From Anaeramoeba ignava BMAN (taxonomy: Eukaryota > Protista > Anaeramoebae), in assembly GCA_028826165.1 (NCBI GenBank), contig JAPDFW010000075.1, positions 248,001-312,000 on the forward strand: a stretch of 64,000 nucleotides of DNA, read 5' to 3'. The first letter of the stretch is position 1; every line of letters begins with the position of its first letter. Below are positions 1-64,000 of the stretch, one piece after another. The notes below the pieces were generated by a model, which was not told the origin of the DNA, did not search any database, and saw nothing but the letters and a program-made list of their open reading frames with translations. The position numbers and the translations under genes were made by a program.

Positions 1-500
1 TGAATTGAATATTAAATATTAAATATTGAAATTGAATTGAAATGAAATTGAATTAAATATTGAATATTGAATATTAAAATCCAAAATTGAATATTGAATT
101 GAATATTGAATTGAATTTCAAATATTGAATGGAATGAATATTAAATATTGAATTGAAATTGAATTGAATTGAATTGAATATTGAATTAAATTGAATTGAA
201 TTGAATTAAATATTGAATATGATTAAATTGAATTGAAATAAAATATTGAATTAAATTGAATATTAAATATTAATTAAATATTAAATATTGAATATTGAAT
301 TGAATGAATTAAATATTAAATTTGAAAATTATAAATATTGAATTGAATTGAATTAAATTGAATATTAAATATTGAATTGAATATTAAATATTAAATTAAA
401 TATTGAATTAAATTGAATTGAATTAAATATTGAATTAAATATTGAATTAAATATTGAATTAAATTGAATTGAATTAAATATTAAATTAAATATTTATTTA
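1..500. repeat. Degenerate (TTGAA)n / AATATT satellite upstream of Nup107
   Basis: Direct reading: ttgaattgaattgaa interspersed with aatatt; same unit as the 2.5-kb aldolase intron. Confidence 0.9.
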
Positions 501-642
501 TGAATTAATTGTAAAAATATTTATAAATATCAAAATAATTTTATTTGTAAATTTTAATTGTAAAAAAAGAGTTTTTAAAAAAAAAAATGAAAATTAAAAA
601 TTTCAAAAAAAAATTTTTTTCATTTTTTTTTTCATTTACAAA

Positions 643-3477
643 ATGAAAACATTTATAATGGAAACAACACAAAAAACACCACCAGAAACAAACTACAAAT
701 TAAATTCTACTTTTTTAAAAAAACAACCCTTTAAATCAATCTTAAAAAAAACAACAGAAAAATCAAATAAAAAAGTTAAATTTACAGAAAAATTAAGTGA
801 AGAATTAGAAGGCATAAAAAAACAAAATCTTTTTAGCAATTTTGAACCTATGATAATTGAGGAGCAAACATTAAATCAAGATGAATTAATATTTAGACAA
901 AATCTAGATGCGCAAAAAGAAAATGTTCAATATGAAAAAATGAATATAAATATTAAACCTCAATTTCAAGATGATTTTCAAATGGAAAATTTAATTAGAA
1001 ACAATAAGATGATTTATAACAGCAAATTTGCAGAAAATCAAAATCAAAATCAAAAAATTAATGAATATTCAAATGTCTCATTCGAACATATTCAATTTGT
1101 TGATGATTTTCTTGCAAGCAAAAACAAGCAAGATTGGAGTATTTTTCAATTTGGACAAATGCTAGAACAACTTGATCTAGCAAAAAAAAAGGAGAATTTT
1201 GGAGCTGATGATATTCTCCATCAAATTGAAAAATACCAAGAAATTTGTGATAATGAATACCAAATATTAAAAAAATTGCACGCAAGCAAAAAAACACTCT
1301 CGAGAATAAATCAAGCAAAGATTTCGCAGAAAATGATGGTGACAAAAAACGAGAGAGACACTTGGATGCTGCTTCACATGCTCGTCTCGTTTAACTTGCT
1401 TGATTTAAATTATGACGAGGATGCAGATCCCTTTTATCTCGAGAGTATTTTCCAATCTCCTGAGTTTGCGCTTTCTCCTGGATTTATTTCGCAACAGAAT
1501 TTTGTCCGCAAATTCTTCGGGTTGAATGATTTTTTGCAGAGACACCAAATGATAGTCAAATGGCTTGAAAGCGCATTTGATGAAGACAAACTCCAGACAT
1601 CTTTTCCATCCCCATTTGAAAAAACATCATCTCCATTTAAAAAGCAATACACTTCGGAAGAACATGATTTTTTGGAGAGAATTTGGCTTCTTTTTAGAAA
1701 AGGAAAAATGGACGAAGCCGTTGAACTCTGCCGCACAGAAAATCAGCACTGGCGAGCAGCAATTTTGTCAGGAGGAGACTTGATGAACGATCCAAATCAG
1801 GAGAAAAACACCGAAAATCCCGAACAAACAGAGGATTCTTTTGAAATCACAGGATATTTGAACCGTTCGCTTTGGAAACAATCATGTTTGAATCTCTCGT
1901 TGAAATCACAGTCTAAAATCGAACGCGCAATTTATGGATTATTATCAGGAAACTTAGCACAAGTTTTCCCAGTATGCTCAGCTTGGGAAGATTGTTTGTG
2001 GGTTTATTACAGATCCATGGTTGACCAATTCATCGATATTTCGTTGCACAAATACTTTTCGCAAATCAAAGCTGTTTTCAATCAGCTCAAAAAGGATCAG
2101 CAATCTCAACTTCATCGCGCAGTCTTATGCGATCCACATTTCCAAATTTATGAGACAATTTGCAATCAAATTGATTTATCTCCTCAATTAATTTTTTCCG
2201 ATTTGCGAAACAATCTGCAATATCACACACAATCTGTCAGAAAAAGCTGTTCAGAACCTTTCCACATTATCCAGCAGCTAATCATCACGGGAAGATTCAA
2301 CGAGCTTTTTCATCAGCTCCACAACTGGATCAAATATCCTCAATCTGGAAAAACTCCAAGCGTTATTCTCAGATTTGCTGCTCATTTTGCGCTGATTTTT
2401 AATTGGTTTGGAATATATCCAAATGAAGAAATTGAATTCAATGAGATTGTTTTTCAGCACATTCAAAACCTCATTGATTCCCAAATGAATGATTTCGTTG
2501 TCTTTTATGTTTCCCATCTCACACCAGTTTTCCAGCAGAATATCGACTCCTTTTTCCTTAAACACATCCAACAAGATCAATCAGGCCAAAAATATATTCA
2601 TGTTGAAATTTCGCAACTCAAGAAAAAATCACTTGATTTGGATTTCGCAGCTCAAACACAATTCAAACTTGATGATATTTTCAATTTGAAATACACACCA
2701 GAATCAGTAAATAATGCCTATTTCAAATGGCTCAAAAAACACATTCTGGAAAGGGTTCTTCATCCAAATCCAATTGCAAAAGAAAATTCTGAAAAAATTG
2801 TTTCTGTTAAATGGCTCTTTGATTTCAAAAAACCGTGTGTTGATTCACTGGCAAAATGCAATCAACTTGCAAGAGAATTTGTGGGGAAAGATTTTTTCAA
2901 CGAAGCTCAAAAAGTGATTATGCAAATTGTCCCAACAAATATATTTGAAACCTTAGAAGAAACGATGGAAACAGATCAAGTTGAGTTGATCCAAAAAAAT
3001 TCAGTTTTTCGCGAATATAATTCTTGGCAAATTTTCTTTGAGGGGATTACTGCCTTTGATGATTGGGTTCAACATTATTATTCTTTTAGTGAGAAGAAAT
3101 CAAAACTTTATGAGAAATCAGTTTCAATATGGAAAGAAATCAATGATGTCAAAATTCAATTTGCACTTGCAAAATTATTCCAAGTTGTTTCTTTAGAAGG
3201 AGGTTGGATGAATGTTGGTGATTCAGATTCACAAGCAAATCTCAATCAAAATGATTTGCAAATGTTTCAATTTTTGAGAGAAAAATGTATTCCTCTTTCG
3301 ATTATTTTGATCCAAGTTCTTTTGCTTAAATCAAAAAAATTCAAGGAATTATCTGAATTAGCTAATTTGGTTGCTACAGAACAAACTTTGTTTTATAGAT
3401 ATTTTTCATCTCAATCTTTGGAATATTTTTTATTTGTTATTCGTGAGTCAGTTATCGAAGAAGGGAATTTACGATAA
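643..3477 (+). CDS. NUP107: Nuclear pore complex protein Nup107/Nup84 family, 944 aa, intronless
   Basis: Family-type motifs ERDTWMLL, IVKWLE, IWLLFRKGKMDEAVELCRTENQHWRAAILSGG, RSLWKQSC, ERAIYGLLSGNL, WEDCLWVYY. Confidence 0.88.
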   Translation: MKTFIMETTQKTPPETNYKLNSTFLKKQPFKSILKKTTEKSNKKVKFTEKLSEELEGIKKQNLFSNFEPMIIEEQTLNQDELIFRQNLDAQKENVQYEKMNINIKPQFQDDFQMENLIRNNKMIYNSKFAENQNQNQKINEYSNVSFEHIQFVDDFLASKNKQDWSIFQFGQMLEQLDLAKKKENFGADDILHQIEKYQEICDNEYQILKKLHASKKTLSRINQAKISQKMMVTKNERDTWMLLHMLVSFNLLDLNYDEDADPFYLESIFQSPEFALSPGFISQQNFVRKFFGLNDFLQRHQMIVKWLESAFDEDKLQTSFPSPFEKTSSPFKKQYTSEEHDFLERIWLLFRKGKMDEAVELCRTENQHWRAAILSGGDLMNDPNQEKNTENPEQTEDSFEITGYLNRSLWKQSCLNLSLKSQSKIERAIYGLLSGNLAQVFPVCSAWEDCLWVYYRSMVDQFIDISLHKYFSQIKAVFNQLKKDQQSQLHRAVLCDPHFQIYETICNQIDLSPQLIFSDLRNNLQYHTQSVRKSCSEPFHIIQQLIITGRFNELFHQLHNWIKYPQSGKTPSVILRFAAHFALIFNWFGIYPNEEIEFNEIVFQHIQNLIDSQMNDFVVFYVSHLTPVFQQNIDSFFLKHIQQDQSGQKYIHVEISQLKKKSLDLDFAAQTQFKLDDIFNLKYTPESVNNAYFKWLKKHILERVLHPNPIAKENSEKIVSVKWLFDFKKPCVDSLAKCNQLAREFVGKDFFNEAQKVIMQIVPTNIFETLEETMETDQVELIQKNSVFREYNSWQIFFEGITAFDDWVQHYYSFSEKKSKLYEKSVSIWKEINDVKIQFALAKLFQVVSLEGGWMNVGDSDSQANLNQNDLQMFQFLREKCIPLSIILIQVLLLKSKKFKELSELANLVATEQTLFYRYFSSQSLEYFLFVIRESVIEEGNLR

Positions 3478-3539
3478 TATTATTCAATTCTTTTTTAATA
3501 AAACTTTAATAAAACTTTAATCTTTATTTTGATTAATTT

Positions 3540-4740
3540 TTATTTTAATCTTTATTTTGATTTTTGATTAATTTTGATATTAATTTTGATATTAATTTTG
3601 ATATTAATTTTATTAATAATTTTATTAATAATTTTATTAATAATTTTGTTGATAATTTTATTAATAATTTTATTAATAATTTTGTTAATAATTTTATTAT
3701 TAATTTTATTAATAATTTTGTTGATAATTTTGTTGATAATTTTATTGATAATTTTATTAATAATTTTGTTGATAATTTTGATATTAATTTTGATTTTAAT
3801 TTTGTTGATAATTGATATTGATTTTGTTGATAATTTTGTTGATAATTTTGTTGATAATTTTATTGATAATTTTATTAATAATTTTATTGATAATTTTGTT
3901 GATAATGATTTTGTTGATAATTTTATTAATAATTTTATTAATAATTTTATTAATAATTTTGTTGATAATTTTGATATTAATTTTGTTGATATTGATATTG
4001 ATTTTGTTGATAATTTTGTTGATAATTTTGTTGATAATTTTATTAATAATTTTATTAATAATTTTGTTGATAATTTTATTTTAATTTTATTTTGATTTTA
4101 TTAATAATTTTATTGATAATTTTTATTAATAATTTTATTGATAATTTTATTAATAATTTTATTAATAATTTTATTAATAATTTTGATAATTTTATTATTT
4201 TATTGATTTTTTGATGATAATTTTATTAATAATTTTTATTGATAATTTTATTAATTTTTTTGATAATTTTAATGATAATTTTGTTGATAATTTTTGTTGA
4301 TTGATCTGTTATTTAATTTTTTTAACGAATTTTCAATTGTGTTAATTCATTAATAGTTTTTATTAATAATTTTAATGATTTTATTGATCCTTTTGTTGAA
4401 AATTTAAAATTTTGTTTTCTGATATTGATTTTGTTGATAATTTTTTGTTGATAATTGGATTAATATTTTTTTGATAATTTTATTAATGATTTTGTTGATA
4501 ATTTTATTAATAATTTTGTTGATAATTTTGTTGATAATTTTATTAATAATTTTGTTGATAATTTTATTGATGATTTTATTGTTAATTTTGTTGATAATTT
4601 ATTTTAATTTTGATATTAATATTGATATTGATTTTGTTGATAATTTTGATTTTGATATTGTTATTAATTTTGATTTTGATATTGATATTGGTTTTCTTGA
4701 TAATTTTGTTGATAATTTTGATTTTGATATTGATATTTAA
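3540..4740. repeat. 12-bp tandem repeat (TTTTATTAATAA / TTTTGTTGATAA) between convergent genes
   Basis: Direct reading; gives the spurious IILL/NFIN ORFs. Confidence 0.9.
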
Positions 4741-4828
4741 TTAAAATTGAAAAACAAATTGATTTTTTGATGATAATTTTATTGATTCCACTTATCATAA
4801 ATTTTTGATTTTTATTATTTGATATAAT

Positions 4829-5305
4829 TTAATATTGGTCTTGTTGATTCCAAATCTGTTGATTATCATAAAGATTTTGATTGTGATTTTGATATTGATA
4901 GTTATTAGTATAAGGGTTTTGTTGATGATATTGATCAAAACCTTCCTTGCTTTGAATTGTTTTTGGTGATAATAAAACTCTTGGTTTTAATTTTTGTTGT
5001 TGATCTGTTATTTGTTTTCTCAACGAAAATTCAAACTGTGTTAATTCATCAAGAGTAGTTTTTTTGTGTGATAATTTTTCTAAATCTTTCTCTTCAGCTC
5101 CTTGAACTCCTGCCTCCAAAAATGCAAAAGGTCGTTTTCTACAAGTGCATTTGCGAAGATTTGAAACAAAATCAATTACACATGATGGACAGTATTTTTT
5201 GTTACATTGTGGGTTTACACATTTAACATAAAAATTGTATTGTTTCTCACAAAAATCACATCTCAGTTCTGGATGATTATGGTGAATTATTCTACTTGAT
5301 TCCAT
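4829..5305 (-). CDS. Small Cys-rich (RING/zinc-finger-like) protein, 158 aa, Q/N-rich tail
   Basis: Likely start MESSRII at 5305 (upstream part of ORF is F-rich promoter sequence); CDFC-x9-C-x4-C-x4-CPSC-x10-CTC. Confidence 0.65.
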   Translation of the reverse strand: MESSRIIHHNHPELRCDFCEKQYNFYVKCVNPQCNKKYCPSCVIDFVSNLRKCTCRKRPFAFLEAGVQGAEEKDLEKLSHKKTTLDELTQFEFSLRKQITDQQQKLKPRVLLSPKTIQSKEGFDQYHQQNPYTNNYQYQNHNQNLYDNQQIWNQQDQY

Positions 5306-5419
5306 TTTGTGAATTAAAAAAAAAATAAAAAAATGAAAAAAGGAAAAATGAAAAAAGGAAAAATAATTAAAAAAAAAAGATAAAACGGAAAAATAATTTT
5401 TTTCCTCTTTTTTATTAAT

Positions 5420-6160
5420 TCCCAAATAATTTCCAATTCCACTTTAATATTTATTTTGATTTATTAATTCCCAAATAATTCCAATTCCACTTTATTTTTG
5501 ATTTAATTATTAATTCCCAAATAATTTTCAATTCCACTTTATTTTTGATTTATTTATTAATTCAAAATAATTCCACTTCCACTTTATTATTTATTTTTGA
5601 TTTAATTATTAATTCCCAAATAATTTCCAATTCCACTTTATTATTTATTTATTTATTAATTCCAAAATAATTTAATATTTAATTATTAATTCTAAATAAT
5701 TTCCAATTCCACTTTAATATTTATTTTTGATTTATTTATTTATTAATTCAAAATAATTTAATATTTATTTTTTTATTAATTCTAATTCCAAAATAATTTC
5801 CAATTCCACTTTATTATTTATTTATTTATTAATCCAAAATAATTTAATATTTATTTTTGATTTATTTATTAATTCTAATTCCAAAATAATTTCCAATTCC
5901 ACTTTATTTTTGATTTATTTATTAATTCCAAAATAATTTCCAATTCCACTTTAATATTTATTTATTTATTAATCCAAAATAATTTAATATTTATTTTTGA
6001 TTTAATTATTAATTCCCAAATAATTTCCAATTCCACTTTAATATTTATTTATTTATTAATTCCAATTCCACTTTATTTTTGATTTATTTATTTATTAATT
6101 CTAATTCAAAATAATTTAATATTTATTTTTGATTTATTTATTAATTCCAAAATAATTTGC
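5420..6160. repeat. Minisatellite with core AATAATTTCCAATTCCACTTTA
   Basis: Core recurs about a dozen times with variable AT spacers. Confidence 0.85.
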
Positions 6161-6194
6161 TTTTTTTTTTATTCAAAATAAAAAAATTTTCCTT

Positions 6195-8395
6195 TTAATA
6201 TTTGGTTTTGTTTTTATGAATTTGTTGAAGAACTCTTGCATGCTTTTTTTGAAGTGTTTCTTTTTTGGCACGAATTGTTTTTGATTCATAATGTTGATAT
6301 TTTCGAATATTTTGAATAATTTTTTCTTTTTGTTCCAAATTAACTGCAACAAAAATAAACAATGTTTTTTGGAATTTAATTTGGATTGAGAAATCAGGCA
6401 ATTCTTGATTTGAAGAATTTTCAATTTTCAATTCAAGTAAAGGAATCACATTCACTAAATCGTAGTGAACCTTTTTTGTAAAAAGAGATTTTTTAGGAAA
6501 ACAAACAAGAAGAACATCACTACATAAGAACAAAGAACAAGGTTTTTGAGTTTTATTGAATAAACAAAGATCGAAACTTTCAGCAAATTGTCTTGAAGGT
6601 GAAATAAGTTCGAAATGGAATTTTTCAAGTGATTCTGGAGAAATTGCTTCATTGAGTCTATGAAGTGCTTCTAGCCCATCACTTTTCTCTTTAAATGAAT
6701 TCACATCGTTGGTTCTTTTTTCAAGTGTTGCTAATGATGCCTTAAGCATGCTGTAATCAGGGTGTTCTTGTGGTGTGTTTTTGAGTAATTCACTTAAAAG
6801 TAAAAGATATCTTGGTAATCGTTGTACTGGCATTATGAGCATCGATTCTAATGAAAGGTTGTTGTATTTTGGATCTTGTTTTTTATTTTCTAGAAATTGA
6901 TCAAAAGGTTGATTTGATTTGATTAATTTTTTGACTTTGTCGATATTAAAATGTTTGATATAATCTGAATAAGCTGAAAGGAAGTCACCCTAAATATAAA
7001 TATTTAAAATAAATATTCAAATTAAAATATTCAAATTAAATATTCAAATAAAATATTTAAAATAAATATTTAAATTAATATTCAAATTTAATATTCAAAT
7101 AAATATTTAAATTAAATATTTAAATTAAATATTCAAATAAAATATTCAAATAAATATTCAAATAAATATTTTAAATTAATATTTAAATTAATATTTAAAT
7201 TAAATATTCAAATAAATATTCAAATTAATATTCAAAATAATATTAAAATTAAATATTTTATATTTTTAAATATTCAAATTAAATATTCAAATTAAATATT
7301 CAAATTATTATTCAAATAAATATTCAAATTAAATATTCAAATAAATATTCAAATTAAATATTCAAATAAATATTTAAATAAATATTCAAATAAAATATTC
7401 AAATAAATATTCAAAATAAATATTTAAATTAAATATTCAAATAAAATATTCAAATTAAATATTCAAAATAAATATTCAAAATAATATTCAAAATAATATT
7501 CAAATTAATATTATTCAAAAATATCTACAATCTGATGAAAAGAATCACCAATAGTTGAATAAGCATTCCATTTAGCTAATTTCTGCCTAAAAGTTTCTAA
7601 AAGTACTGTATTATATTTTAATATCACATCCAATCCAAAAAATAATAACCTATGCTCTTCTTTCGTTAATATTTTTTCCTTTTCTAAAGAAATCTCAAAA
7701 TCATCTTGTAAATATCCAAGAAATCTAACATAAGTTTCTTCAGTTTTAAGTAATTCTTCAGCTACTGCTTTTTTAACCTTTAATTTTTGGAAATTGTATT
7801 TTCTTCTAGTTTTAAAACCACGAAATCTTTTTTGTATTTTTTGTGCATTTGTTTTTTCTTTTGGTTTTTTTTTTGTTTTTTATTTAAATTTTGTTGAATT
7901 TTTTTTCCTTTCTTTATTTTGAAAAAAAAACATACGATTTTTGAAATATTTAATTTGTTGAATCATTTTTAAATATGATTGAATAACAGAAGTTAATTTT
8001 TGTTCTTCTATCAATTTATCCTTTTGTTTTTGAATTTCAATTTCAATTTCTTTTTGTTTTTTAATTTGAATTTCAATTTCTTTTTCAATTTCTTTTTCTT
8101 TTTCTTTTTCTTTTTCAATTTCAATTTCTTTTTCTTTTTCTTTTTCTTTTTCTTTTTGAATTTTGTTATCTTTTTCTTTTTGAATTTTGTTATGTTTTTC
8201 TTTTTCAATTTTGTTATGTTTTTCTTTTATAAATTTTGGATCATTTGAATTAGTTTCTGAATAAATATATTCTTTTGGTTTTTTTTCTTCATGAAATTGT
8301 GCCATTTGGACATTTTTTGTATTAACGATTTTATTATCATTTTTGTTTTTATTTTTATTATTATTATTTTTAGAAGTTGATTCAGGAATTCCCAT
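6195..8395 (-). CDS. Rho guanine-nucleotide exchange factor (IQ motif + DH + PH); exons 8395-7936, 7857-7529, 6989-6195
   Basis: Spliced frame is continuous. IQ motif AQKIQKRFRGFKTRRK; DH motifs AVAEELLKTEETYV and MLIMPVQRLPRYLLLLSELLKNTPQEHPDY; PH region LFLCSDVLLVC. Introns GTATGT..AAG and GTAGAT..TAG. Confidence 0.88.
6990..7528. repeat. RhoGEF intron 2 filled with AAATATTCAAAT(T/A)-type repeat
   Basis: Direct reading. Confidence 0.85.
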
Positions 8396-8588
8396 TTTAA
8401 AAATATAAAAAAAAATAAAATAAATGAAAGAAAGAAAAAAATGAAAAATGAAAAAATGAAATTTTCTTTTTTGGAATTTTAATTTTGATTTTAATTTTAA
8501 TTTTAATTTTAATTTTAATTTTAATTTTAATTTTAATTTTAATTTTATTTTTGGAATTTTAATTTTGATTTTAATTTTAATTTTAATT

Positions 8589-10361
8589 TTAATTTTGATT
8601 ATTAAATTTTTTAATTAATAAATCAAATAAATTTGGATTTGTTTGATTTAATTGAAAATAATCAATTCCAATTTGAATTTCATCAATTATTTCTTTTGTA
8701 ATTTTAATTTCATTTTTGATTTGATTTGAATAAATCCAATATTCAAATATTTGAAATGATTTATTACTTAATTCACTATAATCTGTAACTTTATTAGAAG
8801 TATCATTTGTTACAGATAAAAACATTCCTCGATATAATTCACTTCTCATTATTAATATTAATTTTGGAAATTTATATTGTTTTTCTTTTCTTTCAATTAT
8901 AAAATCTTTTTCATTTTCATTTTCATTTTCATTTAAATAAATTCTTTTCATTGTTTCTTCAATTTTTTCATTTGAATTTATAATTTCTTTAATTTCAGAA
9001 TATAATTTTGGATTTATTTTGGAATTATTTGAATAAATCATTTCAAATATTTGATTTGATTCTTTAATTGATTTTTTTGAAATAATTTCTTGAAGTTTTT
9101 CAATTTGATTTTGATTTTGATTTAATCTATATTTCAATATTAATTTATGAGCTTCAATTATTTCTCCATTTTTGGTTTTAAATGAAATATTGCAAAATTC
9201 TTTTCTTCTAAATAATTTTATCAAATCTTCTTCAAGATTGGAAAAAGGAGGAGGAGAATAATAAAGAAATGTTTTGTTAATACCACAAGAAATATGATAA
9301 TTGGAAATATCTTCATTAAATCTTAATTTAGGAAGTTCAATTTGAATTGGAATATCTTCTTCTCCTATATCTTCATTTCCTAATTCACCATAATAATTAT
9401 TTCCAAATCCGATCAATTTTAAATTAGAAATTAAAATCAAAGTATGGGCATATCCAACAGAAATTTCAAGAATATTATCATCATTTTCAAATAAAGATGA
9501 TTCAATTTCAGTAAATTCATAAGTATGCTCATCAAAAATTCCAAGTCCATTATATTGATAGTTTCCACATGAATAAAGTTTTCTTTTTGGATTTTCATTT
9601 TCAATCAACATTATTGAATGAGAGTATCCACATTGAATATCAATTATTTTACCTTTTGGAATATTTTGGATTTTGGTTAATTTTTGGATTTTTGTTTCTT
9701 CTTTTCTTGATTCTCCTAATCCAAGTTGACCAAATTCATTATCTCCGCATCCAAATAATTCTTGATTTGAATTTAAAAGAAAAACAGATTGTGAAGCAAT
9801 TCCTGAAAATATTTTAGAAACATTTTTCATCATTAAAATTGGTTTTTTTGTTTTAAGTGTTTTAGAATCAAAACCAAGTTGATCATTATAATTTGAACCA
9901 ATTCCATAAGCATTTTGATTTGAAGTTAATAAGTAAATTGAACGAGATCCAGAAACAATATTTTGAATTATTCTATCATTTTTATCTTCAATTAATGATG
10001 AAATATTGATAAATTTATTTGGATTTTTTGGATTAATATCATCTCCTTTGGCAAATACATTTCCTTCTTTTGTTAAAATAGCTTCATTTTCATCGCCAAC
10101 AGTTACTTTTTGAATATTTTCAATTTGAATTTCTTTAGGATTTTGATTTGAATCATTTTCACTTAAATATTCTATTGCTTTTCCATTTTTAAAAAGGAAA
10201 ATTGTTGAAAAACCTGATGATGAAATTTGTTTAATTTGTTTTTCATTTTCATTTTCATTTTCATTTTCAAATTTAAATTGAATTGGTTCTGTTATTTCTT
10301 CTGGTTTATTTTTGATAAGAATTGGATATTTATTGAAACCAAAAAATAAACAATCATTCAT
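8589..10361 (-). CDS. RCC1-repeat beta-propeller + tandem BTB/POZ protein, 590 aa, intronless
   Basis: RCC1 repeats (GCGDNEFGQLGLG, CGYSHS, VGYAHTL, GNNYYGELG); BTB motifs FCNISF..IEAHKLILKYRL and KDFII..KLILIMRSELYRGMF. Confidence 0.88.
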   Translation of the reverse strand: MNDCLFFGFNKYPILIKNKPEEITEPIQFKFENENENENEKQIKQISSSGFSTIFLFKNGKAIEYLSENDSNQNPKEIQIENIQKVTVGDENEAILTKEGNVFAKGDDINPKNPNKFINISSLIEDKNDRIIQNIVSGSRSIYLLTSNQNAYGIGSNYNDQLGFDSKTLKTKKPILMMKNVSKIFSGIASQSVFLLNSNQELFGCGDNEFGQLGLGESRKEETKIQKLTKIQNIPKGKIIDIQCGYSHSIMLIENENPKRKLYSCGNYQYNGLGIFDEHTYEFTEIESSLFENDDNILEISVGYAHTLILISNLKLIGFGNNYYGELGNEDIGEEDIPIQIELPKLRFNEDISNYHISCGINKTFLYYSPPPFSNLEEDLIKLFRRKEFCNISFKTKNGEIIEAHKLILKYRLNQNQNQIEKLQEIISKKSIKESNQIFEMIYSNNSKINPKLYSEIKEIINSNEKIEETMKRIYLNENENENEKDFIIERKEKQYKFPKLILIMRSELYRGMFLSVTNDTSNKVTDYSELSNKSFQIFEYWIYSNQIKNEIKITKEIIDEIQIGIDYFQLNQTNPNLFDLLIKKFNNQN

Positions 10362-10553
10362 TTTTGAAAAAGAAAAAAATGAAAAAAATGAAATTTGGAA
10401 TTTTAATTTTAATTTTAATTTTGATTTTAATTTTAATTTTAATATTAATTTTAATTATTAATTTTAATTTTAATTTTGATTTTAATATTAATTTTAATTT
10501 TGATTTTAATTTTGATTTTAATTTTGAATTGAATTTTGAATTGAATTTGAATT

Positions 10554-12372
10554 TTAATTATTAAATTTGTTAATTAATAAATCAAATAAATTTGGATTTG
10601 TTTGATTTAATTGAAAATAATCAATTCCAATTTGAATTTCATCAATTATTTCTTTTGTAATTTGAATTTCATTTTTGATTTGATTTGAATAAATCCAATA
10701 TTCAAATATTTGAAATGATTTATTACTCAATTCACTATAATCTGTAACTTTATTAGATTTGTCTTCTGTTACAGATAAAAACATTCCTCGATATAATTCA
10801 CTTCTCATTATTAATATTAATTTTGGAAATTTATATTGTTTTTCTTTTCTTTCAATTATAAAATCTTTTTCATTTTCATTTAAATAAATTCTTTTCATTG
10901 TTTCTTCAATTTTTTCATTTAAATTTATAATTTCTTTAATTTCAGAATATAATATTGGATTTATTATTCTGTTTGAATAAATCATTTCAAATATTTGATT
11001 TGATTCTTTAATTGATTTATTTTGAAATAATTTCTTGAAGTTTTTCATTTTGATTTTGATTTTTGATTTTGATTTAATCTATATTTCAATATTAATTTAT
11101 GAGCTTCAATTATTTCTCCATTTTTGGTTTTAAATGAAATATTACAAAATTCTTTTCTTCTAAATAATTTTATCAAATCTTCTTCAAGATTGGAAAAAGA
11201 AAGAGGAGAATAATAAAGAAATGATCTATGATATCCACAAGAAATATGATAATTGGAAATTTCTTCATTAAATCTTAATTTAGGAAGTTCAATTTGAATT
11301 GGAATTAATTGTATTTCTTGTGTATTTCCTATTCCTAATTGACCAAATTCATTATATCCAAATCCAATTAATTTCCCTTTTTTGGTTAAAATCAAACTAT
11401 GAGTAAATCCAACAGAAAAATCAAGAATATTATCATCATTTTCAAATAAAGATGATTTGATTTCAGTAAATTTATAAGTTTCTTCATCTTTATCAAGTCC
11501 ATTATCTTGATAAAATCCACATGAATAAAGTTTTCTTTTTGGATTTTGATTTTCATTTTCATCTTCATTTTCAATCAACATTATTGAATAGTCAATTGCA
11601 CATTGAATATCAATTATTTTACCTTTTGGAATATTTTGGATTTTGGTTAATTTTTGATTCTTGTTTCTTCTTTTCTTGATTCTCCTAATCCAAGTTGACC
11701 AAATTCATTATATCCGCATCCAAATAATTCTTGATTTGAATTTAAAAGAAAAACATGAATTGAACCAGTTCCTGAAAATATTTTAGAAACATTTTTCATC
11801 ATTAAAATTGGTTTTTCTGTTTTTGAAAGTGTTTCAGAATCAAAACCAAGTTGACCATAATAATTTGAACCAATTCCATAAACATTTTGATTTGAAGTTA
11901 ATAAATAAATTGAAAATCTTCCAGAAACAATATCTTCAATTATTCTATCATTTTTATCTTCAATTAATGATGAAATATTGATAAATTCTTTTGAATTTTT
12001 TGGATTAATATTTTCTCCTTTGGCAAATACATTTCCTTCTTTTGTTAAAATAGCTTTATTCCAACCACCAGAAGATACTTTTTGAATATTTTCTTCAATT
12101 TGGATTTTTGAAGGATTTTGTTTTGAATCATTTTCACTTAAATATTCTATTGCTTTTCCATTTTCAAAAAGGAAAATTGTTGAATATTCTCCTGTTGAAA
12201 TTTGTTTAATTTGTTTTTCATTTTCATTTTCATTTTCATTTTCATTTTCATTTTCATTTTCATTTTCATTTTCATTTTTAAATTTAAATTGAATTGATTT
12301 TGTTATTATTTTTGGTTTATTTTTGAAAAGTTTTGGTGTTTCATTTAAACCAAAAAATAAAATTTCATTCAT
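10554..12372 (-). pseudogene. Second RCC1-BTB-BTB paralogue broken by two 1-nt indels (~11656, ~11062); pseudogene or sequencing error
   Basis: ORFs 11647-12372, 11045-11581 and 10554-11048 align colinearly with 8589-10361; indels lie in or next to homopolymer runs. Confidence 0.75.
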
Positions 12373-12694
12373 TTTTGAAAAAGAAAAAAATGAAAAAATG
12401 ATTTTGGAATTTTAATTTTAAATTTAATTTTTATTTTAATTTTAATTTTAATTTTAATTTTAATTTTAATTTTAATTTTAATTTTAATTTTAATTTTAAT
12501 TTTAATTTTAATTTTAATTTTAATTTTAATTTTAATTTTAATTTTTATTTTAATTATTAATTTTGATTTTAATTTTAATTTTAATTTTAATTTTAATTTT
12601 AATTTTAATTTTAATTTTAATTTTAATTTTGATTTTGATTTTGATTTTGATTTTGATTTTGATTTTGATTTTGATTTTGATTTTGATTTTAATG

Positions 12695-13321
12695 TCAATT
12701 TAAATGAGAAGTTTCATTAATAAATTCAATTTCAAAATTCCCATCATTTGATTCATTTATTTTGCAAATACTACAATAATCAAGTTCAGAAATAAAATCT
12801 TCTTCCATAAAAAGTTGCACAATAGAAGAAATACCGTAACCATGAGTAACAAATAAAATATTTTGATTTTGATAATTTTGGATAATTTTATTTGCAGTAT
12901 TTTGATATCTTTGAAACATTTCTTGGATAGTTTCTGGATTAGAAATAGTAATAAAAGATTGATAATTTTGATTTATTTTTTCAAATTGATTTTGATTTTG
13001 GAAAAATTCTAATTCAAGTTTTATATCATTTATTGAAGGAAACCAATTTTTATTAATGAATTCAGATAAACCTTGTTCACAATTAATTTCTAAATTGATT
13101 TGATCAGCAACTGCTTTTGCTGTTTGTAAACATCGAAGAAATGGAGATGAAAAAATTAAAGAAATTGATTCGTTTTTTAATCGTTTTCCTGTTTTAAATG
13201 CTTGTTGTTTTCCGTTTTCTGTAAGTGTTGGATCATATTTATTTTTGGCAGTTTTTTCCCAATTTTCATCTACATCATCAATTCTTTCTCCATGTCTAAT
13301 TATCCAAATTGATCTTTTCAT
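12695..13321 (-). CDS. Histidine phosphatase superfamily (phosphoglycerate-mutase-like) protein, 208 aa
   Basis: RHGERID, LTENGKQQA, SSPFLRCLQTA, EQGLSE, LFVTHG. Confidence 0.9.
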   Translation of the reverse strand: MKRSIWIIRHGERIDDVDENWEKTAKNKYDPTLTENGKQQAFKTGKRLKNESISLIFSSPFLRCLQTAKAVADQINLEINCEQGLSEFINKNWFPSINDIKLELEFFQNQNQFEKINQNYQSFITISNPETIQEMFQRYQNTANKIIQNYQNQNILFVTHGYGISSIVQLFMEEDFISELDYCSICKINESNDGNFEIEFINETSHLN

Positions 13322-13359
13322 TTGAATTAAAATGAAAAAAAAAATGAAAAATGAAAAAA

Positions 13360-15630
13360 AAAAATTAAATTTTTTTATTAAATTTTATTCCAATTTTATT
13401 ATAAAATTTTATTCCAATTTAATTATTAAATCTTATTCCAATTTTATTATAAAATTTTATTCCACTTTTATTATAAAATTTTATTCCAATTTAATTATTA
13501 AATCTTATTCCACTTTTATTATAAAATTTTATTCCACTTTTTTATTAAATTTTATTATTAAATCTTATTCCACTTTAATTATTAAATTTTATTTCAATTT
13601 AATTATTAAATTTTATTTCAATTTAATTATTAAATTTTATTCCAATTTTATTTATTAAATTTTATTCCAATTTTATTATTAAATTTTATTCCAATTTAAT
13701 TATTAAATTTTATTCCAATTTTATTATTAAATTTTATTCCACTTTTATTATTAAATTTTATTCCAATTTAATTATTAAATTTTATTCCAATTTTATTATT
13801 AAATTTTATTCAAATTTTTATTATTAAATTTTATTCAATTTATTTATTAAATTTTATTCCAATTTTATTATTAAATTTTATTCCAATTTTATTATTAAAT
13901 TTTATTAATAAATAAAATTATCTTAATTTATTTTATTCAAATTTTATTCAAATTTTATTTAAATTTTTATTCCAATTTTATTTATTAAATTTTATTCCAA
14001 TTTTATTATTAAATCTTATTCCAATTTTATTCCACTTTTTATTAAATTTTATTATTAAATCTTATTCCAATTTAATTATTAAATCTTATTCCACTTTTAT
14101 TAATTAAATTTTATTCCACTTTAATTATTAAATTTTATTCCACTTTATTATTAAATTTTATTCCAATTTTATTATTAAATTTTATTCCAATTTTATTATT
14201 AAATTTTATTCCAATTTATTATTAAATTTTATTCCAAATTTATTTATTAATTTTATTAAATTTAATTTGAAAAAGAAAAATTAAATTTTATGGAATTTTA
14301 ATTATTAAATTTAATTTCAATTTTATTATTAAATTTTATTCCACTTTTATTATTAAATTTTATTCCAATTTTTTAATTATTAAATTTTAATTCCAATTTT
14401 TTATTATTAATTTTTATTTCCATTTTTTATTAAATTTATTTTTTAATTTTTTATTCCATTTTTTTATTAAATTTAATTTTAATTTTATTATTAAATTTTA
14501 TTCCAATTTAATTATTAAATTTTATTCCACTTTTATTATTAAATTTTATTCCAATTTTTTTATTAAATTAAATTTGAATTTTATTCCAATTTTATTATAA
14601 AATTTTATTCCAATTTAATTATTAAATCTTATTCAATTTTTATTCCACTTTTTTTATTAAATTTTATTCCAAATTTATTTATTAAATTTTATTTATTAAA
14701 TTTTTATTAAATTTTATTCCAATTTTATTATTAAATTTTATTCCACTTTTTATTAAATTTTATTCCAAATTTATTTATTAAATTTTATTTATTAAATTTT
14801 TATTAAATTTTATTCCAATTTTTATTATTTTGAATTTTATTCCACTTTTATTATTAAATTTTATTCCAATTTTATTATAAAATTTTATTCCACTTTTATT
14901 AAATTTTATTCCAATTTAATTATAAAATTTTATTCCACTTTTATTATTAAATTTAATTTGAATTTTATTATTAAATTTAATTTGAATTTTATTTATTAAA
15001 TTTTATTCCAATTTATTTATAAAATTTTATTCCAATTTTATTATAAAATTTTATTCCAATTTTATTATTAAATTTTATTCCAATTTTTATTATTAAATTT
15101 TATTCCACTTTTATTATTAAATTTTATTCAATTTTATTATTAAATTTTATTATTAAATCTTATTAAATTAAATTAAATTTCCAATTTAATTATTAAATTT
15201 TATTATTAAATTTTATTCCACTTTTAATTATTAAATTTTATTCCAATTTTATTTATTAAATTTTATTCCACTTTTATTATTAAATTTTATTATTAAATTT
15301 TATTCCAATTTTATTCCAATTTTATTTATTAAATTTTATTCCAATTTTATTATTGAATTTAATTTGAATTTTATTATTAATTTTATTCCAATTTTATTAT
15401 TAAATTTTATTCCAATTTTATTATTAAAATTTATTCCAATTTATTTATTAAATTTTATTCCAATTTTATTATAAAATTTTATTCCAATTTTATTATTAAA
15501 TTTTATTCCAATTTTATTATAAAATTTTATTCCAATTTTATTAAATTTAATTTGAATTTTATTCCATTTTTATTATTGAATTTAATTTGAATTTTATTAT
15601 TGAATTTAATTTGAATTTTATTATTAAATT
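13360..15630. repeat. ~24-bp minisatellite AAATTTTATTCCAATTTTATTATT, ~2.3 kb, in divergent spacer
   Basis: Direct reading. Confidence 0.9.
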
Positions 15631-15764
15631 TTAAAATGGAAAAGTTTAACGTGTTAAAGTCAATTTTTTTTATTTGAATTTTTTTTATTTGAATATTTTT
15701 TATTTGAATTTTTTTTATTTGAATTTTTTTTTTATTTGATTAAAAATTTTAAAAGAAAAGAAAA

Positions 15765-15772
15765 AACCGTTA
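15765..15772 (+). promoter_or_regulatory. AACCGTTA Myb-type (M3/MSA-like) motif 215 nt upstream of the TOP2 ATG
   Basis: Same octamer 214 nt upstream of the NEK ATG; function inferred. Confidence 0.4.
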
Positions 15773-15979
15773 AATAATAAAAAGATTTTTAATTTGATTT
15801 TTAGACGTTAACATTTTTAAATTATTTTTTAATAATCAATTTCATTTTAAACAATAAAAACCTTAAAAGAAAAGAAAATCAAAAAAAATTCTTTTATTTT
15901 TATTCTTATTTTCTAATTATTTTTTAATCATTTTCTTTTTATTTTTGACTGCGAATTTACAAAAAAAAAAAAAGAAACA

Positions 15980-18900
15980 ATGTCAGATACTTCAGATTCA
16001 GATTTTAAAGAAGAAAAAACAAAACCAAAAACAAAAGCAAAAACAACAAGAACAAGAAAAACAAAAGCAAAAACAACAAAAGCAAAAACAAAAGCAAAAA
16101 CAACAAAACAAAAAAAACCAAAAGAAAAAGTTGAAATTTTATCTTCAGATTCAGAAGATAAAGAAGGAGATTCAGGAGGAATTGATGTAGATGATGATAG
16201 ACCAGTTGAAGAAATTTACACAAAAATGGTAAATAATTTCTAAAAAAAATAAAAAATAAAACGTTCCACTTTTCTTTATTGATTTTTTTATTGATTTTTT
16301 TATTCATTTTTTTATTGATTTTTTTATTAATTTCTTTATTCATTTTCTTTTTTTAGTCACAATTAGAACACATTTTACTCAGACCAGATACATACATTGG
16401 ATCAACAGATTCAATAACAGATACAATGTGGGTTTACGACAAAGACGGAATGGTTTTTCGAGAAGTTTCTTATGTTCCAGGCTTGTACAAAATCTTTGAT
16501 GAAATTCTTGTCAACGCTGCAGACAACAAACAAAGAGATGCCAAAATGAACACAATCAAAGTGACAATCGACCAGCCAAACAACAAAATTGTCATCTTCA
16601 ACAACGGAAAAGGAATTCCAGTTGAAATCCACAAAACGGAAAAAATATACGTTCCAGAACTGATTTTTGGGCATTTACTAACAAGTAGCAACTACGACGA
16701 TTCCAAAAAGAAGGTTACTGGAGGAAGAAATGGATATGGAGCTAAATTGTGCAACATTTTCTCGACTGAATTTATAGTGGAAACTTCGGACCAAAAATCA
16801 GGATATTATTTTTATCAAAAATACGAAAGCAACATGAGCGAAAAAACAGAACCAAAATTAACAAAAGCGAAACGATCCGATTTCACTCAAATCACATTCA
16901 AACCCGATCTTGCCAAGTTTCACATGGACAAACTCGATGACGATACTGTTGCGTTGATGAAGAAAAGAGTCTACGATGTTGCAGGTTGCAATCCAAAAGT
17001 TAAAGTTTATCTGAATGACGAATTGATCAAAATCAAGTCTTTCAAGGATTACTGCAAACTATATTTCAAAAACGTCAATTTTGACGATGTTCCAAGTGTA
17101 TACGAACGCATTTCGGATCGTTGGGAAGTTATGGTACTGCCTAGTGAAGGACAATTCCGACAAGTGAGTTTTGTAAACTCAATCTGGACAATTAAAGGAG
17201 GAACACATGTTTCCACAATTGTGGAACAGATCACAAAAAAACTTTTCGAAAAGGTCACCAAAAACAACAAAAGTGCGCCGATTAAGAAATACCAAATCAA
17301 ACAACACATACAGATCTTCTTGAATTCACTTATTGAAAATCCTGCTTTCGATTCACAAACAAAGGAAACATTGACTTCAAGACCGAAAACTTTTGGATCA
17401 AATCCGGAGTTGAGCGAAAACTTCCTTAATAAAATTGTTAAAAGTGGAATTACAAAAAATGTTCTTGATTGGGTTAATTTCCAAGAGAAAAAAATCCTGC
17501 AAAAATCAACTGTTGGACGCAAACAGAAAAGAATCAAAGGAATTCCAAAACTAGACGATGCAAACGAAGCAGGATCAAAATACGGGTCTGAATGCACACT
17601 AATTCTCACAGAAGGAGATTCTGCAAAGGCGCTCGCAGTTTCAGGATTGGGTGTTGTTGGAAGAGATCGATACGGAGTATTTCCGTTGCGCGGGAAGCTT
17701 CTGAATGTAAGGGAGGCACGCACAAAGCAGGTTGTCAACAACGTTGAGATTAATTCGATTGTCAAGATTCTGGGACTTAAGTATGGAAAGGAGTATACAA
17801 ACATCAAGGAACTGCGATACGGACATCTGATGATCATGGCAGATCAGGATTTCGATGGTTCGCACATCAAGGGGCTTGTGATTAATTTTATTCATCATTT
17901 CTGGCCTTCTTTGGTTAGAGTTCCTGGATTTCTTTGCGAATTTATAACCCCCATTGTCAAGGTTACTCGCAAAAAAGAAACGGTATCTTTCTTCACTATT
18001 CCAGAATTTCATAAATGGAGATCTCAGAACAATAACGGACGCGGATGGACTATCAAATACTACAAGGGTTTGGGTACAAGTACAGCAAAAGAAGCTAAGC
18101 AATACTTTTCCAATTTGGACATCCACAAAATTGATTTCGATTATCAAGGAAAGGAAGACGATAACTCAATCGATCTTGCTTTTTCAAAGAAGAAAGCAAA
18201 GGATCGAAAGGAATGGCTGTCGGATGTTCCTGAGAATCTTTATGTGGATCACACACAATCACAAATGACTTATGATGATTTCATCAACAAAGAATTGATT
18301 CTCTTCTCGGACGCAGACAACAAACGATCCATCCCTTCTGTTGTTGATGGTTTCAAACCTGGTCATAGAAAGATTATTTACGCATGTTTCAAACGAAATC
18401 TTGTGAAGGAGATGAAGGTTGCACAACTCTCAGGATATGTAGCCGAGAAATCTGCATATCATCATGGAGAACAAAGTTTAAGCGGAACAATTATTGGAAT
18501 TGCACAGAACTTTGTTGGTTCAAATAACATCAGCTTGCTTCTCCCTCTCGGTCAATTCGGAACACGTTTACAGGGCGGAAAAGATGCAGCAAGTCCCAGA
18601 TATATCTTCACAATGCTCTCATCAATAACCCGTTGTATATTTCATCCTGAAGATGATAATATTCTTGATTATTTGAACGAAGACAACCAGAAAATTGAGC
18701 CGAGATTTTATTCGCCAATTCTGCCAATGGTGCTTGTCAATGGTGCAGAGGGAATAGGAACAGGATATTCAACTTACATTCCCACTTACAATCCGCGCGA
18801 GATTGCCGAGAATCTTCGACTCATGTTGAAGGGAGAAGATCCCAAAGAAATGACTCCTTGGTACAAGGGATTCACTGGAATCGTTGAGCCTCTTGATCCA

Positions 18901-20694
18901 GAAACAACAACAACAAAGCGCCGACGAACTTCCTCAGATTCTTTGAACACAAGATTTATTACTCGTGGTGTATACAAAAAAATTGATGAGACAACAATCG
19001 AAATTACAGAACTTCCTGTGCATTCCAAATTCTCATGGACTTACAGTTACAAAGAATTTCTCGAAACGCTTCTTCCTGGAGAAAAAAACGAAGCTATCGA
19101 GGATTTCTCAGAACATCACACAGACACCGAGGTTCGTTTCGTTATCACAACAACTCCGGAGCAAATGAAGAAGATTGAGAAGGAAGGCATCGAGAAGTTT
19201 TTCAAACTCACATCCACACTTTCGCTTGATAACATGCATCTCTTTGATCAGCACGGAAGAATCAAAAAGTACAACTCTCCCTCTGATATTCTTCGCGAGT
19301 TTTTCGAGCTCCGTAAGGTCCACTATGTTCAAAGAAAGGAGTTTATGGTTGACCGTTTGCGTAATCAGACTCTCCGTTTATCTAACCAGGCCAGATTCAT
19401 CAAAATGGTTATCGATGGAGAAATTGAGATCCGAAACGTCAAGAAAAAAAAGGTTATTGAATTGCTTGCAAAGCATCATTTCGATAAGTTTAAAAAGGGT
19501 TCGACAAAAAGTCGTTTGAATTCGGATGAAGATTCTGATGAAAACAACAATAACAATAATGACAACGATAACGATAATGATAACGAGAATGCAAATGAAA
19601 AAGATTCTGGTTTTGATTATCTTCTTTCCATGTCTCTCTGGAATCTTACATTTGAAAAATATCAAGATCTTCTTCGCCAAAGAGAAGAAAGCAAAAATCT
19701 CACTTTAACTCTTGAAAAAACACCCATTGAAGATTTATGGGAAACTGATCTTGAAACTTTCCTTAATACTCTTGATAAAGTTGAAGAAGAAGAAAGAATT
19801 GAGTCCGAAACTTCCAAATTCAATAAAAAGAATACCAAACGAAGAACAAGAAGAGCGCCTGCAAAACCAAGAGCAAAACCTGTTAAAAAAGAAACTGAAC
19901 AAGATTCAGAAAAGCCAAAAGTTAGAAAACCAAGAGGAAGACCTAAAGCAGCAAATAAAAGTTCACAAGAAAATGAACCACCAAAAAAATCAACTCGAGG
20001 TCGAAAAAGAAAAGTTGATTTAAATCAAGAAAAAGAAAATATGAAGCAATCCCAAACAGATGAAATTAAAGAACTTGATAATAATTTCAAGAATTTAACA
20101 TCCAAATTAAAATCAAAATCAAAATCTAAATCAAAATCAAAATCAAAATCAAAATCAAAATCAAAATCTAAATCAAAATCTAAATCAAATTCTAATTCTA
20201 ATTCTGATTCTGATAAAAAACCAAAAAGAAAAACTCGTCAAACAAGAAAAAAACAAGAAAATAAAAATCCAAAAAATAAAAAGAAAAATCAAAAAGTTGG
20301 AAAAGAAAATAATGAACCGAATAAATTAACCGAAAAAGATATTCACAGTTTATCTCTTCTAGAAAGACTTGAATTGAAAACTAAACAAGAATTAGATAAT
20401 ACTGATATGGATTTTTTATCTAAAACAACTTTTTCACCAAAAGATACAAAAAAAACAAAATCAAAATCAAAATCAAAAATTAAATCAAAATCAAAATCAA
20501 AATCAAAAATTGATTCTCCAATAAATTCTCCTCCAATTAGAAGAACTAGAAATAATAGAAGAACTTCAACTATACCTGATTTTTTCCCAAAAGTTAAAAA
20601 AGATACAAAAAAGATGAAAGAATCAAGTGAATCAGAAAGTGAATTATCAATTAAATCAAGTGATGATTCTGATTCAAGTTATTCAGATAATTAA
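15980..20694 (+). CDS. TOP2: DNA topoisomerase II (type IIA); exons 15980-16228, 16357-20694; ~1528 aa
   Basis: Spliced YTKM|SQLEHILLRPDTYIG; FDEILVNAADN, GGRNGYGAK, LILTEGDSA, PLRGKLLN, IMADQDFDGSHI, YYKGLGTS, catalytic ASPRYIFT. Confidence 0.98.
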
Positions 20695-20853
20695 GAATTT
20701 CAAATTCTTTTTTCTTTTCTTTTCAAATTCTTTTCAAATTCTTTTCAAATTCTTTTCAATTTCTTTTCAATTTCTTTTGTTAGAATAAAAAAATTTATTT
20801 TCCAAAAATATTATTTTTCATTTTTTTATTCATTTTTCTTTAAAATAAACAAA

Positions 20854-23800
20854 ATGCAAAATTTACCATTTAAATTAAATAAAAAATTTTCTTTTTCTTC
20901 TTTTAAATTTTCTTCTTTAAAAAATCCAAAAAAAATTCAAGAATATCAAAATCGAGTTTGGGATGTTTGTAAACAAATTTATAAAGGAGGTCTTGTTGAA
21001 TTTGGTGAAGGAAATGTTTCTCATCGAGTTTTTAAAGAAGATCTTGAAAAAAATTCAATTGAACAAATTTTTATTACACCAACTCATAATGATTATTCAA
21101 CAATTCAACAAAATGATATTGTTCATGTTGATTTCAATGGAAAATTATTAAGTGATTCAAGAAAACCTTCTTCTGAATTACCTTTACATCTTGGAATTTA
21201 TAAATCAAGACCAAAAGTGAATTGTATTATACATACTCATTCACCATTTGCATCAATGCTTGCAGTTTCTGGTTTATATTTAATGAATAATTAATTGAAT
21301 ATTGGATATTGAATTGAATTAAATATTGAATATTGAATATTGAATTGAATTAAATATTGAATTGAATTGAATATTGAATTGAATTAAATAAATTGAATTA
21401 AATATTGAATTGAATATTAAATTGAATTAAATATTGAATATTGAATTGAATTAAATATTGAATTGAATATTGAATTGAATATTGAATTGAATTGAATTGA
21501 ATTGAATTAAATATTGAATATTGAATTGAATTGAATTGAATATTGAATTGAATTGAATTGAATATTGAATTGAAATTAAAATTTGAATCGAATTAAATAT
21601 TGAATTGAATAATGGAATTGAATTGAATATTGAATTAAAATTGAATTGAATTGTTGAATTGAATTGGAATTGAATATTGAATTGAATGAATTGAAATTGA
21701 ATTGAATTGAATTGAATTGAATTGAAATGGGTGAATGGAATTGAATGAATTGAAAATTGGAATTGGTGAATATTGGTGAATATTTGAATATGGAATATTA
21801 AATATTCAAAATATTGAATTAAATTGAAATTGGGAATATTGAAATGAATTGAATCGAATTGGAAATTGGAATTGAATTAAATATTGGAATGAATATTGAA
21901 TATTGAAGGAATTGAAATGAATGGAATGAATGGAATTGAATTGAATTGAATGGAATGGAATTGAAATAAATATTGAAATGAAATTGGAATTGAATTAAAT
22001 ATTGAATTAAATATTGAATGAATATTGAAATTGGAATTGGAATTGAATTGAGGTAAATATTCGAATTGAAATTGAGTGAATAAATATTGAATTGAATTGA
22101 AATTGAATAATATTGAATTGAATGAATATTGAATATTGAATGAATTGAATTGGTAAATATTGGAATTGAAATCGGTGAATGGGAATTGAAATTGAATTGA
22201 AATTGGAATGGAATTGAATTCGAATTGGAATTGAATTGAATTAAATATTAAATTGAATTGAATATTAAATTTGAATTGAATGTTAAATATTGAATTGGAA
22301 TTGAAATGAATTGAAATTGAATTAAAATTGAATATTGAATATTGAATAAAATATTAAAATTGGAATTGAATGAATTGAATATTGAATGAATATTGAATTG
22401 AATATTGAATATTAAAATTAAATATTGGTGAATTGAATGAATGAATTGAATATTGGAATTGAATTGAATTGAATTGGAATTGGAATAATGAATTGAGGTG
22501 AATATTGAATGAATGGCAAAAAAATTGAAATATTGAATTGAAATCAAATTGAAAATTGAATTGAATATTGAATTGAATTGAATTGAATTGAATTGAATGA
22601 ATGAATTGAAATTGTTGAATTGAATCATTGAAATTGAATGAATAAATATTGGAATCAAATATTGAATCGAAATTGAATTGAATTGAATTGAAGTAGGGAA
22701 TGAATATTGAATTGAAGGAATCGAATATTGAATAAATCGAATGAATTGAAATTGGAATGGGAAAATATTAAATGGAATTGAATTGGAAAAAAATTGAAAT
22801 TGAATTGAAATTAAAATATTGAAATTGAATATTGAATTGAATGAATGAATATTGAATATTGAAAAAAATTGAATATTGAATAAATGGAATTGAAATGAAT
22901 TGAATATTAAATTGAATGAATATTGAAATTAAATTGAAATCAAATATTGAATTGGAAATTGAATTGAATATTGAATCGAATATTGAATTGAATATTGAAT
23001 TGAATTGAATTAAATATTGAATTGAATATTAAAATTAAATGAATTGAATTGGAATTGAATCGAATATTGAAATTGAAATTTGAATTGAATTGAATTGAAT
23101 ATTGAATTGAATTGAATGAATTTGAATTGAATATTGGGTGAATATTGAATCAAATATTGGAATGAATTGAATTGGAATTGAATTGAATATTAAATATTGA
23201 ATTGAATTGAATTAAATATTGAATGAATATTGAATTGAATATTAAATTGAATTAAATTGAATCTGAATCGAATTGAATAGTGAATATTGAGTAAATATCG
23301 AATATGGTCAAATATTGAATCGAAATTGTGAATATTGAAATTGAATTGAATTGAAATGAATATTGAAGTGAATATTGAATTGAATTGAATTGAATATTGA
23401 ATTGAATTGAATTGAATATTGAATTGAATTGAATATTAAATATTGAATTGAATTGAATTGAATATTGAATTGAATTGAATTAAATATTGAATTAAATATT
23501 GAATTGAATATTGAATTGAATTGAATTGAATTGAATTGAATTGAATTGAATTGAATTGAATATTGAATTGAATTAAATATTGAATTAAATATTAAATATT
23601 GAATTGAATTGAATTGAATTGAATATTGAATTGAATATTGAATTGAATTTGAATTGAATATTGAATTGAATTGAATATTGAATTGAATTGAATATTGAAT
23701 TGAATTGAATTGAATATTGAATTGAATTGAATTTTGAATTGAATTGAATATTGAATTGAATTGAATTGAATTGAATTGAATATTATATCTTGATAAAAAA

Positions 23801-24135
23801 TAGGAATGGATCTTCCTTGTATTATTGAAGAAATGGCTCTTTTTCTTGGTTCTGGAGTAAAATGTTCAAAATTCGCATCAGCTGGTTCAACTGAATTACC
23901 AAAAGAAGCATTAAAAGCAATGGGAAATATAAATAGTTGTATACTTAAAAATCATGGAGTTTTAGTTGCTTATAAAGATACAAAATATGCAGTTAAAGCT
24001 GCTTTATTAATTGAGAAAATGTCCAAAATTTATATTGGAGCAAAACAATTAGGAAAAGTTGATATTCTTGATCTTTCTCAATTAAAATCTTTAACTCAAT
24101 TATTTTATGATTCAATTTCAACAACAAATAATTAA
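20854..24135 (+). CDS. Class II aldolase/adducin family (L-fuculose-1-phosphate-aldolase-like); exons 20854-21271, 23804-24135; ~249 aa
   Basis: GNVS, FITP, PSSELPLHLGIY, IIHTHSPFAS, ILKNHGV (Zn-binding His triad plus catalytic Glu); GT-AG intron joins AVSG-MDLP in frame. Confidence 0.88.
21290..23785. repeat. (TTGAA)n satellite filling the 2532-nt aldolase intron
   Basis: Direct reading; clean at both ends, noisier in the middle. Confidence 0.92.
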
Positions 24136-24397
24136 ATTAAATTAAATTAAATTAAACTAAACTAAACTTTTTTCTCACTTTTTTCTTTTTGTTTATTTTC
24201 TTAATTTTTTCAATTTTCTTTTTGTTTACTTTTTAAATTTTTTTAAGATCAAAAAAAAAAACAAAAAAAAAAAAAACAAAAAAATTATTTTTTTTTTAAT
24301 TTCCAAAATCATTTTTTTTTTCAATTATAAAAATTAAATTAAAATCAATTTTAAAAATTGAAATTATAATCTAAATTAAAACCGAAATTAAAAATCA

Positions 24398-27300
24398 ATG
24401 GAAAAACAACAAAAAAAATTATTAAAATTAAGACAAAAACAAAAAAAAAAGCTTATGAAATTAAAAGCGAAAAAAGAAAAACAAGAAAAGAAAAAACAGC
24501 AAAAAAATCCAAATCCAGAACAGACACAACAACCATCAATTCAATCACCACAAAAACAACAAGTGGTTGAAAAAAAATATTTTCATTGGATATTTGTTAA
24601 ACTTTGTGATGCTTATATTTCTCTTAAATCTCAAAATGTTTTTGCAATTTTGTCAATAAAAGGAACTCAAATGAAAAAATCTCGTTCTATTCAAATTAAA
24701 GATGGTTCAGTGACTTGGGATCAAGTAAGTTTTTTGATTTAACCAATATTCACGATTCAAATTAAAATTCATTTATAAAATCAAAATCAAAATTTAAATT
24801 GAAATGAAAATCAAAATCAAAATCAAAATCAAAATCAAAATTAAAATCAAAATTAAAATTAAAATTAAAATCAAAATTAAAATCAAAATTAAAATTAAAA
24901 TTAAAATTAAAATTCAAAATTAAAATCAAAATCAAAAATCAAAATCAAAATCAAAATTAAAATTAAAATTAAAATCAAAAATTAAAATTAAAATCAAAAT
25001 TAAAATTTAAATCAAAATTAATAGGTTTTCAATTTTGGATTGATTAATTTAAATAGAACTGTTAATATAGAAATTTATCAAAAAGATACAGAAAAGTATT
25101 TTTGTTCTTTCAATTTCTAAAAAAATAAAAAATATATAAATAATTAATTTAAATTCAAAAATTAAATTTCAATTTAAAATCAAAAAGTGAATCAATTATT
25201 GGTTCAACTGAAATTTCACTTATTGATCTAAAAGAAAATTCATTAGTAAATAAACAAATTGAATTCACAAATTTGGATGGATATTTTAAATTAAACATTT
25301 TTTATAAGAAATTTCTTAAAACACAATCACTTAAAGTAAAAATTAAAAAAATATTAAAAAAATAACAAGATTTGGATTATGATTTTTTTTATTCAAAAAA
25401 TTTAGGAAGTTGAATCATTATTAAAAAATGAACCAATATTTCCTGAAAACAAAACCAAAACAGAATCAAAAACAGAATCAAAAACAGAATCAAAAACAGA
25501 ATCAAAAACAGAATCAAAAACAGAATCAAAAACAGAATCAAAAACAGAATCAAAAACAGAATCAAAAACAAAATCAAATCAAAAACCTAAAAAAGAATCA
25601 AAAACAGATTCAAAAACAAAACCAAAAACAGAATCAAAAAAAGATTCAAAAACAGAATCAAAAAAAGATTCAAAAACAGAATCAAAAACAGATTCAAAAA
25701 CAGAATCAAATCAAAAACCTAAAAAAGAATCAAAAACAAAACCAAAAACAGAATCAAAAAAAGATTCAAAAACAGATTCAAAAAAAGATTCAAAAAAAGA
25801 TTCAAAAAAAGATTCAAAAAAAGATTCAAAAAGAATCAAAAACAAAATTCAAAAAGAAAACAAAACCTAAAAAGATTCAAAAACAGATTCAAAAACAAAT
25901 CAAATAAAACCTAAAAAGAATCAAAAACAGATTCAAAAAGATTCAAAAACAGAATCAAAAACAGATACAAAAAAAGATTCAAAAAAAGATTCAAAAAAAG
26001 ATTCAAAAAAAGATTCAAAAACAGAATCAAAAACAAAATCAAAAACAAAACCAAAAACAGAATCAAAAACAGAATCAAAAACAGAATCAAAAACAGATTC
26101 AAAAAAAGATTCAAAAAAAGATTCAAAAACAGAATCAAATCAAAAACCTAAAAAAGAATCAAAAACAAAACCAAAAACAGAATCAAAAACAGATTCAAAA
26201 ACAGATTCAAAAAAAGATTCAAATCAAAAACCTAAAAAAGATTCAAAAAAAGATTCAAAAACAGATTCAAAAAAAGAATCTAAAGATAATCAAAAACAAA
26301 ATTCAAAATCACCAAATAATCAAAAAGAAATCACAAATGAAAGTTATTCAGAAAGAACAGAAACAGAAACAGAATCGGAAATTTTTTCAGATTCTTTGCA
26401 AAATGAAAATTTAAGGAAACAAAATAATTTAGAAACTAAAATTGAAAATTTTTCAAAACAAAATGATAGTTTAAGTCGAAAATTGAAGTTACAATTTGTT
26501 TATGGATTTAGAGGTTCAGAATCAAGACATAATATTTATTATATTAATAATGAAGAATTTGTTTATCATACTGCAAAAATTGGAATTATTTTTAATACAA
26601 CAAATCGAACACAAAAATTCTTTTTTGGACATTCTTCTCAAATTAGTTGGTAATTTTATATCAATTTTAAATCAATTTTATATCAATTTTATATTAATTT
26701 TAAATCAATTTTAAATCAATTTTATATCAATTTTATATCAATTTTATATCAATTTTAAATTAATTTTAAATCAATTTTATATCAATTTTAAATCAATTTT
26801 ATATCAATTTTATATCAATTTTATATCAATTTTATATCAATTTTAAATCAATTTTAAATTAATTTTATATCAATTTTATATCAATTTTAAATCAATTTTA
26901 TATCAATTTTATATCAATTTTATATCAATTTTATATCAATTTTAAATCAATTTTAAATTAATTTTATATTAATTTTAAATCAATTTTATATCAATTTTAA
27001 ATCAATTTTAAATTAATTTTATATTAATTTTATATCAATTTTAATATCAATTTTAAATCAATTTTAAATCAATTTTAAATCATTTTTATATCAAATTTAA
27101 ATCAATTTTAAATCAATTTTATATCAATTTTAAATCAATTTTAAATCAATTTTAAATCAATTTTAAATCAATTTTAAATTAATTTTAAATCAATTTTAAA
27201 TTAATTTTAAATCAATTTTAAATCGATTTTAAATCAAATTTAAATCAATTTTAAATCAATTTTATATCAATTTTATATCAATTTTATATCAATTTTAAAT

Positions 27301-30234
27301 CAATTTTATATCAATTTTATATTAATTTTAAATCAATTTTAAATTAATTTTAAATCAATTCTAAATCAATTTTATATCAATTTTATATTAATTTTAAATC
27401 AATTTTAAATCAATTTTAAATCAATTTTAAATCAATTTTAAATAGTATTGGTCTTCATCCTAATCATAAACTTGTTGCTACAGGACAAGAAGGAAAAGAA
27501 CCTTTAATTTGTATTTGGGATAGTCAAACACTTCAATTACATACAAGTTTTAAAGTTCCAAGTGCAAAAGGACTTAATTTAATAACATTTTCTTCTGATG
27601 GAAAAATTTTATTTTGTGTTTCAACAGATCCACAACATACAGTTTGGGTTTGGGATTGGGAAAATAAAAGTTTATTAGCTTCTGCACCAGGATATGATAA
27701 AAAGGTTAATTAATTTTTAATTTTTAATTTTTAATTTTTCCGATTTAAAAATTTTTTTCCGATTTTTAAATTTATTTAATTTAATTTAATTTAATTTAAT
27801 TTAATTTAATTTTTATAGATTCTTGCAATCGCAAGTCATCCAAAAGATCCTACACAATTTGTAACATGTGGAATTTCTCATATAAAATTTTGGAATTTTT
27901 CAAATTCAGTTCTTAATTCAGTTGAAGGGAATTTTGGAACAAAACAAAAAACAATGTTACTTTCAATTGCAATTACACAAAATAAAACTGTTTTAACAGG
28001 AACAAAAACAGGAGAGATTTTAGTTTGGTCTTATGATAACTATAAATTGATAAAATTTTACAGAGCTCATACAGTATATTTTAATATAAATCAAATATTT
28101 AATATTGAATATAAATCTAATATTGAAAATAAATCAAATATTTAATATAAATCTAATATTTAATATTTAATATTTATTATTTAATATAAATCAAATATTT
28201 AATATTTAATATAAATCAAATATTTAATATTTAATATAAATCTAATATTGAATATAAATCAAATATTGAATATAAATCAAATATTTAATATTGAATATAA
28301 ATCAAATATTTAATATTGAATATAAATCAAATATTTAATATTGAATATAAATCAAATATTTAATATTGAATATAAATCAAATATTTAATATTTAATATAA
28401 ATCAAATATTTAATATTGAATATAAATCAAATATTTAATATAAATCAAATATTAAATATTTAATATTTAAAATAAATCTAATATCTAATATTTAATATAA
28501 ATCAAATATTGAATATTTAATTTGAATATAAATCAAATATTTAATATAAATCTAATATTTAATATAAATCAAATATTTAATATAAATCAAATATTTAATA
28601 TTTAATATAAATCAAATATTGAATATAAATCAAATATTTAATATTTAATATTTAATATTTAATATTTAATATTTAATATTTAATATTTAATATTTAATAT
28701 TTAATATTGAATATAAATCAAATATTTAATATTTAATATTTAATATTTAATATTTAATATTGAATATTGAATATATAATATAAATCAAATATTTAAATTA
28801 TAATTTATTAGGGTGGTGGTTGTTCAGCTCTGAGTGCTTTACCTCATGGAAATTTTATTTCAGGAGGAAAAGATGGAAAAGCTATTATTTGGGATGAAAA
28901 AACATTTAAAGAATTAAATAAAATTGAAACTATGTTAGGAGGACAAATTCGAGCAATTAATGTATCTCCAAATGGAAAAAAGATTGTAAGCGGAACATTA
29001 AAGAATCAAATATGGGAATCCTCTATTGAATCAAAGAAATCAGAGTTATTGATTATGGTATTTATTATTTTTCTTTTTTTATTATAAATTAAATTAAAAT
29101 TAAAATTAAATTAAAAATTAATAAAATTAAAAAATTAAATTAAAATTAAATTAAAAATTAAATTAAAAATTAAATTAAAATTAAATTAAAATTAAATTAA
29201 AATCAAATTAATAAATTAAATTAAATTAAATTAAAAATCAAATTAATAAATTAAATTAAATTAAATTAAAATTAAATAATTAAAATAAATTAAAAATTTA
29301 ATTAATAAATAAAAATTAAATCAATTTAAAAAATTTTTATCCGATTTCAAAAATTAAAATTTATAAATTAAAAAATAAAAATTAAAAATTAAAAAATTTT
29401 TATCCGATTTCAAAAATTTATAAAAATAATTATAAAATTTTAAATTTTTCTAAAAAGTCACATGGAGATGAAGTATGGGGAGTTGCAACCCATCCAACAA
29501 AACCACAATTTGTTACAGCAAGTGATGATAGAACAATACTCTGTTGGGATGGAGAAAAAAACGAGATGAAATCAAGATTAAGCATCAACGGACAACCAAG
29601 AATTGTAATATATTCACCATCAGGAGAATACATTGGAGTTGGATTACGAGATGGAGAGTTTATAATTGTAACATCAGGAGACTTAAAACAAGTAGCAAAT
29701 CGAAAGGATATGGCAAGTCCAGTTTCTCAGATGGTTTTTTCTCCAGATAATAAACAACTTCTTATTGGATTTGAAGACGGAACTGTTGCTAATTATAAAT
29801 CGCAAACAAATTTCCGAAAAAGTTATGAAGTCAAAATTGAAGGATCAGTTAAAGCTTTAGATTTTTCAAAAGAAAATGATTATTTTCGAGTTTCAAATGG
29901 AAAACAATCTTATTTCTTCGCTTCAGATCGTGGAAAGCTTCTTTCTGATCATGAGAAAATCTCTTGGATATCTTATTCTTGTGATATTGTTGAGAAAATC
30001 CCTGATGTTGACAGCTTTGATTTTGCTCCAGGTTGTCTTATTCTTGCTCAAAAATCTTCTGCTATTCAAATTTCTAATTTTCCAAATGTTGATCCAAATG
30101 AATCTTCTCTTTATTTTGGTCATGGTTCAAAAGTTTCTAATCTTAAGTGTTTGCAGAAATCTTTTTTGATTTCTGTGGGAAGTAAGGATATGTCTATATT
30201 TAAATGGGATTTGATTCCTACTTATGATTTTTGA
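24398..30234 (+). CDS. EML/EMAP-like protein: C2-like domain, KTES/KKDS repeat linker, HELP motif and WD40 propellers; exons 24398-24724, 25025-25095, 25188-25335, 25406-26649, 27446-27704, 27819-28073, 28812-29057, 29458-30234
   Basis: HELP motif LKLQFVYGFRGSESRHNIYY..QKFFFGHS; WD repeats LHPNHKLVATGQ, FVTCGISHIKFW, SHGDEVWGVATHP, GHGSKVSN; seven GT-AG introns keep the frame. Confidence 0.85.
26650..27440. repeat. 11-bp intronic repeat ATCAATTTTA(A/T)
   Basis: Direct reading. Confidence 0.9.
28080..28800. repeat. Intronic repeat of AATATTT and AATATAAATCAAATATTT units
   Basis: Direct reading. Confidence 0.85.
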
Positions 30235-30259
30235 ATTGGTTGATTGATATTCTGAAACA

Positions 30260-31680
30260 AATAAATTTAATAATAAATTTAATAATAATTTTAATAATAA
30301 ATTTAATAATAAATTAATAATAATTTTATTAATAATTTTAATAATTTTAATAATAAATTTAATAATAAATTTAATAATAAATTTAATAATAAATTTAATA
30401 ATAATTTTAATAATAATTTTAATAATAAATTTAATAATAATTTTAATAATAAATTTAATAATAATTTTAATAATAATTTTAATAATAATTTTAATAATAA
30501 ATTTAATAATAATTTTAATAATAAATTTAATAATAATTTTAATAATAAATTTAATAATAATTTTAATAATAAATTTAATAATAATTTTAATAATAATTTT
30601 AATAATAATTTTAATAATAATTTTAATAATAAATTTAATAATAAATTTAAATAAAATCGGATAATAAATTTAATAATAATTTTAATAATAATTTTAATAA
30701 TAATTTTAATAATAATTTTAATAATAATTTTAATAATAAATTTAATAATAAATTTAATAATAATTTTAATAATAATTTTAATAATAAATTTAATAATAAT
30801 TTTAATAATTTTAATAATAATTTAATAATAATTTTAATAATAAATTTAATAATAAATTAATAATAAATTTAATAATAAATTAAATAATAAATTTAATAAT
30901 AAATTTAATAATAATTTTAATAATAATTTTAATAATAAATTTAATAATAATTTTTAATAATAATTTTAATAATAATTTTAATAATAATTTTAATAATAAT
31001 TTTAATAATAATTTTAATAATAAATTTAATAATAATTTTAATAATAATTTTAATAATAAATTTAATAATAAATTTAATAATAATTTTAATAATAAATTTA
31101 ATAATAAATTTAATAATAATTTTAATAATAATTTTAATAAATAATTTTAATAATAAATTTAATAATAATTTTAATAATAATTTTAAATAATAAATTTAAT
31201 AATAATTTTAATAATAATTTTAATAATAATTTAATAATAAATTTTAATAATAATTTTAATAATAATTTTAATAATAATTTTAATAATAATTTAATAATAA
31301 ATTTTAATAATAATTTTAAATAATAATTTTAATAATAATTTTAATAATAATTTTAATAATAATTTTAAATAATAAATTTAATAATAAATTTAATAATAAT
31401 TTTAATAATAAATTTAATAATAAATTTAATAATAATTTTAATAATAATTTTAATAATAAATTTAATAATAATTTTAATAATAAATTTAATAATAAATTTA
31501 ATAATAAATTTAATAATAATTTTAATATTAAATTTAATAATAATTTTAATAATAAATTTAATAATAAATTTAATAATAAATTTTAATAATAAATTTATAA
31601 TATTTTTAATAATAAATTTAATAATAATTTAAATAATAATTTTAATAATAAATTTAATAATAATTTTAATAATAAATTTT
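30260..31680. repeat. 12-bp repeat AATAATAA(T/A)TTT between convergent genes
   Basis: Direct reading. Confidence 0.9.
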
Positions 31681-31739
31681 AAATAAAAATCGGATAAAAA
31701 TTGTTTTTGTTTTTTTATTTTCATTTTTGATTTTGAAAA

Positions 31740-32176
31740 TTAAATATAAATTTCAATTCTTGGTTTAAAAACTGAATCCTTTTTTTCAGTTGAAACTTGA
31801 TGTTTTTCAAGAGATTTTCCATCATTTTTTTCTTCAACATCTGTAGCTTGAGCATTCCAAGAATTAATTTCTTTTCCACTTTTTAAATAATCAATAAGTT
31901 CTTGAACTTTTGAATCTTCACCAGATAAAGTAAGAGAAACTGTTCCATCAAATAAATTTGTTGCACCTGCTTTTAAACCTCTATTTATTGCAGCATTAAC
32001 AATAGTTTGTCTAAAAAAAACACCTTGAACATTTCCTTTAAATTTTTTAATTGAAATTTTTAATTGAAATTTTTAATTGATTTTTTAATTTAAATTTTTA
32101 ATTGAAATTTTTAATTATAATTTTTAATTTGAATTAAAAAACCTGAAATAATAAAATATCTTATAACAGAAGTCAT
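31740..32176 (-). CDS. Acylphosphatase, 109 aa; exons 32176-32143, 32035-31740 (missed by ORF track)
   Basis: Spliced MTSVIRYFIISG-NVQGVFFRQT..AGATNLFDGTVSLLLSG; GxVQGVxFR catalytic loop and conserved Asn. Confidence 0.85.
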
Positions 32177-32392
32177 TTTTTTTTTAAAAAAGAAGAAGCA
32201 AAAAAAAATGATTTTTTTTTTAATTTGGAAAATATTTTTTAAATTATTTTATTATATTTAATATTATTTTAAATATATATAAATAAATATTTAAATATTA
32301 TTTTAAATTTAAAAAAAAATTAAAAAGAAAAAATTTTTTTTTAATTTTTTTTTTTTCATTTTTTTTTCATTTAATTTGATTTAAAAAAGTAA

Positions 32393-35300
32393 ATGGATTC
32401 AATAAAAGAAAAAGAAAAAGAAATAAAAAAGATTTGTAAATGGATTTCTTTAGTAATTGATAAAAATTTTCAACCAAATCTACAGTTACAAAGTTTTTTG
32501 AAATACATACTTTTATTAATAGAAACAATACAAGAAAAAGAAATTGATTTATCAAATTTGTTTGTTCTCCTTTTTTTTTTAATTTAATTTAAATTTTATT
32601 AATTTTATTTTAAATTAATTTTTTTATTTATTTTTTTATATTAAAGTCCGTTAGATAATAAAGAAAAAATGATTCAAATTATTAACGAAACTTCTCAAAA
32701 TTATGGAATACAAGAACAATTCTTTATCGATTCAGAAAAAATAAATGAATCAAATAAAATGGAAAATTTCAAACCATTAATTCTTCAATTTGCAATAATT
32801 GCCAAAAAAAACAACTTCAAACATCAACTTAATTTAAAAGAAAATGAAAATGAAAATGAAAATGAAAATGAAAATCAAATTGAAAAAATTAATATGAATG
32901 ATGAATGGAAAGCAAAAGATGAAGAATTAGACAATTTACTGTTTCAAACAGCGTTAAATGATCAATCAAAAACAAACCAAATTTTTCAAAACGGAAAAGA
33001 TCATCAAAAAATGATTGAAGGAGTTGATGAAAAAGAAACATGGAAACTAGAAGACGATTTTGCAAATCAATTCTATTCAACACAAACACCAACTCCTAAA
33101 CCAGAATCAATGTCTCTTGGCAATACAGAGACACCCAGAAATGAATACAGTGAAATGGAGTATAAAATATATCAAAATGCACAAAGAAATTTTGCAAACT
33201 CAAAAGCTTCCTTTAATATTTCGGTTGTGAACCAAATGGATCAGACAAGAAAGGAGGCAATTCTTTCATTGAAACAGAACAAGTTTCTTGTCACAATCCC
33301 GCCAAGAAATAAAATAGGAAGCAAATTTTTTGGACCTCATTCAATTAATATTGAAAAAATTCAAGGCGATCAAGATCATCTTCTCAAATTATATCTTGAA
33401 AAAAATCAACATGTAATTATTCAAGCGCTTGATTTTCATCAGCAATTAGAAATTCTCAAAACTTTCCAATTGTTCCAATTTTATAATTATTCATCTTCAA
33501 TTTTCCAAATTTATGCTTCAATTCTCGGTGAAAAAATGGAGAAAGAAGCCCTTGTTATGAAATTCACTCAACAAAATTCCGCACAATTTGAAATACAATT
33601 CCAGACAGTTTCAACAGGTGTTGTTGTCGGTAATTTACTGATGCAAAACGGCAACGCAAAGATCATCAACTTCGAAAAAAACATCAATATTTCATTCGCA
33701 CTTTCTTTGAAAGATCCAGTGATTCTAATGAGTAAGAAAAATGAACTGAAAATGCGTCTTTCGTTCCAAGACAGAAACAACCAGCCTGTTGATATTTACT
33801 GTCTCACAAGAACTCAGCGCGATTTGTTAATCGAGTGTTTTGATCATTTTAAGAAAAACATTGAATTTTCACAGAATGAAAATTTTTCGTTCCAAAATTT
33901 AACCTCAATTCCCGAGACACAGATAACTCCACAAAAAAGCTTCAGCATCATTTCTATGGCATCTCCACAGCATTTAATGACTGGAAGCTTCCGCACAACA
34001 TCAAGCTTCTCAAACGCATTTCTTAGATCGAATCTCAACATTGAACAATTTTCACAAATTTCAAATGAACCCAATTTATCGTTTGAAAAAATAAATGAAC
34101 AAATAACGGAAAAACCGTCAGTTAAACCAACAGATCTCATCTCAAATCGCTACGAGCTTGAGCGACATTTCACTCAATTTTACACATACACACACTTCAC
34201 AAAAAATGGTGAAGGCATGATTATCCAGAAGAAAACACATTTGCCTCTTTCAGATGATTCTGCATGGAAATCGCCTGTTTTACAAACAGAAAATTTATTC
34301 CAAAAAAAAATTATTGAAAAAAAAACTCATCGCAATTTACTTCGAAAAAGTGCTAAATTTAAGATCAAGGTTGTTGGCGAACAAAGCTATCCTGCGACAA
34401 TCAAAATCAGCGAGAGCGCTTTGATCTTTTATGCAGGAAAAGACAGAGAATCACAAAGCAAAGTGCTCGAGATTGCATATGATGATGAACACTTCTTTCT
34501 CGACACAACTTGTCTCAATAGAGTCTTGCTCAGATATAAATCATCCTTCATTCTTTTTCTCATGAAAAGCGCGCTTGAAAGGGATGTTTTCATGAACACT
34601 TATCTCATCATGTCGAACAAGAAATTTGTGCGCGAACTTGTCAACTTAAAAAAGATCCAAAACCCAAATTTTGTTCTTGTCGGAACAACAACAATCACAG
34701 ATTTTAATGCAATCAATAATTCCTTTGGAGAGGAAACGGACGAGGAAGAAGCAGCACCTTCCCAATATGAATACAAAAAGAATTCCAAAGCATTGAAGGA
34801 TTTTTGGAAGGACGCATTTAGCCACAAATCGTATCTACTCGAATCAAATATCACAAAATATTCTTATGATGTTTATGATTCCTTGATGAACGTCGCTTCA
34901 AAAGTTCATATTATTCTTGAAAACACCCATTTCACAATCCAGATCAACAAAACACTTATCAAACGAAGATACAGTCAGTATTCCATGCTTGTTGATACAG
35001 AAGAAAACCAACTTAATTGCCGTTTTGATTTGGATGAAAAAAACTACATTTTCCTCAAATTCAATAATTATGAAGAAAAATTGGGGTTTTCTTTAGATCT
35101 CGAAAACAAAAAACGCAAATCCGCAAGTTTTTTCAGAATATGGTCATCAAGAATTCCGCAAAGCATCTCTCAGGATTGTTACATCTACATTTCAGGAGGA
35201 AAATTTCCTGCGCGGATTGCATTGGAATTCGATCGATTGATGATATATTATCATAAATACGAAACCAAATCGCAAGAAATCGAAATCCAAAAAACGGTTC

Positions 35301-38300
35301 ATTTTGCCGATCAAGAGGAGCAAGATGAAGAAGTACTTCTTCTTACATACACTCCATCAATGAGCATCAAGATCAGTCAGAAACACAAAGAGGTTGCCTA
35401 TCTGAAACTTGGATTCGGACTATTTGTGATGTTGAAACTTGAGTCGCCCGAAGAATCATTTGAGCTTCGCTCGGAATTCAAGAAGATCAGAGACAACTAT
35501 CTCTCATACCCCATTCGCGAAAAACGCTGCACAAATAACATCAGTCAAATGAAGTGCAGATACACTGTTACTTTAGTTGATGAGGAGACAAAAAACTCTG
35601 AAAAGAAGGAGATCAAACTCATCCCAAATTTCCTGCTTATTCCCGAAAAAAACAACCTTTTCAAAAGACTCAAACTCCGCAATCTTCACGCTGTAATACC
35701 TCAAACAAGCATTGATACGCTCATCCTTGAAATGAGACCTTCGTTCGGAAAATATCGTCTCAAATTAATTTTCCAAGAAACTGAAGATCGAGCACAATTT
35801 GTCGAAAATATGAGTTTATTCACCTCTCGAACACAATTCCAAAAGCTTCTTGATGATACACTTTTTGAACATCACATATTCCCAATTTCGTTTATCGAGA
35901 AGAACTCAAAATTCAGTTATCAGGCCACTCTTATTCTTAATGAAAAGAACCACGATCTCACGTTCCAATGGCCAAATTCCATTTTCAAGAAAGTTTTTGA
36001 TTTGGATCAATTTGAAGTTTTCGTCGATTATCAAGACTCTTGCAATCTCCACCTCATTTCAGAAGAGCAGAAATACCTGATTATCTTCCAGAATCAACAA
36101 CACCGAATTGACTTTGTGCGGTTGTTCCAGAAACAGAAGCTTTTGGGTGATAAGAAATCCGAAATCGAAGACGATCAACTAGAAACCTCAAGAGATGCCT
36201 CGCTTGATTTGAGATCAAATCTCAGTTTCCGTTATCCCAAATTCGCAATTCGTTCGTTTCATCAGAGCAAACAGGAAAAGGCTTCTCCAAACTTCTTGCA
36301 AATTCCTGACTCTCAACTTCCTCAATATGATTTTACTGTCAAACTTTATGATCCAAAAACTCAAAAGTCATCCTCTTCATCTTTTAATTTCTCAATTCAG
36401 GGCACAAAAATCACTATTGCCGAATCCCCTCAAAAATTCAAGTCCATTCGTCTTTCAAAAGATTTTCATGCAAAGTCTCCTTCTTCAGAATCACTAAACT
36501 TAGGAATTACCACAAAATCAAACACTTTGGATTTCATTTTTATGGATCTTCAAGAGAAACAAAAAGTTACAAAGCTTTTGAATCACGCTCGAAAGCTTCT
36601 CTCAATAAAATCCTTAAATGTTCAAGTTATTAATAATGATAATAATAAATCAACTAATATTCCAGGAACACTTATTTTTGAAGACCAATTTATTCTTTTG
36701 AGATATTCCTCTCAAAAAATCGCAATCCCAATATACCAATCTGGAATTCAAATGAGCCAAGAAAATCCTGATGTTTTGGACATTTATATTCCAGAATCAG
36801 GAACCATTTCCATTATTCAAATTTTATCTGATAAAACCACAAAACAGGGTATCATCCAAAAATTCATTGATATGAAGGATACTTATTATGAGAATATCCA
36901 ACAAGATCCACAAAATTTTGTTTTTGAGATTCAAGAAATCCCACAAAATCCATCAAAACCAGATTTTAATAACAACAATAATAATAATAATGAAAATCAA
37001 AACGAACAAATTTCCTCATTTTTGGTTCAAGTCGCTTCAAATCGTTCTCAAAAACAATTTATTCCTGCAGATCTTTTTTTATCTAATTTTGCTATTTCAA
37101 TTAACTACAGGCAATTCCCTAATTTTAAATTCCAAAGAAGTTTATCTAGTTTTATTCAAGTTTTTGATGAAGTTAATTTTAAAAACAGAAATTTAATTAA
37201 ATTGATTTTTGATAAATTTATTCGTACAAGTTTTGTTATTAATTTTTCCAATCAATCCGATAAAACAAATTTCTTGAATTTACTTCTTCAATTATTAGGA
37301 ATTGAATATCAAAAGAATCCATCTAAATTTAAACAAGAAAAAAAACAAATTGAAAATGAAAAACAAAATGAAAATGAAAAACAAATTGAAAATGAAAAAC
37401 AAATTGAAAATGAAAAACAAATTGAAAATGAAAATGAAAAACAAAATGAAAATGAAAATGAAAATGAAAATGAAAATGAAAATGAAAATGAAAATGAAAA
37501 TGAAAATGAAAATGAAAATGAAAATGAAAATGAAAATGAAATTGAAAAATTAAATGAACTTGAAAAACAAATTCAAAAAAAAATTGAAATTGAAAAACAA
37601 ATTGAAATTGAAAAACAAAAACAAGTTGAAAAACAACAACAAAAACAAATTAAAGAAGATTCTAAAAATAGCTTTGAAGATAGTGAAAATGAAACTCAAA
37701 ATACATCAAAATCAAAATCAAAATCAAAATCAAAATCAAAATCAAAATCAAAATCAAAATCAAATTCAAATTCAAAATCAAAATCAGATTCAAATTTAGA
37801 TTCAGAAAAAGAAAGTGAAAAAGAAAGTGAAAAAGAAAGTGAAAAAGAAAGTGAAAAAGAAAGTGAAAAAGAAAGTGATAAAGAAAGTGATAAAGAAAGT
37901 GATAAAGAAAACATGAAACAAATTTTAAATCCAAAAATGAAAAAATCAAAATCAAAATCAAAATCAAAATCAGATTCAAAATCAAATTCAAAATCAAAAT
38001 CAAAATCAAATTCAAAATCAAAATCAAATTCAAAATCAAAATCAAAATCAAAATCAAAATCAAAATCAAAATCAAAATCAAAATCAAAATCAGATTCAGA
38101 AAAAGAAAAAGAAAATAAAAAGATTCTTATTCCAACAGACTCTTTTCTTGATAACGGAAACACAGAATATAACAATACACCACCTACACCACTTACACAA
38201 GAATTCAGTGTTACATTTGTTATAAACAAAAATAAAATACAAGGTTCAATTCAAGTTGATGATTTCGATTACACATGTTTATTTCAAAAAAAAGTGATAA

Positions 38301-38719
38301 AATTCTCAATTACAAATCCATCACTTAAAATAAAAACAATTGAAAATCAAATTTTCATCAGTTTGGGAAATACATCCCTTTTCTTTCAATTTGATGATCC
38401 AAATGATCAAAGTATTTTCATGGATTATTATAGAGTTGTTCGCCAAAGTTTACATCATGTTCAAATTCTTTCTGCTTCTGATCCTCAACTTCAAAAACAA
38501 AATTGTTTCATTCGATTTTTAAATGATATTTTAATTTTCTATCTTTCTTCTAAAAATCTTACTTATAAATTATCTCAATTTAAAGTTCAAAAATCAAAAC
38601 AAAAACCAATTCTTAAATTGATTTTTGATTCACAAAATTTTTTAGTTATTCGTTTTTCAAATCCTGATAAAATGAAAAGATTTACTAATGAATTTCAAGA
38701 AATAACTTCTAAAAAGTAA
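32393..38719 (+). CDS. ~2080-aa protein: calponin-homology-like N-terminus followed by many PH-like modules; exons 32393-32559, 32647-38719
   Basis: GTTTGT..AAG intron joins exon 1 in frame with the 2016-aa ORF; CH-like ICKWIS..NYGI..; repeated beta-strand plus amphipathic-helix modules. Domain calls are inference. Confidence 0.7.
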
Positions 38720-38879
38720 AATATTAAAATTCAAATTTCAATTATTCTTTTTTAATTTTTTCTTTTTAAAAAAAACCTTTCAAAAAAAATTCAAAAATCA
38801 AAAATTCAAAATTAAAAAATTCAAAATTAAAAAATTCAATCTTTTTTCTTTTTTCTTTTTTCTTTTTTCTTTTTAAAAA

Positions 38880-41800
38880 TTATTTCCTTTCAAAAGTTAA
38901 TAAGTGTCTTTGATTTTCAACTAATTCTCTAATTTTTTGAACTTGTTCAAGTCTTTGATCTATTTTTGATTTTAAATCTTTCAAATCAAACATTTCCTTT
39001 TTATGTTTTTTAAATTATTAAAAATTAAAAATTAAAAATTAAAAATTAAAAATTAAAAATTAAAAATTAAAATTACTTTTGAAATTAAACCAATATGTCT
39101 TTTAAGTTGAATAAGATGCTCAATAAATCCAATTAATAATTCAAGTAATTCAATCAATCCACTACAAATCTTATTTTCTACAACTTCATCTAATTTACCT
39201 TGTTTTTTCATCTTTTTCTGTAAATTATCAACATAATTCATTGTTTGAACAAAAAGTTTTTCAATATTAAAATAACTTAATTGAATATCATTGAAAAATT
39301 TAGTCATTTTTTCAAATTCTTGTGGAGAATCCTTTTCAAATAATTCAATATATTCTTTTTGTTTTTTTGAATCAACATTAATTTTCAAATTTGAAATTGA
39401 AAAAATATCAATATTAAAAATTTCATTCTTAATGATTTTCTGATTAATTTTTCCTTTCATATTTTCTTGTGAATCAAGATAAAAAGCCTCAAAATTAATA
39501 ATTGCTTCATGAAAAGTATCCATTTTTTTGGAGTAAAAATTAAAAATTTCAGAAATTGGTTCAGTTTCAATTTTTTGTAAATCATTTTCAAATTGATCTT
39601 CGTTTTCAATAAAAGAATCATCTCTTTCTAAAATTTGTTTTTCTTCTAAAGAATCTTCTTGAATATCATCATCATCATTATCACCATGTTTTGGAATACT
39701 ATTAGAACCATCGTTTTTGTCTACTAAATCGGATGTGAATTCTTTAGAATCAGAAAATTCATTATCATCAAAATTTTCTGAATTTGATTTTACTTTTTTG
39801 ATATTAATATTATCATTTTCATTATCAATTTTATTTTCATCTTGAATATTTTTCTCACTATTAACATTTTCATTATTATTTTCATTTTGATTTTTAATTT
39901 CATTCTTGATATTATCATTATCGCTATCACTATCAAGATTAATATTAATATCAATATTATCATCACTATTAATATTAAGATCAATATTTTCATCAGTATT
40001 AATATTAAGATCAATATTTTCATCAGTTTTATCATTTTCATTATTTTCTTTATTTTCATCATTTTCATCATTTTCATTATTTTTATCATTTTCATTATTT
40101 TTATCATTTTCATTATTTTCTTTATTTTCATTATTTTTATCAGTTTTATCAGTTTTATCAGTTTTATCAGTTTTTCATCATCATAATCACTATCTCTCTC
40201 AGTTGAATCTTCATCACTTGATTCAAAAATACTTCCTGAATTAAAATCATTTAATTCTTGAGTTTTTGTACTTTCATCATCATCATCATCTTCATCTTCA
40301 TCTTCATCATCATCATTTAAAGGATTTTGTTGAAGAGATAAACGAAGACGTTCTCTTAAATCAATTCCAGGAAGTAATCAAACTAATCGATCCATCATCA
40401 CGAATTAAAACAGGATCTTCATCAATTACTTCATGATCCGATTTGGAAAGTTCTTCTGTTTTGTTTGTTTCATCATCTGATGAGAGTTTGAACATGTCTT
40501 CTGTGTTTTCTTGAATTTCTTTGAGTTGTTGAGGTGTGAGTTTTATAGTATGACCTGAAAATTCATGAACAGATGTTTTCTTTTTATTTTGTAACGAAGT
40601 ATCATTTTTGATACCTTGATCTTCTTGAGCATCAAAACCAACACTTCGATGGTTTCTTTTGTTTCGTAATTTCTGAGGTTCTTTTGTATGCTTTTTATTT
40701 GGTAATTGACGCTGTGTTTGTGGTGATGTTTTATGATTTTGGGATTGAGTTGGTTCATGCTCTTCAGAAATTTGGGATTCATTATCACTAAGTAAACTAA
40801 GTGAATGTTCTGAGAAATCATTATTCAAATCATAATCACCATCATCATAGTCCTCACTATTTGATTCGGATTTTGAATCCGATTCATAACCATCAATTCC
40901 GTTTGAATCTCCCAGATCAATCATGTTATTCATGTGGGTGTTTAGCTCAGGAAGTGATGTTAATCCAGATGCAAGTGATGGTCCTTTTGTTATTTTTGGA
41001 TCTTCATTTGTTTTGTTCATTTCTCTGGATTTTCTTTTATCAAGTGCGAAAATATCATGAACTTCCCCAGATGTTCTTTGCTTGATTTTCTGTATCATTC
41101 GCACTGATTTAAACGATTGTTCCTGAGGAAGATTAATCTCGGGAAGAGTTTGTGTTTTTGTGTCAACTTGGAATGTTATTTTTTTCATTTTGTTGTTTCT
41201 CACAATTATATCAATTATTTGCAAAGCTGGTCCCGATTTTGATGTATTTGATAATTCAATTAATCTTGATGCCAATTCATGTGCTATTTTACCTGGAATT
41301 TCTTCATGTGAAAGTTTATGGTTTTGGAATAATATATTGAAAATGTTGAAAAACTCTCTTCTATAATTATCTGAACAAGAAACAATTGCCTGAAGTAAGA
41401 AATTAAAGATGAATGATTTGTGTGTAGGAAAGAATTCCTTAGTAATTGGTTCTTCTAGGTCTTGCAATAAATTGTTTTGGTCTTCATATTTTCCCTCTGA
41501 ATAATCTTTTAAAATGGAAGATATTTTTTCTAATTCGAATTTTTCTGCAAGATTTGCTAAATTATAGGCAACTGGATAAGTTTGATTTGCTTCCTCAGTT
41601 TTCATTAATTTGCAAATCCAAGGAAGTAATCCTAGTAAGCTTTTCAATAATCTTGAAGGACCTTTTTCAATGATTTCATCATTTTCAAAAAGTGTAAGTT
41701 TTGATAAAATTCTAAAAGTGATATCTTCAGTTCCAGAGAAGTTAAATCCTTTTAATATTAAAGGTTGAATTCCAGAAAAAGGCGGATCCCTAAATTTATA

Positions 41801-44800
41801 AATTCAAAATAAATTCAAAATAAATTCAAAATTTAAATATTAAATATTTAAATATTAAAATATTAACCATTTTTCGGGTATTGTCTGTTTTAGTTTTTGT
41901 GGAATATCCTCATTTTGTATTCCAATATCAAGAAGATTCTCAACTAAAATCAATACAAATGTAAAAACTCTTTCATGATCAGCTTGCAATAAAGCAACAG
42001 ATGCCCAAAACAAAGAAGGATAATTACTCAAACTTTCTGCACGATTTGCAATATGTTGCAAAGTGGATATAATTTCCAAAGTAAATATCATTAATTTTTC
42101 CAATGATTTTGAAGAAAGTGTCGCAAGAAGAAGATCAATAACTTCGTTGATTTGTTTTCTTGTAACATTTGTAATCAAACTGCGATAAATTTGATGAGAA
42201 CGAACACAAATATGAAGATTTGAATGTGAAAGTTCTTCTCCATAATAATTCATTTTTGTCGACCATTTAAATGCTTCATGACACCATTTTTCTTGTATTT
42301 TGGGCTTAAAAGAACGGAATAAATCAACGACTTGAATAATTAAATTTGTTAATTCCATTTGATCCTTTGCAAATGGCTCATTTGAATAAATATTTTCTCT
42401 TGAAAATAAAGGTTTTTCATCTGATGTTATTTGATCAATTAATTCGATTCCTTGATTGATTTGATTGCTTTTTAGTGAATATGGTCCATTTATAACTAAT
42501 GATAATAAAAGGTTCACAAGAAATAACTTGCAATTTTGATAAACAGCAATGTATTTATGATCGAGATTTGTGAATATCACATGAAGTAATAAAGGAAGAT
42601 GTCTGGAGTATTTTGTTTTTGCTTCCGAAACCATTTCTGATAATAAAATTATTGAAACTTCTCTACGTTTTAATTTGATTAACTGTATATTTTTTGTGTT
42701 TGATGGTGTTGTGTTTGCAACTACTGTTGGTGTAGTAAATGATATTGATTTCTCAACTATTTTTGTTTGAATATTATCAGTACTTCTATATTCATTTATT
42801 AGTAAATTTTCTTCATTGTTATTCTCTTTATCAGAATTTTTATCCTCAAGATTGCTTTTTAATTGTGAATCTGATTCAATTTCTTGATGTTTTTGGTAAC
42901 TATTATCTTTTCTGTTTTAATTTTCGAATATTTTAAATATGAATATAAATATAAATATAAATATAAATATAAATATAAATATAAATATAAATATAAATAT
43001 AAATATAAATATAAATATAAATATAAATATGAATATAAATATTTTTTCCAATTATTTATTTTGTATTTTACGGAGAATATAAATATAAATATAAATATAA
43101 ATATAAATATAAATAAAATATAAATATAAATATAAATATAAATATCTTAAATAAATAAAATAAATATTTTTGCAATAAATTTAAATATAAATATAAATAT
43201 AAATATAAATATAAATAAATAAAATTTTATAAATAATTTTTGAAATAAATTATTAAATAAATTTTTAAATAATTTTTAATTTTACGGAGAATAAATTTTT
43301 AAATTTTTTTTTGAATAAAATTTAATTTTTGAATAAGAAAAAAAAATCTCCTTTTTTTCTTCTTAAATAAATAACAATTCTTTTTGCAATTTTGAAATAA
43401 ATTATTAAATAAAATTTTTAAAATAAATTTTTAAATAATTTTTAAATAGATTTTTAAATTACATTTTCAAGTCCACTTCCAACAAGAAAATCAACAATAG
43501 CATTAGCATTAACAGCATTACTTGCTATTGCTCCCCAAACTTCTTCCATAATATCTGAATATTGTCCAAAATCTTTAGTTGTAATTTCAAGTAATGAATT
43601 AAGAATCAATATAAAATTAACAAGTATTCTAGGTTCTGATTTATCATATTTAATTTGATTCAACCATGGAACAAGATATCTCATCATAGATTTTTTTACA
43701 TACTTTTTTTTTTCAAATTGAATTAATTTATTTCAAATTAAATTTGAAAATAAATAATTTTTTTTTACTTTAACAGATTCTAAATTTAATAATTGGTGTC
43801 TCATTTGATTATCAATTAACCAATAACGTGTATTAATTTCTTTAAACATATCAAATGCCAATTCTGGTTTTTTTGATGCTAACATTCTACTTAATTGAAT
43901 CTAATAGAAGAATTTTAAATTAAATTAAATATTTTGAATTAAATTAAATATTTTGAATTAAATTAAATATTTTGAATTAAATTAAATATTTTGAATTAAA
44001 TTAAATATTTTGAATTAAATTAAATATTTTGAATTAAATTAAATATTTTGAATTAAATTAAATATTTTAAATTAAATTAAATATTTTAAATTAAATTAAA
44101 TATTTTAAATTAAATTAAATATTTTGAATTAAATTAAATATTTTAAATTAAATTAAATTGAATTAAATTAAATATTTTGAATTAAATTAAATATTTTGAA
44201 TTAAATTAAATATTTTAAATTAAATTAAATATTTTGAATTAAATTAAATATTTTGAATTAAATTAAATATTTTGAATTAAATTAAATATTTTAAATTGAA
44301 TTAAATATTTTGAATTAAATTAAATATTTTAAATTAAATTAAATATTTTAAATTAAATTAAATTGAATTAAATATTTTGAATTAAATTAAATATTTTGAA
44401 TTAAATTAAATTTTTGTTTTCTACTTGTGTCTGCATAAGTGTTTCAGGAACTCCTCCTAAACTTGGTACAAAACAAGGAAATCCTTCTAATTTTTCATTT
44501 TCAAATATCTTTGGAATAAAAAATCTTATCATTTCTGTAATTTGTCTTCTAACTTCACGATTTCTTGAAGTAATTTTAAATAGAATTAAATTCAAAATAA
44601 CTGGAATATCAATAGAAATATTATCACGAATAATGATTTCTGTTAAAGCAATAGTAAAGGCATCTGAAGATACTTCTGAATTGCTACAAAATGCTTGCTC
44701 AATATAACGAGGAAGCAAGTATTCTGTATTGTATCGAAGAAAATTTTTGATTGAAGTTTGGCCAATTACTCGAATATAATATTGTCTTGATTGTAATAAT

Positions 44801-47800
44801 CGGAAAATCCATTTAAAAACAAGCCCATCAACACTTGTATCGTTTTGATCAAAAAAAGATCCTGATAATAACATGCACATAGATTTAAGACACATGTATT
44901 CAATAGATTTCTGATCAAGCTTAAATACTCCAACATATTTTTGTTGTTCATTCATATCTTTCACTTTTTCCTTGATAAATTGACTAAATCGATCCTCCAT
45001 TTTTTGTAATAATGATGTATTTTCAATCCCACAATAATCATATAATATCAAAAATAATTCTTTCCGTTGATTTGATGGAAAATCCATTTCATTAATAATT
45101 GAAAGGTTTGCATAATGATATATTAAAAGTGCAAAATTATAAATAAGAAATGCTAAATCTGGATTGTCATTTTGCATTGGACTTAAAATGTATGTTTTGA
45201 TTTGTGTGATATATCGATAAATTGTTGTTGAAATTTCTGGATCTTTTTTGAAGTCATCAGGATCTAATAATTGCGTAAAAACTCTTAAAATTCCTGATTT
45301 ATTATTTAAAACAAATTGAAAAATAAAATAAAATTAAAATAAATTTCTTCTTTTTTTTATACCTGTTATTGATGTTAAAAGTCTTGAATTATGCTTTGAA
45401 ATTTTTTCTTTTTCTTTCTGGGAAACTATTTCTTTTATAATTGGTTCAATTTCTTGAGAAAAATAAGAAAATGCTTTTACATTCACTTGAGATAAAGCCT
45501 TTTTAAAAAGAAAAGAAAGAAAGAAAGAAAGAAAATTTTTGTTTTAAATAATAAATCAATAAATCATTTGAGAAAAAAAAATATCAAATTTATGATTTAT
45601 TCACTTACTAAAATTGCTCCATTATTATGATTTTCAAGTTTGCTTTTCAAAAAAGGAACCAAATGTTGGAATAAATTCTTAGTTGATGTTTGTAAATCTT
45701 TTTTTAAATAAAATTTTAATCCAAAATATTTAAATAAAATTTTAATTCAAAAAAAAAAATTAAAATTTACCAGGTTGTATTTGTGCTATTGATGTTGCAA
45801 GCATTGAAAAACGATACCATTTTTGAACAGTTTCAAAAAATACTTTGGATAATTTATTCGAATTAATTTTTGTTAGTACTTCCATATTAAATGAATAAAC
45901 TTTTGACAAAACCTATTGATATTATTTATTATTATTAATTATTTATTTATTATTATTTATTATTTAAAATACTTTTGGAAAACAAAATTCAACAACTTCT
46001 GGATAAAGTCTAGATAATATTTTAACCATTTTGCATAAATAAAACATCCATTTTGTTCCTTCTTCTTCTGCAATTACTTCATCAATTGTTGGTGGTTTTT
46101 GTTGCTCATTTTGTTGTTGGCGAGTAATTAACTAAATTATAAAAAGAATAAATTTGTTTTTTTTTTTTGAACATTTCATGTTTTTGAATATTTTTTTTTG
46201 AATTCAAAAATTTATAAATACTTGAACAAGTGAAGATATTTTAGTTGCATCAAGAATCACTTGACTACTAACTTCATTCCATGATTCTTCAAATATATCA
46301 ATCACACGTTGATTTTGAAATAAAAGATCGATATCATCAACTGATGAATTTTAAGATGAAAATAAAAATAAGCAATTAATTAATTAATTAATATATATAT
46401 ATAATTATTACCTTTTTCAGCATCTTTTTCAGAAGGTAATGAAACCATTTCATTTAAAACACGAATTTTGCGAAGAATTTCAAGTGATTGTTTTCGAATA
46501 TCATAATTCGTATTACAAAGGAAAATTATTGTAATACTTTCAATTTGAAAAATATCATCAATTTTTGTAGAATTATGTTCTTCTTTTGCACAATCAATCC
46601 AAATTGTGATTAATTCAGAAAATTTTGTGATTAAATCAGAAATTAATTTTGGGTAATCTTCAGGAATAGTCAGGATGTTGTTTCCAAATTCAAGAATTAA
46701 ATTCATTCTTAATTGGGGATAATTAACTATTATTTTTTTCAATGTTGTTATTGCTGAAGTTGAAATATCTTCCTTTAAATGTGTTGTATATTTCGATAAC
46801 ATTTGAAGAATTTTCTTTGGAAATGGAAGAACATGAGGAGTTACATCAATACATTGTTTAAGGATTTCTAATCCTTTTCTTTTTTCTCTAGATAAAAGCT
46901 CTTTGTCTAATAAATATTTTAATATTTTAATAATTTAATAATTTAATAATTTAATATTTTAATAATTTAATATTTTAATAATTTAATAATTTAATATTTT
47001 AATAATTTAATAATTTAATAATAATTTAATATTTTAATATTTTAATAATTTAATATTTTAATAATTTATTAATTTAATATTTTAATATTTTAATATTTTA
47101 ATATTTTAATATTTTAATATTTTAATATTTTAATATTTTAATATTTTAATATTTTAATATTTTAATATTTTAATATTTTAATATTTTAATAATTTAATAT
47201 TTTAAATTTTTAATATTTTAATATTTTTATTTTAATTTTTAATATTTTTAATATTTTAATATTTTAATATTGTTTTTTAATATTTTTAATATTTTTTATT
47301 TTATTTTAATATTTTAATAATATTTTTTTAATAATTTTTAAATTTTAAATTTTAATATTTTTAATATTTTAATATTTTAATATTTTAATATTTTAATATT
47401 TTAATATTTTAATATTTTAATATATTTTTAAATTAATTTTAATTTTAATATTTTAATAATTTAATATTTTAATATTTTAATATTTTAATATTTTAATAAT
47501 TTTAAATTTTATTTTAATATTTTAATATTTTAATATTTTAATATTTTAATAATTTAATATTTTAATATTTTAATATTTTAATATTTTAATAATTTAATAT
47601 TTTAATATTTTAATAATTTAATATTTTAATAATATTTTAAATTAATTTAATATTTTACCAGTTGGTCTTTTTTGATCTTGTGATGATGTAATTAAATTCC
47701 CAACTTGTCGATCATACAAAGTAAAATATTTCTCAACAATCGGTTTAAGTTTTGAAAAATTTTGTTCTAAATCTCCTTGATTTTGTTTTCCAATATATGT

Positions 47801-49488
47801 TATCTTTTGAGTTTTTGGATCTTCAAAATGATTTGTTATAACAAGAAGACTTCGAATTCCAAGAGAAACAGATTCTAATGAGTCAAGATTAACAAGATCA
47901 AGAACAATTTTTTCAATTGCGAATTTTAAATTCCAATTTGAAATCACACCAACAATTCCAGAAAGAAGATTTAATATAACAGGGTCTAAAAGTATATTGC
48001 TTTTCTTCTTGTGGAAAAATAATTGAGAAATAAATGAATCAATTTGACTAATAATTTTGTTTTGATCAGAATCAGCATATTTCCCAAGAAAAACTTGTAA
48101 AAATATTGAATAGCATTCAATCGCAATTGCTTTTCCATGTTTGTATTGAAACATTTTCTCAATCAAATTTGTGACTGATTTGTAATTTTGAAGAAAAAAG
48201 TTTTTTTCTGAACAAGCAAGTAAAGTAACTAATAATCTCAAATTGAAAAGTTGCTCTCGAAGTTTCTTTGATTGCTTAAATATCTTCTCAAAGGATTCTT
48301 GAACCTTTTTTTGCCATTTACTTAAATCAAGATTTGGATCGAATTCAATTGATGAAATTTTTTCAAGCATTTTTGAAATGGATTCAAAAAAGAAATGCAA
48401 ATTTGAACTTTTGAGTTTTGATGAAATTTTAAATGCTTCAGTAAGAAAATTGTAAGAAAGATATATTTCTTTTTGTGTTTGAAGATTAAAAGATGAAAAT
48501 CTCATGATCCGAATCCACATTTGCTGATTAGAATGCTTATCTTGAATATGAGGGAAAAATAGTTCTGAAATTAATTCAATTTTTTGACTTGAAATTATTT
48601 CCAAAATTTCTCCATATAAATCTCTTAAATAAATTTTGTTTGTAATATAAACTAATGATGTTGGTTCAAGTTTGTCCAATTCTAAATCTAAACTAATTAA
48701 TGACGATGAAATTATTAATAATACTTTTGATAGTATTTTTTGTGATTCTGGATTGATTGTTTTTTGTGATTCAAGTATTTTTTTAAAAGAAAAAGCAAAT
48801 AAAGCTTGTTTGAATAACTTTTTTTTTTGTTTTAAAAATAAATAAATTTTTAAATAATTTATTTTAGATTTAAAAAGAAATTTTATACTTGAATTTGTTC
48901 AATTTTAAGTTCAAAAGGATCAGCTCTTGTTGATTTTTTTCTATTATTTTGTTTTTTTAAAAGATAAATTTAAAATTTTGTCAAAATGAGAAAAAAAAAA
49001 AATTTTTCCGTTTGATTGAAAAAAGAAAAAAGAAAAAGAAAAAGAAAAAGAAGAAGAAAAAAAAAAGCAAAGAAGTAAAAAATTAAAAAAATTTTTTTTA
49101 CGCTGAAAGTCTTAAACTGCTTAAAGATTTTCTACTTTTTCTTGATATTTGAAATGATACAACTTTAACATCTTTACTTAATATTTGTTCTCTCCAGTCA
49201 ACTAACCCAGAAATTAAACTAGAAAAACAACAATCAGATATTGCTGAAATTGAACGAAGTGCAGAATTAAATTCTTCTTGATTTTCAAGAATTGGAAAGC
49301 ACAAAATGTTAAAAGATTTCTATTTTCAAAAAGGAAAAAAAAACAAATTTTATAATTTATATTTTTTTTATTTTTTTATTTTTTATTTTTTTTACTGATT
49401 TTTCAAATTTTTTAATTAAAGCTTCAGAGATTAAAATTAATTGAGTGAATAATTTATGAACTATAATATCTTGAAAACCGTTTTCCAT
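38880..49488 (-). CDS. FRY: Furry/Tao3/Mor2 (MOR2-PAG1) cell-morphogenesis scaffold, about 16 introns
   Basis: FNSALRSIS..LISGLVDWRE, YLVPWL, AKRIVIYL, HLPLLLHVIFTNLDH, RSHQIYRSL, LFWASVALLQAD, FSGIQPLILKG. Exons join via GT-AG introns, apart from a corrupted exon near 43.3 kb and indels near 40.2-40.4 kb. Confidence 0.85.
43915..44410. repeat. 19-bp intronic repeat AATTAAATTAAATATTTT(G/A)
   Basis: Direct reading, highly regular. Confidence 0.9.
46910..47650. repeat. 8-bp intronic repeat TAATATTT
   Basis: Direct reading. Confidence 0.9.
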
Positions 49489-49650
49489 TTCTTTTAAAAA
49501 TAAATGAAAATCAAAAAAAAATAAAAAAATGAAAAAAAAAATGAAAAAAATTTTATTTTCATTTTTTTTTTCAAAATTAAATTAAAACTTTAAAAACAAA
49601 TTTAAAAACAAATTTAAAAATTAAAAAATTAAAAATTTAAAAATTTAAAA

Positions 49651-51121
49651 ATGGAAATTGATTATTTCCTTGTTCTTGATTTAGAAGCAACTGTAAAAAT
49701 TAAAATTAAAATTAAAATTAAAATTAAAATTAAAATTAAAATTAAAATTAAAATTAAAATTAAAATTAAAATTAAAATTAAAAATGAATTAAATAGTGTG
49801 GACCTGGTATTTATGAAAATGTTGAAATTATTCAATTTTCTGTTGTTGTTTTAAATCTCAAAAATAATTTAATTGAAAATAAATTTGATTCTTATAGTAA
49901 AAATTTATTAATTTAATGAAAAAACAAAAAAATCCAAAATTTATTCCTATTATTTTATTATTTATTAGTTAAACCAATTATTCATCCAAAATTAACACAC
50001 TTTTGTTATAAATTAACTAAAATTACACAAGTATTTATTCAAAATAAAAATTCAAAATAAAAATTCAAAATAAAAATTCAAAATTTTTAAAATAAAAAGA
50101 AACAAGTTGATAATTCACAAATATTTAAAGAAGTTTTAATAAAATTTGAAAAATGGATGATAGAAAATGAATTTATTAAAAAAGATGGAACAAAAATAAA
50201 AAAATTTCATTTTTTAACATTTGGACCTGATGATTTTAGAAAATTTTTATTAACTCAATTAAAAATTTCACAAATTAAATCAATTCCAAGTTATTTCAAT
50301 TATTTTTTTGATTTCCAAAAATATTTCAAATTCAAAAATCAAGAAAAACAATCAAGAGGACTTAGCAAGTAAATTATATATTTTTTGAATATAATATTAA
50401 TAAATATTAATAAACTAAAATTAGTTTATTAACATATTATGGATTAGATTTTATTGGACAAGCACATAATAGTTTATATGATTGTATTAATACAGCAAGA
50501 ATTATTCAAAAACTTAATAATGAAATACCATTTAAAATAACTGAAAATGATTTAGATTCTATTTTTAGTAAAACAAAAAATTCAAAATCAAAGAAAACTA
50601 ATTTAATTGAAAATCAAAATCAAAATCAAAATCAAAATCAAAATCAAAATCAAAATAAAATTCAAAACCAAAATCAAATTCAAATTCAAAACCAAAATCA
50701 AAACCAAAATCAAATTCAAAATCAAAATCAAATTCAAAATGAAAATAAAATTCAAAACCAAAATCAAATTCAAAATCAAAATCAAATTCAAAATGAAAAT
50801 AAAATTCAAAACCAAAATCAAAATCAAATTCAAAATCAAATTCAAATTCAAAATGAAAATAAAATTCAAAACCAAAATCAAAATCAAATTCAAAATCAAA
50901 ATCAAAATCAAAACCAAAATAAAATTCAAAACCAAAATCAAAATCAAAATCAAATTCAAAATCAAATTCAAATTCAAAATCAAATTCAAATTCAAAATCA
51001 AAATCAAAATCAAAATCAAAATCAAAATCAAAATCAAAATCAAAATCAAAATCAAAATCAAAATCAAAATCAAAACAAAACAGAAGAAATACAAAACGAA
51101 ACTCAAAATCAAAACTATTAA
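49651..51121 (+). CDS. ERI1-like DEDDh 3'-5' exoribonuclease, copy A, with NQ-repeat tail; exons 49651-49692, 49797-49896, 49969-50030, 50100-50368, 50425-51121
   Basis: YFLVLDLEATC, EIIQFSVV, IKPIIHPKLTHFCYKLTKITQ, TFGPDDF, GLDFIGQAHNSLYDCINTARI (D-E-D-H-D catalytic set). Confidence 0.85.
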
Positions 51122-51709
51122 ATTCAAAAATAAAACTATTAAAATCAAATTCAAAACTATTAAAATCAAATTCAAAACTATTAAAATCAAATTCAAAATT
51201 ATTAAAATCAAAATCAAAACAAATTTAAATAGAAAATAGAAAATAGAAAATAGAAAATAGAAAATAGAAAATAGAAAATAGAAAATAGAAAATAGATGAA
51301 AAGTCTAATAAATATTAATCTAATAAAAAAATTGTTTTCAATAAAATGATCAAGTTAAAATAATTATTCAATTTAAATAAAAGCAAAAGAAAAACATTTT
51401 TGAAATTTAATTTTAAATTTAATTTTAAATTTGGAATTTTGGAATTGAATTTGATCAAAATTGTCTACTTTTTTATTTTGATCATTTTCTAATAATTTTT
51501 TAATTTATAATAACTTTTTATTAATTTTTAATTTAAAAAAAATAAAAAGTCCACTTTTTTTTGATATTTAAAAAATTTATTTTCATTTTTCATTTTTCAT
51601 TTTTCATTTTTTTCTTTTTATTTTCATTTTTTTTTTCAAAATTAAATTAAAACTTTAAAAACAAATTTAAACTTTAAAAATTAAAAATTTAAAAATTAAA
51701 AATTTAAAA

Positions 51710-52840
51710 ATGGAAATTGATTATTTCCTTGTTCTTGATTTAGAAGCAACTGTAAAAATTAAAATTAAAAATAAAAATATAATTAAAATTAAAATTAAAA
51801 TTAAAATTAAAATTAAAATTAAAATTAAAATTAAAATTAAAATTAAAATTAAAATTAAAATTAAAATTAAAATTAAAAATAAAATTAAAATTAAAATTAA
51901 AATTAAAATTAAAATTAAAATTAAAATTAAAATTAAATTTAAAATTGAAATTAAAATTAAATTTAAAAATGAATTAAATAGTGTGGACCTGGTATTTATG
52001 AAAATGTTGAAATTATTCAATTTTCTGTTGTTGTTTTAAATCTCAAAAATAATTTAATTGAAAATAAATTTGATTCTTATAGTAAAAATTTATTAATTTA
52101 ATGAAAAAACAAAAAAATCCAAAATTTATTCCTATTATTTTATTATTTATTAGTTAAACCAATTATTCATCCAAAATTAACACGATTTTGTTATAAATTA
52201 ACTAAAATTACACAAGTATTTATTCAAAATAAAAATTCAAAATAAAAATTCAAAATAAAAATTCAAAATTTTTAAAATAAAAAGAAACAAGTTGATAATT
52301 CACAAATATTTAAAGAAGTTTTAATAAAATTTGAAAAATGGATGATAGAAAATGAATTTATTAAAAAAGATGGAACAAAAATAAAAAAATTCCATTTTTT
52401 AACATTTGGACCTGATGATTTTAGAAAATTTTTATTAACTCAATTAAAAATTTCACAAATTAAATCAATTCCAAGTTATTTCAATTATTTTTTTGATTTC
52501 CAAAAATATTTCAAATCCAAAAATAAAAGAAAATATCGAATAGGACTTAGCAAGTAAATTATATATTTTTTGAATATAATATTAATAAATATTAATAAAT
52601 AAAATTAGTTTATTAACAGATTATGGATTAGATTTTATTGGGCAAGCACATAATAGTTTATATGATTGTATTAATACAGCAAGAATTTTTCAAAAACTTA
52701 GTAACGAAATACCATTTAAAATAACTGAAAATGATTTAGATTCTATTTTTAGTAAAACAAAAAATACAAAGAAAACAAAAAATAATTCTAATTCTAATTC
52801 TAATTCTAAAATCAAAATTAATGAAATATTTTATTTATAA
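51710..52840 (+). CDS. ERI1-like DEDDh exoribonuclease, copy B; exons 51710-51751, 51982-52081, 52154-52215, 52285-52553, 52609-52840 (probably continues into the RRM region via a 1-nt indel near 52810)
   Basis: Near-identical to copy A with the same four intron positions. Confidence 0.82.
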
Positions 52841-54159
52841 TGAAGATGAAATTGAGAAAGATGTTATTGTTATAAGTAACCTTCCTTTTTCATTAACAGA
52901 AACAGAACTTAAAGAAGAAATTTCTAAATTTGTGGGAGTGTAAAAATTTAAAAACAATTTAAAATATAAAACAAGAAATTTATTAAATTATTATCTTTCT
53001 AAAAAGGGAAAATGTTCTTCTTTGTCAAAGAGATGGAAAACCAACTGGAAATGGATATGTTCATTTAAAAAATTCTTCAGATACACAAAAAATAATTAAA
53101 TTATTAAATCAAACAAGATTTTTTGGTCGAATAATTAGAGTTGAAATGGCGAAAAAAAATTCAAAATCAAAGAAAACAAAAAATCCAAAATCAAAAAAAT
53201 CTCAAAATCAAAATCAAAATGGATCTGAAAAAAAAAAAAGTAAAACTGGAATTCATGTTTCAAATTTATCTTTTGAAATGAAAGATGAAGAATTTAAGAA
53301 AATTTTTGAAAAATTTCAAGTAAAAGAAGCAAGAATTGCAAGAAATAAAAATGGGAAAAGTAAAGGATTTGGATTTGTTGAATTTGAAACAGAAGAAGAT
53401 CAAAAAGAAGCTTTGAAACTTAATGGAACTGAATTTTTTAATCGAAAAATTGGGATTCGAATATCTTTTGAAGAATCTGAAGAAGAAAATAACAAAACAG
53501 AAATTGTTTCAAATCAAAATCAAAATCAAAATCAAAATCAAAATCAAAATCAAAATGAAAATCAAAATCAAATTCAAAATCAAAATCAAAATCAAAATGA
53601 AAATGAAAATGAAAATGAAAATGAAAATGAAAATGAAGATGAAAATGAAGATGAAAATTCAAATTCAAAATCAAATTCAAATTCAACATCAAGATTTAAT
53701 CCAAAATCAAATTCTGATTCAAATTCAAATTCAACATCAAGATTTAATCCAAAATCAAATTCAAGATTTAATCCAAAATCAAATTCAAGATTTAATCCAA
53801 AATCAAATTCAAGATTTAATCCAAAATCAAATTCAAGATTTAATCCAAAATCAAATTCTGATTCAAATTCAAATCCAACATCAAGATTTAATCCAAAATC
53901 AAATTCAAATTCAATTTCAAATTCAAGATTTAATCCAAAATTAAATTCAAATTCAAATTCAACATCAAGATTTAATCCAAAATCAAATTCTGATTCAAAT
54001 TCAAATTCAAGATTTAATCCAAAATCAAATTCAAGATTTAATCCAAAATCAAGATTTAATCCAAAATCAAATTCAAATTCAAATTCAACATCAAGATTTA
54101 ATCCAAAATCAAATTCAAATTCAAATTCAACATCAAGATTTAATCCAAAATCAAATTAA
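52821..54159 (+). CDS. Two-RRM RNA-binding region with NQ/NE tract and SRFNPK repeats; exons 52821-52939, 53007-54159
   Basis: RRM1 VIVISNLPFSLTETEL..TGNGYVHL; RRM2 IHVSNLSFEM..KSKGFGFVEF (RNP2/RNP1). Confidence 0.8.
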
Positions 54160-54390
54160 AATCCAAATTCAATTTCAAATTCAAAATCAAAATCAAAATC
54201 AAAATTCAATTTCAAATTCAAAATCAAAATCAAAATCAAAATCAAATTCAAATTCAAATTCAAATTCAAATCCAAATTCAACTTCAACATCAAAATCAAA
54301 ATCAAGATTTAATCCAAAATCAAATTCAAGATTTAATCCAAAATCAAATTCAAGATTTAATCCAAAATTAAATTAAAATTTAAAATGGAG

Positions 54391-54419
54391 AATGAGGAAA
54401 AAAAAAATGAAAAGAAATT
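54391..54419. repeat. Left copy of perfect 29-bp direct repeat AATGAGG(A)10TGAAAAGAAATT flanking the ankyrin-BTB gene
   Basis: Identical to 57915-57943. Confidence 0.8.
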
Positions 54420-54493
54420 TTTGCTTTTTGAATGAATTAATTTGTTTCTGGAAAAAAATTCAATTAAGGATAAAGAAATTTTTTGATTTCAAA

Positions 54494-57400
54494 TCAATTC
54501 AAAATTAAATCAATAATTGAATTTTGATTTAATTGATAATAATCTTTTAAATCTGAAAATTCTTCATAATTTTCTTTTTTAATCTTATTTGATTCAAATT
54601 CATCATGATAAAGAAAGTAAATGAATTGATTTAATGTTGAAAATGATTTTCCTGAATAATCATGAACTTGATTTGATGAATCTTGAACACTTAAAAACAT
54701 TCCTTTGAATAATTCACTTCTTATAATTAATATTAATTTATGAACTTTGATTGATTTTTCTTCTTTTTGATTTTCTTTTTCTTCTTGATAAATTATTGTG
54801 AAATCTTTTGTTGATTCTTGTTGATATAATTGTTGAAAATCTTTTAGAATTCCTTTTCTTCCTTTTTTATTTTCAATCCATTTTGAATCAAATCCAATTT
54901 CTTGAAATATTTCTTCAATTTTTTCATCTTCATTTTCATCTTCATTTTCATTTTCATCTTCATCTTCATCTTCATCTTCATCTTCATCTTCATCTTCATC
55001 TTCATCTTCATTTTCATCTTCATCTTCATTTTCATCTTCATCTTCATTTTCATCTTCATTTTCATTTTCATTTTCATTTTCATCTTCATCTTCATCTTCA
55101 TCTTCATTTTCATCTTCATTTTCATCTTCATTTTCATTTTCATTTTCATCTTCATTTTCATTTTCATCTTCATCTTCATCTTCATCTTCATTTTCATCTG
55201 AGAAAAAATTGAAAAAATGATTAAAATTAGGAAATCCAGTATAAAGAAAATTAAGAGCAATTCGAACATCTTCTTTGGATTTCTGTTGACAAATATTGAT
55301 TAATCTTTGTAAAATTGAATTATCATTATTGAATCTTGTTAATAAAATCAATTTATGAACATAAAATTTGAAACCATTATTTGATTGAATTTGATAATCT
55401 GAAAAATTGTCTTTATCATTTGAAATCAATAATTTGTTCATATCTTGATTGATTGAATAAATTTTTGAAAATAAATCAATAAATTCTTTTGTGATTTGCC
55501 GTTTTTCCAATTTAAAAACATTTGCATCATTCATCAATAATAATTGAATTAATTTTTGATTTTGGTTTTTAATTGATATTGAAAGTGCTGTTCGATTTCC
55601 ATCCCACCCTGTTGTTTTTGCATTAATATCAATTCCTTTTTCAATCAAATATTGGATAATTTCAAGTGATGAATTATATTGGCAAGCAAAATGTAAAGCT
55701 GTTTCATTTGAAATTGTTTTTTCATTAATATCAATTCCTTTTTCAATTAAATATTGAATAATTTCAAATGATGAATTTGGATTGGAACAAGCAAAATGTA
55801 AAGCGGTCATTTGAAAGTTTGGGCGTATACATGCATATGTATCTGTTTTTACATTAATATCAATTCCTTTTTCAATCAAATATTTGATAATTTCAAATGA
55901 TATATTTTTATTTAGGCAAGCAAAATGTAAAGCTGTTTCATTTGAAGTTGTTTTTGAATTAATATCAATTCCTTTTTCAATCAAATATTTGATAATTTCA
56001 AATGATGAATTTGGATTGGAACAAGCAAAATGTAAAGCTGTTTCATTTGAAATTGTTTTTGAATTAATATCAATTCCTTTTTCAATTAAATATTGGATAA
56101 TTTCAAATGATATATTTTTATTTAGGCAAGCAAAATGTAAAGCTGTTTCATTTGAAGTTGTTTTTGAATTAATATCAATTCCTTTTTCAATCAAATATTT
56201 GATAATTTCAAATGATGAATTTGGATTGGAACAAGCAAAATGTAAAGCGGTCATTTGAAAGTTTGGGCGTATACATGCATATGGATCTGTTTTTGAATTA
56301 ATATCAATTCCTTTTTCAATCAAATATTTGATAATTTCAAATGATATATTTTTATTTAGGCAAGCAAAATGTAAAGCTGTTTCATTTGAAATTGTTTTTG
56401 AATTAATATCAATTCCTTTTTCAATTAAATATTGAATAATTTCAAGTGATGAATTATATTGGCAAGCAAAATGTAAAGCTGTTTCATTTGAAATTGTTTT
56501 TGAATTAATATCAATTCCTTTGGAAATCAAATATTGGATAATTTCAAGTGATGAATTATATTGGCAAGCAAAATGTAAAGCTGTTTCATTTGAAGTTGTT
56601 TTTGAATTAATATCAATTCCTTTTTCAATCAAATATTTGATAATTTCAAATGATGAATTTGGATTGGAACAAGCAAAATGTAAAGCGGTCATTTGAAAGT
56701 TTGGGCGTATACATGCATATGTATCTGTTTTTACATTAATATCAATTCCTTTTTCAATCAAATATTTGATAATTTCAAATGATATATTTTTATTTAGGCA
56801 AGCAAAATGTAAAGCTGTTTTATTTTGATTTGTTTTTGAATTAATATTAATTCCTTTGGAAATCAAATATTTGATAATTTCAAATGATATATTTTTATTT
56901 AGGCAAGCAAAATGTAAAGCTGTTTCATTTGAAATTGTTTTTGAATTAATATCAATTCCTTTTTCAATCAAATATTGGATAGTTTCAAATGATATATTTT
57001 TATTTAGGCAAGCAAAATGTAAAGCTGTTTTATTTGAAGTTGTTTTTGAATTAATATCAATTCCTTTTTCAATCAAATATTTGATAATTTCAAGTGATAT
57101 ATTTTTATTTAGGCAAGCAAAATGTAAAGCTGTTTCATTTGAAGTTGTTTTTGAATTAATATCAATTCCTTTTTCAATCAAATATTTGATAATTTCAAAT
57201 GATATATTTTTATTTAGGCAAGCAAAATGTAAAGCTGTTTCATTTTGATTTGTTTTTGAATTAATATTAATTCCTTTGGAAATCAAATATTTGATAATTT
57301 CAAGTGATGAATTTGGATTTGGATTTTGACAAGCAAAATGTAAAGCTGTTTTATTTGAAATTGTTTTTGAATTAATATCAATTCCTTTTTCAATCAAATA

Positions 57401-57868
57401 TTTGATAGTTTCAAATGATATATTTTTATTTAGGCAAGCAAAATGTAAAGCTGTTTTATTTGAAGTTGTTTTTGAATTAATATCAATTCCTTTTTCAATC
57501 AAATATTTGATAATTTCAATTGAATTTTCTTTGTTTAAATGAATCATTGAATAATATAAGATTGATTTTTGTTTATTATCTGTTGAATTGATTGAAATTC
57601 CATTTTCAATCAAATATTGAATAATTTCAATTCTTGAATTGTTTATAATTGAAATATGTAATGAATTTCTTCCCATTTTATCAATTGAATTTATTTTTAT
57701 TCCTTTTGAAATCAATAGTTTAATCATTTCAAGTGAAACTTGTTTTTCGATTGCAAAATGTAAAATTGGTTTGTTTTCTTTTTCTTTTTCTTTCTCTTTT
57801 TCTGAAATGGATTCAATTTGTTTCAATGATTCAATATTATTTTGTTCAATAATTTCAAAAATATTCAT
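54494..57868 (-). CDS. Ankyrin-repeat (~20 repeats) + tandem BTB/POZ protein, 1124 aa, intronless
   Basis: Repeated TALHFAC..IIKYLIEKGIDINSKT; BTB motifs FSDYQI..FYVHKLILLTRF and KDFTII..VHKLILIIRSELFKGMF; E/D/N acidic insertion. Confidence 0.92.
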   Translation of the reverse strand: MNIFEIIEQNNIESLKQIESISEKEKEKEKENKPILHFAIEKQVSLEMIKLLISKGIKINSIDKMGRNSLHISIINNSRIEIIQYLIENGISINSTDNKQKSILYYSMIHLNKENSIEIIKYLIEKGIDINSKTTSNKTALHFACLNKNISFETIKYLIEKGIDINSKTISNKTALHFACQNPNPNSSLEIIKYLISKGININSKTNQNETALHFACLNKNISFEIIKYLIEKGIDINSKTTSNETALHFACLNKNISLEIIKYLIEKGIDINSKTTSNKTALHFACLNKNISFETIQYLIEKGIDINSKTISNETALHFACLNKNISFEIIKYLISKGININSKTNQNKTALHFACLNKNISFEIIKYLIEKGIDINVKTDTYACIRPNFQMTALHFACSNPNSSFEIIKYLIEKGIDINSKTTSNETALHFACQYNSSLEIIQYLISKGIDINSKTISNETALHFACQYNSSLEIIQYLIEKGIDINSKTISNETALHFACLNKNISFEIIKYLIEKGIDINSKTDPYACIRPNFQMTALHFACSNPNSSFEIIKYLIEKGIDINSKTTSNETALHFACLNKNISFEIIQYLIEKGIDINSKTISNETALHFACSNPNSSFEIIKYLIEKGIDINSKTTSNETALHFACLNKNISFEIIKYLIEKGIDINVKTDTYACIRPNFQMTALHFACSNPNSSFEIIQYLIEKGIDINEKTISNETALHFACQYNSSLEIIQYLIEKGIDINAKTTGWDGNRTALSISIKNQNQKLIQLLLMNDANVFKLEKRQITKEFIDLFSKIYSINQDMNKLLISNDKDNFSDYQIQSNNGFKFYVHKLILLTRFNNDNSILQRLINICQQKSKEDVRIALNFLYTGFPNFNHFFNFFSDENEDEDEDEDENENEDENENENEDENEDENEDEDEDEDENENENENEDENEDEDENEDEDENEDEDEDEDEDEDEDEDEDENENEDENEDEKIEEIFQEIGFDSKWIENKKGRKGILKDFQQLYQQESTKDFTIIYQEEKENQKEEKSIKVHKLILIIRSELFKGMFLSVQDSSNQVHDYSGKSFSTLNQFIYFLYHDEFESNKIKKENYEEFSDLKDYYQLNQNSIIDLILN

Positions 57869-57914
57869 TTTTCTTTTAATTCTTTATTTCAAAATGAAAA
57901 AAAAATGAAAAAAA

Positions 57915-57943
57915 AATGAGGAAAAAAAAAATGAAAAGAAATT
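57915..57943. repeat. Right copy of the 29-bp direct repeat
   Basis: Identical to 54391-54419. Confidence 0.8.
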
Positions 57944-57951
57944 AACCGTTA
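57944..57951 (+). promoter_or_regulatory. AACCGTTA Myb-type motif 214 nt upstream of the NEK ATG
   Basis: Same octamer and almost the same spacing as upstream of TOP2. Confidence 0.4.
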
Positions 57952-58157
57952 TTTTTTTTTATTGTTTAAAAATTAATAAATAAAAAGAAATCAAATTAAT
58001 AGTTTCAATTAAAAATTAAAATAAAAAAAAGGAGAAAAAAAAATTCCATTTTTTAAAAAGAAAATCCAAATAAAAAAACGTTGAAAAAAAAACAAAAACA
58101 AAAACAAAAACAAAAATAATTTTTTTTCATTTTTTTTTTCAATTTTTTTTTTATTTG

Positions 58158-61100
58158 ATGGATGATTATCAATTATTAAAGAAAATTGGAGAAGGAAGTT
58201 ATGGAGTTGTATATCTTGTTCGATCAAAAAAAACTGGTGGAATGAGTGTTATAAAAAAAGTATCATTAAAAGATATGAGTGAGAAAGAAAGAAAAAAAGT
58301 TCATAAAGAAGCAAGAATATTACAAATGCTACATCATCCAAATATAGTTTCTTGTATTTATTTATTTTAAAAAAATTTTTGGAAAAATTTTCCGATTTTT
58401 AATTTTTATTATTTTTATTTGACTTTGATTTGAATATTTTTTAAATTTTGAATTGAATTAAATTATAAATAAAATTATAAATAAAAATATAAATAAAATT
58501 ATAAATTAAATTATAAATAAAATTATAAATTAAATTATAAATAAATATAAATAAAATTATAAATAAAAATATAAATAAAAATATAAATAAAAATATAAAT
58601 AAAATTATAAATAAAATTATAAATAAAAATATAAAATAAATTATAAATTAAATTATAAATTAAATTATAAATTAACAAAATATAAATTAAATTATAAATA
58701 AAATTATAAATTAAATTATAAATTAAATTATAAATTATAAATAAAAAATTATAAATAAAATTATAAATAAAATTATAAATAAAATTATAAATAAAATTAT
58801 AAATTAAATTATAAATTAAATTATAAATAAAATTATAAATTAAATTATAAATTAAATTATAAATTAAATTATAAATTAAATTATAAATTAAATTATAAAT
58901 AAATTATAAATTAAATTATAAATAAAATTATAAATCAAATTATAAATAAAGTTATAAATTAAATTATAAATTAAATTATAAATTAAATTATAAATAAATT
59001 AATTTATAAATTAAATTATAAATAAATTTATAAATAAAAATATAAATTAAATTATAAATTAAATTATAAATAAAATTATAAATAAAATTATAAATTAAAT
59101 TATAAATAAAATATAAATTAAATTATAAATTAAATTATAAATAAAATTATAAATAAAATTATAAATAAAATTATAAATAAAAATAATAAATTAAATTATA
59201 AATAAAATTATAAATTAAATTATAAATAAAATTATAAATAAAATTATAAATAAAATAATAAATTAAATTATAAATTATAAATTAAATTATAAATTAAATT
59301 ATTAATAAAATTATAAATTAAATTACAAATTAAATTATAAATAAAAATATAAATTAAATTATAAATTAAATTATAAATTAAATTATAAATTAAATTATAA
59401 ATAAAATAATAAATTAAATTATAAATAAAATTATAAATAAAATAATAAATTAAATTATAAATTAAATTATAAATTAAATTATAAATAAATTAATTTATAA
59501 ATTGAATTGTAGATTATGATAGTTTTGAAGATCCAGAAACAGGATCTTTCTGCTTAGTAATGGAATATGTTTCAGGAGGAGATTTAAGAATGAAAATCAA
59601 AGAAAAACAAGACCAAGGAGAATATTTTACAGAAGAAGAAATATATACAATTTTAATACAATTAATATCAGGATTAAAAGAAATTCAAGATCACAAAATA
59701 ATCCATCGGGATTTAAAAAGTGCAAACATATTTATAAGCAAAAAAGGACTTTTAAAAATAGGAGATTTTGGGATTTCAAGGATTTTATCAAACACATATG
59801 AAAAGGCAAAAACACTAATAGGGACACCTTATTATATAAGCCCAGAAATACTTGAGAATAAACCTTATTCTTTTCAGTCGGATATATGGTCTTTAGGAGT
59901 TGTAATTTACGAGATTTGCCATCTCAAAAGACCTTTTGAATCAGATAATATTTATGGATTAGTTCTCAAAATTCTCAACTCTGAACCCCCTTCTTTGCCA
60001 AGTTTTTACGCAAAAGATTTGCAGGATTTTATTCTTTCGTTCTTGCAAAAAGACCCTCAAAAAAGACCCACAATCACTCAAGCATATGAATCTCCCTTTA
60101 TTCAGTCTCTAAGCCAGAAATACACTTCATCTATAATGTTTAAAATCAATTTATCCAATGCTTTTAATAAAAATCCTGATAGTCATCATAACCCAAAGTC
60201 AAATCAACGTTCTCATAAAAATGTCTTCAAGACAAAATCAAATCGAAAGAAATTTCATCAAACTCTTTCTCCAGTTCATGTTGTAAAAATGAATGATTTG
60301 CAAAACTCAAAACCTATTTCTCAGTTTCATTCTGAAAATCATAAACTAAGAAATCAACGAGCACTTCGACCAATTGATATAAATTCAAATTATCCAAATT
60401 ATCCAAATTATTCAAATCAATCCAAAAATACAAATTATCAAAATTTGCCCAAATTTCAAAACAAATTTCAAAACAAATTCCAATCAGAAATGAAACCAAA
60501 AATCACCACAAACCATTATTTAATAAATCAAGGAGTTGAACCAAGATTATCAATTATAAACGATTCCACTGAAAACTTTCACAATATGACAAATAGTCAA
60601 TCCGAACTAAGTATTCCCAGATCACATTTAAGTCCATATTATAACCAACAACACAATTACAACTCTCCTATTTTACAAGAAGAAACAAGACTTTCATCGT
60701 CAATATCGTTTCTAAAACCAATCCAAATTTATCAAGATCAAAACCCAAGTCCGTATATTAATTCATATCAAAAAGAATCTCCAGAAAATAAAGAAAAAGA
60801 ACAGAAACTTCAAATACAACAAATCCAAGTTAAAGATCGAGAAAGATTGTTTCGAATCAATTCCTATTTGGAAAAAAAAGAAAAAATGGTTGGAAAAAAG
60901 CAAAAAAATCATTTGCCAAAAATACTTTTTTCTGAACAAAAAGATGAACAAATGGAAAAATTTTCTGGTGAAAAAAAATCAATCAAAAATTTTCCTTCAG
61001 AAATTCTTGACCAAACTTCATTATCTCCAGATGAAAGTATTCATAATAAATTTGATAAAATTCGATATTTTATTGAATCACAAATTGGATCTGATTTATT

Positions 61101-61293
61101 TTCTCAAGTTCATCAGAAAATTTTTGATTATCAAAAATATCAAAATTCTGAAAATTTTTCAGAACAAAATGAATTTTTATCTGAAATTTCAAAACTTATG
61201 GATGGAAAGTTTGATTGGATTCCTTTAATTGAAAGACTTGTTCGTTGTGAGATTTTTGCTAATCAACAAATGAATATGGATATTTTTAAATGA
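58158..61293 (+). CDS. NIMA-related (NEK) Ser/Thr kinase; exons 58158-58353, 59513-61293
   Basis: IGEGSYG, VIKKV, HHPNIVS-YYDSF, IIHRDLKSANIF, KIGDFGISR, GTPYYISPE, SDIWSLG; NEK1/11-like C-terminal helical segment. Confidence 0.93.
58480..59500. repeat. 12-bp intronic repeat ATAAAT(T/A)AAATT in the NEK intron
   Basis: Direct reading. Confidence 0.9.
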
Positions 61294-61388
61294 AAAAATT
61301 TTTATAAATTTAATTTAATCTTTTTTTCTTTTCAAAATAAACTTTGTTAAAATTTCATTTTTTTCTTTTTTTTTTCAATTTTTAAAAA

Positions 61389-63782
61389 ATGTATTCTAAA
61401 CAAAATAAAAACCAAAATATAAACAAAAATCAAAAACAAAATGAAAATCAATTACAAAACAAAAATCAAAAACAAAATGAAAATCAATTTCAAAATGAAA
61501 ATCAATTACAAAATATAAATCAATTTCAAAATGAAAATCAATTTCAAAACAAAAATCAATTACAAAATATAAATCAATTTCAAAATGAAAATAAATTTCA
61601 AAATGAAAATCAATTTCAAAATAAAAATCAATTTCAAAATAAAAATCAATTTCAAAATGAAAATCAATTTCAAAATGAAAATCAATTACAAAATGAAAAT
61701 CAATTTCAAAATATAAATCAATTTCAAAATAAAAATCAATTTCAAAATAAAAATCAATTTCAAAATATAAATCAATTTCAAAATATAAATCAATTTCAAA
61801 ATAAAAATCAATTTCAAAATATAAATCAATTTCAAAATGAAAATCAATTTCAAAATAAAAATCAATTTCAAAATAAAAATAAATTTCAAAATATAAATCA
61901 ATTTCAAAATGAAAATCAATTTCAAAATGAAAATAAATTTCAAAATGAAAATCAATTACAAAACAAAAATCAATTTCAAAATAAAAATCAATTACAAAAT
62001 GAAAATCAATTTCAAAATGAAAATCAATTACAAAATATAAATCAATTTCAAAATATAAATCAATTTCAAAATGAAAATCAATTACAAAATATAAATCAAT
62101 TTCAAAATAAAAATCAATTTCAAAACAAAAATCAATTACAAAATGAAAATCAATTTCAAAACAAAAATCAATTTCAAAACAAAAATCAATTTCAAAACAA
62201 AAATCAATTACAAAATGAAAATCAATTTCAAAATAAAAATCAATTTCAAAATAAAAATCAATTACAAAACAAAAACCAATTTCAAAATATAAATCAATTT
62301 CAAAATGAAAATAAATTTCAAAACAAAAATCAATTTCAAAATGAAAATCAATTTCAAAATAAAAATCAATTTCAAAACAAAAATCAATTTCAAAATATAA
62401 ATCAATTTCAAAATGAAAATCAATTTCAAAATAAAAATCAATTTCAAAATAAAAATCAATTTCAAAACAAAAACCAAAATATAAACAAAAATCAAAAACA
62501 AAATATAAATCAATTACAAAATAAAAATCAATTACAAAATATAAATCAATTTCAAAATATAAATCAAAATATAAATCAATTTCAAAATGAAAATCAATTA
62601 CAAAATAAAAATCAATTTCAAAACAAAAATCAATTTCAAAATGAAAATCAATTTCAAAACAAAAATCAATTACAAAATAAAAATCAATTACAAAATAAAA
62701 ATCAATTTCAAAATAAAAATCAATTTGAAAATGAAAATCAATTTCAAAATGAAAATCAATTTCAAAATAAAAATCAATTTCAAAATAAAAACCAATTTGA
62801 AAATGAAAATCAATTTCAAAATATAAATCAATTACAAAATAAAAATCAATTTCAAAATATAAATCAATTACAAAATAAAAATCAAAAACAAAATAAAAAT
62901 CAATTTCAAAATGAAAATCAAAATGAAAATCAAAATGAAAATCAAAATGAAAATCAAAATGAAAACTCGATTTGGAATTCAGAAAATATTAAAAAAATTT
63001 TACAAAATATTTATCAACTTAATAATCAACTAAAAGAACAAATTAAAGTTGAAAATTTTAACAAAGAAAAATGTTTGGAAATAAAACAAAAAATTCAAAA
63101 TCTAAAAAAACCATTTGAAGATTCTAAAAACATAAAGAAATTCCGTAGAAAAATTCTTAAAAGAAGAAGAAATTATCGATGGAAAAAAAAGCAAAAAGAA
63201 AAAATTCAAAATTCTAAAAAATTAGAAAATGAAAAAATTGATTTATGGTTAAAAAAAGAAATGGAAAAAAATAAAAAAGAAGAAATGGAACAAAAACAAA
63301 AAATGGAACAAATAAAAATTCAAAAAAAAGAGAAAAAAATTCAACAAAAAAAACAAAAAGAAAATGAAATATTTTCAAAATTATTACAATTAAGACAATT
63401 AAGAAGAGAAAAATTAAAAAAAAGAGGACATATTTTTATAGAAGAAGATGATGAATTTATATCAAAATTGCAAAATAAAATCAATGAAGAACAAAATGAA
63501 GAACAAAATGTAGAACAAAAAGTAGAACAAAAAGAAGAAGAACAAATAAATCTCAATATATTTGGTTTTCATAATAAAAATTTAAATTATTTTTATCATG
63601 TTTACACAAAATCTTCTAAATCACTTGATGATTTAAAACAAATTCGAACAGAATGGGATAATTTTTTAAATGATGAAAAAGGAACTCAAATACCAACTCA
63701 TTTTATTGAAGCTCCAAAACCTTCAAATATTTTTTGGAAACAATATTTACTTGAAAATTTTATAGAAAAGAAAAAGGATTAA
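61389..63782 (+). CDS. PDCD7: PDCD7 / U11-59K (U11/U12 snRNP 59-kDa protein) homologue with ~520-aa Q/N/F hexapeptide N-terminal repeat
   Basis: C-terminal motifs LRQLRREKLKKRGHIFIEEDDEFISKL, FYHVYTKSSKSLDDLKQIRTEWDNFL, GTQIPTHFIEAPKPSNIFWKQYL match my recollection of the family pattern. Confidence 0.78.
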   Translation: MYSKQNKNQNINKNQKQNENQLQNKNQKQNENQFQNENQLQNINQFQNENQFQNKNQLQNINQFQNENKFQNENQFQNKNQFQNKNQFQNENQFQNENQLQNENQFQNINQFQNKNQFQNKNQFQNINQFQNINQFQNKNQFQNINQFQNENQFQNKNQFQNKNKFQNINQFQNENQFQNENKFQNENQLQNKNQFQNKNQLQNENQFQNENQLQNINQFQNINQFQNENQLQNINQFQNKNQFQNKNQLQNENQFQNKNQFQNKNQFQNKNQLQNENQFQNKNQFQNKNQLQNKNQFQNINQFQNENKFQNKNQFQNENQFQNKNQFQNKNQFQNINQFQNENQFQNKNQFQNKNQFQNKNQNINKNQKQNINQLQNKNQLQNINQFQNINQNINQFQNENQLQNKNQFQNKNQFQNENQFQNKNQLQNKNQLQNKNQFQNKNQFENENQFQNENQFQNKNQFQNKNQFENENQFQNINQLQNKNQFQNINQLQNKNQKQNKNQFQNENQNENQNENQNENQNENSIWNSENIKKILQNIYQLNNQLKEQIKVENFNKEKCLEIKQKIQNLKKPFEDSKNIKKFRRKILKRRRNYRWKKKQKEKIQNSKKLENEKIDLWLKKEMEKNKKEEMEQKQKMEQIKIQKKEKKIQQKKQKENEIFSKLLQLRQLRREKLKKRGHIFIEEDDEFISKLQNKINEEQNEEQNVEQKVEQKEEEQINLNIFGFHNKNLNYFYHVYTKSSKSLDDLKQIRTEWDNFLNDEKGTQIPTHFIEAPKPSNIFWKQYLLENFIEKKKD

Positions 63783-63829
63783 ATTGATTAAATTTATTGA
63801 TTAAATTTTATTTCAATTTATTGATTAAA

Positions 63830-64000
63830 TTATTTCAAAATTATTTCAAAATTGTTTCAAAGTTATTTCAAAATTGTTTCAAAATTTATTTCAAAATTGT
63901 TTCAAAATTGTTAATTAAAATTGTTTCAAAATTGTTTCAAAATTTATTTCAAAATTTATTTCAAAATTGTTTCAAAATTGTTAATTAAAATTGTTTCAAA
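63830..64000. repeat. 11-bp repeat TTTCAAAATT(G/A)
   Basis: Direct reading; runs off the window edge. Confidence 0.8.

Follow-up and report, generated by a model that had tools for sequence, protein, structure and literature searches.

Among the described systems that resemble the locus reported here are processed retrogenes made by LINEs, through target-primed reverse transcription of the L1 type. The likeness lies in an intronless gene, a flanking repeat of tens of bases and a genome that holds young LINEs of the APE type. However, the present locus has neither a poly(A) tail nor a parent copy, and promoter sequence is included in it; furthermore, the LINEs of this genome carry (AAAATC)n tails, and the repeat appears homologous to the promoter or spacer of the gene's own family rather than to an unrelated target.

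Tandem arrays shaped by unequal crossing-over offer a second comparison. As in such arrays, the sequence that starts a unit recurs immediately after the unit's end, and one array of the same gene family (on contig C60) is closed by a stub of 53 nt. The difference is that here there would be a single full unit and a partial unit of 29 nt, which together mimic a target-site duplication. Templated insertions (polymerase-theta end joining, MMBIR) are similar in that a short piece of neighbouring sequence is reproduced exactly at a possible deletion scar, although in this instance the template lies 3.5 kb off and junction microhomology is not visible. Lastly, the core promoters of Trichomonas vaginalis are initiator-driven, with the Inr TCA+1 and an M3 motif. 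Judged by sequence, promoters at this locus may be of a similar kind: TCATTTT-type motifs precede most ATGs, and a AACCGTTA element adjoins one copy of the repeat.

Organization of the locus

The locus is part of a 64-kb stretch of Anaeramoeba ignava DNA, referred to here as the window; positions are those of the window. On the + strand a 29-mer, AATGAGGAAAAAAAAAATGAAAAGAAATT, occurs exactly, with 0 mismatches, at 54391–54419 (copy 1) and again at 57915–57943 (copy 2). The 3495 bp between the copies consist of one open reading frame (ORF), 74 nt of 3′ flank and 46 nt of 5′ leader, in agreement with the initial annotation, according to which the repeats enclose little beyond an intronless gene and short UTRs. 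The gene is on the − strand. Its ORF (54494–57868; intronless, 1124 aa) has the Pfam domains expected of an ankyrin-BTB adaptor: Ank_2 (3.8e-150) and BTB (2.8e-13, aa 1011–1114, about 54527–54838). The ankyrin repeats, at about 55529–57763, are 102/105-nt units up to 90% alike, and an acidic (TTCATC)n tract extends over 54923–55199. The 3′ untranslated flank (54420–54493, −) ends on the gene strand in AAAAAGCAAA and is followed by copy 1 (−), which in that orientation reads AATTTCTTTTCATTTTTTTTTTCCTCATT. At the other end, the 5′ leader and proximal promoter (57869–57914, −) contain two TCATTTT initiator-like motifs.

Copy 1 faces a convergent RRM-domain gene (53146–54159, +), the tail of which is a 24/42-nt minisatellite (53508–54384) that ends within about 7 nt of the repeat. 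Beyond copy 2 lies a divergent NEK/CAMK-like kinase gene (second exon ORF 59560–61293, +). The first exon ORF of the kinase overlaps 58348–58383, and searches covered the sequence on either side of these positions. The AACCGTTA element, at 57944–57951, abuts copy 2 in the region between the divergent ankyrin-BTB and kinase genes. A combination of AACGGTT with the initiator is too rare to carry weight: TAACGGTT-N(4-16)-TTCATTTTT was found at 7 sites in the genome and at 1 in the control. Look-ups by exact protein returned no record for either the ankyrin-BTB ORF or kinase exon 2; the kinase second exon ORF is 100% identical to a protein named by NCBI from Anaeramoeba ignava. Ankyrin, BTB and retrotransposons are not mentioned in the Anaeramoeba genome paper (PMC11550330). 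Two tandem duplications are also present in the window.

The repeat pair is unique in the genome

Not one of 100 dinucleotide-preserving shuffles contained a match to the 29-mer. In the whole 42.8-Mb assembly the only copies with 0–2 mismatches are the two described above; six further matches, with 3 mismatches each, are A-rich look-alikes. The edges of the copies are sharp, the adjoining bases being unlike on both sides. Other isolated two-copy exact repeats that remained in the window after a flank filter are at most 24 nt long and simple-sequence-like (the 29-mer pair itself failed this filter, apparently because of short words common to its A-rich flanks), and the longest string common to the flanks of different family genes is 22 nt. 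A chance origin of the pair is ruled out by the shuffles, the genome-wide uniqueness, the flank comparison and the survey of repeats in the window.

Several observations of the initial annotation were confirmed: the perfect 29-bp direct repeat does bracket the gene, its gene strand includes the initiator-like motif CTTTTCATTTTTTTTTT, and no transposase, reverse transcriptase (RT) or poly(A) run is present within 54391–57943.

Repeat boundaries resemble native promoter and spacer

On the gene strand the end of the 3′ flank, AAAAAGCAAA, together with copy 1 forms the string AAAAAGCAAAAATTTCTTTTCATTTTTTTT. With up to 2 mismatches allowed, this string is found at 50 sites in the genome, compared to 2 in a reversed control, and strings of this type sit 7–40 nt or more upstream of the ATGs of unrelated genes. 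Because AAAAAGCAAAAATTTCTTTTCATTTTTTTT recurs in front of unrelated ATGs, the boundary between 3′ flank and copy 1 reads as one promoter and not as a joint. The 29-mer itself is not a common genome-wide string of the kind considered earlier, there being only two copies of it.

Copy 2 (−) appears to belong to the promoter of the ankyrin-BTB gene, as its distal portion, and runs unbroken into the leader, as is the case in the promoter of a paralogue. Copy 2 plus leader has the form TTCA-T10-CC-TC-A-T9-CATTTT; this pattern, which spans 57902–57935, is found genome-wide only here and in the upstream region of the paralogue at C24:165296, whereas TTCA(N)T10CC alone occurs 129 times. It had been proposed that the insertion site supplied the gene with a promoter. 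This idea now looks weak: the supposed insert includes the 46-nt leader, in which the two TCATTTT motifs are already spaced from the ATG as is usual.

A virtual spacer, made by joining the 3′ flank, the 29-mer and the leader, can be aligned through both boundaries to an actual spacer of the array at C24:677k (47 columns, 1 mismatch, 3 gap columns). The score of the virtual spacer is 71; the two present-day sides score 59 and 52. On sequence grounds these comparisons are suggestive of two inner boundaries that are native, unlike insertion joints. The boundary homology is suggestive and not proven, because every sequence that matches is AT-rich, low-complexity DNA.

The native look of copy 2 is also what would be expected of a short patch: at a break under repair, or at a replication template switch, immediately downstream of the gene, 29 nt would have been copied from its promoter at a distance of 3.5 kb. 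Such a patch could be a templated insertion, polymerase-theta-type or microhomology-mediated, or else a very short conversion tract. A single event suffices, without a second copy of the gene ever having existed, and just 29 nt, with nothing more of a second unit, are seen to be duplicated. Nevertheless we regard such a patch as improbable: no microhomology is visible at either of its ends, the template would be unusually distant, and the fit of the 3′ flank plus copy 1 to both the canonical promoter string and the spacer of a paralogous array would be a matter of chance.

The ankyrin-BTB family and its tandem arrays

The ankyrin-BTB family has hundreds of members spread across many contigs. 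Most are arrayed head-to-tail (on C24, C60, C70, C87, C126, C55, C120 and others), with spacers of 40–220 nt that contain T-run/TCATTTT motifs, and all members examined are intronless ORFs. The gene described here is a singleton: close family members, defined by the same N-terminus, linker and BTB domain, are absent from the rest of the window. The best paralogue identities for three segments of the gene are 85, 80 and 77%, and no donor or parent copy above 85% identity is found in the genome. In a pair of genes on C60 the last gene is followed by 53 nt, comprising the spacer and the first two codons of the next unit, that are identical to the internal spacer at 52 of 53 positions. By analogy, this array-end stub may serve as a precedent for a partial next unit at our locus. 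Such stubs are not a rule, since a three-gene array on C70 lacks one. No synteny was found in A. flamelloides, an uninformative comparison in which the two kinase homologues are only 51–52% identical and have a cullin, an MFS transporter and a PI3K as neighbours.

To our reading there is about an even chance that the locus is one array unit followed by the first 29 nt of a deleted next unit, left behind as an orphan promoter stub. The interval 54391–57943 would then be a head-to-tail repeat with a period of 3524 bp, and the 29-mer would belong to the promoter and spacer of the gene itself. Downstream of the gene, on the strand that encodes it, one or more tandem sister copies would once have lain, an arrangement that most family members still show. 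A recent deletion or unequal exchange would have taken such a copy but spared the first 29 nt of its promoter, so that an initiator-type stub, which we interpret as copy 1, came to abut the minisatellite tail of the RRM gene and to face that gene's 3′ end. The second unit was presumably present here and then lost. The stub is itself probably functionless; antisense transcription over the RRM 3′ end is the most that it could drive.

The repeat reads as a unit start set directly behind a unit end, to judge from the junction of copy 2 with the leader, that of copy 1 with the 3′ flank, and the virtual spacer; the relatives of the gene, moreover, stand in head-to-tail arrays. The region and the family recombine actively, with ankyrin units up to 90% alike and two tandem duplications in the window. 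The age of the repeat is also informative. At a divergence of at least 15%, identity at 29 of 29 positions would arise by chance with a probability of about 0.85^29, or 0.01, and the repeat must accordingly have arisen long after the gene parted from every copy that survives today. The loss of a sister copy in place explains this difference in age. Against the array-remnant reading is its need for two events, since a duplication must have been followed by a deletion whose start fell, by coincidence, 29 nt inside unit 2; in the assembly nothing of a second unit is left beyond the 29 nt.

A related explanation is that DNA derived from an array was moved here, either as a linear piece (one unit plus 29 nt) or as a unit-length circle, with a terminal redundancy that reflects the array period. 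It would account for a singleton far from other close family members, and equally for inner boundaries that look native and for the resemblance to a spacer from a paralogous array. We assign it a low probability. The source array should retain near-identical sister units and none exists; that a fragment should exceed a unit by just 29 nt has a chance of only about 1%; and integration of a circle by homology needs prior 29-nt identity at the target, while no other copy in the genome has fewer than 3 mismatches.

It is very improbable that the repeat is an effect of assembly, with several real tandem units collapsed by the assembler or the repeat a consensus error. Assembly of the many tandem arrays of this family is difficult, but the contig is long, both junctions lie in unique sequence, and four DNA runs of the same organism contain 38–52% of the sampled words of the stretch. 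One other run of the organism was found besides these four. In any case a collapse still leaves a genuine unit plus stub, and would modify the array-remnant reading rather than replace it.

LINEs and the possibility of transposition

The initial annotation favored the arrival of the gene as a mobile cassette with a target-site duplication. In this scenario a single-copy 29-mer lay between the RRM and kinase genes until a 3495-bp cassette entered there and the target became duplicated as the gaps were filled; LINE enzymes could have made the cassette from an mRNA, or a fragment of DNA could have been caught in a break with a 29-nt stagger. In its favor are a repeat that is perfect, sharply bounded and unique and that brackets a single gene with short flanks, the singleton status of a gene whose close family is absent elsewhere in the window, and the dispersal of the family across many contigs.

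The machinery is at hand. A search of the genome for LINE RT/endonuclease genes, suggested earlier, returned 17 RVT_1 matches, 8 of them with ORFs of at least 800 aa, and the elements have APE, RT and zf-RVT domains. LINE copies are 97–99% identical to one another, and young APE-type LINEs with intact ORFs exist in this genome. However, they end in (AAAATC)n and not in poly(A), and two full copies have no duplication of 8 nt or more. The LINE tail is likewise absent from the 3′ junction of the ankyrin-BTB gene, which reads ...CATTCAAAAAGCAAA directly before the repeat; nor does the gene's 3′ end, AAAAAGCAAA, carry a poly(A) tail. As for the flanking duplication expected of a retrocopy, the 29-nt repeat is exact, though promoter- or spacer-like in sequence. 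No high-identity parent with introns lost in the copy was found; the intronless state of the gene is itself uninformative on insertion, because the whole family is intronless.

Further evidence also counts against insertion. No donor exceeds 85% identity, yet the repeat has 0 changes in 29 positions. The supposed insert begins upstream of two initiator motifs and thus carries promoter sequence, and at each inner boundary the sequence looks like native promoter or spacer. A cut-and-paste transposon would be expected to have terminal inverted repeats (TIRs) and a short duplication of constant size, but the insert ends, TTTGCTTTTTGAATG... and ...ATGAAAAAAA, are not mutual inverted copies; to our knowledge, a duplication of 29 nt is also far longer than those of known DNA transposon superfamilies. 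Nor did the prediction that other family members have flanking duplications hold in a sample of six family genes, the own flanks of which share only 12–16 nt, within the null range of 10–22 nt.

A true insertion is for these reasons unlikely. There is an equally slight prospect that an undescribed copy- or cut-and-paste route, one that duplicates ∼29 nt of target, put a self-contained cassette between the RRM and kinase genes; for example, a long staggered break might trap a unit or circle released from an array. Of the earlier claim, then, the repeat itself stands, while arrival by retroposition or copy-paste is disfavored for lack of a donor, a tail and TIRs. The collapse of a tandem array, which the same annotation had named as its alternative, fits the native boundaries, the arrays and the missing donor better than a mobile cassette does.

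The consequences of these readings differ. An insertion would imply an unknown means of moving whole genes and, in the case of a cassette, a mechanism for the spread of a large receptor-like family through the Anaeramoeba genome. If instead the locus is an array remnant, the finding is fairly ordinary: one more footprint of birth-and-death turnover (tandem duplication, unequal exchange, deletion) in the large ankyrin-BTB family of A. ignava, and a caution that the remnant of a one-unit array can pass for a target-site duplication. Two by-products of the analysis may be more useful than the repeat: the recurrent two-part core-promoter string, of whose upstream half, AAGCAAAAA, we know of no description, and the young LINE family with its (AAAATC)n tails.

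A perfect 29-nt direct repeat at the ankyrin-BTB locus

The sequence AATGAGGAAAAAAAAAATGAAAAGAAATT is found at 54391–54419 (copy 1) and again at 57915–57943 (copy 2) with no mismatch between the copies, which bears out the perfect direct repeat described in the initial annotation. The repeat is real and a chance origin is ruled out: none of 100 dinucleotide-preserving shuffles gave a single match, and the assembly as a whole (147 contigs totalling 42.8 Mb) has no further copy with fewer than three mismatches. Because the bases adjoining each copy differ, the repeat is sharply bounded. The remaining isolated two-copy exact repeats in the window that pass a flank filter reach at most 22–24 nt and are simple sequence; the 29-mer pair itself failed the same filter, apparently owing to short words common to its A-rich flanks. 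All critical sequences at the locus are AT-rich, and arguments from homology carry moderate weight only.

The 3495 bp between the copies (hereafter the ‘insert’) hold a sole ORF on the minus strand (54494–57868, 1124 aa), with 74 nt of 3′ flank between copy 1 and the ORF and a 5′ leader of 46 nt between the ORF and copy 2. Pfam recognises about 15–18 ankyrin repeats, with a BTB domain at the C-terminus. A (TTCATC)46 tract (54923–55199) codes for a long acidic stretch, rich in Asp, Glu and Asn, that sits between a BTB-like region uncalled by Pfam and the recognised BTB domain. On the left lies a convergent RRM gene; the C-terminal tail of its product, (SNSRFNPK)n, derives from a 24/42-nt minisatellite (53508–54384) extending about 220 nt beyond the stop codon. 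To the right is a divergent NEK/CAMK-like kinase gene: exon 1 gives way to the intron at 58348–58383, a stretch that later searches bypassed by using the sequence to either side, and exon 2 matches an NCBI Anaeramoeba ignava protein at 100% identity.

Donor copies, flanks and hallmarks of retroposition

The gene is one of a family that numbers hundreds in the genome. For three separate segments of it, each compared with the genome, the best match besides the gene itself was 85% identical at the 3′ end (with flank), 80% in the middle linker and 77% at the 5′ end (with leader). Recent copy-and-paste should have left a near-identical parent; these searches found none, and arrival by this route is not upheld. 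At a divergence of at least 15% the chance that a neutral 29-mer pair stays identical is ∼0.85^29, or ∼0.01, and the repeat is therefore much younger than the split of the gene from every surviving paralogue.

Nor do flanking duplications appear to be a feature of the family. In a small sample, both flanks of six other members, the longest string common to the two flanks of one gene was 12–16 nt, as against 10–22 nt between flanks of different family genes; a single case at 29 nt was pure (AAAATC)n. This marks the 29-mer as a property of the present locus.

Machinery for retroposition, the LINE reverse transcriptases and endonucleases whose search had been proposed, is present: RVT_1 matches at 17 places, several of which have long open frames, and one non-LTR retrotransposon family combines APE endonuclease, RT and zf-RVT domains. 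This family is young, since its copies are 97–99% identical. Two complete copies, each about 4.5 kb long, one at C64:584420–588931 and one on C42 (contigs of the same assembly), have both ends in common; they terminate in (AAAATC)n rather than poly(A), and no duplication of at least 8 nt flanks them. The 3′ junction of the ankyrin-BTB gene, ...CATTCAAAAAGCAAA followed by the 29-mer, carries neither a poly(A) run nor an (AAAATC)n tail. The ends of the insert are not inverted copies of each other, and its 5′ end starts upstream of two TCATTTT motifs, so that promoter sequence is included. The gene is indeed intronless, as the initial annotation states, but this is without weight because every inspected family member is likewise uninterrupted.

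Array spacers and the boundaries of the repeat

Family members are arranged mostly head to tail, separated by spacers of 40–220 nt in which T-runs and TCATTTT abound. Read on the gene strand, the final 10 nt of the 3′ flank together with copy 1 give AAAAAGCAAAAATTTCTTTTCATTTTTTTT. With up to two mismatches allowed, the genome has 50 sites of this string versus 2 for its reversed control, and in five inspected examples it stands shortly upstream of the ATG of unrelated genes. Given this promoter-like placement, the boundary between insert and copy 1 (54419|54420) falls within an apparently ordinary, single core promoter. The recurrent string has two parts, AAAAAGCAAAAATT-(T-rich)-TCATTTTTTTT, the instance in the window being at 54400–54429 on the minus strand.

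Copy 2 and the leader read TTCA-T10-CC-TC-A-T9-CATTTT, a pattern that, with small spacing changes allowed, is found only here and upstream of a paralogue, in its promoter, at C24:165296; since the shorter TTCA(N)T10CC has 129 genome matches, the likeness is suggestive but no proof. A virtual spacer, made by joining 3′ flank, 29-mer and leader, aligns with a real array spacer at C24:677k over 47 columns (1 mismatch, 3 gap columns), crossing both boundaries and scoring higher than either present-day side. On these alignments both inner boundaries look native, as is predicted by a repeat of 3524-bp period and not by a target-site duplication. Insertion with a 29-nt target duplication is unlikely. 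Adjoining copy 2, AACCGTTA (57944–57951) fits the consensus of the M3 core-promoter motif of Trichomonas; TAACGGTT-N(4–16)-TTCATTTTT occurs at 7 genome sites versus 1 in the control.

Probable history of the locus

Most likely the repeat is a relic of tandem duplication that mimics a target-site duplication, an ordinary explanation. The interval would comprise a full array unit followed by the initial 29 nt of the next. By the simplest path, a tandem sister of the gene once stood on the spot, and a recent deletion or unequal exchange would have taken it away, sparing only the leading 29 nt of its promoter; copy 1, which no ORF follows, would then be an orphan promoter stub. Deletion of the sister on the spot would also account for the missing close paralogue. 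Of the two readings in the initial annotation, the tandem-array alternative thus fits the native-looking boundaries, while the mobile cassette is left with no donor, no tail and no inverted repeats. A unit plus 29 nt might instead reflect capture of an array fragment slightly over unit length, or of a circle, which we consider improbable; a 29-nt templated repair patch is a doubtful source of the second copy. Assembly collapse is very improbable, and would leave the nature of the repeat unchanged. A. flamelloides is too distant for locus order to be compared.

That recombination is active in the region and family is evident from ankyrin units within the gene that are up to 90% alike, from two tandem duplications in the window (49551–50632 versus 51616–52818, 96% identical; 8475–10269 versus 10435–12244, 90% identical and carrying BTB-domain genes) and from a stub on contig C60. 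Here an ankyrin-BTB array of two genes (C60:1091344–1094930) closes with 53 nt beyond its final gene, consisting of spacer and the opening two codons of a further unit, in which ATA replaces ATG; 52 of the 53 positions are identical to the internal spacer of the array. The 3′ ends of this gene pair are 99% identical, the upstream gene having a different N-terminus. An array on C70 ends without a stub, so such stubs are an occasional outcome and no rule. Mirror-image match pairs, with equal scores on opposite strands, were seen on C1 (1585692–1603306 versus 1700356–1717362) and C69 (327357 versus 382902), and suggest that ankyrin-BTB genes are carried on large inverted segmental duplications.
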